DNA of 63,773 bases, filler included, from Stramenopiles sp. TOSAG23-3 (Eukaryota): assembly GCA_900128585.1 (NCBI GenBank). It is 14 parts of 14 records of this genome, joined end to end, with 100 filler letters (N's around TTAATTAATTAA, not from the genome) between each part and the next. Parts side by side here need not be neighbours in the genome. Positions count along the whole stretch, not along the records: positions 49,582 to 54,974 come from LT643539.1; 13 more parts are not named here. The stretch is one strand, 5' to 3'. The notes under the pieces were generated by a model, which worked only from the letters and a program-made list of their open reading frames with translations, made no database searches and was not told the origin of the DNA. The position numbers and the translations under genes are program-made. Below are positions 1-63,773 of this stretch, piece by piece. Positions within the stretch are counted from its first letter, which is position 1. The number at the start of each line of letters is the position of its first letter.

Positions 1-316
1 TAGTTGACATTTCGGCTTGGAGAGTACAAAAATTTTAGTACTTCCTATTGTTTTCTAAACTAGCACGGATTTCTGAGCTCCTGGCAACGCAACCACACGC
101 GGACAGGCAGAAAATCCAAAAATCAACTAACACTCACGAACGCGACCCAATCAAATTGGGTGGAATTAGAGAGAAGAACGACTTATCTTCAGGACGCTGA
201 ACGCCTCGTTGACTTGTCGGTGTCGGGTTCCTCACCTCGACGGTCTCCTTACCGCACGGTAAGGGAAAAGCTAACTTTAAGCTTCAGTCACTCCGCTTGG
301 ACATTGACTGTGAGAC

Positions 317-3300
317 TTACTGAGAAACTTGGTCGGTACCACCTTCCGCGCTCCTTTGCTCATCTTTCTTTCTTAGACGAGTTGAACGTCTTTGGGGGAA
401 GATTAACCCCGTATCGAACTGGATTGCTGAATCAATCTGTTTATCAGTTATTCTGAATTGTTTTCGTAGTGTGCGATTGGACGACTTCGCAGAGGGGCTG
501 ACCTGTTTCGATGATGCTGCGAGCAAACGAAGAACGTTCGCTCTCATTACAACACATTGTGTCTCCGGCGTTGGAAACGTCATTCCAGCATGGAGTGCAT
601 CACTAAAGGTCGGCTCAGACGCTGATGGCAAATCTTTGTTGAACGTCCGTTTATAAAATTTCTTAAATGTCGCGATTGTGGTCCATTGGCAATGTGCTAG
701 AAATGTCTTCTCCGGAATGCCTACAATATCGACTTTCGATGAGGCCATGTTGCGAATATGTCGTGGAAGCAAGCTCTTAATCTGAGCTCCAATGTACGAG
801 AGTCTAGCTATATTACTCAGACGCTCCGAAGAGAGGCCTTTCAGGCATGTTTTCCCATCTGCATTTTTCGATATTCGCTCGGATACAAATATTGGGTCAG
901 AATCGTCTCGTACTTCGACCTTGTGAAACGGAGTCGTCTCATATAGCTCGTTTAGGGTTTGCACCACGCACGCGTTCGAGCCTTTTGTTTCAAACAAGTA
1001 TTTCGGAGGGGACAGCTTGCCGTAGTTTTTCTTTAACTTGTCCTGCTTCGTGTTATAAAGCTGGATTGCAATTTGACGTCTTTCATTTGACCTTCTGCAT
1101 ATCGGAAAACGAGGAGATATTCTTGACCATGAAAGGGTCGTGACATCTACTGACCGTGCCGCTAGTTCAATGCGGACTATGGCTACTGCTTTTGCTCGAA
1201 TCAGCTTATATATGAGCGGTGCTGGCCAGTTTGCTTTCTTCATTGCTGCTAAGGATGGGAAGTTGTGCCAGAATTCCAATAACTGACCCGGGTCCCAGCA
1301 TTTGTCCTCCGGTAGGACAGTGGTCGCTACTTGCGAACGTACTCCTCTTGCATTCGAGGTTGCTCTTTCCCTTTCAATGTCCTTCCAGACGCTTTGATGA
1401 ATTCGCGTTTGTCGAACTTCTTGAACTCCACGTAGGATCCTTTGGTCGATGGCTCCTGCTAGTTCCAGAGTCAATAGAACTGCCGTACTGTGGCTCTTTA
1501 TGTACGACGGTACGTTCGGTTTTACTCCTGCAAATCCGTCCCGAATAGCTTTCAGGAACGCCGTGAATTTAAGAATTGAAATATGCCACTCAGGATTGAG
1601 CGAAGTTTGTTCGGGATTCGTTTGGTCGTTTTTGCTGAATTCGACCCATCTTGCCCATGGACGATCGTAAACCTTTCCTTTATCCTGTCGCGAGGAGCTG
1701 AGTTGCTGTTGAACGAACTCGGCCGAAAGATATTGGTTCCTTGACGTGCGCCGCAGACACTCCAGGCTAGAAAACCTTGTCGTACTAAAAATCTCCTCGT
1801 GTGTGCTCTCTCGGATTCTTCCACTATCAGATTGTGTGGGCTCTTGAGGATCACGATCGGGAGACACGTTGTTGTGTTCAGGACTTGTGGCCACCATGCC
1901 TGTGACGTGAAGATCGGTGTCACGAGTAAAATCCTTTCTTGTGTCTGCGATATCTCTTCTAGGACTTTCGGTATGTCGTCGAATAACGGGAATACTATTC
2001 TGCAGTCCTGACGGGCGGCTCTCAGTTTCTCCTGTAGATCTTGACTGAGACGAAATGGCGGATTCTTGCCACGCGAGTATCCGTCTACTCCCATTTCTAC
2101 TATGTCTTGTCCTGGTGTGTGGTATACACGAACTATCACGTTCCTCTTCAGCAGGCAACGTTCTACAAACTTCTTGGTGATGTTGTCGAGCATACGCACT
2201 CTGCCCCCTTGCTTGTTGATGTAGAAGCTGGACGTCGAATTGTCGCTCAGTATCGCTATTACCGAGTCGTGAATGTCGAGGTGTTCTAGAAAGTGCGTTG
2301 CTGTTTTCACGTCTGCTTTGAGTTCTCTGAGGTTGGACGACATCGATTTTGCGTCCTTCACTTCCCAGAAACCTTGGATTGCTTCCAGTGACGCTAGGTG
2401 AATTCCTCCGAAACCGTATTCGGCTGCGTCGTCTGCTAGGATATCTGATGGCGGGATCGGTCGAATCGCCATTCCGTTGAACTCTACTATGTTCGAGATC
2501 CATCGAATCAGAACTTTCTTCTGGCGCTTTCCTAGGTTCGTCTCGAGGTCCCATCCCTTCGTTCGGACTGCTCCGTTCACCCATTGTTGGAGCGACCGGG
2601 TCCAAATTGGGACAGGGTAGACTGCTGCGCTGGCTGCTCGAAGTTGACCTATGATGCGTGCTATTGTGCGAGGGGAGGTGCTTGTTTGTTGTTGTGCGGT
2701 CTTGCAGTTCGTTTGGATTTCTCGCACTTTTCGTTTGGGAGCGAACACTGCTTTCAGTACTGATGACCATATCAGACCGAAAAATAGTACGGCTTGTTTC
2801 GGGCAGATAGTTGACTTCTTCCAGGATATTAACAGTCCTAGATCGAGGACGATCGATATCAGTTGCTCTGCGTTTGCTATGTGGTCTTTTATCGAAGAAG
2901 ACATCGTGACAATGTCGTCCATTGTTCTGACGTTCCGATTTCCGTTTTCGTGGATTAGGCTGTCTAGTGGCTTCAGCAGTTTTTCCATAATCCTTGGCGC
3001 GTCTCTTTCCCCGAATACGACTGTGTTTGCCCTTAAGATGACTGGTTCCGTTGTTTTGAACCTTTCTTTTGTCCACTTGTTCCTTCCTATCCAGACGAGA
3101 GCAAAGTTCTTGGACTCTTCTGCGCGTTCGAGGGAGTGATAGTATCTCTTGAAGTCGATCGAGATAAAGAAGTCGTTTCTTTCTATCGCCTCCGCGATCC
3201 GTCTCACTGGATGACTCTTGTAGTGGAGCGCCTCTCCGTGACCGTTGAGGTCTTTCATGTTCCATACTACCCGTGCCTTGCCTTTTTGAACGATGTAGTG

Positions 3301-4117
3301 TACCGACACGAAGAACCGGTCTTTCCCCAGTCTGGGTTGGTTCTTGTGGAATAGCTGCGGGTGGGACGTTGGCGTGCACACGGATATTACTCCAACCGCG
3401 ATCTCTTTGTCTAGTTCTTCCATGATATCGCTTCTGTTCTTGTCGTCTGCTAACGGCCGAGGTGGGCGATGTTGTCCCTCGTACCCTGGATGTATTGACA
3501 CGAATCCTGTGTCGATCAGTTTGTGCTGGAAGTGCGCCGTTGGGAAGTGTCGTTTCCATGCCGGAAGTGCCTTTCTTAGTCTTCCTATAGGGGAGCTTGT
3601 TGATGGTACCTTTTCTTGCCACTTTCTCCATTTTTCTAGGAGAAAAGCTCCATAGGCCCAGTGAGCGAAGCACGACTGGACGGATATCGTGTCTGGCATG
3701 AGGCCCGCGCGAAGACGGGGGAGTTGTAACGTTTCTACCGGGTTCAACTTCTGCCCTGGTAGCCGCAAACGGTTGTCTTTCTGTGATAGCTTTGTGCCTG
3801 GTGTGACGTGCTTGACCTCTATTTCTTTTCGCAGCCGCCTCTTCTTCAGCCTGAGGATTTCGTCCGAGATTTTCGGGGTTGGACGTACGAGTCCGTCGAC
3901 GCAGCGCGTTGCGCCTGATGGCGTTCTTCTTCTCTTTGCTAAAGGACCTCTTAATTCTATCTTCCTCTACCGCGGTTTCCGCGGCCTCGACCTCTGCCGC
4001 GACCTCTGCCGCGACCTGTGTTTTGTTGTGGTTGTTCGTGGTGTTGTTGATTTCCAGATTCCTCATTCTGTTCTTGGTCATTGCCGTTTCTGCCGTGCCG
4101 ATTGTTGTATCGACCAC
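317..4117 (-). CDS. DIRS tyrosine recombinase ORF with a long N-terminal extension overlapping pol (YR domain about 640-1730; first ATG 4081)
   Basis: Catalytic residue set: LAARSVD (R), TKQDK (K), RHIR (HxxR), QWTTIATFKKFY (W...Y). Preceded by a YDRPWARW N-terminal domain. Confidence 0.88.
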   Translation of the reverse strand: MVDTTIGTAETAMTKNRMRNLEINNTTNNHNKTQVAAEVAAEVEAAETAVEEDRIKRSFSKEKKNAIRRNALRRRTRTSNPENLGRNPQAEEEAAAKRNRGQARHTRHKAITERQPFAATRAEVEPGRNVTTPPSSRGPHARHDIRPVVLRSLGLWSFSPRKMEKVARKGTINKLPYRKTKKGTSGMETTLPNGALPAQTDRHRIRVNTSRVRGTTSPTSAVSRRQEQKRYHGRTRQRDRGWSNIRVHANVPPAAIPQEPTQTGERPVLRVGTLHRSKRQGTGSMEHERPQRSRRGAPLQESSSETDRGGDRKKRLLYLDRLQEILSLPRTRRRVQELCSRLDRKEQVDKRKVQNNGTSHLKGKHSRIRGKRRAKDYGKTAEATRQPNPRKRKSERQNNGRHCHDVFFDKRPHSKRRATDIDRPRSRTVNILEEVNYLPETSRTIFRSDMVISTESSVRSQTKSARNPNELQDRTTTNKHLPSHNSTHHRSTSSSQRSSLPCPNLDPVAPTMGERSSPNEGMGPRDEPRKAPEESSDSMDLEHSRVQRNGDSTDPAIRYPSRRRSRIRFRRNSPSVTGSNPRFLGSEGRKIDVVQPQRTQSRRENSNALSRTPRHSRLGNSDTERQFDVQLLHQQARGQSAYARQHHQEVCRTLPAEEERDSSCIPHTRTRHSRNGSRRILAWQESAISSQSRSTGETESRPSGLQNSIPVIRRHTESPRRDIADTRKDFTRDTDLHVTGMVATSPEHNNVSPDRDPQEPTQSDSGRIRESTHEEIFSTTRFSSLECLRRTSRNQYLSAEFVQQQLSSSRQDKGKVYDRPWARWVEFSKNDQTNPEQTSLNPEWHISILKFTAFLKAIRDGFAGVKPNVPSYIKSHSTAVLLTLELAGAIDQRILRGVQEVRQTRIHQSVWKDIERERATSNARGVRSQVATTVLPEDKCWDPGQLLEFWHNFPSLAAMKKANWPAPLIYKLIRAKAVAIVRIELAARSVDVTTLSWSRISPRFPICRRSNERRQIAIQLYNTKQDKLKKNYGKLSPPKYLFETKGSNACVVQTLNELYETTPFHKVEVRDDSDPIFVSERISKNADGKTCLKGLSSERLSNIARLSYIGAQIKSLLPRHIRNMASSKVDIVGIPEKTFLAHCQWTTIATFKKFYKRTFNKDLPSASEPTFSDALHAGMTFPTPETQCVVMRANVLRLLAASSKQVSPSAKSSNRTLRKQFRITDKQIDSAIQFDTGLIFPQRRSTRLRKKDEQRSAEGGTDQVSQ
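1552..3768 (-). CDS. DIRS pol: reverse transcriptase, RNase H and degenerate methyltransferase-like domain (first ATG 3699)
   Basis: RT motifs SIDFKRYYH, VVFGERDAPRI, TMDD, LGLLISWKKS. RNase H motifs DAAEYGFGG, NLRELKA, SDNSTSSFYINKQGG, VDGYSR. C-terminal FP...LVTP..TSQAWWPQV. Confidence 0.93.
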   Translation of the reverse strand: MRLPGQKLNPVETLQLPRLRAGLMPDTISVQSCFAHWAYGAFLLEKWRKWQEKVPSTSSPIGRLRKALPAWKRHFPTAHFQHKLIDTGFVSIHPGYEGQHRPPRPLADDKNRSDIMEELDKEIAVGVISVCTPTSHPQLFHKNQPRLGKDRFFVSVHYIVQKGKARVVWNMKDLNGHGEALHYKSHPVRRIAEAIERNDFFISIDFKRYYHSLERAEESKNFALVWIGRNKWTKERFKTTEPVILRANTVVFGERDAPRIMEKLLKPLDSLIHENGNRNVRTMDDIVTMSSSIKDHIANAEQLISIVLDLGLLISWKKSTICPKQAVLFFGLIWSSVLKAVFAPKRKVREIQTNCKTAQQQTSTSPRTIARIIGQLRAASAAVYPVPIWTRSLQQWVNGAVRTKGWDLETNLGKRQKKVLIRWISNIVEFNGMAIRPIPPSDILADDAAEYGFGGIHLASLEAIQGFWEVKDAKSMSSNLRELKADVKTATHFLEHLDIHDSVIAILSDNSTSSFYINKQGGRVRMLDNITKKFVERCLLKRNVIVRVYHTPGQDIVEMGVDGYSRGKNPPFRLSQDLQEKLRAARQDCRIVFPLFDDIPKVLEEISQTQERILLVTPIFTSQAWWPQVLNTTTCLPIVILKSPHNLIVEESERAHTRRFLVRQGFLAWSVCGARQGTNIFRPSSFNSNSAPRDRIKERFTIVHGQDGSNSAKTTKRIPNKLRSILSGIFQFLNSRRS

Positions 4118-5345
4118 TAGGACTGCCTGGGGAGCGGTTCCCTCTGTTGCGCCTGTTGTTGCGTCCTCTGAAGTTCCGGCCGCCTCGGTCTCCTCGACTG
4201 TTTCGGCTGCCTCTGTTCCTTCGGGAACTACCTGAAGACGGCGGACTGAAGTACAGGCGGCTCGATTTGGCCCGGGCTGAAATTGCTGCTGCGCTTCCTG
4301 CGCTTAGCAAGGACTGCTCGCCTGCTTTCTTATGGGATGCTAGTTGTTCCCATACTGCTTTGTCGACGTTCGCTTTCTTAGCGGCTGTTGTCTGGATTTC
4401 TTTCATCAAATTCAGCGTGATATCGAGCGACAGCAATGCCAGCTGGACGGGTTCGGATGAGCACAATAGTGACCCATCATTTAAGAGGGAATTTGCGAGC
4501 GCTGCCTGAAGGCGAGCGAGCATCCCCAAGTGTTGTTCGCAAATTCTGTTTGCCTGTTTGCATGTTTCTACCGCGTCTTTCTTCGTGACGCCGGAGTAGT
4601 CTACTCCTGTCACCTGACCCGGTATCAACGGTGTCTGCAGGACCGCAACGAGATTCCATCATCACCATCTGCTCGTAGGAAATCCAGTCCTCGTCCAGGT
4701 TATTTCTCTCAACTTGGCGGAAGCTCTGACGAGATAGTTTGCCTTCCGGTGGAGGGTCTGCCAGCTCGGAGACAGAGAAGTTCGATATGTCTCCGTCTTC
4801 AATCTGCTTCTTTAGGCGTTTTTTCTCCTGTCGAAACCGTTCAGTTCGTATCTCATCTCGAAGCAGGCCCCTTTTGAAGCGAGCAACAACTGCTCTGTGG
4901 AAGGAGATTGACTCAAAGTTTGAAACCAGGGATGTGAGCTCATAATTGGAGTCCTGTGCTTCTGAGGCGACCCGGGACATCGTCAAGAACGCGTCGAGCT
5001 GTTCTTTGAAAGACGGGGTGGCGAACGCGTGTCCTGGGGGACTATGAACCCGACGGCGGAAGCCTCGCTCTCCATTCCAGAAAGTTCGTCTCCTGAAAGT
5101 TCGTCTCCTGACGGGGGTTTTGGGCGTTTCCTGTGCGTACCGACCGTCGCCGTCTGTGGTGCCGCTGGACCGAGTAAAGGGTAATATCGAAGACCGTCCG
5201 CACCTTCACTGTACGTGAACCCGTTGCGGGGACCGACATATTTCTCCATCGGGTCCTCGGAGAGCGGAGTGGGCAGTGGTGCGGCCTGCGATGGTCCAGC
5301 TGGACTAGACTCAGTCGCCTTGTTTTTATTACGTCTTTTTGTCAT
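3957..5345 (-). CDS. Putative gag, split over three overlapping ORFs (4983-5345, 4477-4986, 3957-4628)
   Basis: Lies 5' of pol, with a helical middle region and an RG/RN-rich basic tail. The pieces join via a -1 shift near 5038 and a +1 shift near 4640. Confidence 0.6.
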
Positions 5346-5421
5346 TAGTAAAGTTGTTAATAACTTACTACAATCTGAGCGTAGCTCAAAGGATAATGAG
5401 GAGGATAGAAGAAGGGGAAGG

Positions 5422-5521
5422 NNNNNNNNNNNNNNNNNNNNNNNNNNNNNNNNNNNNNNNNNNNNTTAATTAATTAANNNNNNNNNNNNNNNNNNNNNNN
5501 NNNNNNNNNNNNNNNNNNNNN
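5422..5521. other. Artificial contig linker; 12 more start at 10942, 16461, 21972, 27480, 32987, 38493, 43988, 49482, 54975, 60467, 61570 and 62672
   Basis: Identical 100-nt N-TTAATTAATTAA-N blocks with stops in all six frames. Confidence 0.99.
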
Positions 5522-5874
5522 GGAAAAGTATGGGCGTCCCCGTTGCGGCCCACCAATCCATCAGTTTCATGCTCGCAGACATGGCCACTGGGATCGAGGC
5601 GTCCAGGTTGATGGTGTACAAAGCAGCGACGGAAATTGACAAAGGCAACAAAAATACAATGTATGCTTCGATGGCAAAAGCGTTCGCTGCCGACCATGCA
5701 AACAAAGTTGCCACTGACGCCGTTCAGGTTTTTGGGGGTGCCGGTTTCAACGAGGACTACCCAGTGGAAAAGTTGATGAGGGACGCCAAGATTTTTCAAT
5801 TGTACGAAGGAACGAGTCAAATTCAGCGGTTGATCATTGCGCGAGAAATGATGGGACGAGACATGGCACCATGA
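5522..5874 (+). CDS. Acyl-CoA dehydrogenase (medium-chain-like), C-terminal fragment
   Basis: [10 protein letters not shown]...[23 protein letters not shown] signature; 5' end cut by the contig edge. Confidence 0.95.
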
Positions 5875-6114
5875 GAGGGGAAATACGGGGTGGTGTGAAT
5901 ATTCAGGGGGAGGATGGGGCGAAGTTCGTACACACTTCTTCATCTGAAAGCGAGTAAGCAAATTTTTGAGAATTAAAAGAGATTCTTAAAATATATATTA
6001 AACACTTGTTTTTTTTATATAACATATGATACTTGGTAAGGATATTAAATTTTAATGTTAATTTCTCATTCGTCTGAAGTTTTTATGTAAGAGTAAGCTT
6101 ATGAATTTATGCCC

Positions 6115-7281
6115 TTAGAGGATTGTAACATCAGCGCAATTGGACCATACTTGTGCCGTAGCTTCACAGTCGTAACGGAATCCTAAAATGTATTTCCCGG
6201 CTGGAATATTTTCTGGGATCCTTACGACGTCACGGACAGCGTATCCATTCCAGTCCACCCCTTGGCAATCCGGGCATGGTGGTGGAAACGGTGGTCCAAC
6301 TTTATAACGGTCGGGTTCCACGGATTTGACTTGATCGCATCGGCTGCAATCACTCCCTGGCGTACCTGGGCAAGGCTCACAAGTAGAACCACACGCATCG
6401 ACGCCTTCCTGACCTTTCAAACAGCGATTTGGCGTTGTGTCTGTATCATTAGGGCCAGGGATGCAACACGGCCCAAGAAGAGTAGGTGGCATTGGCATGA
6501 GACTCCACGTTGAACCAGGTGGTACTGTCCCTTCCGACACGAATGTGGTCTGCGAGGCGTTCAGCTTCAACAACTTTCCATTTGGAAATACGATGGCTTG
6601 CTCTTCCTGAACAAACTGTAAAGGGTGCTGCTGGAAACATTCCTCGGTGACTTTCGTAAGATCTCCGTCAACAAGAGGGCAAAGGCGGTAAATATAACCG
6701 CCGCCATGGTTGTTGCGAACGGACCAAGTAACCTCAGCAGTACCACCCCGAGTATAAGTGGGAGGCGTGTAGCCAGGAATTGGTTTTAAAGTTTTCGTGC
6801 CCACGTCACCGTGCTTGGCAAATTTAGTTTGCACGTAAAAGCCAGCCTCGGCCCCCGGTTTGCTTGAATAGGAACCGCCAGCTAGACCACAAGCATCATT
6901 CACTGGGGCGGCACCGGGAGCTCGCCAAGGATTGTGCTGGTATATGTCAAATTCAGAGAAAGGCTCTGCGTCCCGGTTCACAGACCAAAATTTTGGGTCC
7001 GTGAGGGTCTGTTTCTTTCTCGATTTGCACAAATCGACCTGGCGACGGCCACTCTCGTTGTCGCACTCCTTGCATCCAATGAAGCAGCCTTGGCTGTACC
7101 AGAAAGACGCCTGGCCATTGTTGCAAGCGTCGCCAGTGATATTAGAGCATCGCTGCGTGTTCACGTCAACAAGGTAGTCAACGGAGTTACGGCTTCGCGG
7201 AGAAACCAGTGCACCGTGACCGTGTGCCCCCCCAAAGAGGGCAGTGGCGAAGAACACCAAGCTCGCTAGAAATCGAATCAT
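6115..7281 (-). CDS. Secreted lytic polysaccharide monooxygenase-like (His-brace) protein
   Basis: Signal peptide ending AHG, then N-terminal His (HGALVSPRSR). Second His in NNHGGGYIYRLCP. C-terminal RYDCEATAQVWSNCADV. Confidence 0.8.
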   Translation of the reverse strand: MIRFLASLVFFATALFGGAHGHGALVSPRSRNSVDYLVDVNTQRCSNITGDACNNGQASFWYSQGCFIGCKECDNESGRRQVDLCKSRKKQTLTDPKFWSVNRDAEPFSEFDIYQHNPWRAPGAAPVNDACGLAGGSYSSKPGAEAGFYVQTKFAKHGDVGTKTLKPIPGYTPPTYTRGGTAEVTWSVRNNHGGGYIYRLCPLVDGDLTKVTEECFQQHPLQFVQEEQAIVFPNGKLLKLNASQTTFVSEGTVPPGSTWSLMPMPPTLLGPCCIPGPNDTDTTPNRCLKGQEGVDACGSTCEPCPGTPGSDCSRCDQVKSVEPDRYKVGPPFPPPCPDCQGVDWNGYAVRDVVRIPENIPAGKYILGFRYDCEATAQVWSNCADVTIL

Positions 7282-7833
7282 TGGAGAATTTTCTGCAATT
7301 TATTTTCTATCGTTGAAGCGTGAATAATTATTTAACTGCAAATAATTCGTTGAACCTCAAATTTGAATCGTTTGGGAGTGGTTGTTTCATTTAAATTGAC
7401 GTTTAAATTCTTTTGTTGATTTTCCATTTTCAGTTTTCAATCTTTTCGTGAGAGTATATTATTATTATTATTATATTATTTCAAAAAAAAAACAGAAGAA
7501 GAAGAGGAGGAAGGAGGAAGAAGAAGAAGAGGAAGAAGGAGAGAAGAGAAGAATATGAAATACGAAGGACTGGATATATAATAATATTATTAGTCTTCTA
7601 TGTATTGTATAGTATGTAATAAGAGTGTCTTAGACTAAGACAGCACGGTATGTATTATATAGCATAGAAGTAGTATGGGGATTGTCCTATCTTGAATATC
7701 TAAAATATACAACTAACAACACAGCCATTTTTTTGTTTTAATTTAACTCCTCTTTTAAAGCTTATTCATTGTGCCGAATCGTCTCGAAGTAGAGGGACAG
7801 CATTTCGACCGCGGTCGTAAACGGGGTAAGATA

Positions 7834-9354
7834 TTATAAAACGCGACTGCGAACCCAAAAGTAAAATGAATCGCCAGGGTTGCTTAAAAGCATGTGAATC
7901 ATGATGTAGACTGGGGCGACAACCATCAACGAGGCGCACAGAAGGTGCATGCTCAAGGCCTTCCACCCGTCCTTATGGAATGGGTAAAATATTGATCTCT
8001 TCGACTTGCACCTTTCGGTAATGTTTGTCATGGCTTGGGCGATCAAGAGTGGGCCAACACTAACCAAGAAAGACATCCCGTGCACGTTCCACTTGTCTAA
8101 CCCGTGCTGTTTGGACACCGCAAACCATAGCAGAGACCAGATGAAGCAGTTCAAACCAATATATATCGAGAAACCAAGCTCTGGGCGTGCAAAGAGATTT
8201 GCTTTGCCGTCCAACGCAGCAGCACGTTTCTTGTCAACATTGAGGTCCGCAGCACCTTTGTACGACGTCTTGTCCTGGCGCATTTGGTCTCGGAATGTCC
8301 CAAACATCTTGTCCAAAGGGGTTCCGCCCGTCCCGTAATTGCACTCAAAGTAGCGATGGTGCAAATAGTGGTACTGATCCGACTGCATGTGGTCTTCGAA
8401 ACCCGAGTGCGACGCTGCTGGGGAAATCAATAGATGAATCCCGTTCCACATGAACGAAAAGGGGGACATGAACAGGAACAACGATGGGTACGTAGAGGTG
8501 TAATAGTACAGGTGCTCTACGGGGTGCATGCAGAGGCCTGCAAATGGTTCAATGTCCGTGTTCCTGTGGTGCAACGAGTGAATGTACTTGTAAAACGCTT
8601 TTATGTGGAGGAACCTGTGCGCAAAGTAGAAATGAAATTCCCGGACGATCGGGACAATAAACACCCCCGCGACAAAAATCGAAAGCTGTTTGTAGTCGCC
8701 CCCGAATGCCTCGCTGTCGCTCAGGCACGGTAACCGCTTTGTCGCATAGCAGTGCATAAATATTGCCTCCCACACCGTGTATTGGAGAGTGCCCAGGCAC
8801 GTGTAATATACGTTGTGGGCAACCTTGCCGTACTTGTACACGCGCGTTGGGTTGAACGGTCGCTTTGACCAGTCGTAGGCGTACAGAACGACGTGCCAGA
8901 ACCCAACGTACGAGAGCACGATTGCCAAGTTTACCAAGGCACGGTGGCCCACCCACCCCAAGTCTTCAAACTGCTTAGCGGACTCAAAGTCGTAAGGGAA
9001 GTAGAAGTAGTCCGCCAGGGCAACGCAGAGCCAAACCAGGTTCGGCGAGAAAAACATGAACTTTCCAGTGATCTGGTCAAGCCACATGTGCGACTGAAAT
9101 GGGGGCTGGGGAGTCAGGCCTGGAGCCTTACGTGTGTCGACCCACTCTGGGCTCTCGAAGAACGAGCCGTTTGGCCCAGTCCCAGCGAACCCCCCAGGGA
9201 TAATCTGGCATCTCTTTCCCACATTTTTGTCCCCGGACTCCGCCGTCTTTGATTCACCTTTTTTCTCAACGACGATCTTTTTGGACTTTTTCCCACTTCT
9301 CGGGGTTCTCCGCCGCGGTTTGCTCGCAGCTCTTCCAGTTGCTTTCTTCGGCAT
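7834..9354 (-). CDS. Sterol desaturase / fatty acid hydroxylase family membrane protein with an extra C-terminal TM region
   Basis: His boxes HRFLH, HSLHH, HYLHH, plus HPVE and CNYG motifs. First ATG at 9354. Confidence 0.88.
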   Translation of the reverse strand: MPKKATGRAASKPRRRTPRSGKKSKKIVVEKKGESKTAESGDKNVGKRCQIIPGGFAGTGPNGSFFESPEWVDTRKAPGLTPQPPFQSHMWLDQITGKFMFFSPNLVWLCVALADYFYFPYDFESAKQFEDLGWVGHRALVNLAIVLSYVGFWHVVLYAYDWSKRPFNPTRVYKYGKVAHNVYYTCLGTLQYTVWEAIFMHCYATKRLPCLSDSEAFGGDYKQLSIFVAGVFIVPIVREFHFYFAHRFLHIKAFYKYIHSLHHRNTDIEPFAGLCMHPVEHLYYYTSTYPSLFLFMSPFSFMWNGIHLLISPAASHSGFEDHMQSDQYHYLHHRYFECNYGTGGTPLDKMFGTFRDQMRQDKTSYKGAADLNVDKKRAAALDGKANLFARPELGFSIYIGLNCFIWSLLWFAVSKQHGLDKWNVHGMSFLVSVGPLLIAQAMTNITERCKSKRSIFYPFHKDGWKALSMHLLCASLMVVAPVYIMIHMLLSNPGDSFYFWVRSRVL

Positions 9355-9545
9355 GATCGAAATGCTTTGACTTGCTGCCAATTATACTCAAACCCTGCAA
9401 GTCGATCCATTACCCATCGAGACAATAGAACATGGAGGGTAAAATCTGCAATCGTAACATAGCTCGTACACATACTTTGTACATAGTTCAGAGCTGTGAT
9501 GAAATGTTCGTACATATTATTTATTATTAATAATAATAATAATAA

Positions 9546-9577
<32 letters not shown>

Positions 9578-9909
9578 CATGGATGGAAGATGGAAGGAGG
9601 AATTTTATATCGCAACAAAAACTTAAAAATATCATACTTGTAATATTTACCTATATAAATTGGTATAGTGAAACTAAACTAAACCATTTTTTGTGAAATA
9701 AAAAAACACTTCTATCCTATTTCTATGTATTAGTTAAAAATCACCCAATGATGGTGTGTTTCCTGCTGTATTAATATTAATACTGATATTTCCTATTTTT
9801 TCTATTATTAATTATAATTATTAAAATTCTTCACCTCTCAATTGTTAGGGCTATTATATTATATAGACTAATAATGACTATAACTATATATTCATTGTAT
9901 TACACAGCC

Positions 9910-9968
9910 GAGCGTTGAGCGTTGAGCGTTGAGCGTTGAGCGTTGAGCGTTGAGCGTTGAGCGTTGAG
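9910..9968. repeat. Tandem repeat (GAGCGTT)8
   Basis: Eight perfect 7-mers read directly. Confidence 0.97.
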
Positions 9969-11116
9969 GAGAGCCGAGAAGAGAGCCGAGAACAAAAACA
10001 CAAAAACCGCATTAGATTTTTAGAGGATTTGCCGCTGTTCCTTCTCCTTAATTATTGGAATCTCTTCTTGTGTTTATGTATGAGTATTTTATATTGGCAA
10101 TTTGGTATTAAATATATATATTAAATGTATATTAACAGGTAGGTACCATAAGGTATAATACCAGTTCGGTTTTAATTAATAAAATACCTTATTAACGTAC
10201 CCGACCCGACGACGACGACGGCGTGAAAAAAACATTGAAGAAGAACCAAAACATTGAACCAAAACATTGCACAGCATCATCTGTCTTCGTATAATACATA
10301 TTTCACGATTGAGGAGGAGAGAAGAAGAAAAAGACGAATGAATTACTGTAATAATAATCTTCTATTTATTATAAAAAATAATTTTAAAAAAATAGTAGAA
10401 GCTACTATCATCACATCATCATTATTATTATTGTTTTTTGTTTTTGTTTGTTCCTAGTTCTTTACCCACCACCGATGGAACTCAATTTGGTGTTTATCAA
10501 AGTCTTGTTCTTACTCTTGCGTGAGATTGAAGATAAAAGGAAGAAGAAAGAAGAAGATAAAAGGAAGAAGAAAGAAGAAGATAATAGAAGAAGGAAGAAG
10601 GAAGAAGAAAGAAGAAGGAAAGAAAGAATTTGTTCCATTTCATTCTCTAATAATTATATATAATAAATATATTCCTTAATATTATACCATTGTAAATATA
10701 ATTCAAAACAAAACATAATATAAATATAATTGGGTATTTAGATTATACTTATTGTATATACAATATAGTTTAAGTATTATATTGAGAATACATACACAAA
10801 CATATAATAAAATCCCTTCCATACTACTTCCATATCAGCTATTATATATAATATTTTTACTTGTTTTAAAAGATCACCCTGTTGTTTTTGATGCTTAGTG
10901 TTAGAGTATTAGGGTTAGGGTGATCTTTTTCTTTCTTTCTTNNNNNNNNNNNNNNNNNNNNNNNNNNNNNNNNNNNNNNNNNNNNTTAATTAATTAANNN
11001 NNNNNNNNNNNNNNNNNNNNNNNNNNNNNNNNNNNNNNNNNATAGTTTATACTTATAAAGTGGTTCGGTATTTCCTATGAATGCGTGTTCAGCAAACGTT
11101 CGTTGTCAGCTCTCTA

Positions 11117-12464
11117 ATAAATGTCGCATTATTTCTCCAAAATAATTTTAAAATGCGACATTTATCACTAGGATTAGACGACTAGACGACTAATAATTAA
11201 ACTATAAATTACGTATTATATTGCTCTAAAATATAAAAATATTACTACAGTATATAATTTAAAATAATAATAATTCTCAAACGTAACATTTACATGGGAA
11301 TTTTCGAAATATGATCATTTTTGCGTTTTTCTGGCATTTTTCTGATTGTATGTGCCTGTAATATTTACGTAACATTTGATGGCGGATTTGGTCATATTTA
11401 GAATATTAATGTTGGTACTAAGTAACTTAAATTATGTTACGTAATTGCAAATAATGGAGAAATTACCAAACTCATAACTTAAATTATAGCATCAAATAGG
11501 GTTTCGGTGTTACGCCACACTAGCCATTACTGGACCTGAAATCATACCTTGATTGGAATCTCATGATATTACTACGTATTTGAAAAGATATAAGTACAAG
11601 TCACGTAACATGAAATTTTGCTTTTTTATTTTAGCAACCCCCCTGGCAAAAAGTCAGGGTCCAGACTAGTCTATGTTCTTATATAGGGAGTTTCACACTA
11701 CAAATAATTGAATAGAAGTACCATTATACTCTCTTGCAGAAGGAAAGAAAAAATTATTTATTTGTATTATAGGCACACACCATGGATAAAATCACGTAAC
11801 ATAAATGTTACGCAATTACTTCTGTATAATAATAATTGCCTCCCGTTCGGGCGAGAACACTGTGTAGAGCTATATTGACTTTTGCACCACTTTTCTGTAC
11901 CGTTTAGTGTTATAAATAGGGTATTATATAGCAAGCTATGCTGTGTCGATCCGGCTGACTCTACACTCAGGCCAGAATATTGTAGTGTATTGAGTACATA
12001 AACCTATCAATAAAAATTGCGAGTGGGTGTGTCTGCCATACGAAGCCTTACCAGGACCCACGAGCGGCTCCTCCCATTCTATCGAGAATTAGGTAAATTA
12101 TAGAAATAGGCCTCTGGCAGGCATCCCGAAGGGTCATATTGTGATAGGATATCATTGTACTTGAAGAATAATGTTAAGGAATACTACAAAATATTGCAAT
12201 TTTATTTAAAAGAAAAAATGGTTAACAGAAAAGTGGGGCATATATCAATAGCCCTTTCAGAGCTGGCTTAGATCAGGGGTTTATTATGTTAGTAAAAACA
12301 AACAATATATTCCAAGTGATAAATGTCGCATTTTAAAATTATTTTGGAAACCAACCCTTCAATTCGTTTTGTATTCTAATGTGTTTTGATAGGTATATAT
12401 TACATAGACATATAATTGGGTTGATTTCAAAAATAATTTTAAAATGCGACATTTATCACTTGGA
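11117..12464. mobile_element. Non-coding foldback/MITE-like element with palindromic ends
   Basis: A 47-bp near-perfect inverted repeat at 12311-12357 / 12418-12464, and a partial copy of the same palindrome at 11117-11173. Confidence 0.55.
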
Positions 12465-13168
12465 CATAACCATACACAACAACTCATTACAGTAAAAATC
12501 TAAATTAGAGTAAGGTTTTAATATTTTTTTACTTACATATTATATATGTACTAGAGACTAATGTATAATCCAACTGAGGGTATTCGTACTCGCAGTCGTC
12601 GAAAATGGATTGTTATTAAATAAAAAACGCAGTATTAAATTGGAATAAATCATGAGCAACGAACTGCTGAAGAAAAAAGAAAGCGCATTTTTACACAACC
12701 CACATGACCCTCCTTAATAAAAAGGAAGGGTCCTCGCAGCTGGAAATTAAAAAAAGTACATAAAAGCTAAAATTCGACTATTATTACATTACATTACATT
12801 AGTATTGAATTAGGTAGCCAGTCTTTATTATTTTGCCCTGTTTATTGTGTTGGTTTTATTTGTTATAAGTACGCTGCTGTATGAAAATAAAATTCGAGTC
12901 ATAGACGACTATCAAAACGACTTTGAAAACATTAAGCAGACAGAAAGCGAACAGCAGTCAACAGAATTTGGTTCGTTTTCAATTGCATATTCCATCTAAT
13001 TTCCAATTTTCTGAATTAATACACTACTGTTATGAGTAGTTTTATATGTATAAAACACGAGGAGAAAATGTTGTGCCACTCTTGGGTCGATTTCACAACG
13101 CCATTTGTAAGTGTATCCACTTCGCCGCACTGTCCCAGTAAAGTTGTTCTTTGACTATTCCGATTGCT

Positions 13169-16045
13169 ATGAGTCAACTACTACGCGGCTACGTAATCGA
13201 GGAACGGAGAGGCTCTACAGATGCTTTGTGCTACAAAAGACCAATATTAGCCCTTCCTAAATACAACAAAACAGACGTGACCGACTGGGGAAGTGCAGTT
13301 TGGGTGTGCGGGTATGGGGGAGAGGGACGCAATGGTCTTAGTGATGAAGGTAAGACTTTGTGGTGGAAGAAAGTTTCTATGTTCCAGAAGCGCTCGATAT
13401 CTATACATTCTGTTGCCTTGGGAGGAAACGTTTCTGTTTTTTTGTCAGACGAAGGGGCTGTTTATACATGTGGTTTTGCCCGCAAAGGTCAGCTCGGTAT
13501 TGCGGACAGACGCCGTTGGAGCAGTTCATCGCCTGTCTATTTGGGCGATTTTGGAGGCAATATTGTGCAAGTTGCAGCTGGCTTAGACATGTGTTTTGCG
13601 TTGTCTAGTTCTGGCTTGCTTTACTCGTGGGGGTCTGGAAAACATGGCAAGCTTGGTTTAGGGGATTGTAATAATCAACACCGCCCTAGAGTAATTTGTC
13701 CCTTAGCATGGGGGGGGGCCATACACATTTCTGCTGGTGCCAATCATGCGCATGCTATTACCGTTGGGGGAGGGCTGTTTTCTTGGGGCTTAAATGACTG
13801 TGGTCAGCTCGGAGTTGGCCATCATGTCAAAAATTCTCCTGTTCCCCTTATTTGTTCTACATTAAGAGGCTGGAAAGGAAAAGTATGCAACGTTGCAACG
13901 TCTTCTTATTTTACTATGGCAGTTGTTAAATTACCAGCAATACCGAACACCCCCAAGCCTTTCAAAACCAAGATAACAGAGAACATGAAACGTATGTTGA
14001 TTGATTTAGCAGATATTTTTAAAATTGAAATGAAACTGAAATCTTCTGACATTCCAAATGTATGGAAACTTGTGGAGGAATCAATCAGGGGTATAATCAT
14101 TTTTTTCCAAAATCGGCCTGCTTTAAAAAATTCCATGAAATCAGCGTGCGGTATAATAGCACAAGTGGAAAGGTTAAAATCCGTGTGTACAGATTGGTCT
14201 GTCATCATAGGGGTAACTAATAATTACTATGACGCTCTATTCAAGTTACTAAACGATAGTGGTCATACACCGAAACTTTCAGGGAATCAAAAATTGATTC
14301 AGATTTTTTCTGTGTGGAATGTTGTTACCAACGATAAGTTTTTTTATTTATTTAGCCCCGGCATTCTCAATTCTAAACTTGAAAGAAAAATCGGCACAAG
14401 TGTTTCTTCGCATGAAATAAATCGCAACTGTGCAGTATTCGTTTGGGGGTATGGTGATATCAGATTAGGGTTAGGACAGAATGAGTCACAATGGTTTTCT
14501 CAGCCGCACAGGAGCGCAAAGTTTCGCCATCAGTTCCTGCCTCGACTGCATCGGCCTCTTTCGCAGCTCAGAAAGGCTATGAACCAAGCAAATAACGCGA
14601 GTGAAAACCCAAGACAGTTCTGTGGAGTTCAAGCAATATCTCTGGGAGATTCGCACGGGTTAGCATTAAGTTTTGATAAAAGGGTTTATGTGTGGGGAAA
14701 GAACACTTACGGCCAACTTGGGTACCGTTTTACGTTAAAAACACGAGTTTACACGGACCTTTATGAACCAAAGGAAATACTTTATCTGAAAGGATGTGTA
14801 CAAATCGCGTGTGGGAAAAGGCATTCCCTTGCCTTGCGAGATACTGGGGAGGCATACTCATGGGGATTTAATAATTTTGGACAACTAGGCCACGGAGATA
14901 AAATTATTCGTGCCCTTCCCTGTTTATGTTTAAAACTTCATGGTGTCCGAGTCCAGCATATAGCCGCTGGCTTTGAAAATTCCTCTATTTTAACAGCCAA
15001 ACCCCCAAATGTGCTTGGGGAGTATAAGCCTATTGCCTGGCCAATGTATAAGTACGAAACTGGAGAACGTTACAGATGCTCAGCTATGGATATATGGTTG
15101 CCATACAACAGAGTTGGATCACAAACGCCACAGAATTTTAATTCTTTAAATTTCCCCACAGGATTTTTCCAAAGCAGCTGCAAAACGGAAATTTCTTGTG
15201 CCGTTGAGCCAAATGCCGACGTCAAAAAACACTTTCGCCAAATGACACACCCCAAGTGTCAATTTTCTGCTCGCCATGTTTGGTTAGCCTCAGGGGGGAA
15301 CGTAGAAACTCAGCCGGCAGCCGGAAAAACAACGTACATATCTGGAAATCAGGATCGGCGTAAAGCTTGTTACAGAGATCAAGATAATTACAAAAATAAT
15401 GTAACTGCTCGGCGCGATAAAAATATTTTTGATTATCGAGACAGATGGTTCCTGAAGAAGAAACTTAAGCAAAGTAGTGCTGTAAAAATCCAAAACTGGT
15501 TGCGAAAATTTATTGTACGATCCCCAAACATTTGTGACGGAGACAACAATAATTCTGCATCACAATTACATAATTTGCTGCAAAGTAGACCAGAATCTAA
15601 TTTTACGCTATCAAAATGTTCTCAATTAGTCTTCTTACAAGCATGCATCAGGGGATACTTAATTCGAAAAAATATTCGAACATTGAGCAGGCAAGAAAAA
15701 TTGAGCCAATCTCGATCTGATGCCGCCGTTTTAATCCAAACGTTCATTCGTAGACAGCAATCCATAATAAATTATAAAGCTTTACAAATACAACAAAAAG
15801 AAAAAGATGCATCTTTGTATTTTAGTGCAATCAATGGAGATTTGAAAGCTGTAGTGAAAGCTTTCTCAAATGGAGCTCGCCCTAAGGGTTACAGTAATGC
15901 AAACGGTTTGCATGCGGCCGAAGAAGCCGATAGAAAGGGCTTTCACTTGGTATGCAAATGGCTGAAAACACCAAGTGATGTCGGTAGAGATGCAGTGTAC
16001 AACCACTGGCTTACCAATACTTCTCTCACCGACGGATTAAAGTAG
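13169..16045 (+). CDS. RCC1-repeat protein with IQ motifs and a C-terminal ankyrin-like repeat
   Basis: Multiple 'YSWGxxxxGQLG' RCC1 repeats in two blocks; IQNWLRK, LQACIRG and IQTFIRR motifs. First ATG at 13169. Confidence 0.88.
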   Translation: MSQLLRGYVIEERRGSTDALCYKRPILALPKYNKTDVTDWGSAVWVCGYGGEGRNGLSDEGKTLWWKKVSMFQKRSISIHSVALGGNVSVFLSDEGAVYTCGFARKGQLGIADRRRWSSSSPVYLGDFGGNIVQVAAGLDMCFALSSSGLLYSWGSGKHGKLGLGDCNNQHRPRVICPLAWGGAIHISAGANHAHAITVGGGLFSWGLNDCGQLGVGHHVKNSPVPLICSTLRGWKGKVCNVATSSYFTMAVVKLPAIPNTPKPFKTKITENMKRMLIDLADIFKIEMKLKSSDIPNVWKLVEESIRGIIIFFQNRPALKNSMKSACGIIAQVERLKSVCTDWSVIIGVTNNYYDALFKLLNDSGHTPKLSGNQKLIQIFSVWNVVTNDKFFYLFSPGILNSKLERKIGTSVSSHEINRNCAVFVWGYGDIRLGLGQNESQWFSQPHRSAKFRHQFLPRLHRPLSQLRKAMNQANNASENPRQFCGVQAISLGDSHGLALSFDKRVYVWGKNTYGQLGYRFTLKTRVYTDLYEPKEILYLKGCVQIACGKRHSLALRDTGEAYSWGFNNFGQLGHGDKIIRALPCLCLKLHGVRVQHIAAGFENSSILTAKPPNVLGEYKPIAWPMYKYETGERYRCSAMDIWLPYNRVGSQTPQNFNSLNFPTGFFQSSCKTEISCAVEPNADVKKHFRQMTHPKCQFSARHVWLASGGNVETQPAAGKTTYISGNQDRRKACYRDQDNYKNNVTARRDKNIFDYRDRWFLKKKLKQSSAVKIQNWLRKFIVRSPNICDGDNNNSASQLHNLLQSRPESNFTLSKCSQLVFLQACIRGYLIRKNIRTLSRQEKLSQSRSDAAVLIQTFIRRQQSIINYKALQIQQKEKDASLYFSAINGDLKAVVKAFSNGARPKGYSNANGLHAAEEADRKGFHLVCKWLKTPSDVGRDAVYNHWLTNTSLTDGLK

Positions 16046-16824
16046 ATAAATTATTTTTATTTCGTCAATTTCATACTCAGCAACATGCCCAACAAATGTT
16101 TCTTAGGTATTCTGCCTTAATGCAATTGCATGGGCATGAAGGATCCTGGATATATGAGTTTGCATGTTTTTCTATCCATAAAATCCTTTTGTATTTATTG
16201 CTTACTTGATGAATCGATGCTGTAAATTTCTGCTTAGTTTGATTGTGTCTAAAGATTGGCTGTTATTTAAGTAGTTAAATTAAAACTATTAAGCCGCTGC
16301 TTGGAAAATCGTACAAGGATTGAGTCACCTATGAGTGAGATATCGGATGAGAAAGTTGATTACGGTTCATTTGAAAGCAGTTTTAATCCATCTACTGATT
16401 CAGATCATCAATGGAGTACATCTGAGAATGATAGTTAAGTTCGCAGTTCATGAAGGAATGNNNNNNNNNNNNNNNNNNNNNNNNNNNNNNNNNNNNNNNN
16501 NNNNTTAATTAATTAANNNNNNNNNNNNNNNNNNNNNNNNNNNNNNNNNNNNNNNNNNNNAGATGACTCATTCCCTGTGAGATTTTCAAAGCAGCGGCGT
16601 AATTGTTTTAGAGGTGCTCGTTGTCTGCTATGTAAATCATTCAAAGGATTGTCATTTGTGAGTTGGGGTGTCGGGGGAGGGTCGTTTGTGTCATTTTCGG
16701 TTGGCGGTGCGATGGGTGTGGTTCGTTGGAGTGCCAGTTGGAATCTCTTATATCACATGTAAATTAAACATTGTGTGTAAAATTTTCAAATAAATTAAAC
16801 TTTAGATCTCTCCTCCTCGACGTT

Positions 16825-18285
16825 TTACTTCTCTGGCGTCTCTTCAAACTTGAGGCCAAACTTCTTAAACGATTCCATCCTATGGTGCCTGTGCCCACCG
16901 TGCGAATTCAAAATCCAGGACCAGTGACCGCCGGCCTGCTTCTTTGGCACACTTGGCTTTGTCACATTGCCAGTCGCGCCCACCTTTTTTCCTATGCGTC
17001 GGGTGCGTTCGTCCTGCACAATCTTATTATAGCCTGTTGCACCACTAGCGGCGCCGGTTGAACCTGTATTGTCCTGTTCTGCGGCTTCCGCAACACCAGT
17101 GGGACTTGCTCCCCCGGAAGCTGCTCCTGGCCCTCCGGAAGCTGTTCCTGCCCCCCCGGAAGCCGCTCGTGCCCCCCCGGAAGCTGCTCCTGTCGTGCCA
17201 GAGGCGGCGGCCCCGGCGTGCCCCTTGCGGTGGTATTCGATATACTTTTCGAGATCTTTCAATTCTTCTGGTTTGACTTTCGGCTCGTCGTTCTTTGCGC
17301 AGGGGCCAGTGGCTCCCGACGCAGATCCGGTCGCGCCCGAGGCCGTGGACCCAGTCGCGCCTGAGGCCGTGGACCCAGTCGCGCCCGAGGCCGTGGACCC
17401 AGTCGCGCCCGAGGCCGTGGAACCAGTCGCGCCCGAGGCCGTGGAACCAGTCGCACCCGATGCGCCCGAGGCGGCTCCTGTTTTGGCCGCAGCGGTAGTG
17501 GTGGACTGTTTCGTCGATCCAGTGGCGGAACCAGTGGCGGAACCAGTGGCGGAACCAGTGGCGGAACCAGTGACGGATCCAGTGGCGGATCCAGTGGCTC
17601 TGACGGTCGCCTTTGCTGCCGCGCCAGTGATGCCTGAGGAGGCGGTGGCGCCGGTTGCGCCCGTGCTCGTTCCCGTTCGGCCAAGGTCACTGTGCTTGGA
17701 ACCAGTCGTGATGGGTCCCTTTGACTTTCGTGCCCCGGTCATACCACTAGTTGGTATGTTCGTGGCGGTTGCACCTGTACTATCTTTCGCTGCCTTGGCG
17801 GCTCCCGTAGCGCCGGTGGCGCCCGTAGCGCTCTTCTTGGCCTTGCTGCCGGTGGCGCCCGTGGCGCTCTTCTTGACCTTGCTGCCGGTGGCGCCCGTGG
17901 CTTTTTTTGCACTACCGGTGGCCCCGGATGCGGTGCCGGTGGCGCCAGTCGCGCCCGTCGCGCCCGTCGCGCCCGTCGCGCCAGAGGCTGCCCCGGTGGT
18001 ACCCGCGTTTATGCCGTTCTTCTTATCTTCCTCGGCCTCCGCCTTGGCTTCTTGGGAAACTACTTCGTTGGTGGACTCTTCGTCCATCTTGGTCAAAAGC
18101 CGCGAGACTTCTGCCTCGATGACGTGTTGGCTCGTACTATCGGCCGCCCCTGTTCCGCCGATCGGTTGAACCTGCCTCGACCGTTTGATTCGTTCCCCTC
18201 TAATATTACCGGCGACGGCCCATGACGGCAAACCTACAAGCAAGACCAAACCTAACAACAAAACTATTCTTTTGTTGAAGACCAT
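16825..18285 (-). CDS. Secreted Gly/Ala/Thr/Ser-rich repeat protein
   Basis: Signal peptide [25 protein letters not shown]; (GAT)n, (GSAT)n and (GATGSTAS)n repeats. Confidence 0.8.
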
Positions 18286-18999
18286 GCTCGCTTGGCTATT
18301 TTTAAACAACTCCAAACAAAACAAAGAAACAACCTACACAGTTGGTAAGGACAATTCTAGGTTCCGTACACAACCACAGACGTAACTGCTTAAAGAACCA
18401 ATATTTTCTTCACATCTCATGGATATATCTCTTCTTTCCTTGAATGCAAACATCCAAACGTATACATTGATTTAAAATCAAGCAAAACCAAATTGTTTCA
18501 CTCTTCTCTTATATATAAAGAACGACAATTCCCCTCTCCCTCCCTCCCTCTCTCTCCCTCTTCCTTCCTTTCATTTGTATACTATACTGCTGTACTGCTG
18601 TAGTAAACAAACAGTAAACAAATTATTTTATTATCTTCTAATTAATTTAGAATTTAAAATAGAAATAGCAGCTCTTCGAAGTTTTTCCTTTCTTTCCTTA
18701 TTACACTGTATTGTATACTATGTATTTATATTTTAATAGTCTATTAATATAATATTATTATAGTTATAATCTTTATATATTTAATACTATATACAATTTA
18801 TAAGTACATAATGTTTATTCTTTACCTATTTATACTCATTTAAAAATCTTCTATGATTCTTAACGTAAGAAGATTAAAATAACATCAAAATAGAATAGGA
18901 TTACATTCCTATAGTATGAACCTATTATTATTGTCTTGAGATTTGATCCCCCTTTTTTTTTAATTAAAATTTTATTAAAATTGAAAAATGACACCTTCA

Positions 19000-19168
19000 T
19001 TCCTCCTCTTCTTCTTTTTTCTCTTCTCTTTCCTTCTCTTCTCTTTCCTTCTCTTCTCTTTCCTTCTCTTCCTTCTCTTCTCTTCCTTCTCTTCCTTCTC
19101 TCTCTTCTCTCTTCTCTTTCCTTCTCTTCCTTCTCTCTCTTCTCTTCCTTCTCTTCCTTCCTTCCCCA
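19000..19168. repeat. Polypyrimidine low-complexity tract
   Basis: About 165 nt of C/T only, with CTCTT/CCTT units. Confidence 0.9.
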
Positions 19169-19811
19169 TCCAATCCATCATTATACATTATTTGTACATA
19201 TTATAGCTAAATAGAGAGAGAAGAGAGATATTCTGATATTCTAAAAAGGAAGAGAAAGAAAGACCTTTTTTAATTTGACTTGTTGTTTTGTTCTTACTAA
19301 TAACGAACTGCTGTATTTAAATTTAATACTGTGTCTGTTGCTTTTATTCCTATTTTTTTTTTTGTCAGTTCTTGCTGCTGTAGTTAGCTGAAGTAATCAA
19401 TCTTTGGCTTGTTGGTACAGTACGAGGTCGTATAATATTAATACCGGTACAGGTAACAGGTAATGATTAACAATTATTAATCTCTTCTTCTTCTTATTTG
19501 TTGTGTTGAGAAGAGATATGGAGGATATTTTTTATCTTCTTTTTTTTCTTCTCTTTTTTTCTTCTTCTTTTTTTTCTTCTTCTTTTTTTTTTTTTTTTTC
19601 ATCATCTTCTTCTTCTCTCATTCTTCATCATCACATCATCTTTCTTTTTTCTTCCTGACAAACACACAAACATACCACACACCCTTTATTTGTCCGTAGA
19701 AATATTGACAATGACAAAAATGATTGAAAACAAAGTATTTGATTACATCCGTCATGGTCTCTTTCTCATCTTGCCTGTCTGCCCTCCCATTCTTTGAGAC
19801 TTTAACCCACA

Positions 19812-20981
19812 ATGGACTTTGTGCGCGGCGTAGTGTCCAAGAAGAAAGTGCGGTACGTCGACCACCAGCATGGGTTTAACTTGGATCTAACGTACATACC
19901 GACCGGCGTCCCGTTCCCGGGCCTAGAGATTGACAAAACGTACAGCGCCGGGAAGAAGCCGGAGAGGACGCAGCTCATCGCAATGGGGTTTCCCTCCGAA
20001 GGAACGGAAGGGTTGTACAGAAATCCTATCAAGGAAGTCCGCCGTTTCTTCAACCTATTCCACAAGGACAAATTCAAGATCTACAACCTTTGCAGCGAGA
20101 AGGCGTACGAGGTCGAGAAGCTGTTCACGTCCTCGAGCGGGCCCGGGTCCCCCCCGAACAACAACATTTCCCACGCGCGGACCGCACGGTATGGCTTCGA
20201 CGACCACAACCCGCCTCCGCTTGCACTGATGCTCCCATTCTGCAACGACCTGGAGAAATGGCTGGCCGAGGACCCGGAGAACGTCGCCTCGATTCACTGC
20301 AAGGCGGGGAAGGGGCGGACGGGGACGCTGATCTGCGTCTACCTGGTGCACTCCGGGCGGTACACGGCGGAGGAGGCCCTCGAGAGCTTTGGGAACGCCC
20401 GGACGGCCAACGGGAAGGGCGTCACGATCCCGTCCCAGCAGCGGTATGTATATTACTATGAGCAGATGCGGCTCCGAAGCCACACCATCACCGAGTACAC
20501 GTTCCAGATCCTTCACATCCGCCTGGTCCAAGTACCCACCTGCGAGGGCGCCCTCCAGGGGTACGGGTGTGAGCCGTCGTTTTCCATTTTTCAGCAGGCG
20601 TACACGGAGGCGGGGGGGCAGTGCCTTTCTGAGACGACCAAGATTTACGATTTTTCCGAGCACTCGGCCATTCGGCACTTTAAAAAGGACGAACGGTTCG
20701 TCGACCTGGACTGCTCAGACCACGGTGTCCTCCTCAAGGGCGACATCAAGCTACAGTTTTACCACCGGGAGGACAAAATCTGCCACGTCTGGTTCAACAC
20801 CGCCTTCATCGAGAACAACTACCTGTGCTTCGAGAAGACGGTGGTGGACAAGGCGTGCAGGGACAAGGACAACGCCCGGTTCGACCCGAACTTTAAAATA
20901 GAAATATACCTGAAACGGAACGAGATGGGCACGATGGAGAAGCCGTCCACGCGGCGGAGCCTGGGGAATCTCACCTCATAA
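19812..20981 (+). CDS. PTEN: PTEN-family phosphoinositide 3-phosphatase with C2 domain
   Basis: VSKKKVRY..LDLTYI, IAMGFP, FDDHNPP, HCKAGKGRTG, TIPSQQRY, WFNTAF. Confidence 0.97.
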   Translation: MDFVRGVVSKKKVRYVDHQHGFNLDLTYIPTGVPFPGLEIDKTYSAGKKPERTQLIAMGFPSEGTEGLYRNPIKEVRRFFNLFHKDKFKIYNLCSEKAYEVEKLFTSSSGPGSPPNNNISHARTARYGFDDHNPPPLALMLPFCNDLEKWLAEDPENVASIHCKAGKGRTGTLICVYLVHSGRYTAEEALESFGNARTANGKGVTIPSQQRYVYYYEQMRLRSHTITEYTFQILHIRLVQVPTCEGALQGYGCEPSFSIFQQAYTEAGGQCLSETTKIYDFSEHSAIRHFKKDERFVDLDCSDHGVLLKGDIKLQFYHREDKICHVWFNTAFIENNYLCFEKTVVDKACRDKDNARFDPNFKIEIYLKRNEMGTMEKPSTRRSLGNLTS

Positions 20982-21182
20982 GCAGGTGGAGAGCAACGTG
21001 CTTTTTTAAAAAAGCGCAAATAATAAATTTTAGAAAATATTTACCTCGTAGAAAAGAACTAGTCCGTAAGTACGTAGAGAGGGGCGCGCGCGCCAGCCTT
21101 TAAAATCATGAAAAAATTGTACAAAATACTTTGTAATGGGAACCGCAACGCTACACGCCGTAATGTTGGTCTAGGGCCCCTC

Positions 21183-21494
21183 CTACTGCAGCAACTCCCG
21201 CTCCTCGCGAAGCTTCTTGGCCTCGTCGATGTGTTCGCTCAAATAAAAGTTAAGGGGGTCCTGGATAGCCTGTACGTCGGCTGGCAGGTGCACGTGTTTC
21301 ATGTTCATATCGATAGCGCGCTTCAACCTACGGTCGCGGCCAACACGGTCCTCGTCTGGCATGAATTCTTTGTGCGCGCGGTAAACGTCGGCGTTCTCAA
21401 CTAGCATATCTTCGTATCGCAAACCATACTTTGCTAACGATTTGCTGACGGCACGTTGGTACCAACGTGCGAGGGGTTTTAGCAAAACACTCAT
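21183..21494 (-). CDS. QCR7: Cytochrome b-c1 complex subunit 7
   Basis: KYGLRYEDML...RDRRLKRAID...KHVHLP...YL..E..ERE pattern; 103 aa. Confidence 0.95.
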   Translation of the reverse strand: MSVLLKPLARWYQRAVSKSLAKYGLRYEDMLVENADVYRAHKEFMPDEDRVGRDRRLKRAIDMNMKHVHLPADVQAIQDPLNFYLSEHIDEAKKLREERELLQ

Positions 21495-22071
21495 TTTCTC
21501 GGGTGTACGTTCGTTCGTTCGTTCTGTGTATTGTCTAATACGGTCTTAACAACGATTGTCAATGTATCTGTACACGCGCTCCGTTCACCTCTTACTCTTT
21601 TCGTTTCGTTTATTAGGTAAAGTAATCGTTCCATACTTCACACAAACAGTTGTGTTCCTACCGGTCGGTAGCCGTTCATTCATTTTTTTTTAAATAATTA
21701 GTATTAATTATTATTAGTCGTATCATCTACTTATGTATTATTTTATTAAGTAATAACTACATTATTTATTATTTTTTATTATTATTTTTTTTCTTATTAT
21801 TTTATTATAATAATACACTGTGTATGTTTAATACATAATAATACAGAGTAGTTGTTGTAATAATAATTGGCATTATTTATTATTAATTATTTTGTATTTT
21901 TTTTTAATTTTCTGTAGTTGTACAGTAGAACGCGTTGTACAGTATTAATTATTATTTTGTATTTTTTTTTTNNNNNNNNNNNNNNNNNNNNNNNNNNNNN
22001 NNNNNNNNNNNNNNNTTAATTAATTAANNNNNNNNNNNNNNNNNNNNNNNNNNNNNNNNNNNNNNNNNNNN

Positions 22072-25000
22072 GCAGAAATAGTTTTTCCAGTATTATTACG
22101 AATGTAAAACCCCCCGTGTGTACCAATGTCTATGGACCGAACAATTGAACAGTCGTCCTCCCCGGGCGTTTCACCTCCGGTTTTTTCAAACATTTTTTGA
22201 ATGGCAGTGACTCTTTCGATTAATGCCAACGAGGCATTGATTTTTAGGGGGGCAACAGCGAGGGTTATGTGGCATATGCTGTTGTTTGGTGGCATCTTTA
22301 ATAAATCATTTTCATTCTGGTCGTCCAATTCATCACCAGAGGCGTCGACAGGAGGACATTGCAGAGGACCCAAGTGCACAGAAATCGGTGTTCTCTCAAT
22401 CAATGGTTCTTCATGTTGATTGTGCCCGTTATAATACCGAGAATACACGCAGGCATATATGTTTCCATTGAGCGTTTCTATCAATGCATTTTCATCTAGT
22501 ATATTCAACGACACCTCAATAGATTCAAGAGCAAATGCAAGAGCTGGCGTTGACGAAGCAATCATGGGATCAATAACAGTCAGGTAGAGCCCACCGAAAG
22601 CTACCATAACATCTGTCGACACTTCAAATAATCCTAAAGGCCTTTCTGTCACGCTTTGTACAGTGGGAGCTCCATGATTGTGCAAGTAAGAAAATATGTT
22701 ATCTGACAATATCGCACCAGAGGGGTCAGAAGGCTTCACCTGCCACCCCGGAAATTCCCCCTCTTCCACTAAAGGGGCCATTATAGACTGCCACGCGTAT
22801 TCGGCAAAGTTATAATTTTTGCACATTCTGATAATCTTTAATTGAAACACTTTTGTCGAAGAATAGACAACCGAAATTTTGTCTTTCAAAGAATTTTGGT
22901 TCACACCACATTCTCGTTGCAGCATATTCCAAAACTTTGTTTCTTGCTCGTCAAAATCGATGGATGTGGCGCGACCCCTATCAATGGAATCTACTGCATT
23001 ACCCACGGCGTCAGTAAGGGCACGACCCTTCGCCGCAATTTTCTCCTTCCATTGCGAGCTTGACCTTCGTAGTTGACCTTTCTTATCCCCAATTTTTGAA
23101 CTGGAGCGCGCGGGAAATTCTGAAGACTTACGGCCAAAACTAATATTGGAAAGCAATGAATCTGATCTCTCCGAGTAACGCCTTCCCGGAACAACAAAAA
23201 CGTTTCCTGCATATTCTGAGCAACATAACGCAATCTCTTTTACTTTTCTATAAGAATTACTTGAGTCGACCATGCTATCAAGTTGCAACTCAAACTCTTT
23301 TGCTGTAATATCTCCACTACCATCGGCATCAATATCCTCAAATACTTTTTTTACCAACGATTCAAATTCTGAAACCGTTAACTGTGCCCGAAAATGACCT
23401 TGCAACGCGTTTGAAAATTCCTCCAAATTTAATGTACCATTTCCATCGGAATCCATCTTTTCAAAAGAATGCAGCAGCTTTGCTTTTGTGCGCTTTACAG
23501 CCTGTGCCCTCCGAGCTGTAGCTGCCTTGGCTTCAGCATCTTTCGAATCGGCGCTCTCAGGCTCATTGCTGCTCAAATTGGACGAGATCTTATTCAGGAT
23601 AGACAATTGCGAATACGATACTCGAAAGTCTATGTCCTGGATAACGGCAGATACATTGCGCGATCCTCGTTTTACTTCATTATGGGACTCCGAGTTTACA
23701 GTGACATTGATTTCTTCTTCAATTTCAAGAATTGGTAAGGTGTACGACAACTCATAATGTATGCCAACATCTGGATTAAACTCAGGCAGCTCGATTTGTT
23801 TCAAGCCAAGGTCGTTTATCGACAAAACGATATCCTCGTTTTTCTTATCACTATCTATACCGACATTCAAATCCAAAGAAAATATAAACCCTTTCCCACG
23901 CTTCTTAGACGCGTCTGCAAGGAGTACAAGGTCTACATTTGAAACGACAATCCTGCACACTAGCTCCATTCCTCCGAGGAAACCAACGTTAGTCACTTCA
24001 GCGGTATTTCCCACCATTTGATAAGGATTTTCGGCGTAGACCTCAATGGGTTTATCATCCAGCACCACCGTTTCATCATGGTCACTTTCAAAAAGTGCGG
24101 ACAAGGAGGACACGAAATCTAGTATAAGCGGCGATGCAACAATGACATTTAAACCGTGCACATTCAAAGCAACATCTTGCTTTCCTGAAGAGTACGACAT
24201 ATATTGAAGTTCTATAAGGGCAGAGCGATCTGAATCAGAGCCGTTGTCAATAATTCGAGGAAAGAAGTTTCTTGATGTGTCAATTGCTCTTAAATCGTCC
24301 AGAAGAACGTTTCCAACTACTGCACTTACTTCGTATTGTTTGTGTGGACCTTCTCGGTTCACCATTTTTAATCCGGCCATTATGGTTGTTTGTGTGAGCA
24401 CGAGCAAAAAATTGTACGAGTCTTGGTCGTCTTGCAAAGCAAGCTCAAAACCTTCCAAGGTCAGCGCTACGTTTAACGAATCATACATCTGCGCATTTTC
24501 TTCCACTCTATTCTCCGGGTCAAACTTTACCAGCGGTACATTGTAAGCGAAGTCCGTGAAAATGCCAATTTTCTCTCCGTCTGGCAGGCTTTGAACTTTT
24601 TGACGTCGAAGCGTCGGTATGTCCCATTCTTCTACTTCCCATCTTAATAATAAAATAGCCTCCCAGTGCAGCAGCCTCTCTTCAAAGGACCGAAGCTGGA
24701 CCAATTCTTCAGACTCCAGTTTAGTTTTTACCGTTTTCCACTTCTTATAAATACCTTTGTAGGCCACCTTTTCTTCATAATCAAGCGGCTTCAAGGCTTT
24801 CTTGTATTCTCGTAATAATTTCGATTGGTATGCTGTGAACCCCCCCATTTTACCAAGTAGCTTCATTACAGCCGATATTTTGCCCTTTGACGCTTTAACC
24901 ACTATATTAGAAATGAGAAAATCAATATCCACTACCTTTTTCTCCGGCATGTCAGTTGCCTGCATCAATACCCCCATTACCGGTGGAAGCCCCAAAGTTA

Positions 25001-26573
25001 AACTTAAGCTAAAAGGAGAAAGTATTTCGGCGTCTAGGGAGAGAGGTTCGGCTGAACTCGGAGCTTCATCCTCATCCGTGCTATCGTCCCATTCGCTAGA
25101 TTCTTTTCTTTCTCTGCGCATAACGCTTGTAACAACGCAAATACCGTCGACCACAAAATCTCTCTTTCGTTTCTTCGCCGATAGTTGACCGAGTTTGACT
25201 CGGGCAATTTCAACACCCAAGGTTCCAACAGTAATTTGTTCGGAGGGTCGAATCCGAAATGCTATCCCAGTAATACAAACAGTGAGGGCATCGATTATGT
25301 TATCGATCATTACCGTTATCGCACTAGGTTTCACATATTGGCCCACTCCGCGCACTTTGTTTTTATAGTTTTTCATTCTATTTTCTAAAAGGGTTTGCCA
25401 ATAATCTGCGTAAGATTGGGGCAAAACCTTTTGGGCCGCGATCGTGTCGTCCTTGAATTTTTCGTATTCGCTTTCTTCCAATGGCAAGAGCTCTCCAAGT
25501 ATGCCTTCGATACTTATTTCAATGCCGCATAATTTCTTGAGCAATGGTACTTTGATGGAAATTTCTTTTATAAGAATTGATGAGGCCTTAAGACCCAGCA
25601 TTGCTTCAAGCCCCAGCAGTGGCAAAGTTTTTTTTGTCAAAATGATGTTCTTCAAGATCAGGCGAGATTCGCTGGGATGAAAATGAACACTAAATCCTGG
25701 CGCGAGGTACTGCAGTGCAGAAATATTCAGTAGCGTTGATATGGTATAATTTCCAAACCCATACATGTACAAAAAACCAGTGATTGATACCCAGAAAGAA
25801 ACACTCATCATCCAACACGATAAAGAATAGACCGTCGAAACCACCCCCAGCACGCGACTGCTAAAATAATAAAGTAGTGCAAGGACAACTGCCAGTGCCG
25901 CGCCGTACTCGCTTAGTGTCACGACGCTCATGGGCGCCCCTCCAGCGTCCTTCTTTGCTATGGCAGACCCTTCACCATGGCCAGACACGGGATCATTTTC
26001 TATGGTCTCGATGTTAGTAATTTCACTTCGAAGCGAAGAGGGTTTTCTTAGGCTGGGGGGATTTGCAATAGAGACTCTGGTAAGGGACCTTCTTTTTCGT
26101 ATCTGCGTAAGCGGAGAGTTAGCTCCGACTTCGCGAGAGTCGAGAGCAACGAAAGAATCCCGGACATTTTTCTTTACCCCTTTCACTTTCCCTTGAAAGT
26201 CGCTAGACTTTTGTCTAAATAACTGTTCCTCCGCAATCACCTCACTAACCGGCGGAACGCTGTTGCGGGTTAACTGTGAGTTTATCAGGTCCACCCACTT
26301 CTTCGCCTGCTTCGTGTCTCTTGCTCGGAAGTGGACGGTCCTCTTTCTGGTCACGATAGCAAACTCTCTAGAGTCGTTTGCAAGATCGTTGATCACACTG
26401 ATTTTGAAGGTATTGTCCTGCAGGATAAATTTCCCCTTGAAATGATCCTTTGAATACTGCCGTATCTCATTCTTTCGAAGTACAAAGCGATATTTTTTCC
26501 AACGACCAAGAAGCCGTCTGCTTTTTTTCTCAAGCTGCTCATCCAGCAGGACTTTTCCATCTCGGAACGACAT
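22072..26573 (-). CDS. PH domain + TM + VPS13-like lipid-transfer protein with an EF-hand pair (3' partial)
   Basis: PH motifs (WKKYRFVL, KKWV), hydrophobic helices and beta-rich VPS13-like repeats. EF-hands DSDGNGTLNLEE and DADGSGDITAKE. RYYN...EPLIE and FYIRNNTG resemble the VPS13 adaptor-binding region. Confidence 0.72.
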
Positions 26574-27818
26574 ACTGACAACACCACCCTTTCGTTAAAA
26601 AATGTTATTCAATAATCCAGTGGAGCTATACAACTAGGGCTAACGGCAAACACTCATTGATTGTTGGAACGAGTAGGATTTTTTCATTCAAACCATCATC
26701 CACCAGTGAGACTCCATCATTTAACAGAGTCGTTTAACTAATTATTAATATTAAATTTACTCTGACTACTCAGAGATAATTTTTTTATTATTATTTTTTT
26801 ATTTTCCTCCTATCCTTATCCTCCTCCTCCTCTGCTGATGATGATACCGTACTTCTTGGTATAATAATACCCCCGTACCGGTACCGGTACGGTACCCTAA
26901 CTATTTAATACCTGGAATACCTGTACCGTAATATAATGTAAGGCATCATATTATTTAAAAAAAAAAATCTCCTCCCTAGTAAATAGAACTGTTAGTAATT
27001 TAAAAAAAAGATTTAATTCCCCGCTGGCCGGCCGGCACGAATACGACCCTCGTCGTTTTTTTAATTTTCAGTACAGTTCTTTATAGACTAAGTTGAAATG
27101 TTGTTTGATTGGGATAAATAACCATTTTAGTATTACCTCGTATGGGACCCGACCCGTATAACCCTATAGCTATTTAAATAATAAATTAGAGACAACTTAT
27201 ACACAAAAAGTGACTTTTAAAGGGAATAGCATCTTCACTGTGTCCTTTGAAAGAACGCTGTATTGATTTCAGAAGGTTGAGGATTGTGGAGACGTGTTGT
27301 AATGCATAAAAAAATAATATTATTATTTATAAAAACAAGAAAATTGGCTGTTATTTAAGTAATTAAATTTAGCTTCGTCATACCCTAATCCTAACTTGGC
27401 TCTGTAATTTCGTCTCATTGATGGTTGTCAATCATTTTTTTAAAAGTGGAGTCCATGAACTATCCGGAGCGGTATCTGANNNNNNNNNNNNNNNNNNNNN
27501 NNNNNNNNNNNNNNNNNNNNNNNTTAATTAATTAANNNNNNNNNNNNNNNNNNNNNNNNNNNNNNNNNNNNNNNNNNNNATAATAAAAAAAAATGTTAAA
27601 AATCAAAGTGTTGTAGTAGTAGTGATTTTACAGAAATATATATTGATATAGAGAGAGGCATGATCAAAGGAACGAAAGGAAAAAACTGAATTGATTCATT
27701 GGCAAGTTAGGATTTTTGTTTGTGGGCCTAACTTTTACGTTGTTTGAATATATTTAGTTATTTTTCACGTCGACGAAACTCATAGGCGTTTGTTGTCTCC
27801 CGCCGGTGTTGGAGAACC

Positions 27819-28916
27819 ATGTCGAACATCGCTATCCTTATCCGGAAAATAGGCGTGCCGGCGAGCCGTGTGCGGCCGAAAGCAGAAGAGCTTTACCGGC
27901 TGTCCAGAGTGAAGCGCCCGGTGATGGGGAAAATGGAGGTCGCGCGGGCCGCGCTGTGCGTAGACTGTGCGTGCCGGGTATGCGACGAGTCGCCCCGGGA
28001 CGCTGACATTCTTCGAAAGTTCTCAGGGGTCGCGCCAAACATGTACAACGCCCTTCTGGGACAATTTCAAACGTTCCTGGCCATCCGGACGAAAGCGACG
28101 CACTCCATCAGGAGCTTGGCGATCCAATTTGGAATGTCTAGTATGGTAGAGTTTGTAGAGAAAACTCTTGAAACGTTCGAAAGGCGGTTCTTAGAGTCCC
28201 TGGCAGAAAACCGAAGAAAGCACGCAAATTTTGACAGCCCCGCGTTCAAAGCGGCCGCGTTTTTCCTGTGCGCCCAAAAGCGCAAGAGGGCGTTGGACAA
28301 ACGGCGACTTTTGCAGCTTGCAGCGGTCGACGATGAGGTGTTCAAAAGCACGTGCAACGCGATGCTTCTTCATTGTTTTGATACAGTTGGAATCGGCAGC
28401 AAAAGCGATGCCCGGGACGTGAAGGACCACCGACAACTGATCGACAACTGCAAATTCATTGAAACCGCGGGGGACCGAAAGAACAGGGGGGACGACGACG
28501 CAGAATACGAGCAATGGAAACAAAGGGTGATGAAGAAACGGACGGAGGCAAAACGTGCAGAGTTAGAAAAGGTGAAACAGAAGAAACGAAAATGCATCGG
28601 AGACAGTCGATTGGAGGGAAAGCGCGGTGCCGAGAATGCAGGCATGGGGAAAAAGAAGAAGCCCAAAACGGGGCGCTCGGGCGTGCTGCTGCTTCAGAAC
28701 GATGAGAATGTTCCGAACAAAGGGGCTCGTCGATTCGGCGCGTTCGTCCCGAGCGGCAGCACCGGCCCGAAGCGAAAACTGAACACCGGGGCAAAAAAAA
28801 GGAAGGCTGGCAAAAGTGCACCACTAGGGAAAGCAAAGAAATCACCGAAAGTTGAAACAGCGAAGAAAAAGCAGCAAAGCATTGACTACTTTGCAGATTT
28901 TTTGCTAGGCCAATAA
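27819..28916 (+). CDS. ORC6: Origin recognition complex subunit 6
   Basis: KAEELYRLS, IRSLAIQFG, NFDSPAFKAAAFFLCA, DKRRLL, EYEQWKQRV; basic tail. Confidence 0.88.
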   Translation: MSNIAILIRKIGVPASRVRPKAEELYRLSRVKRPVMGKMEVARAALCVDCACRVCDESPRDADILRKFSGVAPNMYNALLGQFQTFLAIRTKATHSIRSLAIQFGMSSMVEFVEKTLETFERRFLESLAENRRKHANFDSPAFKAAAFFLCAQKRKRALDKRRLLQLAAVDDEVFKSTCNAMLLHCFDTVGIGSKSDARDVKDHRQLIDNCKFIETAGDRKNRGDDDAEYEQWKQRVMKKRTEAKRAELEKVKQKKRKCIGDSRLEGKRGAENAGMGKKKKPKTGRSGVLLLQNDENVPNKGARRFGAFVPSGSTGPKRKLNTGAKKRKAGKSAPLGKAKKSPKVETAKKKQQSIDYFADFLLGQ

Positions 28917-29110
28917 AGTTCACGTTTGGAATGTGAATATGTGTCGCCCAGTAAATTAAAATCCTAACATAGAGAGTGATACACTTTTCAAGTCTAAAAA
29001 GAAGATTTAAAATTATAAGAATTGCTTCGTACAATATAAAAACGTGTAACTTGCCATAATGTTACGATAAGACATTTTTCAGCCCCTTTTACCATCTTTC
29101 CCAAGCCTTC

Positions 29111-29911
29111 TCACATCTCCTTCGGCGCATGTTCATGGACGACTGGGAGGGCAAGGCCGAGGCTCATCCAATGCCTCGGATAGTACACCCGTACACTCGA
29201 ACGACGCTCCGCAAGATGCCCGTACGCGGCAAACGCCAACCAGTAATAAGGGCCAATTGCAGAGGTCCAATGAAAAAACGCATGCAATGGCACCGGCAAA
29301 TCGGTTAACCCCGTTATCGGACGGTCGGGGAGCAGTCTATTCCCACAAAATACCTGCTCTGGGATCCAGAGGAGAAAGAACCCGCCTGCGTACAAAACAA
29401 CGGCCAGGTTCGCGAAACGTTTCAGGTCGGCGTGCCTGGACTCGGACGCATACTTCACCGTGCAAATGATTACACTGGCCACTGTAACGATGTAGCTAAT
29501 GATGAATATCACGAAACCTCCAGCAAAATATATTGTCGTGCTAACAATACCACATGCAGCAAGGACGCACCCCCACCAACGGGTACTCTCGGCCTTTGCC
29601 CCGAGCGTCAGGACAGTGAACAGAAAGAACAGGGAGGACCACAGCATTGGCAACTCGTCCAACATTTGGCCCTCTCGTTTCAATGTTCCATGGAACGCCA
29701 AGGATCCAAGCCCAATAATGGCGACGCCAATCGACGAAAGCATAATTTTCCAGCCGAGCTTGTGCACAATCGCATGCTTTAGAAAGTACAGCCCAAAAAG
29801 TAAAATTGGAACGGAGGACAAAGACGAGAAAAACTCCGCCACGTAGTACGTTACTACGTAGTTCCTTTCACAGAAATCATAGTCGCTTGTTACTTTACCC
29901 CAATACCCCAT
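29111..29911 (-). CDS. Alkaline ceramidase (CREST family, ACER3-like)
   Basis: GYWG.VTS.YDFCE.NY, SLAFHGTL, QMLDELPM, HAFFH. Confidence 0.95.
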   Translation of the reverse strand: MGYWGKVTSDYDFCERNYVVTYYVAEFFSSLSSVPILLFGLYFLKHAIVHKLGWKIMLSSIGVAIIGLGSLAFHGTLKREGQMLDELPMLWSSLFFLFTVLTLGAKAESTRWWGCVLAACGIVSTTIYFAGGFVIFIISYIVTVASVIICTVKYASESRHADLKRFANLAVVLYAGGFFLLWIPEQVFCGNRLLPDRPITGLTDLPVPLHAFFHWTSAIGPYYWLAFAAYGHLAERRSSVRVYYPRHWMSLGLALPVVHEHAPKEM

Positions 29912-30309
29912 ATCTACTCGTGCTAGATCACCACAACTTAATTGCTTTCACCATTTTTTAAATTCTTTCGTTCTTTCAGAGGATTGCTTCTGGAATTTTT
30001 GCCAAACTTCTTCTCAACAAAGAAAAACAAAAAAGCACACTCACTCTACTCCTCATCTCATTTTCAAAATATAATAATTAATAATAATTTAAATTATATA
30101 AAATTAAGGGTGCAGTTGGACTAGCGACTGCCTTTTCTTTCTCCATAATAATAAAAAAAATATATATAATAAATATGCATTCTCCTATTCTCCTATCCTC
30201 TTATTTGTATAAAAAGTAGTCTTCTCCCTCTGTTAGTCTACCGCAGTAGCCGCTCAGCTCTTCCCCTCCCTTATCTCGGTTGTATCTGCTACAATGCCAT
30301 CTATTACAA

Positions 30310-30759
30310 TTACCACCACGTGAGCTCTGTCATAAGCATGATGAGGGCGAAGATGCTCCAAAGAAACACAAGCGCAAACCATACACGGAGCCACTTTTTG
30401 TAGGTTGTCTTAAAGTCCAACAAATCCACCAGAGAGCGCGTCGCGACAGCAGCCATGGAAACGACAAGTGCATTCCTCTCGCAGAACAAGGCGCCGGCGA
30501 AGCAGGCTGCCGCAACGGCCAGTTGCCTCGCAGCCCAGCCACCAAGGTTGGGATTCATCTCCGTGGAGTCAGTCTTCTTGTTGAGGAATTCTCCGCTTGA
30601 TACGAGCAGGCCCAAGGGCCCAAACTGTGGAAAGAACTTGACTGCTAAACCTGAGAAGAAGTGCACGCAACAGAAGATGATGGCCAGACCTTCAGCGGTA
30701 GGAACCCACGGGTTGGGTCCACGGGCTCCAGTTGTGTTAACTGTTCCATTAATGGTCAT
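30310..30759 (-). CDS. Small multi-pass membrane protein (possibly DUF4267-like)
   Basis: About four hydrophobic helices and WAARQLA...RSLVD; GC-rich island in AT-rich flanks. Confidence 0.65.
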   Translation of the reverse strand: MTINGTVNTTGARGPNPWVPTAEGLAIIFCCVHFFSGLAVKFFPQFGPLGLLVSSGEFLNKKTDSTEMNPNLGGWAARQLAVAAACFAGALFCERNALVVSMAAVATRSLVDLLDFKTTYKKWLRVWFALVFLWSIFALIMLMTELTWW

Positions 30760-31736
30760 GATTGACGATTAAGTGGCTTGAGTGAGTGAATAACTATTCG
30801 CTATCAAACTATTCAACAGATGTTGCAAGATAAATGTGCAGGTATCTAATAAATGTGTTTTGTAAAGCGTGGCGGGCGATGTAGATGGTGCGTGTGCATT
30901 CTTCATTGATTGTACATATAAATATACATGTAATTATTATTATATTTATTATTATTATTATTATGGCTTATTATTATTATTCATTTTATTGTGCTTGCTG
31001 CATCATATTATATTATTATTATTTGTCCCTCTTCTCCTTTTTGTTGACGCATCAATTTGAGAGAGGATCGATGGAATGAGGAAAAATACGCCGGGAATAG
31101 CAGCTTAGGTAGTAGTAAGTATAGTAATGCACCCCTCCCCCCTCCCCGCCCGCCCGGCCCCCGCCCGGTCGATGGGAGGATGATGGTTTATAATACATTA
31201 AAATAGTCGTCGTCTAGTATAGGTTGGTTTATTTATTATTTTATACTATAAATTCAAAAATATATAGTATATATTAATATGTAGTATAATCCTTAATCAT
31301 ATAATAAGGTTATTGTTATTTATTATGTTACAAGACAGACCAACACCATCGAAGGAGAAGAAGTTTCACGGTTTGTACGATGGTTTCATATTAAAATACT
31401 GTAGTTTAGTACTTGGTATTACGGTAGAGAACGAGAAGAAAGAAGTTGTTTTTTTTAGCGTCTTCTTCTTGCGTCTTCTTCTTTCTTACTTCTTTTTTTC
31501 TTCTTCTTCTTTTGTTCTACTGTGTACATATAGTAGTACCGGTAGTAGTGGTGGGTGGATGGTGAAAAAATCGTTGTTGTTGTTCGATTTGTTATTCTCT
31601 TAGAACTTGAAGTAGGAGAAGTGTTTCGTTGTGAATGATTCCGTATCTTTTGATAAGTCATCGAAATATTGGCTGGTGATAGGAAACATTTCGTGTTTTG
31701 CTTGTGTGCTGTGCATGCCAACTGACTGTCTGTTCC

Positions 31737-32561
31737 ATGTTAGAGACGGAGGAAAAGGAGCAAACGCAAAAGTCTGTGCCACCACCTGACGCAGGTCAAA
31801 GCGAGGAGGATAACTCCGCGGAGGTGAAAATACCCATCTACACCGTGACCCAAACGATAGAAGAAAGTAAACAGGCAGACCGTGCTTTGGGTGAAAGCAT
31901 GCCTTTGATGACTGTCCATATCCATGGGTATAAAACCTGTAATTTTTTTAGAGAAGCGGTATACCACGCAAAGCTCGTGGAGAAGAAAGGGCTCATCAAG
32001 TTGGAAGTGAAGGGCTACGTAGAACGAAGCGTTTATTTCCGGTGGCTGAAAGAAGAGAGCTCGAAACTGATTCCATGCGGAGTAGATCACGATACCTCGC
32101 CGTTGGTGTGGAAAGATTCTGGTGGGAAAAAGAGTAACAACTGTGAATACATCGGCGGCGCCAACGAATTTCTGGTATTTCTAAAAGACGATTTTGGAAT
32201 TGGGCCTGGGGGGGCAAAGGTTATCAAGAACTGTGGCTTTACGTACAAAACGTTGGGCAAACGGGATAAAGGGAGGCTCATAATATCGGGTTTCATTTTT
32301 CTCGTCACGTGCGCCTTTGGGGCATACCTTCTCATAAATCCTACCGCAGACAAGCAAATGCGGTGGACATTATTTCCGGGCTTGTACGTGGCCTTTGTCG
32401 TGGCCGGGCAGGTGTTGGTGTTATGAGTCAAAGAAGCGTTTGTTAGTGTTTTGAAAGGAACCGCTACCAAACAGACAACGGCGAGGGTGTTCATGCTGCT
32501 GTTTATACCGTTAGTATTGACCTGCGGTATATGCATGTTGCTCACTCAACTGCCGTTTTAA
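31737..32561 (+). CDS. Glutaredoxin-like + membrane-domain protein; candidate selenoprotein (TGA 32424-32426 read as Sec; 274 aa)
   Basis: GYKTCNFF, TSPLVW and YIGG Grx-like motifs. The frame continues past TGA as VKEAFVSVLKG...VFMLLFIPLVLTCGICMLLTQLPF to TAA at 32559-32561. Confidence 0.72.
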
Positions 32562-32589
32562 ACGCATTCCTGCGTGAATGCGCTGTATT

Positions 32590-32663
32590 TAATCGTTGCG
32601 ATGAAATTCTTTCCCAGAAAATTAGCATAGTTGCACTGGAAAAATGTGAATTGAGCAAATAAT
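32590..32663 (+). promoter_or_regulatory. Candidate eukaryotic SECIS element (type II-like)
   Basis: ATGA at 32601, a 12-13 nt arm, AAAA at 32618, mini-stem GCA-TAGT-TGC, a complementary arm and GA at 32648 or 32653. Confidence 0.65.
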
Positions 32664-32809
32664 ATCTATAATATCATTAAAAAATTAAAATAAAAAAACA
32701 AGAAAAATCGGCTGTTATTTTAATGTAGTAAAATTAAAAAATTAAAGAAAAAATAAGGTGTCAGTTCAAGAACAATATCTCCTCCTATTGCAGATCCTCC
32801 CCAAATTCT

Positions 32810-32986
32810 GGTCAAGATTCCAATTGATTGGTCTTAAAAGTAAACAGCGGCATAAATGTTTTAAAGTGGGCTCGTTGTCTGTGGTACTGCTCAATGAAAT
32901 AATTATTGGTATTGAGTTTGATCGTTTCGTGGTCGTATACACATACAGATGTAAGTGTACCTTCTGGGAATCCTAAACGGCTAGGC
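32810..32986 (-). CDS. Possible 3' end of an unknown gene cut by the contig edge
   Basis: Frame open from the edge: PSRLGFPEGTLTSVCVYDHETIKLNTNNYFIEQYHRQRAHFKTFMPLFTFKTNQLES*. Confidence 0.35.
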
Positions 32987-33330
32987 NNNNNNNNNNNNNN
33001 NNNNNNNNNNNNNNNNNNNNNNNNNNNNNNTTAATTAATTAANNNNNNNNNNNNNNNNNNNNNNNNNNNNNNNNNNNNNNNNNNNNAGGAGTTTGGGTTC
33101 TTGAACGGTTTTACCTTCTTTTTTCTTTTCTTTTTTGACTTAAAACATACTATATATAATTTGTCTATAATATATAAATGATTACGAAAACCGGAGGAGC
33201 CGAAGTGTACGGAAAACAAAATAAACAAATTACCACAAGAAATAAAATGTTATCATATTATATTAAAACAAAAACCTTTTGAATATTGTGTCAGATTTAT
33301 TCATTGTGATACGGAACGTATGTGCCGTTT

Positions 33331-36300
33331 TCATTCATCTGCCGTCTCCGCAAGACTCCACAGTGCCTCTTGCTCATCGTCCAACAGTTGACGGATCACT
33401 TTCACTCTATTTCGCCCGAGAAACCCACGGACAATCCGTTGCATCTCAGTTGCACCAAAGTCTTTAACTTTTCTTGTACGGCGCAAATGCTTCCGGTACG
33501 CACGTTGAATTCTCTTTGCAGCGTCGGTTTGTTTCTCTTTCATAACTCTCTGCTGATCAGCTTTCGTCATCCGTTCGAACTTTTTCCGTTCTTCGAATTC
33601 CAGTTGTTTTTTGTATTCTCGCCATAACGTAAACAAACGCATCAGCTCGTCTTCGGAGTCAAGGACATTATGCATCATTGCACGGGACACGTCGCGATAA
33701 TGCACAAGTAGGAGGGACAGTTTTGCGCAAACATCCTCCACGACTTTCGCGGCTCGCATTTCCATCACGTAGCGAGATATATTCTTTTGTCGTTCCTTCT
33801 CTCTAAGTTCTTTGTACGTCGGTTCACTGTCTGTGCTTGTAGTATCGTCGTCACTGCTGGACTCACCACTGCTTTCAGTTTCGTCCATGTGTTTCAATGT
33901 CGCATTTCGTTCCAAACGCAACATTTCCGAAGGCGTTACCGCACTCATTTCACTCAAGTGTTCCAATTCTACAAGGTCCCCGATGGCAATCTGCAAGACC
34001 CCAATGGTTTTCTCGTTATGATCGAGTATGGGTGCCGATATCAAATCTGTATTAGGTTGGAACAAGTCGCTGTTTCCGTTGAACAAGGCATCGTTATAGG
34101 CATCTCGAACAATACACGATTGTTTGGACGAGAGTACCTCTCCGGTGATTCCTGAGAACAGGTCTGTGTAATGCCTTACGTTTGTAACACCCTTCTCCGA
34201 CAAACCCACTTCTTCACGAACATGCCACACTTTCAACATTGAGTTCATCATCCGGTGCTGATTTAACCGGGCACGGCCAGGACCATTTTCAGAAGCACGG
34301 GCTCGCCCTCCAAATATGTTTGTTTTTTTCTTGCCAACCCCCAGCGCCTTCGACAACTTTCGACTTTTTAAGGCAATCTCTAGTTGGTGGGATCCTAAGT
34401 TGCCCGATACGGGGTGCACCGCAGGGTGGCCAGGGGGGGTTCCTACTACAAATACGCGGGCCCCTTGGACGCGCAGAAACTGCCGCACCTGCGCTTCTAT
34501 TGATCCTACCAACTTGATGGGATCCACTTTTTCTATCGACGGCATGTATGGTAAGTAGCCGCGCATGCAATTGAACGTCAGGTTAGACAAGTGGCTCAAG
34601 TACGAAAACTGCTTTTCAACCAGGGTTTCTGCTTCGACCCGTTGAATCGCGAGTGCCACTCCCTTTGCGGCTATGTTCATGAACGCTTCATCGATTTTGT
34701 CAAAGGACGCGGCCGTTGCCTGGGCTGAGAGGTCATTTGCTTGAAGCCCAGTGTTCGGCCGAAGTTTTTTGTTAAAGGCTTGAAGAATTGATATCACGCG
34801 AGGCTTTGATGCAATCGACATGCTGCGAGACCGTTGTTTCATGTTGGGAGAAATTTGCGAGTCGTCAGATGCCTCTTCTATGGATACTACAGGCGTGGAA
34901 ATAACGCACCTGGTATCCACGGTTCCAAAGACCCCATCTGCTTCCACGTCTAGATTAAACCGTCGATCGTAGTTTGCTTCGTTCATTATAATGCTGTCGT
35001 GTTTCATCTCCTCAGCGTCTTTCATGATGAGCGCGGAGATGCTTTTCTTAGTCGACGGGAAGTAGCCACGCTCACCCGACCGCCTTGGTATGGTCCAAAA
35101 CGTTTCTGTTTCAGATTCGAATACTTGTATAATGCCGTACTCGCACTCCATTGCCGCCGGCAGGTAATCCACAACCGACGTGGCAATTTTCTCCATGGTC
35201 TTTACAAGACTAAGTTGGTCGCTCAACCTTATCAGGGCGCGGCAGCGTGTGATGGCCCGGGCAATCTCGTCCGCGTCACCATCTTCCCGGGCCTGGAGCA
35301 GGGCCGACAACAGGGCCGGCTCAGAATCGAATATCTTCGTCATCATTGTCGTGAGGGGCGCCTGTTTCGTAATTCGTGGGGGGCGTTTTCGCGCCATCTC
35401 TTCGCGTTCTTTCTTCTCTTTGTCTGTCGGTGGTCGTTGTGCTTCAAGCTGCTTCTGCGTAGTTTTGTACAACGTGCGCAGCCTCTTGATTTCCGCGTGG
35501 GCGCGTTCAAGGCGCAATTCTAAATCTTCTGCTTTTTTTTGAACGCGTGTGCGGAACAGCTGTTCTGTTTTCAACGACCGCTCCATTTCCCCCTTTTCTT
35601 GGGCTAACAGCATCAGCGCCCGTTTGTACGCCTTTTCCGCCGATTTTTTGCTGTCTCTTACAAAGGACATTTGGTTCGTTTGGTTTTGGCCCGGGGCACG
35701 TTTTGCGTTGGTTTGTTTGCTGTCTGGACTGTTCTGTCTAAATGCGCCACCCGTGCGACGCCGTTCGGCCATCATTCGTTTCCGCTGGGCATTTTCTTCC
35801 TTTGCAATACGCTCATGATCTTCCCGGCACTGCTCCAACGCCTGTTGGACGCTTAAGTATTTATTCTTAAACCCTTTTGCAGTCGCAGCTTGTATGGTTG
35901 CGTTGGTCTCTGCCTGGATCGCAGACTTGTGATTTCCAGTTGCAGCCGACTGGAACTCTTTCGATTTTTTTTGGTAGTAAGAAGCGCGTTTTCTGGAAGC
36001 AGAAAGCTTTTCGTTAAGCACTTTATTGTTGCTTTTCAGAGTTCGAATTTCTTTTTTCTGGGATTCCATTTGCTGGTAGCAAAGGCTAAGTCTCTGCGTC
36101 GCGCCTTCCATGGCAGTGGTGAACAGTGCAGACTGTTCGTCTATCTCGGACACCGCCGATGCAAGCGACATGGACATCCCAGTGTCTTCGTGCACGTCAT
36201 TCGCACGACGCCTCGAGGGACTCTCACTAACATTGTCATGGATCACGGGGAGCGTCATTGATTTCGATTTTGTCATGTAATCGGTACGCTCCAAAGTCAG

Positions 36301-36786
36301 CAAAGGGGAGGTTGCCGGTGATGGGAAGTGCCCATGAGCAATTTGGCTTGACCTCGCAGGATACGACGGCAAGGGTGGGCCGGCACTACGAATAGGGTTC
36401 GCTGCGGGCGAGTAACGGAAAAAATTCCCGGCTCCGCCACCAGTTGAAAACAACGCGTTTGGTTCATACGACAACAGTCCATTAGCATTTAGGTTCTGCT
36501 CCATCAGTTCCATATCCCGGGCCATCTCTTGCTTCATGATCTCCGAGTCGCCACCTAAAACATTATCTAATTGTTCCTTCGGAGACAAAGCCTGCTTGGC
36601 TTTGGATTTCTTCCCTTTCTTTTTCCTTCTCTGAGACTTCGCATTAGGGTGTTGTTCGATCCGAGGCGGTAGAACCAGAACTCCACCCCCCCCGCCTCCA
36701 ACCACAGGGCCTCGACCAGGCGAACGAAACACAAAGACATGATTGTCGTTAGTAGACTTCGATTTCGTCTTGTTCAACACCATCAC
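33331..36786 (-). CDS. Coiled-coil protein with tandem GAF-like domains and C-terminal IQ motifs
   Basis: Long coiled coil; YDRRFN...LQAFNK and DAYNDALFN...PILD...IGVLQ GAF patterns; IQRAYRK and MQRIVRGFLGR. Confidence 0.8.
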   Translation of the reverse strand: MMVLNKTKSKSTNDNHVFVFRSPGRGPVVGGGGGGVLVLPPRIEQHPNAKSQRRKKKGKKSKAKQALSPKEQLDNVLGGDSEIMKQEMARDMELMEQNLNANGLLSYEPNALFSTGGGAGNFFRYSPAANPIRSAGPPLPSYPARSSQIAHGHFPSPATSPLLTLERTDYMTKSKSMTLPVIHDNVSESPSRRRANDVHEDTGMSMSLASAVSEIDEQSALFTTAMEGATQRLSLCYQQMESQKKEIRTLKSNNKVLNEKLSASRKRASYYQKKSKEFQSAATGNHKSAIQAETNATIQAATAKGFKNKYLSVQQALEQCREDHERIAKEENAQRKRMMAERRRTGGAFRQNSPDSKQTNAKRAPGQNQTNQMSFVRDSKKSAEKAYKRALMLLAQEKGEMERSLKTEQLFRTRVQKKAEDLELRLERAHAEIKRLRTLYKTTQKQLEAQRPPTDKEKKEREEMARKRPPRITKQAPLTTMMTKIFDSEPALLSALLQAREDGDADEIARAITRCRALIRLSDQLSLVKTMEKIATSVVDYLPAAMECEYGIIQVFESETETFWTIPRRSGERGYFPSTKKSISALIMKDAEEMKHDSIIMNEANYDRRFNLDVEADGVFGTVDTRCVISTPVVSIEEASDDSQISPNMKQRSRSMSIASKPRVISILQAFNKKLRPNTGLQANDLSAQATAASFDKIDEAFMNIAAKGVALAIQRVEAETLVEKQFSYLSHLSNLTFNCMRGYLPYMPSIEKVDPIKLVGSIEAQVRQFLRVQGARVFVVGTPPGHPAVHPVSGNLGSHQLEIALKSRKLSKALGVGKKKTNIFGGRARASENGPGRARLNQHRMMNSMLKVWHVREEVGLSEKGVTNVRHYTDLFSGITGEVLSSKQSCIVRDAYNDALFNGNSDLFQPNTDLISAPILDHNEKTIGVLQIAIGDLVELEHLSEMSAVTPSEMLRLERNATLKHMDETESSGESSSDDDTTSTDSEPTYKELREKERQKNISRYVMEMRAAKVVEDVCAKLSLLLVHYRDVSRAMMHNVLDSEDELMRLFTLWREYKKQLEFEERKKFERMTKADQQRVMKEKQTDAAKRIQRAYRKHLRRTRKVKDFGATEMQRIVRGFLGRNRVKVIRQLLDDEQEALWSLAETADE

Positions 36787-37359
36787 CCTCCTTCGTGTAC
36801 TATCAAATCAAAGGAACTGAACAGCTATCTATGATTCGTTTCTAGCATTACAATTGAGTCTTCAATTGTTTCTTCTGAACGAAGATCTGTTCTCGTAACA
36901 ACTAAATGTTTTGCAATTGCATTTGTTTCCATTTTGCATGGCTTCATTATTAATATTCATGTCGTTCATTGTTTTACTCCGGCGCCGCCGGCGCCGAATT
37001 TATTATCTTTTTTTGTAAGAAGCGACGGAGTACCTCTCTACTAGACAGTTATTAAGGAAAGGGTTTTCCACCCTCCTTTATTTATCTGATTGTATTTTAA
37101 TATAAAGATATAACAACTGACAAAAACGTACGTATGATTATACTTAAGATGAAACATTTAAGTTAACGGTATTATGAAGAAAAAAAGTACCTGTTATATA
37201 TATGATATCGTAGAGTTCTTCATAAAAAAAATAATACAACATTATTATGCGACGAAGAAAAAACAAACAAAACAAAACAAACAAACAAAGAAGATCGAAA
37301 CAAAAAGTGCCATTATTATATTATTGGACACGGCAAGAAATTAATAATACATATGAAAT

Positions 37360-38492
37360 TTACACGCACTGGACAGGTTTTCCAACCTTTGCTTTGGCCC
37401 TCCTTTTCAGGGTCTTTGCGCTCATAAGTTTCACCGGGTTCCATTTGATTTCCAACTCGGTGCGGAACATTTTCTGAATGTACTTCAACACTCCCCTTTC
37501 TCCGGTTTTGCAGTGCCGTAAGTTCACGTTGACGTTGATCCCGTACACGATTCCCTGTTTCAGATCGTACGTCATGACAAATTTGCACGCTTTTCCCTTG
37601 CCAAAGGTTTTGTGTTTCTCTTCCCAGCAAAGTTTAAAAATGCCATTGTTGCAGTCACTCCACTGAAACCCTTTCTTGATCTTACTGCGCTTCCCGACAA
37701 ACTTTCGAAGCAAAGATTTCTTTTTTACTACTTTCTCTACCAGTATTCTCGTTGTGAGCGCACCGTAGGTTGCCTCCTCCAGCTTGTGCATGTAATTGGT
37801 AAGCCACAGCACAAAGACCAACATGGCAAATATATTAATCCCAAGCCAGACGAGCGGGATGGTAATGACCCAATCCCGTAGCTTCACTATCCAATTGCTT
37901 TGATCGTCCAAGTTGAACTCCCCCGCCCACAGCCGGTCTAACAAGTCCATGGCCATGCTTCCCCCTAGAATAATCTCCATCACCATTGCGGCCGCCTCGC
38001 CTCGCTCGTCGGCCCGGGAGGCATCGATTAGTTTGGAAAAATTCGATTCGATAGCCCCTGCAATGTCTTGGCTTGCCTGAACTTTCACCGACTTCATTGT
38101 GATCCGAAGGATCTCAAGGGTGCCCATGACCCCCGCCACCGTCTTCTTCATGTCTTTGATTCTGAGCCGTATGTCGTGAGGCAACCCATCGTCGAACACG
38201 TTCAACGCCTTCATCAGTGGCATCGAAAATTGCTGCAGTGCGCCCGAAGACGTTACTTTTCTAGTCGTTTTGCCCCCCTCCCCGCCTCCCGGCTTGATAC
38301 CCTTTACGGGGTTCTCTAGTTTCTCGATCGATTTGCTCAGGTAGTCAAGGATCTGGTCAACCATAACGACGGCCTTCGAACTAATGCTGAACTCGTACCG
38401 CGCGTTGTCGACGTTGTGGGGGTTTTCGTTTTTCTTCATGATGTTCTCCCTCGTTTTCGCCAGGCTGAGGCTGAGGAGGTACGTGCGAATAA
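37360..38492 (-). CDS. Hypothetical membrane protein (probably 5' partial)
   Basis: 359+ aa ORF open to the contig edge, with one strong TM helix and a basic tail. Confidence 0.65.
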
Positions 38493-39235
38493 NNNNNNNN
38501 NNNNNNNNNNNNNNNNNNNNNNNNNNNNNNNNNNNNTTAATTAATTAANNNNNNNNNNNNNNNNNNNNNNNNNNNNNNNNNNNNNNNNNNNNCGTACTCT
38601 CCTCTGTCAGATGGAGTCAAATACTGTGCAATGCAGGTAAATACCAGGTAGGGAACCGTATTTGAATGTATTCATTTAGTTATACATTATACATCATTAC
38701 AATTTTAATTAATTATAGCTAGTATTAAACAGACGCATTATTTATTACATTTATTATAGAATAACTCGGAACGACCAATCAGGACCACACAAAAGCAACA
38801 AACTAAGAAGAAGAAGCGTTTTTTTTAGTAAATTTACCAAAGTGGGAACAGCCTCATAGTATATGATATAGCACAGGTTTATCGACACGAAGCCTATTTT
38901 ATTTTTTACTTTTTTTATATAAAAAAAAAAGATATGAATGAAAGAAGAAGAAAGAAATATAATTAATTTTACTCATAGATTATTATTACTGTATTATATG
39001 GTATGTCTATATTATATGTATATTTAATATTGATGAAGGAAGAGAAGAAACGTATCTTTTCTTTTCTGTACAACCGATTCACTCATACACATACATCGAC
39101 TGTTGCACAAGGTAGTGAAAGCAATTCCAAATGAAATCAACGGCTGCTGTAAAAGGAAAAATTTAAATACAACAAAGCAAACAGAATACTGCACCCGTTC
39201 AAACACCAGAACATACAGCAACAAGAAAGAAAAAA

Positions 39236-39922
39236 ATGAAAGTATTAAAGTACGCAATCGCAGCCGCAATGGCTTTGGCCGCCGTCGCCAACGCTGCCGA
39301 GGAAGAGGCAGCCAAGGAGCAAGCCGTTCCATTGACCACCCAAGGGGAAAAACCAACGACTGCAGAAGCAGAAAAAGCTGCCGAAGAAGCCGTTCAAAAA
39401 GTTGGGTGCCCAGCAGCCGGAGGAACGTTCAACGAACTGAACGCTGTTGGTACGGTTCTTGCAGGCCAAGGCAGCTTTCTTGCAGCGGAAGCTTGCTTCT
39501 TAGATGCAGTCCAGACTGTCATCCCAACGTTTCAAGCGCTGACTGAACTGTCCGATATCCGTGGCGATTACCTTCAATCCAGTGCACGGAGTGGGATTGT
39601 GGAGATGCTAGCAGGAACCGCCCAAGCCCGTCTTTTCCACGCCCAACACTTAATCATGGCCGGGCGCCACCCAGAAGCCGTACCGCGCCTTCGTGTCCTT
39701 GCAGAAAACAACAAAGACGTTGCCAACGTACACCACTTGTACGCAAACGCGTTGTACAACTCTGGTCTTCGACAAGAAGGCATTGACTCTTTGAAAAAAG
39801 CAATCGAATTGGCCCCTGAGAACAAAGTTTACGGCACCGATTTGGAAACCTTGACCAAGGACTTCGAAGAAGCCAAAAAAGCTGAAGCAGAAGCCGCAGC
39901 AAACGCCGAAGAGAAAAAGTAA
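39236..39922 (+). CDS. Secreted TPR-repeat protein
   Basis: Signal peptide MKVLKYAIAAAMALAAVANA; TPR-like helices (YANALYNSG..QEGIDSLKKAIELAPEN). Confidence 0.88.
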   Translation: MKVLKYAIAAAMALAAVANAAEEEAAKEQAVPLTTQGEKPTTAEAEKAAEEAVQKVGCPAAGGTFNELNAVGTVLAGQGSFLAAEACFLDAVQTVIPTFQALTELSDIRGDYLQSSARSGIVEMLAGTAQARLFHAQHLIMAGRHPEAVPRLRVLAENNKDVANVHHLYANALYNSGLRQEGIDSLKKAIELAPENKVYGTDLETLTKDFEEAKKAEAEAAANAEEKK

Positions 39923-40507
39923 ATTTACCAGACGACACCAGAGAGCAGAGGGAGAGGGAAATTGAAACAGAGAGATAAAACTCCTTAATATATACTGATG
40001 ATATTTTACAGGTACCAGGTACCTTACCTGGGTACCTGTAACTGATATTAATATCCTGCTGCATGGCACTGTATTCCTTCCTTTTCTGGTTGCCTCCTCG
40101 CCTCCTATTTGTTTTATGTATTGTATTTCTGTGTATTTATAATTCCCCGCCGGACGACCTCCGCGACAACAACAACAACAAAAAAGCAATAAATAAAAAA
40201 TAAAAAAAACAACAACCAACAACAACAACAACAATATAAAATATACTTTTTCTTTCTTTCTTCTTCTCTCAGCGCAGTTGTTCTTCTTCAACATATATTA
40301 TTTGTTGTTTCAAAAATATTTTTTAGTCTCTACTACTATATATATAAGATAAAACATGTTGTGCAAAGCGTTAGAAAAAGTAAGTTAATTATTTACAGGA
40401 ATTGGATATATCAGATAGGAAGCATATATTTACACAACCTAAAAGAAAGGAGAGGCTGTAGTTTTGTCCCGCAAACCAAGCAACCATAAGTTTCTCTGGT
40501 GCGAAAC

Positions 40508-41773
40508 ATGGCAACTGTAATTAGACTTGGGACTGTGAAACGTCGTCGGGAACAACAACGTGGGTTTGTGTTTTGCGGCGATGTATGGGGTCTTATCAAA
40601 GAATTTATGCTAGAAAAATTGGGCCGCGCTCAACAATTCTCAACATTATGTCAGTCGGGGCGCCTGGGTGATTTTTTCTGGCTGACTGCCCGGAACAGGG
40701 CGGTCTTGAACAAATTGAAGACGACACACCCCTCCCTTCGATCTCACCCCGAACAAATACTGTGGAAAAACTTGCTTGTTTTGCTTCTTGGCGATGATGC
40801 CATGAGGACGATCGGAGAATGGGGGGTCATACGAAGGGAAGCCACTGACCCGCTTCCTAACTTTTCGGTTCTTTTTGGACTACACGAGAACCATTGGTAC
40901 CGTAAAAAACTCTTCAAGTTTGCACTTCAGCTGACGCTGCCTAAATTTTTATACCCCCACGACGATGAGAGTGTAATTAATTTAAACACCCGGCGGAGAT
41001 CTCTTCCTTCGGAAGACAACAGCGCATTGATCTTGGATATAGAAAAACGTACCCGTGAATGCGTGCAGATCGTCGATGATATTTTAACGGGGAAACGGCA
41101 GTGCATTTCTAATTACGCCAATCCCTTTTCTTTGGTGAGGAATCCCCTGTTTCTTCCTTATCTGTATTATATTGGGGACCGTGTGCAAATTCTGGTACTT
41201 GATGGCCCGCCGCCGACTGGACGAATGATGACGGCCAGCCCCGTTCCCTTAAACATTTCTCCTTTGAAACACGTGTCGAACCTGGAATCCCTATCGTTAA
41301 ATAATGTCTCTCTCTGTTTTGACAGTTTCATCGAAATGGTGCCTTCGTTCCAGAAATTGGAACATTTAAATTTGCAAAATACTGGGCTCACCGGCTTATA
41401 CTTTTATAGGCTTCTAGTACAGTTGGAAACACCCATGCTCAAACGCGTAGATTTTAGCTACAATGACATAGGCGGTATTCCACCGGTCGGTTTGCACTTC
41501 ATCGTAGAATCAATTGAAAACGTCGCTTTAAACTACCTGTCGCAGCTGGAAGAGTTCTACGTTTCATACTGCAATCTATCGTTTGATGCTGTATGTGCCT
41601 TGGCGACGAATTTGATTTCAAAATGCCCCAAAATGTTACACTTTCATGTCAATGGCAACCTGAACCCCAGACCGCACGTCGATAAGAATGCAATATTACA
41701 AGCTTTGGTCCCTGGCGCCAGGAATATAAGGATAGAAGAAACGGTTTATTTAAGACGCACGACGATTTCGTAG
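40508..41773 (+). CDS. Leucine-rich-repeat protein (RI-like)
   Basis: LESLSLNNV, LEHLNLQNT, LKRVDFSYN and LEEFYVSYC repeats. First ATG at 40508. Confidence 0.8.
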   Translation: MATVIRLGTVKRRREQQRGFVFCGDVWGLIKEFMLEKLGRAQQFSTLCQSGRLGDFFWLTARNRAVLNKLKTTHPSLRSHPEQILWKNLLVLLLGDDAMRTIGEWGVIRREATDPLPNFSVLFGLHENHWYRKKLFKFALQLTLPKFLYPHDDESVINLNTRRRSLPSEDNSALILDIEKRTRECVQIVDDILTGKRQCISNYANPFSLVRNPLFLPYLYYIGDRVQILVLDGPPPTGRMMTASPVPLNISPLKHVSNLESLSLNNVSLCFDSFIEMVPSFQKLEHLNLQNTGLTGLYFYRLLVQLETPMLKRVDFSYNDIGGIPPVGLHFIVESIENVALNYLSQLEEFYVSYCNLSFDAVCALATNLISKCPKMLHFHVNGNLNPRPHVDKNAILQALVPGARNIRIEETVYLRRTTIS

Positions 41774-41824
41774 CTGAAACTGACCCACCGTCGTTGAATT
41801 TAATTGTTTTTTAGCAGCCCTCTA

Positions 41825-43696
41825 CTATATTACTTTGTACAGTTCCATCAATCTATCTCTTGCAGCGCGGTCTCTTCTATAATCAAGGCCGTCTTGTAAA
41901 CTCTGCAGGCCATCGCTGCAAAACTTCGTTAGGTTCGTGCACGGCCGCTTTTCTGCGATCATCCTGCACGCTTCATCGTTGCGAAAGAATGGCAAGCCCC
42001 CTTTCTCACGCTCAATGCCCCTCTTTGTCATCATGAATGCAGCGCAAATAGTTGGAGAGGTTGACTCACCATCGTGGCAAGCAATTAGCACGCGTTTATT
42101 GGCTTTTAATCTTTTGTCCAGCAAACGCGCTGCACTAGGCAGATACTGCAAAAGCCTTTTCCACTTTTCCTGGGAATCAATTTTGTTGTCCATCGTTAAT
42201 TTAAAGTGCTCCAAGCACACTTTCGGATACGGTGGAAACTTTTCATCCTCTGAAGCGTACACGACGGTACTGTTCCCGTGAGCATCGAACGTATACACAG
42301 TTTTGCTCAGCACGACGTTGGAGTCTTCTATTGCGCCCATTCTGTCGTTGTCCGAAGAGCTGCTGAGCGATGAAATATCGCTGCTACTGTCGCTGCTCTC
42401 GGAGTTGCTCGAGTCACTTCTTTCTCCCTCTTCATCCTGAAGCCGCCGCAGCGGTGCTTTCTTCTTCTTTGACGACAATGCCAAAGGGTCCCGTGAAATG
42501 AACCTAGCAGTATCCGAATCTTCGATGGAGTCCAATAAAAAACGCAGTGTTTCTCCCTCCAAGGATACCTCGTTCTCGTTAAATGCTGTGACTAGAAAGT
42601 CAATCTTCAGTTTCTTGAGCCACCACGGCGATATGCTTTCCCACGAGCCCAAGTATACACGGCCGCCTTCGCTTCCAACCCACTCATCGGACTGCCCATC
42701 GAAAATCATGTGTACCGGCTCCCCCTGTTCCTGCTTTTTAAGAACCCTTTGAACTTTACCACCGGCGCCCTCTGCAAAATACTCTGCATTTTCCCCCCCC
42801 TCGGTCAAATCATAATTGCTGAATCCCAAGTGGAGAAGCAAGGTGACGGTGTCGCTGTGCCCCCCGAGGGCAGCGAAATGCAAGGGTGTCATTCCCCGAA
42901 CCGACTTTACGTGGGCATTGGCGTCGTTCTGCAATAAAATTCTAATGATGTTCACGTGCCCAGAGCGTGCCGCGTAGTGTAAAGCCGTTAGATTTTCCTT
43001 GTCCGTTTCATGCACCAGCATGCCCGATTTCGCCGGTTCGTAGTCCAGCAGAGCCCTCAAGACGCTCTCGTAGTTCGAGGCTGCAGCAATCATCAACCCA
43101 TTTGTACCGTTTTTGTTTTGAATGAAGATATCCGCGTTTCGCTGTATAAGCATTTCAAGCAACCCCAGGTTATTTTTGCCAATCGCCATGTGCAGGGCAC
43201 ACACGCCGGCATCGTTTTGAAAATCGATGTTGGTAATTTTGGTCAGCTGCCTTTTGTAGTATTTTTCCTCTCCCTTTCGAATGTACCTCAACAGTGCCAG
43301 GTGGGCTCGCCGGGAGAGTTCCTTTGCGGTGTCGTCCGTGCCCCCTTGTTGGTCGGACATATTCTTGGCTATATAATGTAATTGAGACCGCACAAGGTCC
43401 CATTTGGATTGTCGCTTTACAAACAGAAAGTGTCGCGGCTGCTTTGCATCATTTATCAGGTCTGTGATGGTATCAAAATCTAAGATCACCGTATTCTTCC
43501 CATTGCACTCGGCAACAGCAAGCCCGGGGCGCATTCTAGGGTACATGTCTGAAAAAAACTCCTCGTCTTCATCGCTCGCCCACGCACCGATAAGTGCTCC
43601 CACATTTCCTTTCCCGGGAACAAGCGTAAACGGCAATTCATCGCCTGGAAACTGTACTTCAAAGGCGCTGTTTGCCACGACCTGCATGAAACTCAT
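41825..43696 (-). CDS. PDZ-like + ankyrin repeats + dual-specificity-phosphatase-like protein
   Basis: ALHMA, TALHYAA and TPLHFAA ankyrins; VYLGSW and RVLIACHDGESTSPTICAAFMM...KRP DSP fold. Confidence 0.82.
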   Translation of the reverse strand: MSFMQVVANSAFEVQFPGDELPFTLVPGKGNVGALIGAWASDEDEEFFSDMYPRMRPGLAVAECNGKNTVILDFDTITDLINDAKQPRHFLFVKRQSKWDLVRSQLHYIAKNMSDQQGGTDDTAKELSRRAHLALLRYIRKGEEKYYKRQLTKITNIDFQNDAGVCALHMAIGKNNLGLLEMLIQRNADIFIQNKNGTNGLMIAAASNYESVLRALLDYEPAKSGMLVHETDKENLTALHYAARSGHVNIIRILLQNDANAHVKSVRGMTPLHFAALGGHSDTVTLLLHLGFSNYDLTEGGENAEYFAEGAGGKVQRVLKKQEQGEPVHMIFDGQSDEWVGSEGGRVYLGSWESISPWWLKKLKIDFLVTAFNENEVSLEGETLRFLLDSIEDSDTARFISRDPLALSSKKKKAPLRRLQDEEGERSDSSNSESSDSSSDISSLSSSSDNDRMGAIEDSNVVLSKTVYTFDAHGNSTVVYASEDEKFPPYPKVCLEHFKLTMDNKIDSQEKWKRLLQYLPSAARLLDKRLKANKRVLIACHDGESTSPTICAAFMMTKRGIEREKGGLPFFRNDEACRMIAEKRPCTNLTKFCSDGLQSLQDGLDYRRDRAARDRLMELYKVI

Positions 43697-44087
43697 TTTG
43701 CTCAGTAGTATATATGCACCTTGTACAATGCACAGGCAGCCTCCAAAGATTTTTCAGTGCATCCCTATTCTTTTCTTCTTTTGGAGTAAATTCATTTACA
43801 TGAATGAAAAAATGGTGGGAAGGAGAAGAAATCGAAATTCTCTCATCTCATATTGAATATGATATCTTATATTTTTATACCTCTCTCTCATCATTTTTTT
43901 TTGTTTTCTTCTTATTATAATAACGGACATTGTTATTTTTGATAGGTCATTGATTCATGTAGATTACAATTATTATACTTTTATTTGNNNNNNNNNNNNN
44001 NNNNNNNNNNNNNNNNNNNNNNNNNNNNNNNTTAATTAATTAANNNNNNNNNNNNNNNNNNNNNNNNNNNNNNNNNNNNNNNNNNNN

Positions 44088-44195
44088 AAGAAAGAAGAAA
44101 GAAGAAAGAAGAAAGAAGAAAGAAGAAAGAAGAAAGAAGAAAGAAGAAAGAAAGAAGAAGAAAGAAAGAAGAAGAAAGAAAGAAGAAGAAAGAAG
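44088..44195. repeat. (AAGAAAG)n polypurine microsatellite
   Basis: Read directly at the contig start. Confidence 0.93.
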
Positions 44196-44520
44196 ACACC
44201 AGCCCCACCTACCGATATACACAGAACACAGATTATTGTCTATAAAATAATAATAATAATAATGGATTATTTTTTTATAAAATATTTTTTCTACTGTAAA
44301 GATTATTTAGTGAAAATTTGAAATTTTGAAATCATCATATTATATAATATTATATACTCTATAACAACAAAATACAGAATAAATAGTTTAGACACGTTCT
44401 CCTCATTGATTAGATGTTGCACTTTCGTTCCATCCACTCTTCTGCCTCGTTTAACCACGCTTGTCTTTGTTTGTAACACCTGTGTGTGTGTGTGTGTGTG
44501 TTGTGGGGTAACGGGAAAAG

Positions 44521-45792
44521 ATGCCCGAGTCGTACTCCAACGAAGAATGGGCCGCAATTCGGGCCAAGGCGGAGAGTTTTCGGAAGGCGGTCCTGGACGA
44601 TCCCATCTTGACGAAAGGTCCAACGGGAAACGACCCCACATTTAAAGAGACTGTACTAAAAAGGTTTGGGGAGTACGCAAGGCTGAGGCAAGGGTTGGAA
44701 ATTGCAGCAATGTACGACAAGAGTACCCAGGCCCAGGTCAAGGAGCTGCACGAGAGGCTGGACACCGTGCGGCCTTTGTTTCGGATACCCACCAGCAAGC
44801 TAGGGCTTGCGGAGTACCCCTTTACCTTGGTCCGATTGTGTCTGTTTGTGGTTGTCTTTTTATGCGGGGGCATGTGCGTGTGCGCGTTTTCGCCCGTGGT
44901 CTGGTTCTTTGACGTTGCCCTGAAATGCACACGGTTTCGGAACGGCGCCTTCTTCGAGGGCTTCGTGGTCAGGTACCTGTTCTGGAGGCCCCTGCTGGCG
45001 GCGTCGTTCGTCGACGTGAAGCGGGATAGGAGCAAACAGGATTGGGACGAAAGTGAAGGTGGCATTGTCGTCGTAAACCATGCCTCGAACCTAGACGGCT
45101 TCGTCCTTGGCCCCTCCATAACCCCGATCATGCCCAAATTCTTGGCCAAAAAGGAGTTGTTCTACATCCCCCTCTTCGGCTGGATGGCGCTTTTACTCGG
45201 CCATGTGCTGGTCAACCGCAAAAACCGGGGAAAGGCCGTCGGGGCGCTGAACAAGGCGGCGTACAAGATTCTCAAAAAAGACAAACGATCCATTTTCATC
45301 AGTCCGGAGGGAACTCGGACGAGGGATGGTAACTTAGTTTTGCCCTTCAAAAAGGGGTCGTTCTATATACGGGAGCAAACGGGCAGTCCATTTTTTCCGT
45401 GTGTCATTCATGGCGCGTTCGCGCTGTGGCCCCCTGGGAATATTTTTATCTCTCCGGGAGAAGTCCTTGTCGAAAACTTGCCGGCAATTCCTTGCACAGC
45501 AGATCAAAGCCGGGCAAATGATCGTCTGCATTTGCAACAAATCTACACGGACCTGCTGTACCCCAAAACGATGGGAAAGGGCTTGATCGCACCGACCGAG
45601 CAGCGTCCGTTGACCATCGCGGGAGGGACCAAGTGCCTCGTTACGCTTTGTTGCGCCGCCGTAGTGTATTACGTTCTCTTTTCAAATGCCCTGTTCTTCT
45701 TGAACTCGGTCGGCATCGACGGCCTTACCTTGGGGAAATGTTTGTGCCTGGTACACGTGGTCTTGTGCGGCTACGTAGCAATCTTCAAGTAA
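44521..45792 (+). CDS. 1-acyl-sn-glycerol-3-phosphate acyltransferase (PlsC/LPAAT family)
   Basis: NHASNLD, AKKEL, PEGTRT, PFKKG. Confidence 0.95.
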   Translation: MPESYSNEEWAAIRAKAESFRKAVLDDPILTKGPTGNDPTFKETVLKRFGEYARLRQGLEIAAMYDKSTQAQVKELHERLDTVRPLFRIPTSKLGLAEYPFTLVRLCLFVVVFLCGGMCVCAFSPVVWFFDVALKCTRFRNGAFFEGFVVRYLFWRPLLAASFVDVKRDRSKQDWDESEGGIVVVNHASNLDGFVLGPSITPIMPKFLAKKELFYIPLFGWMALLLGHVLVNRKNRGKAVGALNKAAYKILKKDKRSIFISPEGTRTRDGNLVLPFKKGSFYIREQTGSPFFPCVIHGAFALWPPGNIFISPGEVLVENLPAIPCTADQSRANDRLHLQQIYTDLLYPKTMGKGLIAPTEQRPLTIAGGTKCLVTLCCAAVVYYVLFSNALFFLNSVGIDGLTLGKCLCLVHVVLCGYVAIFK

Positions 45793-46285
45793 TAAACGAA
45801 GAAAACGATTATTATTTTATTTAAAACGTACAAAAAATTTATATATCCAAAATTATACTGAGTTGATGTGTGTTAGTGTAGTAAGATAATAATTTAAAAA
45901 ATAACATAATCTACTACCGGTAGTCGTTCTAAAGATATAATAATAATATTATTTGGTGGATTAATATTTTTTACACCACCACACCATCATTTTTTTTTTA
46001 TTTATTATTATAATATAATTATTATATATTTTATTTTTTTTATTATTATATTATTACTAATATAATTATTATTTTCTTCTTCCGTCCCGTCTTGTTCTTC
46101 AAACAATATTTTAATTAGATATTCGAATATACACGACGTACATAAAAATATAGAAAAGAAGAAAAGACACTTTGAGAACTAGTAACAAGCATGGAAACGG
46201 AAAAGGAAGAAAAGATTTCAATCCATACCGATCAATACCCCGGACAGCACCGCTGAAACATCTTGGTAGATTAATTGCCAGATAA

Positions 46286-47035
46286 ATGGTTGCGTCGCAC
46301 ATCTTGTCGCTGCTCTCCTTTCGGGAGGAGTTGGTCCCGGACACCTTGGAGAACATTTTTATCCCTTCGGTGCTAACCTTGACCGTGTTTTTTGCCATAT
46401 TTGATCAGGGTTGCATAAAATTGTTGTGCCCAAAATCATGGTTTGAGCCGTACGGGGAAGCGACTTACTGGGCGTACGTCATTTCTATCAGCTATCAAGT
46501 TTGCATCTTTATTCCGCTGGGAGTGGCGGTGTTTTTTCTGGACCACAACGGGTCCTACGTGGACCTGCTGAACAGCACCTCGCACGAAACACACGGAAAG
46601 CATACCATCTTGTTTGCGTTTGCCGTTCTCGCTTACATGATTAGGGATTTCCCAAACTGCTACTACCGGCCGCTGATCCTCTTTCACCACGTAGGATGTG
46701 TGCTGACGACCTCCTGGGTCCTCCTTGAGCCGAACGTGCCAGTGTCATTTTTCATGGTCTCGACTGCCATTCTTGAAGTGGGCAGTTGCTCCAACAACAT
46801 ATGCTTTCTGAAGCCTTCCGTGTCAAACAACTTGCTATGCTCTCGTGTCTTCTTTGTTGGGCACCTTGTAGGACTGCTATGGTGCTACCACACGTATTTT
46901 TACACGGAAACTTCGTTTTGGTTTCGGAACCTGATTGTTCCGGAAGGCTTGGCGATCATGTGGGTTCGGCAACGTGTTATCGACAAAAGGTTGGCAGCGA
47001 TGCAGGCGGAAGAAGAAAACAAGAAGAGGACATGA
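46286..47035 (+). CDS. Multi-pass membrane protein, TLC-domain-like
   Basis: YMIRD, ILFHH and LEVGS motifs; 5-6 TM helices. Confidence 0.65.
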   Translation: MVASHILSLLSFREELVPDTLENIFIPSVLTLTVFFAIFDQGCIKLLCPKSWFEPYGEATYWAYVISISYQVCIFIPLGVAVFFLDHNGSYVDLLNSTSHETHGKHTILFAFAVLAYMIRDFPNCYYRPLILFHHVGCVLTTSWVLLEPNVPVSFFMVSTAILEVGSCSNNICFLKPSVSNNLLCSRVFFVGHLVGLLWCYHTYFYTETSFWFRNLIVPEGLAIMWVRQRVIDKRLAAMQAEEENKKRT

Positions 47036-47130
47036 GCTTAAGACGCCTGTACAGTAAGCGGTACTACTTTGTATATTATTTGTTACGAGTTCGGTAGTAC
47101 AAAATATTTTCGTAAATTATTAACACCCCC

Positions 47131-49023
47131 CTACAACTCGTAGCCATCGTCCTTCAACTCGTTGAATTCAAAGTGACTTGATGGCTGGGGGGCGGGGTTT
47201 CTTTTCTTTCCACGGAACAAATAGAATACACCACCAACCGTTGCGAAGGCCAGGAGAAAGATAACGACGATCTTCAGAATTTCTGACTCTGGTTCGACAA
47301 CTTTGAACACAAGCGACTGTTTGCCAGCCAAACTGAATTCGGCCAGGCTCGCCTCGTTCTGCTTAACATCGTTGGTGACGGGCTTCCTGGAGTCAAACAT
47401 AAGGGCGACCTTTTTGAAGCCGTGCGCGAACTTATCGTTAGCAAAGGGCAGGTTTACGTCCCCAAAATTATGGGCAACGAGGTATTGCCCGTCCTCCCCT
47501 GTTCTCGTGTACGCCAGTACATCGTCCCCACCCAAATGATCGACTGATTTATAAGCACCGCTGTGGAGCGCATCGGATGTTTTCCGCAAGGCAAGGAGCT
47601 CGTGCATCGCCATGAGCATCGAATCGGCGTTTCCCAGCTGCTCCTTCACGTTCGTTTTTACATAATTTTTGGACACGGGCAGCCAAGTCTTCACGCCTGC
47701 GCCACTGAAACCACCGTTTGTATTCTCGCTACTCCACTGCAGCGGTGTCCTTTCTGGGTCGCGACAGTTCCATGCCGCAGTGCTGACCTTGCACGTCGGA
47801 TCCTGGGCCTCTGCCTTCGTTACCTCCCCGTCCAACATGCCAAATTCATCGCCATTGTATAAAGTTGGGGTACCCCGTAGCGTCAGCAATAGGGTGTGCA
47901 GGCATCTTGAAAGGTACTCATCGCCCCCGTACCGAGATCTTACGCGCCGAACATCGTGATTTCCAATGACCCAATTCGGCTGCGCCCAGCTCCCCAGTTT
48001 TACTAAGGACGCATCGTAATGGTCGATGGAAGCTTTCATTTTTTGTGGGTTTAGCGATGCCGTTTCCCCTAGGTCCCCGATCAAAAGCATGTTGTACGGC
48101 ATATTAAATTCCGGACTTTCCTTGCTACCATAGTAGGACAAAACATCGCTTTCCGAAATTTGTTTGTTTTGGTAGATTTCACCGACCATGAACCGCCCCT
48201 TCCCGTACTCCTGGAGCACGCTCTGCATCCCCTGGAGAATCTCGTGCAGGCCGTCAAGATTTTCAGTCATAGTGTGCAGGTTGCGGTTGTACGCATCGCT
48301 TACAGGTCCCCCAGCTTTCCAGTCTGGATTTTCGGGCTCGTCAGCAAACGTTGGGCTCTCCAGCATGTACGCGAACGCGTCGACTCGAAACCCGCTGACG
48401 CCTTTGTCCAGCCAGAATCGCATCGCGTCGTGCATTGCATCGACGACTTTTGGGTTCCTCCAGTTAAGATCCGGCTGCGCGGCAAGAAACTGGTGGTAGT
48501 AGTACTCTTTTCTGGTTTCGTCGTACTCCCACGCACTGCATTCGACGTCCATGCAAAACATGGTCCTCCAATTGTTCGGTGGCTCCATCTTTCCGCCCTG
48601 CCCATTTTTTCCTTTTCGCCAAATGTACCAGTCTTTCTTGTCGTTGTCGCCGGACATTCGACTTTCTTTAAACCAGGCGTGTTGGTCCGAAGAGTGGTTG
48701 GGGACAAAGTCCATTAGCACTTTGACGTTGTGCTCTTTTGCAGCTTTCATCATATTTTCGAAATCGTCCATAGTGCCGAAGGTAGGCCAAATATTCTTGA
48801 AGTCCGAGATGTCGTAACCAAAGTCTTTCATCGGGGAGTTGTATATTGGAGACAGCCATAAAATACTCACGCCAAGGTCTTCTGCTAAATACTTCATCTT
48901 GTCCGTCACACCTTGCAACGAACCCGTCCCAGTGCACGACGGTTTGCAACCATCGTTGAAACTCCTGGGATAAATTTGGTAAATGACCCCCTTCTTCCAC
49001 CAGTCATCAGGGCTTGGTGCCAT
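47131..49023 (-). CDS. GH13 alpha-glucosidase/maltase-like enzyme with a C-terminal TM anchor
   Basis: YQIYPRSF, DFGYD, DFVPNH, QPDLN, GFRVDA, GE, GNHD. Confidence 0.95.
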   Translation of the reverse strand: MAPSPDDWWKKGVIYQIYPRSFNDGCKPSCTGTGSLQGVTDKMKYLAEDLGVSILWLSPIYNSPMKDFGYDISDFKNIWPTFGTMDDFENMMKAAKEHNVKVLMDFVPNHSSDQHAWFKESRMSGDNDKKDWYIWRKGKNGQGGKMEPPNNWRTMFCMDVECSAWEYDETRKEYYYHQFLAAQPDLNWRNPKVVDAMHDAMRFWLDKGVSGFRVDAFAYMLESPTFADEPENPDWKAGGPVSDAYNRNLHTMTENLDGLHEILQGMQSVLQEYGKGRFMVGEIYQNKQISESDVLSYYGSKESPEFNMPYNMLLIGDLGETASLNPQKMKASIDHYDASLVKLGSWAQPNWVIGNHDVRRVRSRYGGDEYLSRCLHTLLLTLRGTPTLYNGDEFGMLDGEVTKAEAQDPTCKVSTAAWNCRDPERTPLQWSSENTNGGFSGAGVKTWLPVSKNYVKTNVKEQLGNADSMLMAMHELLALRKTSDALHSGAYKSVDHLGGDDVLAYTRTGEDGQYLVAHNFGDVNLPFANDKFAHGFKKVALMFDSRKPVTNDVKQNEASLAEFSLAGKQSLVFKVVEPESEILKIVVIFLLAFATVGGVFYLFRGKKRNPAPQPSSHFEFNELKDDGYEL

Positions 49024-50736
49024 TTGTTCGTGTCGTTAATAAACTATGGAACTGAAGACCCCCCCCACCACGGTCGTTCTGAAGTATATGACTATTATTG
49101 GTTGGCTCTATCGTCCAACAACAAGTGTGCTTGACAATCAATCTACGTTTAAAACTGAAAACTCGGTGAAAGAAGCGCACAAAAGCAGCTAACAGTAAAA
49201 CGCACTTGTTGTGATCTTTCTTTCTTCTGTTCCTTTTTCTCTACTATTTCGCATGTATATGGTGGTGCGCGTGGATGGCGCAGGTGGGCTTCTTCTCTTT
49301 TGTGTTCGTCGACGAATAAAACCGCACAGCCAGCACAGCACATATAATTCCTTATTTTCACGATATTCGTTCTCTCTTCTTTTATTAAATCATCTTCTTG
49401 ACAAAAAATCACTTCTTCATTTCTAAAAAACAAAAAATAAAAGTGGAAGAATAATAGGATTTACACAGCATTAAAATAAAANNNNNNNNNNNNNNNNNNN
49501 NNNNNNNNNNNNNNNNNNNNNNNNNTTAATTAATTAANNNNNNNNNNNNNNNNNNNNNNNNNNNNNNNNNNNNNNNNNNNNTTTTTTTTTTTTTTTTTTT
49601 TTTTTTTTTTCTTCTTCTTCTTCTCTTCATCAATTTTTAAAGAAGAGAAGAAGAAGAAGAAGAAGAGCTGAGAGCTGAGATTTGGTATAGAAGAAGAAGA
49701 AGAAGAGGAGGCTCCTTGGTATAATTATTTTTTGCTTCTTCTTCAACCAACAATAAATATAAATAAATAGTATTAATTCATTTTGGTTTGTACTTAAAAC
49801 TTGTATATAAAAAAAGTTTATCTGAGGATTTTTCTAATTGTGATAAATAATAATTTTGATTATTTTATATAACTATCATATAGGTATTTATAATTAATTG
49901 AATAGGAGGATTCAAGAGCTTTTGTTTTCTTCAAATGCTGGAGACAGGATTAGTAGGAACAACATGTAGTTAAGGTAACTAACAATTTAAATCGCTATAC
50001 GAGATTACATTATTGATGACTTTGTGATTTTGATTATTTTAATCATGAATACAATGACAAGATACTGTGCCAGAAGGATGGATGCAAGCGAGAAATATTA
50101 TTATCCCAGAAGAAAACCGATGTCCTTAATTGAAAATGCATCAAGTAGACTTTCAACTATAACATTTTGTATACTAAAAGAACAATAATTCACTATCTAT
50201 AATGTCAATGTTGTGATTATGGTGGAATCGTATTCTATTAATATAGACAGAGCATTGACATTTGTCACCACCATTCGTTTTCCTTTTTTTAATTCTTTTT
50301 ATTTATTTAGGCTAGGAATTATCAATTAAGGAATATATACACAGTACAATGGAATACTATTTTGATTTAAATTATTTTCAATTTCTATATTGACTTTAAA
50401 ACAGTTGTAAACATGGGGATTGCCTACAGGCACATTCGAAGATGGCCTTAATTATCGAAGAGACCAGATTACTTTTTCATTATTTAATTATAAGGGGAAT
50501 AGTATTGAACGGGACAATAATAAATATTTCCATTATCATAACACAACAACAGGGGAGCAGGACGGTAAAAGAAGTATTTTTACGACTCGTATACAAGCCT
50601 TTCTTTTTCGTTGTTTCGACACATTGGGTGCGGTCAACGCATCCTCGGAAATCCAATCCAACCCGAAAGTCACTCGTAGCTTTGCGAAGTAGTAAAATCA
50701 AAGAAATACAATCACAATTTTTTCAAAACATCAATC

Positions 50737-50907
50737 ATGCCTTCATTAGCACACACTCGCCCACGCAAATACGGAAAAGGATCCCGTTCCTCGCGAATAA
50801 CCGGAAGGCCCGGTGGTAACGGGTTGATCCGCAAATACGGTCTTAACATGAAGCGCCAGGAATTCCGTGAGCTTGCCAGATCTATGGGATGGTCCAAGTT
50901 TAATTAA
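50737..50907 (+). CDS. RPS29: 40S ribosomal protein S29 (uS14), cysteine-free variant; not in the ORF track
   Basis: MPSLAHTRPRKYGKGSRSSRITGRPGGNGLIRKYGLNMKRQEFRELARSMGWSKFN* (56 aa); PRKYGKGSR and GLIRKYGLNM are diagnostic. Confidence 0.93.
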   Translation: MPSLAHTRPRKYGKGSRSSRITGRPGGNGLIRKYGLNMKRQEFRELARSMGWSKFN

Positions 50908-52162
50908 GTAAGCAAAATGTGGTTTGGAATACGTTAGGATGCAGAGATGTATTAGAAGGAAGCGTAAATGGTGTGTGTAGCACAACATCGAGCATGGGGA
51001 GGGAAGCATGGTTTTTCACTACCGTGCACCTTATGGTAAAAGACTTGAGCCAGGCACGGCTGGCTGCGATTCTGTCGCATTTATCAAGACCATATCGACA
51101 GCGCCACACCACCAAAAGCGTGGAGCACATTTGTGCATTTGCAGGAACTTTGCTGGCGTCGCAGTTGCTTTTATGTCTTTTTAGTGTTGAATAAATATTC
51201 TAGGCTAGTTAATTGTTTATTAAAAAAACGCAGAAGCAATATTTTTTTCTCTTCGGCGATGCGGCAGACTGTACCGGATCCGCCCAATACTATGCAACCT
51301 GGTTCACATTGGACCTGACCATCGCGTTCCAAATTCTTAAACCGCTGAAAACCATTCTCCTCCAAACATATTGTTCCCTCTCTCTACGCGCCGTGCTCCT
51401 ATGCCTTCATTAATCCAAACGCCATTTGTAATTTTCTCAAAAAAATGGAAATCCTGGCGGCCGCAAACAACTGGGGCTTGGAGCTTGGACCCTTATAACA
51501 ACACTATCATTAGTACAAATAAACCGTATACTTTACACGCTTTTATTCCTATTGAATAATGAAAATTTTGATTATTATTATTTTCTGATATAATTTCAGA
51601 ATTGTGATTCTTCCTTCTTCATTTTTCTTCTTTCTTCTCCTCTTCTTCTTCAATCATTTTTTTTCTCATTCTTCATCATCAGCAATAATTTATAAAACAA
51701 AATTCTATAATTATATATAGACACACCATTGAAACAGGAGTATTTATTATTTTATTGTATCCATTTTTTAAAATATAATAATAATAAAAATAACAACAAC
51801 AGAAAATTATTATTATTTTTTGGATTATTATTTTATTCATATAGTAAACAACAACAGGACACAACAGGGAAGGAAGCTTTCTTCAACTACAGAAAAAAAA
51901 AAAGCAGAAGAAAGAAGAAGGAATGACATCAAACAAGGAGAACAGGAGAACACAGAAAGGAGAGAATAATAATAAAGGAACCCTTCCCTTTACTTACTTC
52001 CGTTTTAATTCAAACACCAATGGGACCTGTACAGGCGAAAAGGTCAACGTTTAAATTTTGAAAGTAGCTTTTTACATTATCAGGTTGGACGAGAAGAGAC
52101 ACAGAACACAATTTAAAAAGAAAGCAAACCACTTCTATTAATCTCAAACTTTTTATTTCCAA

Positions 52163-52768
52163 ATGAAACTCTTCGTTGCTCTTGCCCTTGTAGTGGCAGT
52201 AACCATGGTGCCATCGGGGGAAGCCGCTGGAAGCCTTGACTTTGCGTGTGGTGAGATGATCGGTGCATTGTGTGGAGGTCTTCCACACGACCAGGTGAAG
52301 GAATGCCTTCGCCGAAATCGGGACAGGTTAAGCCGTCCGTGCCACGAGAAAATCATTGAAGATGAAGCGTTCGACTGCGGTCTTGCGGTCGAGAAAGAAT
52401 GCGGTGCTGCACGAAAGAACGGCACAGAGGCCTTCCACAAGTGCATCAAGGAACACGACAAAGTCTTCGAGGAAATTTGCCCAGAAAAGAGCAAAGATCG
52501 CCGGGTTGACTGGGACGAGCAAAAAAACATCAAGTGTGGCTGGGAGGTTGAGGAATACTGCAGCCCATGCAAGGATCGCGCGTGCGTTAAAAAGTGCATC
52601 GAAGCCCTTGCAGAGAAAACCACGGAATGCGGGATTGCCTTCCACGAGAAGGCTAACTTCGAGTGTGGCATCGAATTTGAAGTTGAATGTGGCAAATCGC
52701 GAGAGCTTGGTCCAATTGAGCTCGTTCGATGCATTGAGGAGCGCCACCCCTGTGCAGCACGCAACTAG
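52163..52768 (+). CDS. Secreted cysteine-rich repeat protein (four CGxExxxxC...C repeats)
   Basis: Signal peptide; repeats resembling GLG1-type Cys-rich units. Confidence 0.8.
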   Translation: MKLFVALALVVAVTMVPSGEAAGSLDFACGEMIGALCGGLPHDQVKECLRRNRDRLSRPCHEKIIEDEAFDCGLAVEKECGAARKNGTEAFHKCIKEHDKVFEEICPEKSKDRRVDWDEQKNIKCGWEVEEYCSPCKDRACVKKCIEALAEKTTECGIAFHEKANFECGIEFEVECGKSRELGPIELVRCIEERHPCAARN

Positions 52769-53382
52769 TTTGCTCGTGCTCTCAACTAGCTTCCATCCTT
52801 GTGCACAATCGTAATAACTGTCCTGCGACACGTTCGTCTATTTCGTATTTTGCTCAACGATAAGCAAACAGAGTATTGTGAGGAGAGAGAATAGGAGTAG
52901 AAAAATAATCGACGCACTACTTTGGTACTACCAAGGGTATAATGTAATACCAGGTTTTTATTAATATTGACACCGGGTACCGTACCTGGTATTATACCTT
53001 TACCAACCACTCTAATTATTTAAGGATTAATATATATATAATTATATATTATTTACTTTTCAAGACAATTAAATAAAGTGGATAAAATATTGAATTGAAA
53101 GCAAAAAGGAGTTCAATATGTCCTTATTATCCCCTTGATTCTGTTTCCTTTTGTTGTCCTCATTCCCCCCACCACCCCCACACACACACCCCATGCCCAA
53201 GACAAAGGTAGCAGAAAGAGAAACGTATTTTATCTGTAGTTAAAACAACAGGGCAGTTATTCCTTGATCAAACATACTGCTGTCGTCTTGGACCGATTCC
53301 ACCTGAACAGCATAAAAGAGTACTTTTGTCTTTAATGGATTGGTCCTACCTTGAGGGTGGGTAAACGTCTGTACAAATAGTT

Positions 53383-54747
53383 ATGGGGATCCTGCGAATG
53401 TTGCGGGGCTTCATTGGCCTCTGCGTTTTCGTTTTTGTACTGTTTGCCCTGGAAAAAAATTTACATTTTGGTGACAAGATAGAGTTTCTACGCCGTTCGT
53501 ACGCAATAGTAGGGGGCTATAGGACTGTCGTGGAAGCCAGCCGTCATAGCACGTTTCTTAGAACGGCGGAGGCCAACTATTTTTTTCGGAACGGAATTTC
53601 AAAGCAAGCGGTAGACACCATCTTGCAACAGGCGGTAAATTTTGAAAAAATTGTCAATAGCATTGAACCCATTGACACGATCCAGTTTACCATGTATCGC
53701 TCCAAACAACTCACTGATGCATGGGGAAAAGGCAGCGTCGAAACCTTTCAGAATAAAGAGCACGCCTGCCCCTACGTACAGAAATGTTTTTCCGTGGTAG
53801 GCGATTTGTCCCAAGACAAGTCCCTGTCTCGATCACGCGCATCGGTCAACATGGTCTCCAATTGTCAAAATATAGAAAATGGTCTGTCCAAATCTTTTAT
53901 GGAAGGCGACACCTTTTATTTTCCTGGAAAGAATTTAAGAAAAGTTTTGCTGTGTGGAGAAGGTGGCCGGAAGGCCCTAGAGGGAAAACTCGAGAACTTT
54001 GACATCGCATTTTTGTTCAACCCTATGGTGCCGTACACCACGACACAAGGTGCAGTACAGCAGACCGAGTTGTTATTTTTTAATCCGCATGTGCGCGGTG
54101 GGGTAAGTTTTTTTTTGAAACTGGCACGGACGGCGAGAAACCCCAAGCCTAGGATCCAGCTAGGGGCGCACCGTTTTGACGTCGGGATATTTGTAAGCAA
54201 TTGCGAAGGGGGCCCCCGGAACAGGTACTTGAGTGCGTTAACAGAACCCTCTGCCCTCAAAACATTGTCTGTTTTTTCGTTTGGAAAGTGCTTTCCTGTG
54301 CATGGACGGGGGCGTACCAACGTTCAAGAGTTTCTTCGAATGAACGTCGCCGACGACACTATGGATGGTGGTGGAAACCCCTTCAAGGAGAAAGAGTACG
54401 CATCGAGGTCATTCCGGTTCATAGTGAGCATGGAAAACGCAGTCGATAACCCGTTTTATGTCACAGAAAAGATTTTCAACGCTTACCGTAGCGGCGCGCT
54501 GCCTCTCTACCTAGGCCCCCGCGAGGTACTTTTGTTTGTACCAAAGCACAGTTTCATAGATGTGAGTAACTACAGAGACACACCGGCTTTGGTAAAATAT
54601 TTGGAATACCTCAAGAAAAATCGGAGTGCTTACGATGAATACATGTCTTGGGACCTGGACGAGTATGTCAGCAGGCCGTGGATACAGAGTAAGTTACTGT
54701 CCACATCTTGGCAATGCAGACTGTGCTCCCAGCTGTCGTCTTTGTAA
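53383..54747 (+). CDS. GT10 alpha-1,3/4-fucosyltransferase-like protein
   Basis: Type II TM anchor; FVSNC and FIVSMEN...YVTEKIFNAYRSGALPLYLG. Confidence 0.9.
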   Translation: MGILRMLRGFIGLCVFVFVLFALEKNLHFGDKIEFLRRSYAIVGGYRTVVEASRHSTFLRTAEANYFFRNGISKQAVDTILQQAVNFEKIVNSIEPIDTIQFTMYRSKQLTDAWGKGSVETFQNKEHACPYVQKCFSVVGDLSQDKSLSRSRASVNMVSNCQNIENGLSKSFMEGDTFYFPGKNLRKVLLCGEGGRKALEGKLENFDIAFLFNPMVPYTTTQGAVQQTELLFFNPHVRGGVSFFLKLARTARNPKPRIQLGAHRFDVGIFVSNCEGGPRNRYLSALTEPSALKTLSVFSFGKCFPVHGRGRTNVQEFLRMNVADDTMDGGGNPFKEKEYASRSFRFIVSMENAVDNPFYVTEKIFNAYRSGALPLYLGPREVLLFVPKHSFIDVSNYRDTPALVKYLEYLKKNRSAYDEYMSWDLDEYVSRPWIQSKLLSTSWQCRLCSQLSSL

Positions 54748-55436
54748 AAAGTCACACGCCTCCTCGGGCACGGAGTTTTGTTGCAGGAGAAGCAGTGCGT
54801 AAATTCTCGAGCCTCGGATTCTCTGCGACAGAGATTTTGGAAAAAAAAATTGCATTACTTGTGTGTGTCAAATTAATATTAAAAATCTATTGAAAAATTA
54901 TGACACTTTTAAACTGCTTTCGAAAATGGCCCATCGTGCGGTCTCTCTCTCCCCCCCCCCCCCCCCCCCCCCCCNNNNNNNNNNNNNNNNNNNNNNNNNN
55001 NNNNNNNNNNNNNNNNNNTTAATTAATTAANNNNNNNNNNNNNNNNNNNNNNNNNNNNNNNNNNNNNNNNNNNNTGAAATAGTTAACATAAAGTCCTTCG
55101 CTATTTTTCATTCCGCGCCAAAGATACTGAACATTGCAATATTTCGTCTCTCTGCTGTGTTTGTTTGTTCCTCTTTGCTGTGTTTATACAAACCGTTAAA
55201 ACAAATAAATAACATCCACACAGTATCATTTAAATGCTGTGTCAATAGTTTATTCGTAAAAACAAATATAATTACAGGCACACAGTATTATTATTAATAC
55301 TGTGTCTATATATATAATCCCCCTCTATTCTAAACCAGAAAAAAAAAAAAATGAGTTCGTCGTATTCCATCCTCCATCCAATCTAAAATTAATATATTTA
55401 TAATTAAAATATTTAATAGAAGTAGAAGAGAGAAGA

Positions 55437-55477
<41 letters not shown>

Positions 55478-55689
55478 ACGACAAAAAAAAAAAACAAACC
55501 AAAATGATGATGTGATATTTGTTATTTGAGATGTGGGATCATAATTAGACCAATCAGTTGGAACTTTGTTTTTATTTCTTAATTTGGGTGTTTTCATTTG
55601 AAGGCGTTTAAACAAGCTGAAAATTTAAATTATTATTATTTTGTTTCTTTGGTGCAACCGACTACGATAGTTTTTTTATAAGTAAAAGC

Positions 55690-56166
55690 ATGAGCGAAAA
55701 AGTCGTTTCAGCGGAGGACGCGGCCCGTGCCAAGAAGCGGGCAGAGATTATGAAGAACCTGGAAATAGCAAGGGCTGCGCAGAAAGCTAAGGAGGAAAGT
55801 GCAAAGGCCGATGCAACACCAGAGGCAAAAATGTTCGGAACGCACATTGGAATTACGTGCGACGGTTGCAACTGCATTCCAATAGTTGGTTATAGATGGC
55901 GGTGCAAGAACTGCAAGAACCATGATCTTTGTGACGCCTGCTACGACGAGTTCAAGTCCAACAAGAAGTTGCTTCATGTCAACCAACGCCGTAACCCAAT
56001 ATCCATGAGGCTCGAAGACCACGAGTTCAAAGCCATCGCAGAGCCAGGTTGCTTCAAGAGCATGGTCGGGGCCGTTACCACCGTGAAGAAGGCGAAGCAG
56101 AAGCCGAACGACCCTTGCTCCTGTGGCTCCGGGAAGAAGGCTAAGAAATGCTGCCTGAAGAAGTAG
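55690..56166 (+). CDS. ZZ zinc finger + SEC-C motif protein
   Basis: CDGC..IVGYRWRCKNC.NHDLCDAC; PNDPCSCGSGKKAKKCC. Confidence 0.9.
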   Translation: MSEKVVSAEDAARAKKRAEIMKNLEIARAAQKAKEESAKADATPEAKMFGTHIGITCDGCNCIPIVGYRWRCKNCKNHDLCDACYDEFKSNKKLLHVNQRRNPISMRLEDHEFKAIAEPGCFKSMVGAVTTVKKAKQKPNDPCSCGSGKKAKKCCLKK

Positions 56167-56432
56167 ACGCATGAGTGTTGTTGTTGTTGTGTACGATGTC
56201 GGAGGAAAGCTTGGAAGAAACGTACGTTTGTGTGTTTAAACTATCTAATCTAAAAACAAAATATATAGTATGTTTTAAGACTAATCTAATAGTCCCAAAA
56301 TAAACATAATATAAGTGTAGGAATATCCAGTACGCTACCAAACCAAACAGCAGCCTAGCTGCTGACGAATGCAACGCTCGTTTCCAGACTGAAGAAGGCA
56401 CGTCGCCCGCACACTCCACAAACGCTGTTTGC

Positions 56433-58254
56433 TCAAATGGGAATCCTGCTTTTATGAAGGCCGTACCGTGATATTTTCGAGTACTTTGCCAGGTCGTTCG
56501 ATTTCTGCAGAAAAAGAAAGTGAGGGAACTGTTAGTACGTTGGGCGCAAGAGGAAAGAGCTTTTCGATACCGTACCGCATACGCCTGCAACCACCAGTCA
56601 CGGTGCTGCGCAGTACAAGCCGAGGGGGAACGGGAAAATAACACACACACACAGAGAAAAAACGGAGAAACCCAATACGGATTCAACAAATCAGCCAGAG
56701 GTCAGTGGAAGGAACAGGTACATGACAACTTACTGCTGTAGGAGAATAGATCCCTCCATGGTCCATACGTTGAAAACCAGCGGCTTGAAGCTTCAAGCTG
56801 CTATCAATTAAAAGCCACAAGCCCAACAGCGTCTTCAAGGCCACGACGCAACAGAAGAGCAGCCCGAGTATTAAGACCGTCTGCGCCGTCGAGTACGTCC
56901 ACGTCCGATCGCTCACGTGCAGATAAATTATACGCAAAGAAACGCAGGCCAAGGGAATGTTCGGTAGCCCCAACCGCCTGGAAAGCAAGTGCGTGTGGTC
57001 TAGGACTTTCCGCTGCGACCGTGTACGGGAGGATGTCAAGTCGTGCCGCAAGACTGCCTCAAAGTGCGCGTAGACGTCCAGGGACATCCGGTTGAACTTG
57101 GAAATAAAAGCGTGCTTGACCCAGTCTACGCCGACTTCGCAGCAAAAAATGACCGACGCGGAGTACACAAAGTTGCCAAAGTCGTAGTCCCGTCGAAGGC
57201 CTTCCGTTCCTATCAGTATCAGAAAAAGGACAATGTTGAACCGCTCCACAATATCCGCGCAGGCTATTTGAAAGAGGTTCTCCGCCTGAAACCGTTTGAA
57301 CACGCTCGATTTTAGTTCTATAAAGTTGTTCGAGATGAGGAGCGTCAACAAGGCATTGTCTTTCGTGTTGATTGCAACGTTCAGGGCAACCATGCGGGCA
57401 AAGGTGAGCGCACCGTGGACCATGGCGTACAGCAGACCTGCGATGGACATTGCAAAAATTTTGCACTTGCGGTCCCACGGACGATTCTGCGTCGCCCAGT
57501 GCAACGAATCAAAAATATCCTGCCCCAAGGCAGTCAGGAGCTTGTCAAATATGTCCAGCAAATTGAAAATGACGTACAGCCGCATGAAGGAAAGCATTTT
57601 TATGTAATGGTACGCTCGAGACATGTCGAGGTAGCCGATCGACCACGCGGCAATGATGAGCGTAATGGTCCTCAAAAGTATATACACATGTTGGCGAGCA
57701 AACATGCCCTGAAGGTTCGGGAACAGGTGTTTCACTGGGTATGTCAAAATCTTGCTAGCCAACAGCAAGAACGCCCAGAGCGCCCGCAACGGCAGGTACG
57801 TGAACACGTACAAGAAAGAGTCCGTGGCAAGGATAAGCCCATAAAGCATTAAGCTCTCTACTTTCAGCGGAATCTTCACCATAGACAATACCAGCTGCTG
57901 CTCTTCCCACCCCAGCGCCGCCTCAGTGTCATGAACGAAGTCCCTGTCCATAGTGCCAGTCATCTCCAGCCGCAGGTAGTCCAAGAAGGACACTTTGTTG
58001 GAACTTGCGTCGGCGACCTTGACCTTTCTCGGCGGGGTCGCGGCCGTAGTATCGACTTTTGGGTAGTCTTTTCCTCCTTTCAAATTCCCAGACAACGCGC
58101 GCCGACGATAAAGGGTGGAGTCGGCAGCATTGCTTTGAAACGATTTCTCCCGGACCTCACAGTTTTCATTCCCCGAGCCTTTCATTCTCTGCTCCAACAA
58201 GGCCAACCTTTGCGCCAGTAAACTAATTTCATCCCGTAAGCTGCCGTCCGCCAT
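56433..58254 (-). CDS. TAPT1: TAPT1/Emp65 (DUF747) membrane protein; exons 58254-56734, 56605-56576, 56504-56433
   Basis: LNVAIN...LLISNNFIELKSSVFKRF, DIVERF, VDWVKHAFI.KFN. GT-AG introns restore a family-like tail KISRYGLHKSRIPI. Confidence 0.9.
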
Positions 58255-58721
58255 TGATATACAAAACTTTGCCTCCTTTTGATGACCGTCGTCGGCGCAA
58301 GCAAACAGACACGAGCAGGAAAATTGAAATGCAATCCTATGGGATTGGGCTTTTGTTTGTTCAGTACAGGAATAATATCAAGGCCGTTTATATCTGTTTT
58401 CTTAAAAGTACAACACCAACCATTATTCGATTGTGTGGAAAATATTCACTTTTGAATGTATTTATCACAGAAGAATCAGAATAATAATTTTAATAAAAAA
58501 TAACAACAACTAGTCTAAAAAGTTTTTTAGTATTTTTTAGGGTTTAGCCGACACAGCACGGGATTTATTCAACTTCTATGCTGTGATTATATATTTATTA
58601 GAAATAGAAGGCGGCGAGCGTTGAAGTTGATAGAAAATAAATAATTGGTGAAAAAACATTTTTTTAATTTAAAATAATAATAGAATAGACGACCTGCATG
58701 CACCTTTGCACCTCAAGTTTA

Positions 58722-60466
58722 TTACTTAACATCCTCCATGACCGTTTCCAACTTTTTTGGCTGAGGGCGTCTTTTCCGTCTCAACCACTCACTAACGTGA
58801 CGGTTTATGACCAAGCTGGCCGACGCCCTTTGCCTTATTTGCTTGAATTCCTTCCGGTCCCTCAGACCACGGGCTGCCGCCTGCAGCGCGGTGGCTGCCT
58901 TTTTCTTCTGGACAAATTCTCTGCGTGTTAGGGTAGTGCGCCGCCGGGACGCAAGTTTTCTAGCAGCGGTACGGGTGTTTTTAAAGTTCTTCTGAATCAG
59001 CCAACGCTTGATATTCTTCTGAATCTTGACTACCTCGTCCTGTAACATAGAGAGTTCCTCCTCGTTCATAGCAGACACGATGGTCTCGAGCTGCCCCTCC
59101 GTCTCAGAAATGACCGATGCGATGTCGGCCTCGGAGAGAACAGAGCTCATATCGTCGTAGTCCTCTTCGCTCTCAGAGTAGCCCGAATTCGACAGGTCGA
59201 AAGAGGACGAGCGCACCCCTAGTTTCAAGGCGCACTTGTCGTGCAAACTTAAATTTTGCAGGGCACCAAGCAGCATGGCACGATCGTCCCTACCGGTGGC
59301 GGCCGACGACGGGGACGAGGCCGACGATGGACTGCTGTTTTGACTGTCGCTGGCGCCCGTGCGTTGGATCGGCGTGGCGTTCACGGCCAGCCCAGTTTCC
59401 ACCCAATTCTCAACAAAAAAGGACAGTTCTTCACTTTTCTCCACGCTTAGAAAAGAACGGGCTAGCACCTCGTAGTCGTTTGCCAGGGCCACGTCAAATG
59501 CCGTACGCCCGTAATTGTCCCGGGTCGACACCAGGGCGCCAGCCTTCAGAAGGTACTCCACACAGTCCGCGTAGCCCCGTGAAGCAGCCAGGTGTAGGGG
59601 GGAGAGACCCTCCGTCGTCGCTTTGTTCGCGGCGTGCTGCACAGACTTTTGACCTTCCTCCCCGCGGGACATGACGTCAAGGACAGTTGGGATTTTGGAT
59701 GGGTAGTACAGGCAAAGCAAATGGATCAGGTTGAACCCGTTCTCGTCCAGGTGGGTGAGCTCGTTGCGCAGATCTTCCCCGCCCCTTTCCATCACAAAAT
59801 CGGAAAGGTTCGTGACCATCTGAGATATCATCTTTTCAGACAGCTCATGCAACTCTTCATCGCCGACTTGTTCGAGCTCCACATCGTCGATGTCCAGCGA
59901 GGTAATGTCGTCGCCAAGACGGCCGCCTGTGGCCCGGTCAATCTTGTTTATTTTCTCCACGAAACGAATCTTCGCGGTCCTCCCTTCCAACTTTTCGACA
60001 GGAACTGCCAAGGGGCCGCCACCGCCTTCGCCGCTGAGCGACCGCTTGACCCCAAGTTTCTTCGATGGCCTCCTGACCCCACTGTCGTTTCCTGGTACAT
60101 GTACAATAGCCACGCTGAACGAATCCGCGCAAATGCGTTTGGACTCCCCACAGACCATTTGAAGTTCAAAATGGTTCACGTGGCCCCCAACCTGCAAATC
60201 GACAGGGAACTCTATTTTGTAAGAATCTGTAGAGAGGGGGATACACCGCAAGAATCGATTTCCATGCGCGTACTCCCCCAGGTTGTTTATCCTCACGTAC
60301 ATATCCTCACTGCAGCCGGAGGGAAACAGCTCCGGTACACCGCCGCCGACCATGTTTCTGTTGCGCAGAACAACGATAACTTTTTTACTGTACAAGTGCG
60401 CCGCCGAGGGTTTCCCCCGATGCTGTCTCTCCCAAACAAGGGCGCTGGGGGCGAAGTCAACAATGT
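58722..60466 (-). CDS. CAMTA-like protein (TIG, ankyrin, IQ), 5' partial
   Basis: Frame open to the edge (IVDFAP); SPLHLAASRG ankyrin; IQKNIKRW and LQAAARG IQ motifs. Confidence 0.75.
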
Positions 60467-60567
60467 NNNNNNNNNNNNNNNNNNNNNNNNNNNNNNNNNN
60501 NNNNNNNNNNTTAATTAATTAANNNNNNNNNNNNNNNNNNNNNNNNNNNNNNNNNNNNNNNNNNNNA

Positions 60568-61140
60568 AGCACGAAGGCTGTCCAAAACTTTCTTATTAAG
60601 CGAGGGAAATTGCTGACGCTTTTGGACTTGAGCAATTGCATCTTTGTCGACTCTGTGCTGGTTGCTGATATATGTAAATATGCTCCTTCTCTACGCCATT
60701 TGAATCTATCGAACTGTGGAGGAGGGGCAGATGCAAGCGCAACAGGGCTAGATGATTTGTCTTGTCACCACCTAGCAGCGAACAAGCATTCAAGTTTGAC
60801 GCATTTGCAAATAGGGGAGAACGGGAGAATCACAGATGCAGGAGTTATCGAGTTGCTAAGTAGTATTGGAAGAAATCTGATTGAATTGAATTTACAACGC
60901 TTGCCCAATCTGACAAGTTCGTCGTTCATTGCCATTAGTCAACAATGCAGGGAACTGTTGGAAACATTGTACGTCTCTGACTGCGTTGGGTTGGAGGACC
61001 CGATGTTGCACACTATTTCGCAATCGTTAGAGAAATTAAAACTTCTCGACATCCGCCATTGTAGAAATCTTACCAGGGGCGGTATCAAATCTCTTGTATT
61101 TCACAATAACCTCACGACTCTACCGGATATATTAGTTTGA
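60568..61140 (+). CDS. Cysteine-containing LRR (F-box/LRR-like) protein, C-terminal fragment
   Basis: LDLSNC, LNLSNC, ITDAGV, LDIRHC. Confidence 0.85.
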   Translation, partial: STKAVQNFLIKRGKLLTLLDLSNCIFVDSVLVADICKYAPSLRHLNLSNCGGGADASATGLDDLSCHHLAANKHSSLTHLQIGENGRITDAGVIELLSSIGRNLIELNLQRLPNLTSSSFIAISQQCRELLETLYVSDCVGLEDPMLHTISQSLEKLKLLDIRHCRNLTRGGIKSLVFHNNLTTLPDILV

Positions 61141-61669
61141 ATTATTTTTTTTGAAACAGCAGTTTTTTTTGGTCGTTATTATTATTTTGCTGTGATCCTT
61201 TATTACAGGTAGTACGTAATCAGTATAATACCGGTAATTTATTAAATCATCACAACAACAACAACCAAAAAAAAACAAAACCGTTTTTTTTTTTTATTAT
61301 TATTAATTTTATTTTAATATAACATTCTATGCTATTTCCATATACCGGTACTGAATAATCGGCGATGAAGATGATGATGAAGAACAAGAATGAATACCCA
61401 ATTCTGAAATTGAAATTACATTTTATTATTATCGTACCCTGTGTACCTGTTTACCTGTGTACCATATATTAAAAAATTTTTATACAAAAAAATATATTTA
61501 TATTTTCGCTTTTAGAAGTAAAATGCTAGTAATTGAGCGGATGTAAACAAACAATTTTTTTTTGTGCATNNNNNNNNNNNNNNNNNNNNNNNNNNNNNNN
61601 NNNNNNNNNNNNNTTAATTAATTAANNNNNNNNNNNNNNNNNNNNNNNNNNNNNNNNNNNNNNNNNNNN

Positions 61670-62384
61670 CCCCCCCCGCCGCTACGGCACGGTTCACCAG
61701 CGGGCCAGATACGTACCCAATTTGCACGACATTGCCACGAATACCTTTCTTCGCATATTCTACACCAATACGTTTCGTAAATACTGCCGCAGCGGCTTTT
61801 CCCGCTGCATAAGAATGGCGCTGTTTTCCAACGCCCAAGCCAACAGACCCAGCGATTGTGGTAAAGTGAATGATGTTCCCAGACCCCCGTTCTTCAAAAT
61901 GTGGTAGAAACTGGTGGACCAGCTGGAAGTGGGCGTGCAAGTTGATATCAATAGCCATCTTCCAGTAGTCTTCCGTCATCTTGCCAAAACCATTTGGCAT
62001 TGCATTGTGTACACCGGCATTGATGAGCCCGTCAACATGGCCGAATTCTGCAATTGTGCGGTCCAATACACCCTTCGCCTCGTCTGAGTTACAGACGTCT
62101 GCGGTATGTGCGATACCAGTGTGACCTTCTTTCGTAATTACGTCTGTAATGGTCTCTGCATTGACTGCTGCGTTTGAAACTGACACAACTTTAGCCCCCA
62201 GTCGTGCCAGCACAAGGGAGGTCGTCGCACCTATCCCATGCTCTTCGTCTGGCGGATTGCCTGCTCCAGCGACGACGATAACTTTCCCTTTCAAGTCAGA
62301 AAGCAAGTTAGTGGACATGGCACGTTTTGCAACCTGTCCACCCTTGCCTGTTCTGGAAACTGCTCGAGTAAGTGTCGAAAACAT
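61670..62384 (-). CDS. Short-chain dehydrogenase/reductase with a likely mitochondrial presequence (3' partial)
   Basis: VVAGAG...GIG, LINAG, YAAGK (YxxxK), GIRGN. Confidence 0.92.
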
Positions 62385-62771
62385 TATTGCTTAGCAGTGT
62401 GGTATAAAGTAAAATGCGTGCGTATATGGCTATAAACTACTGTTCGTTTGTTATAAGCCTCGTCCTGTTTCTCTAGAGATACCTACAAACTCTTTTTAAA
62501 TTAGTCTACATCAAATGAAGGATGTGCGTAATGAAAGTGTGTGTACGTGAAATTTAGATCGAACACTTCTTTCTCTTCTTCTTCTTCTATTATTATCTTC
62601 TTTTCTTCTTCTTCTTCTCTATCATCATCACCATATCATCTTTTTTTTTTTTAATTATTATTTTTATAATANNNNNNNNNNNNNNNNNNNNNNNNNNNNN
62701 NNNNNNNNNNNNNNNTTAATTAATTAANNNNNNNNNNNNNNNNNNNNNNNNNNNNNNNNNNNNNNNNNNNN

Positions 62772-63717
62772 GCATGACAAGGGCAAACGTGGGCAGCAGC
62801 TCCCACAAAATCAAGAGAACGAAGGTGGCCACGTCTACGGCCTGGGGCAACGTCTTCCACTGCTCACGCCTTGATCCGACCGGGTCCCGCATCGCGTGGC
62901 CGCCCCACGCCAGGAGCAGGCCGTAGACGCACCTAGTGAGGAATACGATGAACACGAGAAAGGTCAGGCCGACCATGACGGTGGTCGATGCAAACGGGTG
63001 GTACAGCCGCATCCGACGCGTCAGTCGAATCTTGAACACCTTGTAGCCGTAGTAAGAAATGAAGATCATCAAAATGCCAAACGTGACGCCGCTAAATATC
63101 GAGTAGTAGTCCGCGATGATCGTTTCCTTGTTCGGCTTGTCCTTGTAGACGACCTGGAACAGCCAGAGCCACACGAGCAGGGCCGAGGCGACTAACAGAT
63201 TCGCCGCAATGTACAGCGTCCACACCGTGCACTTCAGACGGTCCCACTCCCGCACGTGGACAATCTTCAAGTAGTATACGACCAGGTCGGCGAACATCGC
63301 AAACTGCAGCAAGTTCGGCAGCCAGTAGCACAGAAGCTGGACCCACTCGTGCCACGCGAACGTGTTGCTAAACCAAAAGAGCAGCCGGAGGGTGGACCAC
63401 AGGCAGCACAGCAGCAGGAACCCGCCCTGGAAAGACACGACGTTGTGACGGTAGACAATAATTCGTGCCAACTGGACCACGACTAAAAGGCAAAGGGAGC
63501 TGTACAGGATGGTCAGGACAACCCACAAAACGTGCTCCGTAACCCCGCCAACGATCAAATGGTTGTGGTTGTGGACTTCGGGGCCTGGAGAACTCTCTAA
63601 TGACACTGGACTAGTATACGGCATGTTTTCAAGCGGCTGAAACGGGTTGTTTATCAAGCGGTAACCGCCCGCCACCGACGGTTGCCCACCAGCGTCCTGG
63701 TGAAGGAGTAAAGGCAT
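62772..63717 (-). CDS. GPR137 / TOM1-THH1-like 7TM protein (3' partial)
   Basis: QLARI, SFQGGFLLLCCLWSTLR, LP.LLQFAMF, LWELLPT. Confidence 0.85.
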
Positions 63718-63773
63718 GGGGCGAAGGAAACAGTACACACGAACAACAGCGAATTTCCGATTCGGTTTACTAA

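What the first reader, a model, noticed from the sequence alone, without database searches (positions are those of the whole stretch)
31737..32663. Candidate new selenoprotein: glutaredoxin-like domain fused to a membrane domain, with in-frame UGA and SECIS-like hairpin
Seen: the ORF-track stop (TGA 32424) falls at the end of a hydrophobic helix (…FVVAGQVLVL*). The same frame continues for 44 codons with coding-like composition and a further TM helix, ending at TAA 32559. About 40 nt later lies ATGA-AATTCTTTCCCAG-AAAA-tta-GCA tagt TGC-a-CTGGAAAAATGTGAATT-GA. This fits the established eukaryotic SECIS layout: AUGA core, about 12-nt helix II, unpaired AA, mini-stem and GA (two pairing registers, both imperfect). 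The Grx-like domain has a single Cys (CNFF). Inference: residue 230 is Sec. From memory, the membrane part resembles small bacterial proteins with 'RxxLFxP…Q…C-V/A', which would give a Sec/Cys pair; this is unverified. I do not recognise this architecture among known eukaryotic selenoproteins.
Basis: partly seen in the sequence, partly recalled or inferred. Interest (0 to 1): 0.88.

Follow-up and report, generated by a model that had tools for sequence, protein, structure and literature searches.

The report
Likely new membrane selenoprotein gene
A gene of an unnamed marine micro-eukaryote most likely reads its apparent TGA stop as selenocysteine, giving a membrane protein with a glutaredoxin-like head that matches no selenoprotein family I could find described.

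Summary
The ORF 31737-32423 runs into TGA 32424. The frame stays open for 44 codons to TAA 32559, and 39 nt later lies an AUGA...AAAA...GA hairpin.

The open frame alone is not unusual. Three things show the extension is coding:
- Its codon usage is coding-like, unlike 17 of 17 post-stop controls.
- A 76-aa relative, P0027, aligns without a gap across the TGA, shares the five residues just after it, and has a tail of the same 44 residues.
- Two relatives at about 40% identity, P0013 and P0014, are annotated as ending exactly at this codon.

The TGA stands in all 11 near-identical database variants, in a second contig, and in RNA-library contigs of two studies. No splice removes it.

A SECIS-like descriptor of my own finds this hairpin only, in the whole window. 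4 of 2000 shuffles of the 200 nt after the TAA pass it. Rfam gives no SECIS hit.

No Cys homologue was found. P0027 shows W at the site. The DNA of homologues and the Sec machinery could not be checked.

The N-terminal domain has a glutaredoxin fold of the MDH1B-N type.

Verdict: probably a real selenoprotein of an undescribed family, about 0.8.

The parts
31737..32423 (+). First 229 codons of the gene. They comprise a disordered acidic N-terminus (residues 1-56), a Grx-fold domain, a basic linker and two hydrophobic helices. Databases annotate this part alone as a 229-aa hypothetical protein.
   Evidence: RNA-library contigs start at 31709-31758 and cover it.
31905..32201 (+). Glutaredoxin-fold domain (residues 57-155) of the MDH1B N-terminal type. 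It carries the conserved Cys68 (TGT 31938-31940, motif C-N-F-F), T-S-P at 120-122 and G-G at 140-141.
   Evidence: The AlphaFold model gives b-a-b-a-b-b-a over residues 59-153, with pLDDT block means of 62-93. Foldseek matches MDH1B chains at E 3.9e-5 and 1.8e-4, and glutaredoxins with TM 0.56-0.63. The profile against PDB sequences matches MDH1B at E 2.4e-8 and glutaredoxins at E 0.002-0.007. W103, L104 and P122 are invariant; H118, G140 and G141 are nearly so.
32280..32336 (+). Hydrophobic helix 1 (residues 182-200). A K/R-rich linker precedes it (6 K/R in residues 160-178).
   Evidence: Kyte-Doolittle 19-residue window peak of 2.34. The model has a helix at 175-200.
32373..32423 (+). Hydrophobic helix 2 (residues 213-229). 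It ends in the conserved G-Q-x-L-x-L stretch just before the TGA.
   Evidence: Conservation is seen in alignment A1.
32424..32426 (+). In-frame TGA, codon 230, the proposed selenocysteine codon.
   Evidence: It is present in the window, in 11 of 11 cluster variants (which all end here) and in contig L001. RNA-library contigs of runs X8 and X16 bridge it with no variant and no joint. P0013 and P0014 end at the aligned position, and P0027 has W there.
32427..32558 (+). 44-codon extension: an amphipathic basic stretch (residues 231-250, 4 K/R) and hydrophobic helix 3 (residues 251-269, coordinates 32487-32543). TAA follows at 32559-32561.
   Evidence: Coding-like codon usage and a GC of 0.455, against 0.384 in the UTR and 0.15 further downstream. 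P0027 aligns across the site, shares the first five residues after it, and its tail is also 44 residues.
32596..32658 (+). SECIS-like hairpin in the short 3' UTR. Helix I pairs 32596-32599 with 32655-32658. The core is AUGA 32601-32604 with GA 32653-32654. Helix II pairs 32605-32617 with 32636-32652 (12 pairs, 1 unpaired nt on the 5' side, 5 on the 3' side). Unpaired AAAA lies at 32618-32621 and the apical mini stem-loop at 32622-32635.
   Evidence: The constrained fold gives -9.5 kcal/mol with 12 and 4 pairs. It is the only pass of the descriptor in the window. 4 of 2000 local shuffles pass and 0 of 2000 are as good. One RNA-library contig (X17) carries C>T at 32615, turning a C-G pair into U-G. 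Against: Rfam gives no SECIS hit. The nucleotide after the GA is G, where the published core consensus KGAW asks for A or U (passage of PMC3753652).

Best explanation
The gene encodes a 274-residue membrane selenoprotein. UGA at codon 230 is read as selenocysteine, directed by the SECIS-like hairpin that fills most of the roughly 100-nt 3' UTR.

The protein has these parts in order:
- a disordered acidic N-terminus;
- a monothiol glutaredoxin-fold domain of the MDH1B N-terminal type, with conserved Cys68;
- a basic linker;
- two transmembrane helices;
- Sec230 at the end of helix 2;
- a basic amphipathic stretch;
- a third transmembrane helix.

By the positive-inside rule, the Grx-like domain and the Sec loop lie on the same (cytosolic) face.

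Inferred mechanism, not shown: the selenolate at the membrane surface attacks an oxidised membrane-borne substrate, such as a lipid hydroperoxide or another oxidised lipid or protein thiol. The resulting selenenic acid or selenenyl-sulfide is resolved by Cys68 of the tethered Grx-like domain or by glutathione bound to it. This would be an intramolecular Se-S relay.

Shown here:
- the TGA is real and unspliced;
- the sequence after it is coding and conserved;
- divergent homologues are annotated as ending at the same codon;
- the hairpin has the SECIS layout and is rare by chance at this place;
- the N-terminal domain has a Grx fold.

Inferred:
- that the inserted residue is Sec rather than Trp or Cys;
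- the topology;
- the substrate and the relay.
For: (1) The TGA is real and constant. 11 of 11 near-identical cluster members end at it. L001 is identical from 32424 to 32690. RNA-library contigs X8 (31711-32630) and X16 (31758-32628), from two studies, bridge it with no variant at 32424-32426. No joint was found anywhere in 31450-32850.

(2) The extension is coding.
- Codon score is +0.12 in frame, against -0.82 and -0.20 out of frame. That is the 21st percentile of true coding chunks. 17 of 17 post-stop controls score -0.04 or lower.
- GC is 0.455, against 0.48 in the CDS, 0.384 in the UTR and 0.15 downstream.

(3) Homology across the site. In an exhaustive phmmer search of 1.84 billion representatives, P0027 (76 aa) matches query residues 205-269 at E 3.8e-4. 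The alignment is ungapped across the TGA, the five residues after the site are identical, and both tails are 44 residues long. The extension alone against P0027 gives 7 of 11 identities, pairwise E 0.002.

(4) The truncation signature.
- P0013 (39% identity, E 9e-33) and P0014 (40%, E 2e-28) end exactly at the residue before the site.
- The four members of P0014's 42-member cluster whose sequences I read end the same way. 13 of the 15 listed members have the same length of 183 aa.
- P0022 and P0023 end one residue later.

(5) The SECIS-like hairpin.
- It has an AUGA/GA core, 12-bp helix II, unpaired AAAA 13 nt after the core and a 4-bp helix I.
- It is the sole hit in 127.5 kb of sequence counting both strands.
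- 4 of 2000 shuffles of the 200 nt after the TAA pass, and 0 of 2000 are as good.
- It starts 177 nt after the UGA and lies inside the stretch covered by RNA-library contigs, which reach 32628-32660.
- The one variant seen in it keeps a pair (C-G to U-G).

(6) TGA is not a general sense codon here. Long ORFs of up to 1517 codons lack it, and 3 of the 20 other long ORFs stop at TGA.

(7) The Grx fold and conserved Cys68.

(8) A relative, P0026, carries the same N-domain. It breaks off at what I recall as the deiodinase Sec motif. One of the 10 members of A1 hits Pfam T4_deiodinase at E 5.9e-4. So this domain occurs in Sec-using protists.
Against: - No Rfam SECIS family matches, even at E up to 10 on 141 nt.
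- The hairpin is not more stable than shuffles: z +1.18, and 180 of 200 fold as well.
- Its 3' core reads U-G-A-G, where the published consensus is KGAW.
- Helix II is lopsided, with 1 unpaired nt against 5.
- I set the thresholds of my descriptor after seeing the candidate. The window as a whole is not enriched: 1 hit against a mean of 1.87 in 30 shuffles.
- No homologue has Cys at the site. The only clean homologue that crosses it, P0027, shows W.
- P0017 also continues past the region without an evident Cys or Sec match. BLASTP finds no alignment between the extension and P0017.
- I could not see the DNA of any homologue, so the TGA at the ends of P0013 and P0014 is inferred.
- tRNA-Sec, SBP2, eEFSec, PSTK, SepSecS and SPS2 could not be searched for, because no genome is held. 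There is no tRNA in the window.
- Population variation in the extension and hairpin is almost nil, so there is no covariation test.
Confidence: 0.8

Rival explanations
1. Programmed stop-codon read-through without selenium. UGA 230 is a leaky stop decoded now and then by a near-cognate tRNA (Trp, Cys or Arg). This would give a short two-helix isoform and a longer three-helix isoform. The hairpin would be incidental or a read-through stimulator.
For: - The extension is coding and conserved, which fits any kind of read-through.
- P0027 shows W at the site. W is what a TGG codon, or Trp insertion, would give.
- There is no curated SECIS model hit.
- The Sec machinery is unverified.
Against: - The hairpin has the AUGA / AA / GA layout at the right distances. 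It passes a descriptor that only 4 of 2000 local shuffles pass.
- The stop is kept at the same codon in lineages only about 40% identical.
- The codon after the TGA is GTC. This is not the UGA-C/CUAG context I recall as promoting read-through (recalled, not tested).
- A relative of the N-domain family is itself truncated at a deiodinase-type Sec site.
Confidence: 0.12
2. TGA 32424 is the true stop and the protein is 229 residues. The open frame behind it and the hairpin are chance or relics.
For: - All database gene calls stop here.
- 44 open codons after a stop is not unusual in this window: 5 of 20 other ORFs have 33-76.
- The hairpin is no more stable than shuffles.
Against: - The extension scores as coding, while 17 of 17 post-stop controls do not.
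- It is homologous to the tail of P0027, with equal length and identical first five residues.
- A relic could not stay intact while P0013 and P0014 diverged to about 40% identity with the stop at the same codon.
Confidence: 0.05
3. An assembly or splicing artefact. The TGA is an error, or it is removed by a small intron in the mature mRNA.
For: None was found. The window is a concatenation of contigs (N runs with a linker from 32987), but the gene lies inside one contig.
Against: - The TGA stands in 11 of 11 cluster variants and in L001.
- Two RNA-library contigs from different studies bridge it.
- No joint was reported in 31450-32850.
Confidence: 0.02

Closest known systems
Eukaryotic selenoprotein genes with a 3'-UTR SECIS, the general system (SECISearch3/Seblastian paper, PMC3753652)
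   Same: In-frame UGA with conserved coding sequence on both sides. Annotation truncated at the UGA. A 3'-UTR stem-loop with an AUGA...AA...GA layout 177 nt downstream.
   Different: The hairpin gets no score from Rfam's SECIS models. It departs from the KGAW core consensus at the last position. No Cys-containing homologue was found.
MSP, the 'membrane selenoprotein' of Ostreococcus, Chlamydomonas, Volvox and Dictyostelium, and 'hypothetical proteins 1-3' of Ostreococcus (Lobanov et al. 2007, PMC2375036); the 'Hypo' family of Jiang et al. 2020 (PMC7539508)
   Same: Predicted membrane or uncharacterised selenoproteins confined to unicellular eukaryotes with large selenoproteomes (passages read).
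   Different: MSP is described as having two Sec residues, and this gene has one in-frame TGA. The papers' main texts give no sequences and supplements were closed, so identity with MSP, Hypo or hypothetical 1-3 could not be tested. Ostreococcus SECIS elements are described as mostly GUGA-type with a long mini-stem. This one is AUGA-type with a short one.
SELENOK and SELENOS (membrane-anchored selenoproteins)
   Same: Small membrane proteins with Sec in the C-terminal part, on a cytosolic stretch (recalled).
   Different: Those have one N-terminal anchor and Sec near the very C-terminus in a disordered tail (recalled). Here Sec sits between helices 2 and 3, and an N-terminal Grx-fold domain is present. 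No Pfam family, SelK and SelS models included, matches any of the 10 members of A1 at E up to 10.
N-terminal domain of MDH1B (putative malate dehydrogenase 1B, radial-spoke protein; PDB 9fqr_Xq, 9d2f_F) and classical glutaredoxins
   Same: The same Grx-type fold and shared motifs: Cys at the start of helix 1, W-L, H-x-[TS]-S-P, and G-G-x-x-E-F. Profile E is 2.4e-8 to MDH1B and 0.002-0.007 to glutaredoxins. Foldseek gives E 3.9e-5.
   Different: There is no malate dehydrogenase part. There is a single active-site Cys (C-N-F-F) instead of C-P-Y-C. The domain is fused to a three-helix membrane part with the recoded UGA. No Pfam glutaredoxin hit reaches threshold.
Thioredoxin-glutathione reductase (TGR): a Grx domain and a C-terminal Sec in one chain (recalled)
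   Same: A glutaredoxin-type domain tethered to a distant Sec redox centre in the same polypeptide. This is the logic I propose here.
   Different: TGR is a soluble flavoenzyme with a G-C-U-G end. Here there is no flavin domain and Sec lies at a membrane interface. The likeness is one of working principle, not of family, and it was not tested.

Membership tests
Eukaryotic selenoprotein gene (Sec-UGA plus SECIS) | In-frame UGA with coding, conserved sequence on both sides | tested here: met
Eukaryotic selenoprotein gene (Sec-UGA plus SECIS) | UGA present in independent DNA and in transcripts, and not spliced out | tested here: met
   The evidence is contigs of RNA libraries, which may also hold DNA.
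Eukaryotic selenoprotein gene (Sec-UGA plus SECIS) | Homologues with UGA or Cys aligned to the Sec | tested here: inconclusive
   Two homologues end exactly at the site and two end one residue later, but their stop codons were not seen. One has W, and none has Cys. DNA of homologues could not be reached.
Eukaryotic selenoprotein gene (Sec-UGA plus SECIS) | SECIS element in the 3' UTR: UGAN/KGAW core, unpaired AA in the apical part, helix lengths within bounds | tested here: inconclusive
   My own descriptor is met and the hit is rare by chance. Rfam models give no hit. The last core position is G, not W. SECISearch3 is not available.
Eukaryotic selenoprotein gene (Sec-UGA plus SECIS) | Sec machinery in the same genome (tRNA-Sec, SBP2, eEFSec, PSTK, SepSecS, SPS2) | not testable with these tools
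   No genome is held for the window. There are no tRNA genes in the window.
Glutaredoxin / thioredoxin-fold superfamily | b-a-b-a-b-b-a fold with a cis-Pro loop | tested here: met
Glutaredoxin / thioredoxin-fold superfamily | C-x-x-C or C-G-F-S active site, and a score above a curated glutaredoxin family cut-off | tested here: not met
   The motif is C-N-F-F. There is no Pfam hit at E up to 1. NCBIfam GrxA is matched only weakly, by 2-3 of 10 relatives. It has a Grx fold but is not a member of a curated Grx family.
MSP (membrane selenoprotein, Lobanov 2007) | Two Sec residues, and sequence similarity to MSP | tested here: inconclusive
   There is one in-frame TGA here, against two Sec stated for MSP. 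No MSP sequence was available to compare.
Q ... C) | Detectable sequence similarity, with Cys aligned to residue 230 | tested here: not met
   Only sub-threshold hits were found: DUF4153 at E 0.019 (14.6 bits against a cut-off of 27) and PRK10873 at E 0.014 (15.8 against 162). There were no bacterial-type hits among the 18. Profile-profile comparison with such families was not possible.

The most novel reading that the evidence does not exclude
This is the founding member of an undescribed family of membrane-embedded selenoproteins of marine protists. In it a selenocysteine at the cytosolic mouth of a transmembrane helix is recycled by a tethered monothiol glutaredoxin-like (MDH1B-N-type) domain. 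That would make a self-contained Se-S relay that repairs or senses oxidised membrane lipids or membrane-protein thiols. The same N-domain also serves a deiodinase-like selenoprotein in another protist, which suggests a dedicated 'Sec-servicing' module.
Probability: 0.3. Interest if true: 0.72.

Novelty: new variant of a known kind. Interest (0 to 1): 0.6.

Why it matters
Selenoprotein genes are routinely cut short in annotation, and this one is filed everywhere as a 229-residue hypothetical protein.

If the reading is right, it adds a new family and a new architecture to the eukaryotic selenoproteome: a Grx-fold head, three membrane helices and Sec at a membrane interface. It comes from an organism that is widespread in marine metagenomes and metatranscriptomes. 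20 of the 24 listed runs, from 14 studies, hold the stretch or a part of it.

It also gives a concrete, testable case of a tethered thiol-selenol relay at a membrane. And it flags a SECIS variant that curated models miss, which bears on how complete protist selenoproteome surveys are. One survey notes that predicted selenoproteins of Mamiellophyceae often lack a predicted SECIS (passage of PMC6627142).

Tried and rejected
- Rfam scans of 31000-33500 and of 32560-32700 at E up to 10 gave no SECIS family, only chance-level hits.
- The word-index protein search with the read-through protein found only the gene's own cluster. With residues 185-274 and 'shorter' lengths it found no candidate. With P0027 and 'longer' lengths it found none at E up to 1 among 161 candidates.
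- I looked for the DNA of homologues, to see the codon at the site.
  - The metagenome scan found only L001, the same species at 99%.
  - Genome contigs gave none with P0014 or P0022.
  - Viral contigs gave none with P0014, P0027, P0013, P0022 or P0017.
- The Atlas search of the 229-aa ORF gave a best score of 0.86, below the 0.9 lead level. The Atlas search of the window's alpha-glucosidase gave no usable hint on taxonomy.
- A scan for other TGA-interrupted coding frames in the window gave 22 places, mostly antisense to real ORFs. None has a SECIS-like hairpin.
- The TGA-terminated DUF747 gene (56683-58254, 76 open codons after its stop) gains no domain when read through. All 17 post-stop controls score as non-coding.
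- Coverage gaps (nothing laid on 31450-31684, and thin cover at 32625-32671) are not used as evidence.
- Six literature searches found no description of a Grx-like plus membrane selenoprotein.
- Considered and dropped: general reassignment of TGA, and an intron over the TGA.
Full report
**What is in the sequence**

On the + strand an ATG at 31737 opens a frame that runs 229 codons to TGA at 32424-32426. The last residues before it are hydrophobic. The same frame continues for 44 codons to TAA at 32559-32561. ATGA lies at 32601, 39 nt after the TAA. It is followed by a 13-nt arm, AAAA, a short apical stem-loop, a 17-nt return arm and GA.

One detail needs correcting. The 'single Cys' holds only for the active-site position, Cys68. 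The read-through protein also has Cys at 114, 136, 166, 192, 263 and 266.

**Where it comes from**

- The window looks eukaryotic. It has long intron-poor ORFs with PTEN-C2, ORC6, ceramidase, RCC1, ankyrin and IQ domains, and AT-rich spacers.
- The gene's product is on record only as a 229-aa 'hypothetical protein' in a cluster of 11 near-identical sequences. One member bears an ocean-survey (small size fraction) label and one comes from a eukaryote protein collection.
- 20 of the 24 listed public runs, from 14 studies, hold the stretch or a part of it. They are marine or seawater metagenomes and metatranscriptomes, plus a coded 'organism A'.
- No whole genome is held, so I treat the source as an unnamed marine micro-eukaryote.
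- From 32987 the window has N runs with a linker. It is therefore a chain of contigs, but the gene lies inside one contig, and L001 confirms 31268-32986.

**Is the TGA real and kept in RNA?**

- All 11 cluster members end at the same residue.
- L001 is 99.1% identical over 1722 aligned positions and has no difference between 32424 and 32690.
- RNA-library contigs X8 (31711-32630) and X16 (31758-32628), from two studies, bridge the TGA. They carry no variant at 32424-32426, and no joint is reported anywhere in 31450-32850.
- A third RNA-library contig (X17) covers 32470-32660.
- These are assembled contigs of RNA libraries. They show presence and continuity, not expression level, and such libraries can hold DNA.

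**Is the part after the TGA coding?**

The open frame alone says little. 5 of the 20 other long ORFs have 33-76 open codons behind their stops.

Codon usage does speak. I trained a score on the window's 20 long ORFs.

| Stretch | Score (bits per codon) |
|---|---|
| Extension, in frame | +0.12 |
| Extension, other two frames | -0.82 and -0.20 |
| CDS before the TGA | +0.24 |
| 17 in-frame post-stop controls | -0.83 to -0.04 |

The extension sits at the 21st percentile of true coding chunks. Its GC is 0.455, against 0.48 in the CDS, 0.384 in the UTR and 0.15 further on.

**Homologues**

An exhaustive phmmer search of 1.84 billion representative proteins with the read-through protein gave 18 hits at E up to 0.001. 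The informative ones are these.

| Protein | Length | E-value and identity | Behaviour at the site |
|---|---|---|---|
| P0013 | 200 aa | 9e-33, 39% | Ends at the residue aligned just before the TGA |
| P0014 | 183 aa | 2e-28, 40% | Ends at the residue aligned just before the TGA |
| P0022 | 215 aa | 6.3e-5 | Ends one residue later |
| P0023 | 167 aa | 7.9e-5 | Ends one residue later |
| P0027 | 76 aa, on a 682-nt contig | 3.8e-4, over query 205-269 | Crosses the site with W |
| P0017 | 210 aa | 1.6e-8 | Carries a similar tail |

- P0014 stands for a 42-member cluster. 13 of the 15 listed members are 183 aa long. The two longer ones differ only at the N-terminus.
- P0027 runs without a gap across the site. 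It has W where the window has TGA. The next five residues are identical, a G-K/G-T turn and a hydrophobic helix follow, and the tail is exactly 44 residues as here.
- The extension alone against P0027 gives 7 of 11 identities, pairwise E 0.002.
- MAFFT places P0017's tail on the extension. The stretch before the tail is poorly alignable, and BLASTP finds no alignment between the extension and P0017.

Lineages about 40% identical thus keep a stop at one codon, while the window's DNA still encodes the conserved tail behind it. That rules out an ordinary stop or a recent nonsense mutation. It is the documented signature of a mis-annotated Sec codon: 154 of 538 misannotated cases end exactly at the Sec-UGA (passage of PMC2958745).

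**The W in P0027**

I regard it as ambiguous.

- P0027 and P0017 are both gene calls on short metagenome contigs. From memory, common metagenome gene callers can pick a TGA=Trp table for AT-rich contigs, and that would print W for a Sec codon. P0017 also has a W (residue 160) a few residues before its tail that no homologue shares.
- If the codon is truly TGG, P0027 would be a non-Sec homologue. One paper describes such 'Other-homologs' as common among algal selenoprotein families (section 5 of PMC7539508).

Only the DNA can settle it, and I could not reach it. No homologue with Cys at the site was seen among the 18 hits, and this is the main gap.

**The hairpin**

Under constraints that keep the core and the AA unpaired, the fold gives:
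- helix I of 4 pairs (32596-32599 with 32655-32658);
- the AUGA/GA core;
- helix II of 12 pairs;
- unpaired AAAA 13 nt after the core;
- a small apical stem-loop.

The energy is -9.5 kcal/mol.

I wrote a SECIS-like descriptor with these rules: [A/G]UGA; 9-13 nt to AA; a GA return; at least 8 pairs in helix II; at least 3 pairs in helix I; and a closing pair next to the core.
- It finds this element and nothing else in the 63.8-kb window on both strands.
- Block-wise dinucleotide shuffles of the window give a mean of 1.87 hits, range 0-5 over 30 shuffles. The window as a whole is therefore not enriched, and the point is the place.
- 4 of 2000 shuffles of the 200 nt after the TAA give any pass, and 0 of 2000 give one as good.
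- The ten other hits of a looser version all lack a helix next to the core.
- The element starts 177 nt after the UGA and lies within the RNA-library contigs.
- The one variant seen in it (32615 C>T, one contig, depth 4.8) turns a C-G pair into U-G.

Against it:
- Rfam reports no SECIS family, even at E up to 10 on 141 nt.
- The free fold is no more stable than shuffles.
- The 3' core reads U-G-A-G, where the published consensus is KGAW (passage of PMC3753652).
- Helix II is lopsided.
- I chose my thresholds after seeing the element.

Curated tools are known to miss SECIS elements in some protist lineages (passage of PMC6627142). I therefore weigh the Rfam miss as mild evidence against.

**The protein**

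An AlphaFold model of the 229-residue part was built with an 18-sequence alignment. Its mean pLDDT is 66.5, with block means of 62-93 over residues 51-160. It gives b-a-b-a-b-b-a over residues 59-153, then helices at 175-200 and 206-228.
- Foldseek's best matches are two chains named 'putative malate dehydrogenase 1B' in axoneme structures (E 3.9e-5 and 1.8e-4). Glutathione transferases and glutaredoxins follow, with TM on target of 0.56-0.63.
- A profile of the family matches the first ~100 residues of MDH1B at E 2.4e-8 and 1.1e-7. It matches glutaredoxins at E 0.002-0.007.
- NCBIfam GrxA models are hit weakly by 2-3 of 10 relatives.
- No Pfam family reaches threshold.

So 'Grx-like' is right at the level of fold, and the nearest sequence relatives are the MDH1B N-terminal domains.

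Hydropathy gives three membrane-length segments: 182-200, 213-229 and 251-269. There are 6 K/R before the first, 2 in the first loop and 4 in the loop that starts with residue 230. By the positive-inside rule (established knowledge), the Grx-like domain and residue 230 face the same, cytosolic side.

**How it most likely works**

- Shown: a real, unspliced, conserved in-frame UGA; a coding conserved tail; a SECIS-like hairpin in the short 3' UTR; and a Grx-fold head with one conserved active-site Cys.
- Inferred: the UGA is decoded as Sec with the help of the hairpin. Sec230, at the cytosolic end of helix 2, reacts with an oxidised membrane-borne substrate. It is then regenerated through Cys68 or through glutathione held by the tethered Grx-like domain.

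I put 0.8 on 'selenoprotein' and about 0.3 on the specific relay. The main rival is selenium-independent read-through, at 0.12. A true stop gets 0.05 and an artefact 0.02.

**Comparison with what is known**

It works like any eukaryotic SECIS-dependent selenoprotein gene. As a protein it matches none of the families I could check.
- No Pfam model, including those for SelK, SelS and other selenoprotein families, hits any of 10 relatives at E up to 10. The exception is T4_deiodinase for one of them.
- I take that one to be P0026. Its sequence has the same N-domain and a membrane stretch, and it breaks off at what I recall as the deiodinase Sec motif.
- MSP of green algae and Dictyostelium is said to have two Sec.
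- The 'hypothetical proteins 1-3' and the 'Hypo' family are given without sequences in the main texts I read, and supplements were closed. I cannot exclude that this family is already listed there.
- Six full-text searches found no description of such an architecture.

**Verdict**

This is a well-observed finding whose main inference survives testing. It is most likely a new selenoprotein family, a new variant of a known recoding system, in an abundant marine protist. Three things are missing: the codon in homologues' DNA, a SECIS model score, and the Sec machinery of the host. Interest is 0.6.

Noticed in passing
P0026 (238 aa, a transcriptome-derived protein; not in the window): It has the same Grx-like N-domain, followed by a membrane stretch and a C-terminus that breaks off at what I recall as the deiodinase Sec motif. 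One of the 10 members of alignment A1 hits Pfam T4_deiodinase at E 5.9e-4, and I take that member to be P0026. This suggests the N-domain is a module shared by different selenoproteins.
   Followed up: partly
window 32740-32850 and 32824-32986 (- strand): In four RNA libraries a 56-nt stretch (32768-32823) sits inside long contigs of 2.2-2.5 kb. Depth there is 100-600, against about 10 for the gene, and there are many loose ends. So it is a repeated or widely shared element. A minus-strand frame is open from the contig end (32985) to a stop just before 32823, which points to a convergent gene cut by the contig end.
   Followed up: partly
window 32987-33060: N runs flank a short all-frame stop linker. 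The window is therefore a concatenation of contigs, and neighbours across this point need not be adjacent in the genome. L001 continues with different sequence after 32986.
   Followed up: partly
window 31715-31789 (+): An upstream ATG lies at 31715 in another frame. It opens a 24-codon ORF that overlaps the main start at 31737 and ends in TGA. RNA-library contigs begin at 31709-31725. It could be a uORF.
   Followed up: no
window 56452-58254 (-): A DUF747 (TAPT1-like) membrane protein gene ends in TGA, with 76 further open codons behind it. Reading it through adds no domain, and no SECIS-like hairpin lies nearby.
   Followed up: yes
window 16825-20000: GC skew is strongly negative (-0.28) in 18001-20000. 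A long open frame of 378 codons runs up to 18167, antisense to the 486-codon ORF 16825-18285. This is unexplained.
   Followed up: no
window 32523-32534 (residues 263-266): A C-G-I-C (CxxC) motif lies inside the third hydrophobic helix. P0027 and P0017 do not share it, so it is probably not essential.
   Followed up: partly

What the first reader, a model, noticed from the sequence alone, without database searches (positions are those of the whole stretch)
50737..50907. Zinc-free cytosolic RPS29/uS14: all four Cys ligands replaced
Seen: an intact 56-aa RPS29 in which the canonical CxxC…CxxC reads SRIT…KRQE. The first knuckle becomes SRITGRPGGNG, echoing the 'TGRP' of bacterial C-minus S14. Established: eukaryotic/archaeal uS14 binds a metal via four Cys, and bacteria swap C+ for C- paralogs under zinc limitation. 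Inference: this is a metal-independent eukaryotic ribosomal protein, either a replacement or a zinc-starvation paralog. The Lys/Glu pair might substitute for the metal. Conserved flanks argue against simple decay.
Basis: partly seen in the sequence, partly recalled or inferred. Interest (0 to 1): 0.78.

Follow-up and report, generated by a model that had tools for sequence, protein, structure and literature searches.

The report
Zinc-free ribosomal protein uS14 gene
This is a real, expressed gene for small-subunit ribosomal protein uS14 (RPS29) that has lost all four zinc-holding cysteines, but it is the end point of a zinc-site loss already widespread in diatoms, other protists and several fungi, so it is less exceptional than it first looked.

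Summary
Window 50737-50907 (+) is an intact, intronless 56-aa cytosolic uS14/RPS29 gene. The four Zn-ligand positions read S19, T22, K39 and E42, and knuckle 1 carries a 2-residue insertion.

The gene is not decaying:
- mRNA contigs from 4 marine metatranscriptome studies match it 100%, without joints.
- dN/dS against three diverged relatives is about 0.08-0.11, and S/T/K/E is kept under different synonymous codons.

It is not a lone oddity. Diatoms, Parmales and a dictyochophyte-like transcriptome share the insertion with T at ligand 2 and K at ligand 3, and keep only one Cys. A Symbiodinium-type group has none. Several fungi keep one or two.

K. lactis and S. pombe ribosome structures contain one-Cys uS14, and a published table lists each as single-copy.

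Best reading: this is the principal, zinc-independent uS14 of an uncultured marine stramenopile, the last step of an ancient lineage-wide loss. A zinc-starvation paralog could not be excluded because no genome is held. Ten literature searches found no description of the phenomenon in cytosolic eukaryotic uS14. Interest is moderate to low.

The parts
50737..50907 (+). CDS of cytosolic ribosomal protein uS14/RPS29, 56 aa plus stop, no intron
   Evidence: ORF; PF00253 at 30.2 bits against cut-off 27; PDB uS14 hits down to E 5e-13; RNA contigs colinear with the DNA
50791..50793 (+). Codon TCG = S19, at Zn-ligand position 1 (Cys in canonical uS14)
   Evidence: Alignments; codon listing
50800..50802 (+). 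Codon ACC = T22, at Zn-ligand position 2
   Evidence: Alignments; codon listing
50812..50817 (+). G26-G27, a two-residue insertion in the first knuckle loop (loop of 7 against 5 in canonical forms)
   Evidence: HMMER gaps opposite G26-G27; loop-length tally
50851..50853 (+). Codon AAG = K39, at Zn-ligand position 3
   Evidence: Alignments; codon listing
50860..50862 (+). Codon GAA = E42, at Zn-ligand position 4
   Evidence: Alignments; codon listing
50706..50736 (+). 5' untranslated leader (approximate start)
   Evidence: Contigs from RNA-library runs of three studies begin at 50706 or 50709; a fourth begins at 50694
50908..51168 (+). 3' untranslated region (minimum extent); an AATAAA lies at about 51190
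   Evidence: RNA contigs end at 51061, 51111, 51135 and 51168; sequence

Best explanation
The gene encodes the principal cytosolic small-subunit ribosomal protein uS14 (RPS29) of an uncultured marine protist, most likely a heterotrophic stramenopile. It is a zinc-independent form. The Cys4 knuckle that staples canonical eukaryotic and archaeal uS14 has been replaced by Ser, Thr, Lys and Glu, together with a two-residue longer first loop. The rRNA-contacting core is kept. The zinc site was not lost in this organism alone. An insertion-bearing form with Thr at ligand 2 and Lys at ligand 3 is shared with diatoms, Parmales and a Symbiodinium-type group. The window's lineage merely lost the last, already functionless, Cys and gained Glu at ligand 4. 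Inferred, not shown: the protein folds on the 18S rRNA scaffold, the Lys side chain fills the former metal site, and Ser/Thr/Glu give polar contacts to it.
For: Shown:
- The ORF is intact and belongs to the family.
- An AlphaFold2 model built on a 143-row alignment has mean pLDDT 82.7. Foldseek gave 40 matches at E<=0.001. All 50 listed rows are ribosome or small-subunit entries, with TMq 0.60-0.68, and they include K. lactis and S. pombe.
- Expression: 20 of 24 listed runs hold the stretch, and 6 of these are RNA runs from 5 studies. Contigs from 4 RNA runs of 4 studies are 100% identical. They span 50694/50706/50709 to 51061-51168, show no joints and no other letters, and none was laid on the flanks.
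- Selection: dN/dS is 0.083 against L001/L002 and 0.096-0.114 against L003/L004, with pS 0.64-0.70. Between the relatives themselves pS is 0.91-0.94, which is saturated.
- S/T/K/E is kept in all five CDSs. Synonymous codons differ at each of the four sites. Only the CDS aligns by blastn.
- L002 carries a GT10 homologue beside its S29 gene, 34% identical over 413 aa (E 1e-63) to the window's GT10 gene at 53383-54747.
- Lineage-wide pattern: one-Cys forms with the same insertion, T and K occur in Nitzschia, Odontella, Seminavis (named 40S S29), Thalassiosira oceanica, Ditylum, Parmales and others.
- Precedent: one-Cys uS14 is present in solved K. lactis (5IT7) and S. pombe (9AXT) ribosomes. Table 2 of PMC11508205 lists one uS14 gene in each species.
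Against: - No whole genome is held, so a second, Cys-containing RPS29 in this organism cannot be excluded. Only the 64-kb window was searched, and it holds one copy.
- Contigs cannot rank expression or show incorporation into ribosomes.
- Metal content was not measured.
- The model built on a 17-row alignment was poor, with mean pLDDT 61 and residues 17-25 below 50. The better model may lean on canonical rows of the deeper alignment.
- The placement as a stramenopile rests on one neighbouring gene.
Confidence: 0.75

Rival explanations
1. It is a zinc-starvation (C-minus) paralog used beside an unseen canonical, zinc-binding RPS29 encoded elsewhere in the genome. This would parallel the bacterial RpsN/RpsN2 pairs and the zinc-free r-protein paralogs reported for Encephalitozoon cuniculi.
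For: The genome could not be searched. Bacterial C+/C- switching is established (passages of PMC13090322 and PMC11508205). The Methods of PMC8807834 state that some E. cuniculi ribosomal proteins have one zinc-coordinating and one zinc-free gene. Starmerella bacillaris carries a two-Cys form named S29B, which hints at paralogs in some fungi.
Against: Transcripts were assembled in RNA runs of 5 studies from unmanipulated sea water. The Cys-free state is old and under strong purifying selection in three lineages. The wider clade (diatoms and relatives) carries the one-Cys form under the S29 name. K. lactis and S. pombe manage with a single, one-Cys uS14 gene.
Confidence: 0.15
2. It is a decaying or non-functional copy (a processed pseudogene) that lost its cysteines by drift.
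For: The gene has no intron, and all four ligands are gone.
Against: The frame is intact and dN/dS is about 0.1 with saturated synonymous sites. The same four residues are kept under different codons. The gene is transcribed, with defined ends, in 4 laid runs. The window is intron-poor in general, with many long ORFs.
Confidence: 0.02
3. The loss is a specific adaptation to zinc scarcity in the open ocean, lowering the ribosomal zinc quota, rather than neutral erosion of a dispensable site.
For: The closest relatives come from marine metagenomes and metatranscriptomes. The Cys-depleted forms abound in marine diatoms and dinoflagellate-type sequences.
Against: The same erosion occurs in fungi that are not marine plankton: K. 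lactis, S. pombe, Hortaea, Venturia, Saccharata, Jaminaea and Starmerella. No other zinc-ribbon r-protein of this organism could be examined. No expression-versus-metal data were available.
Confidence: 0.15

Closest known systems
S. pombe uS14 (rps29), chain Aj of PDB 9AXT/9AXV
   Same: A short eukaryotic uS14 of 56 aa, colinear with the window protein (E 1.9e-12). Its ligand columns read C, T, S, S, and T-G-R follows ligand 1 as in the window. It is built into an S. pombe 80S structure. Table 2 of PMC11508205 lists one gene copy.
   Different: It keeps one Cys, lacks the two-residue insertion, and has Ser rather than Lys/Glu at ligands 3 and 4.
Kluyveromyces lactis uS14, chain d of PDB 5IT7/5IT9/3J80
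   Same: This is the best PDB match (E 5e-13). Its ligand columns read C, S, D, S. It sits in solved K. lactis ribosomes and is listed with one gene copy.
   Different: It keeps one Cys, has no insertion, and has Asp/Ser at ligands 3 and 4.
Diatom and ochrophyte RPS29 (Seminavis robusta '40S ribosomal protein S29', Thalassiosira oceanica THAOC_11485, Nitzschia, Odontella, Ditylum, Parmales sp.)
   Same: These are 57-72% identical to the window protein. They share the seven-residue loop with the GG insertion, Thr (or Ser) at ligand 2 and Lys at ligand 3.
   Different: They keep Cys at ligand 1 and have V/A/T/S (rarely C) at ligand 4. They carry a 6-residue longer N-terminus of a different sequence.
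Bacterial C-minus S14 (E. coli K-12 rpsN)
   Same: It belongs to the same family (PF00253). The zinc site is degraded, with Thr at ligand 2 followed by G-R-P, and one Cys is left at ligand 1.
   Different: It is 101 aa long, with a long N-terminal domain, and is only 35% identical in the multiple alignment. It has a two-residue deletion where the window has M-K. The resemblance is most simply parallel decay.
Zinc-free paralogs of ribosomal proteins in Encephalitozoon cuniculi (Methods of PMC8807834)
   Same: This is a eukaryote with zinc-free versions of normally zinc-binding cytosolic r-proteins (passage read).
   Different: There they are second genes beside zinc-binding ones, and the zinc-binding isoforms were the ones seen in the ribosome. 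The passage does not say which proteins are involved, and the supplements were not available.

Membership tests
uS14 / Ribosomal_S14 (Pfam PF00253), eukaryotic-archaeal short type (S29e) | Profile score above the curated threshold | tested here: met
   30.2 bits against cut-off 27; residues 7-54 cover profile positions 4-52 of 54
uS14 / Ribosomal_S14 (Pfam PF00253), eukaryotic-archaeal short type (S29e) | About 56 aa, colinear end to end with uS14 chains of solved 40S subunits | tested here: met
   56 distinct PDB sequences at E<=0.001; the best alignments span residues 6-55
uS14 / Ribosomal_S14 (Pfam PF00253), eukaryotic-archaeal short type (S29e) | Conserved core between and after the knuckles (the G-L-I-R-K-Y-G-L-N-M / R-Q / F-R-E block) | tested here: met
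   The block is identical or conservative in alignments to K. lactis, S. pombe and canonical forms
uS14 / Ribosomal_S14 (Pfam PF00253), eukaryotic-archaeal short type (S29e) | uS14 fold | tested here: met
   AF2 mean pLDDT 82.7. All 50 listed Foldseek matches are ribosome or small-subunit entries, TMq 0.60-0.68. This is a prediction only, and the shallow-alignment model was poor.
uS14 / Ribosomal_S14 (Pfam PF00253), eukaryotic-archaeal short type (S29e) | Incorporation into the 40S head | not testable with these tools
   Needs ribosome proteomics or cryo-EM
Zinc-binding (C+, 'type Z') uS14 | CxxC...CxxC tetrad | tested here: not met
   0 of 4 Cys: S19, T22, K39, E42. The whole protein contains no Cys or His beyond H6.
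Zinc-starvation C-minus paralog system (bacterial RpsN2-like) | A C+ paralog in the same genome | not testable with these tools
   No genome is held. The window holds one S29 locus only.
Zinc-starvation C-minus paralog system (bacterial RpsN2-like) | Expression controlled by zinc supply | not testable with these tools
   Only presence in environmental RNA runs is shown
Zinc-starvation C-minus paralog system (bacterial RpsN2-like) | Long bacterial-type architecture (about 100 aa with an N-terminal domain) | tested here: not met
   56 aa against 101 aa for E. coli rpsN. Only residues 19-47 align.

The most novel reading that the evidence does not exclude
The zinc site of cytosolic uS14 was lost once, early in stramenopile evolution, and possibly before the split from dinoflagellates. 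It was replaced by a lysine-centred polar cluster plus a longer loop. On this reading whole major marine groups, diatoms included, run a zinc-free 40S head protein. This has gone unremarked and contradicts the current statement that the RPS29 CxxC motif is conserved across eukaryotes. The window's S-T-K-E form would be its completed state, with a Lys-Glu pair standing in for the metal.
Probability: 0.4. Interest if true: 0.5.

Novelty: new member of a known kind. Interest (0 to 1): 0.33.

Why it matters
uS14 is one of the textbook zinc-binding ribosomal proteins. A 2026 survey still states that its CxxC motifs are maintained across eukaryotes (PMC13090322, passages read). The data gathered here show otherwise. 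The site has eroded repeatedly in fungi. It is gone, or reduced to one Cys, in diatoms and related algae, in a dinoflagellate-type group, and completely in the window's lineage.

This bears on estimates of ribosomal zinc quotas in marine plankton. It also bears on how a 56-residue protein keeps its shape without its metal staple. For this particular gene the practical message is that it is an ordinary, working ribosomal protein gene of its clade.

Tried and rejected
**Calls that gave nothing or were closed**
- The genome search with a family name as 'where' was an invalid argument. The bacterial comparison was done through an annotated E. coli record instead.
- The protein atlas gave only 'S29, Ascomycota/Archaea' for the protein and 'TAPT1, Arthropoda/Nematoda' for the neighbour. 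Neither helps with placement.
- The third cluster look-up named only canonical forms from unrelated taxa (Salpingoeca, Wallemia, Brassica). The C-Q-N-V and C-T-S-T groups stayed unnamed.

**Weak or unusable results**
- AlphaFold2 on a 17-row alignment gave mean pLDDT 61, with knuckle 1 below 50. It was not used for fold search.
- Runs X21-X24 hold next to none of the sampled words. This is no evidence either way.
- Parts of the laid stretch without RNA cover (50300-50693 and 51169-51400) come from contigs, so they give only a weak hint of transcript ends.
- A 20-A loose end before 50694 in the X15 contig is unexplained and is treated as a library artefact.

**Inferences I considered and discounted**
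- The link between Ser at ligand 1 and Glu at ligand 4 is not independent evidence, because these sequences form one clade.
- The grouping of the window's clade with the Symbiodinium-type group (support 0.95, about 50 columns, FastTree, midpoint root) may be driven partly by the ligand columns themselves.
- My first motif regex mis-registered some Symbiodinium-type sequences, giving for example 'LSKE'. Capping the loop at 8 residues removed the loop-10 mis-registrations. Two zero-Cys cores with a loop of 8 remain unchecked.

**Literature**
Ten searches found no paper describing Cys-free or Cys-poor cytosolic eukaryotic uS14. Supplements are closed. Supplementary Fig. 6B of PMC13090322 and Supplementary Figs 4-6 of PMC8807834 might bear on this.

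Full report
**What is there.** Window 50737-50907 (+) is an uninterrupted ORF of 56 codons plus stop. Its product scores 30.2 bits on Pfam Ribosomal_S14 against a cut-off of 27. It matches 56 distinct uS14/S29 sequences of solved ribosomes at E<=0.001, the best at 5e-13.

In those alignments, and in a MAFFT alignment with canonical forms, the four zinc-ligand columns fall on S19, T22, K39 and E42. G26-G27 are an insertion in the first knuckle loop. The whole protein contains no cysteine.

BLASTP against E. coli K-12 rpsN, fetched as an annotated record, aligns residues 19-47 to rpsN 64-88. T-G-R-P is identical, and a Cys stands opposite S19. The window holds only this one S29 locus.

**It is a working gene.**
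- The stretch is held by 20 of 24 listed public runs. Six of these are metatranscriptome runs from five studies.
- I laid four RNA runs from four studies. Each gave one contig, 100% identical to the window.
- These contigs start at 50694, 50706, 50709 and 50709 and end at 51061-51168. They show no joints, no indels and no other letters.
- At contig level, therefore, no intron or editing change was seen. Contigs drop rare variants, and they cannot rank expression.
- Four metagenome loci carry 56-codon orthologues with no gaps. L001 and L002 are 88% identical in protein. L003 and L004 are 80% identical.
- Nei-Gojobori dN/dS is 0.083 against L001/L002 and 0.096-0.114 against L003/L004. pS is 0.64-0.70 against the window and 0.91-0.94 between the two relatives' lineages, which is saturated.
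- All five CDSs keep S, T, K and E at the ligand columns, and synonymous codons differ at each of the four sites. Outside the CDS nothing aligns by blastn.
- L002 has a GT10 glycosyltransferase homologue next to its S29 gene. It is 34% identical over 413 aa (E 1e-63) to the window's GT10 gene at 53383-54747. This is a modest sign that these are the same locus.

**It is not a lone oddity.** A full HMMER scan of 1.84 billion representatives found 428 relatives at E<=0.001. This sample is enriched for relatives of the query and is not a census. It holds 191 distinct knuckle-to-knuckle cores:

| Cys at the four ligand columns | Distinct cores |
|---|---|
| 4 | 36 |
| 3 | 1 |
| 2 | 18 |
| 1 | 120 |
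| 0 | 16 |

- Of the 137 cores with the seven-residue loop, 129 have Lys at ligand 3.
- The profile search listed 120 of 1186 hits. Among its 97 newly fetched proteins, 96 gave a motif, and all 96 have Cys at ligand 1 only or at ligands 1 and 4.
- Named carriers of the one-Cys, insertion-bearing form are the diatoms Nitzschia sp. Nitz4, Odontella aurita, Seminavis robusta (named '40S ribosomal protein S29'), Thalassiosira oceanica and Ditylum brightwellii.
- Chaetoceros neogracile carries a two-Cys version of this form.
- Several MMETSP transcriptomes, Parmales sp. 'scaly parma' and an MMETSP1173 'Rhizo...' transcriptome also carry the one-Cys form.
- A Cys-free S-S-K-E form occurs in a Symbiodinium sp. 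Y106 gene model and in related environmental sequences.
- Fungi show independent erosion without Lys: Hortaea werneckii, Saccharata proteae, Venturia, Jaminaea rosea and Starmerella bacillaris.
- The fully Cys-free S-T-K-E form of the window is so far environmental only: the window, P0001, P0002, the P0007 cluster of 14 members and the P0008 cluster of 5.

**Structural precedent.**
- The two best PDB matches are themselves Cys-poor. Chain d of 5IT7/3J80 reads C, S, D, S at the ligand columns. Chain Aj of 9AXT reads C, T, S, S.
- 5IT7 is a K. lactis ribosome (Methods and deposition statement of PMC4861600; Foldseek titles).
- 9AXT is the S. pombe 80S (data-availability statement of PMC11461667; title).
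- Table 2 of PMC11508205 lists one uS14 gene each in K. lactis and S. pombe.
- A eukaryotic ribosome can therefore run on a single uS14 that cannot form a Cys4 site.
- An AlphaFold2 model of the window protein on a 143-row alignment has mean pLDDT 82.7. All 50 Foldseek matches listed are ribosome or small-subunit entries, with TMq 0.60-0.68.
- A shallower alignment gave a poor model.

**Whose gene is it?**
- No genome is held.
- The neighbouring TAPT1/DUF747 gene (56683-58254, minus strand) has unnamed environmental relatives at 66-74% identity. Its nearest named relatives are oomycetes at 35-41%.
- In a FastTree of 35 sequences over 494 columns, the window sits with environmental sequences. 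That group is sister (support 0.91) to a group containing the labyrinthulomycete Mucochytrium. The two together are sister (0.99) to oomycetes plus brown-algal relatives.
- On this one gene the organism is a stramenopile outside the ochrophytes and oomycetes.
- In the S29 tree the Cys-free forms (the window's clade plus the Symbiodinium-type group) form one clade with support 0.95, apart from the diatom clade. With about 50 columns, and with the ligand columns included, I give this little weight.

**How it most likely works.**
- Established: in canonical uS14 the four Cys hold a zinc ion that ties the two knuckles together. Bacterial C-minus forms do without it (passages).
- Shown here: the window protein keeps the conserved core and the predicted fold but has none of the ligands.
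- Inferred: the fold is held by the rRNA pocket and a longer first loop, with Lys39 occupying the former metal position and Ser19, Thr22 and Glu42 as polar partners.
- The Lys is the conserved element of this design, present in 129 of 137 insertion-type cores. Glu is confined to the Ser-first clade: 14 of 14 there against 1 of 123 Cys-first cores.
- Fungal forms manage with Ser, Asp or Gly at ligand 3, so a Lys-Glu pair is not required in general.

**Paralog or replacement?**
- I favour replacement. The evidence is the environmental transcripts in five studies, the strong constraint, orthologues in three lineages, the same type named as S29 in a diatom, and the yeast single-copy precedents.
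- A hidden canonical copy remains possible. E. cuniculi is reported to have zinc-binding and zinc-free gene pairs for some r-proteins (Methods passage of PMC8807834).
- The zinc-scarcity adaptation idea is weakened by the fungal cases.

**Literature.**
- Ten searches found no paper describing Cys-poor cytosolic eukaryotic uS14.
- PMC13090322 states that the motif is maintained in diverse eukaryotes (passages read).

**Verdict.** Zinc independence is well supported by sequence, though metal content was not measured. The gene is a new, fully Cys-free member of a zinc-free uS14 type that is already common in public data but apparently undiscussed. Interest is moderate to low for the gene itself. 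The lineage-wide pattern is somewhat more interesting.

Noticed in passing
Relatives P0041, P0058, P0050, P0097, P0037 and P0057 (not in the window): A ubiquitin-family domain is fused in front of a Cys-free or one-Cys uS14 domain. PF00240 scores 32.3 bits in P0041 and 45.5 bits in P0058, with PF00253 behind it. A 716-aa Symbiodinium sp. Y106 gene model has the same arrangement. This recalls the Ub-eS31, Ub-eL40 and FUBI-eS30 fusions, but for uS14. The window gene has no such domain.
   Followed up: partly
window 52163-52768 (+): A 201-aa ORF with a signal-peptide-like N-terminus and 18 Cys in repeated E-C-G-like spacing has no Pfam family. It lies between the S29 gene and the GT10 gene.
   Followed up: no
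window 5422-5521, 10942-11041 and onward, roughly every 5.5 kb; closer together after 60467: There are 26 blocks of 44 N, arranged in pairs 12 bases apart at near-regular spacing. They look like masking rather than assembly gaps. None touches the S29 gene.
   Followed up: no
window 50694 (contig of run X15): One contig from an RNA run carries 20 A's, absent from the genome, directly 5' of position 50694. That is upstream of the sense transcript. It is unexplained and may be a library artefact.
   Followed up: no
P0240 (TAPT1 named Durusdinium trenchii): In the TAPT1 tree this dinoflagellate-labelled protein pairs with the labyrinthulomycete Mucochytrium quahogii at support 1.00. It may be a contaminant or a transferred gene in that assembly.
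   Followed up: no
P0324 (133 aa, environmental) and P0029: These single predicted proteins contain two S29 units in tandem. In P0324 the first is cut after the first knuckle region. In P0029 one unit has Tyr at ligand 1. They could be tandem gene copies or read-through gene models.
   Followed up: no
window 53383-54747 (+) and L002 1684-3036 (-): A GT10 fucosyltransferase-like gene lies next to the S29 gene both in the window and in a relative's contig, in inverted orientation.
   Followed up: partly
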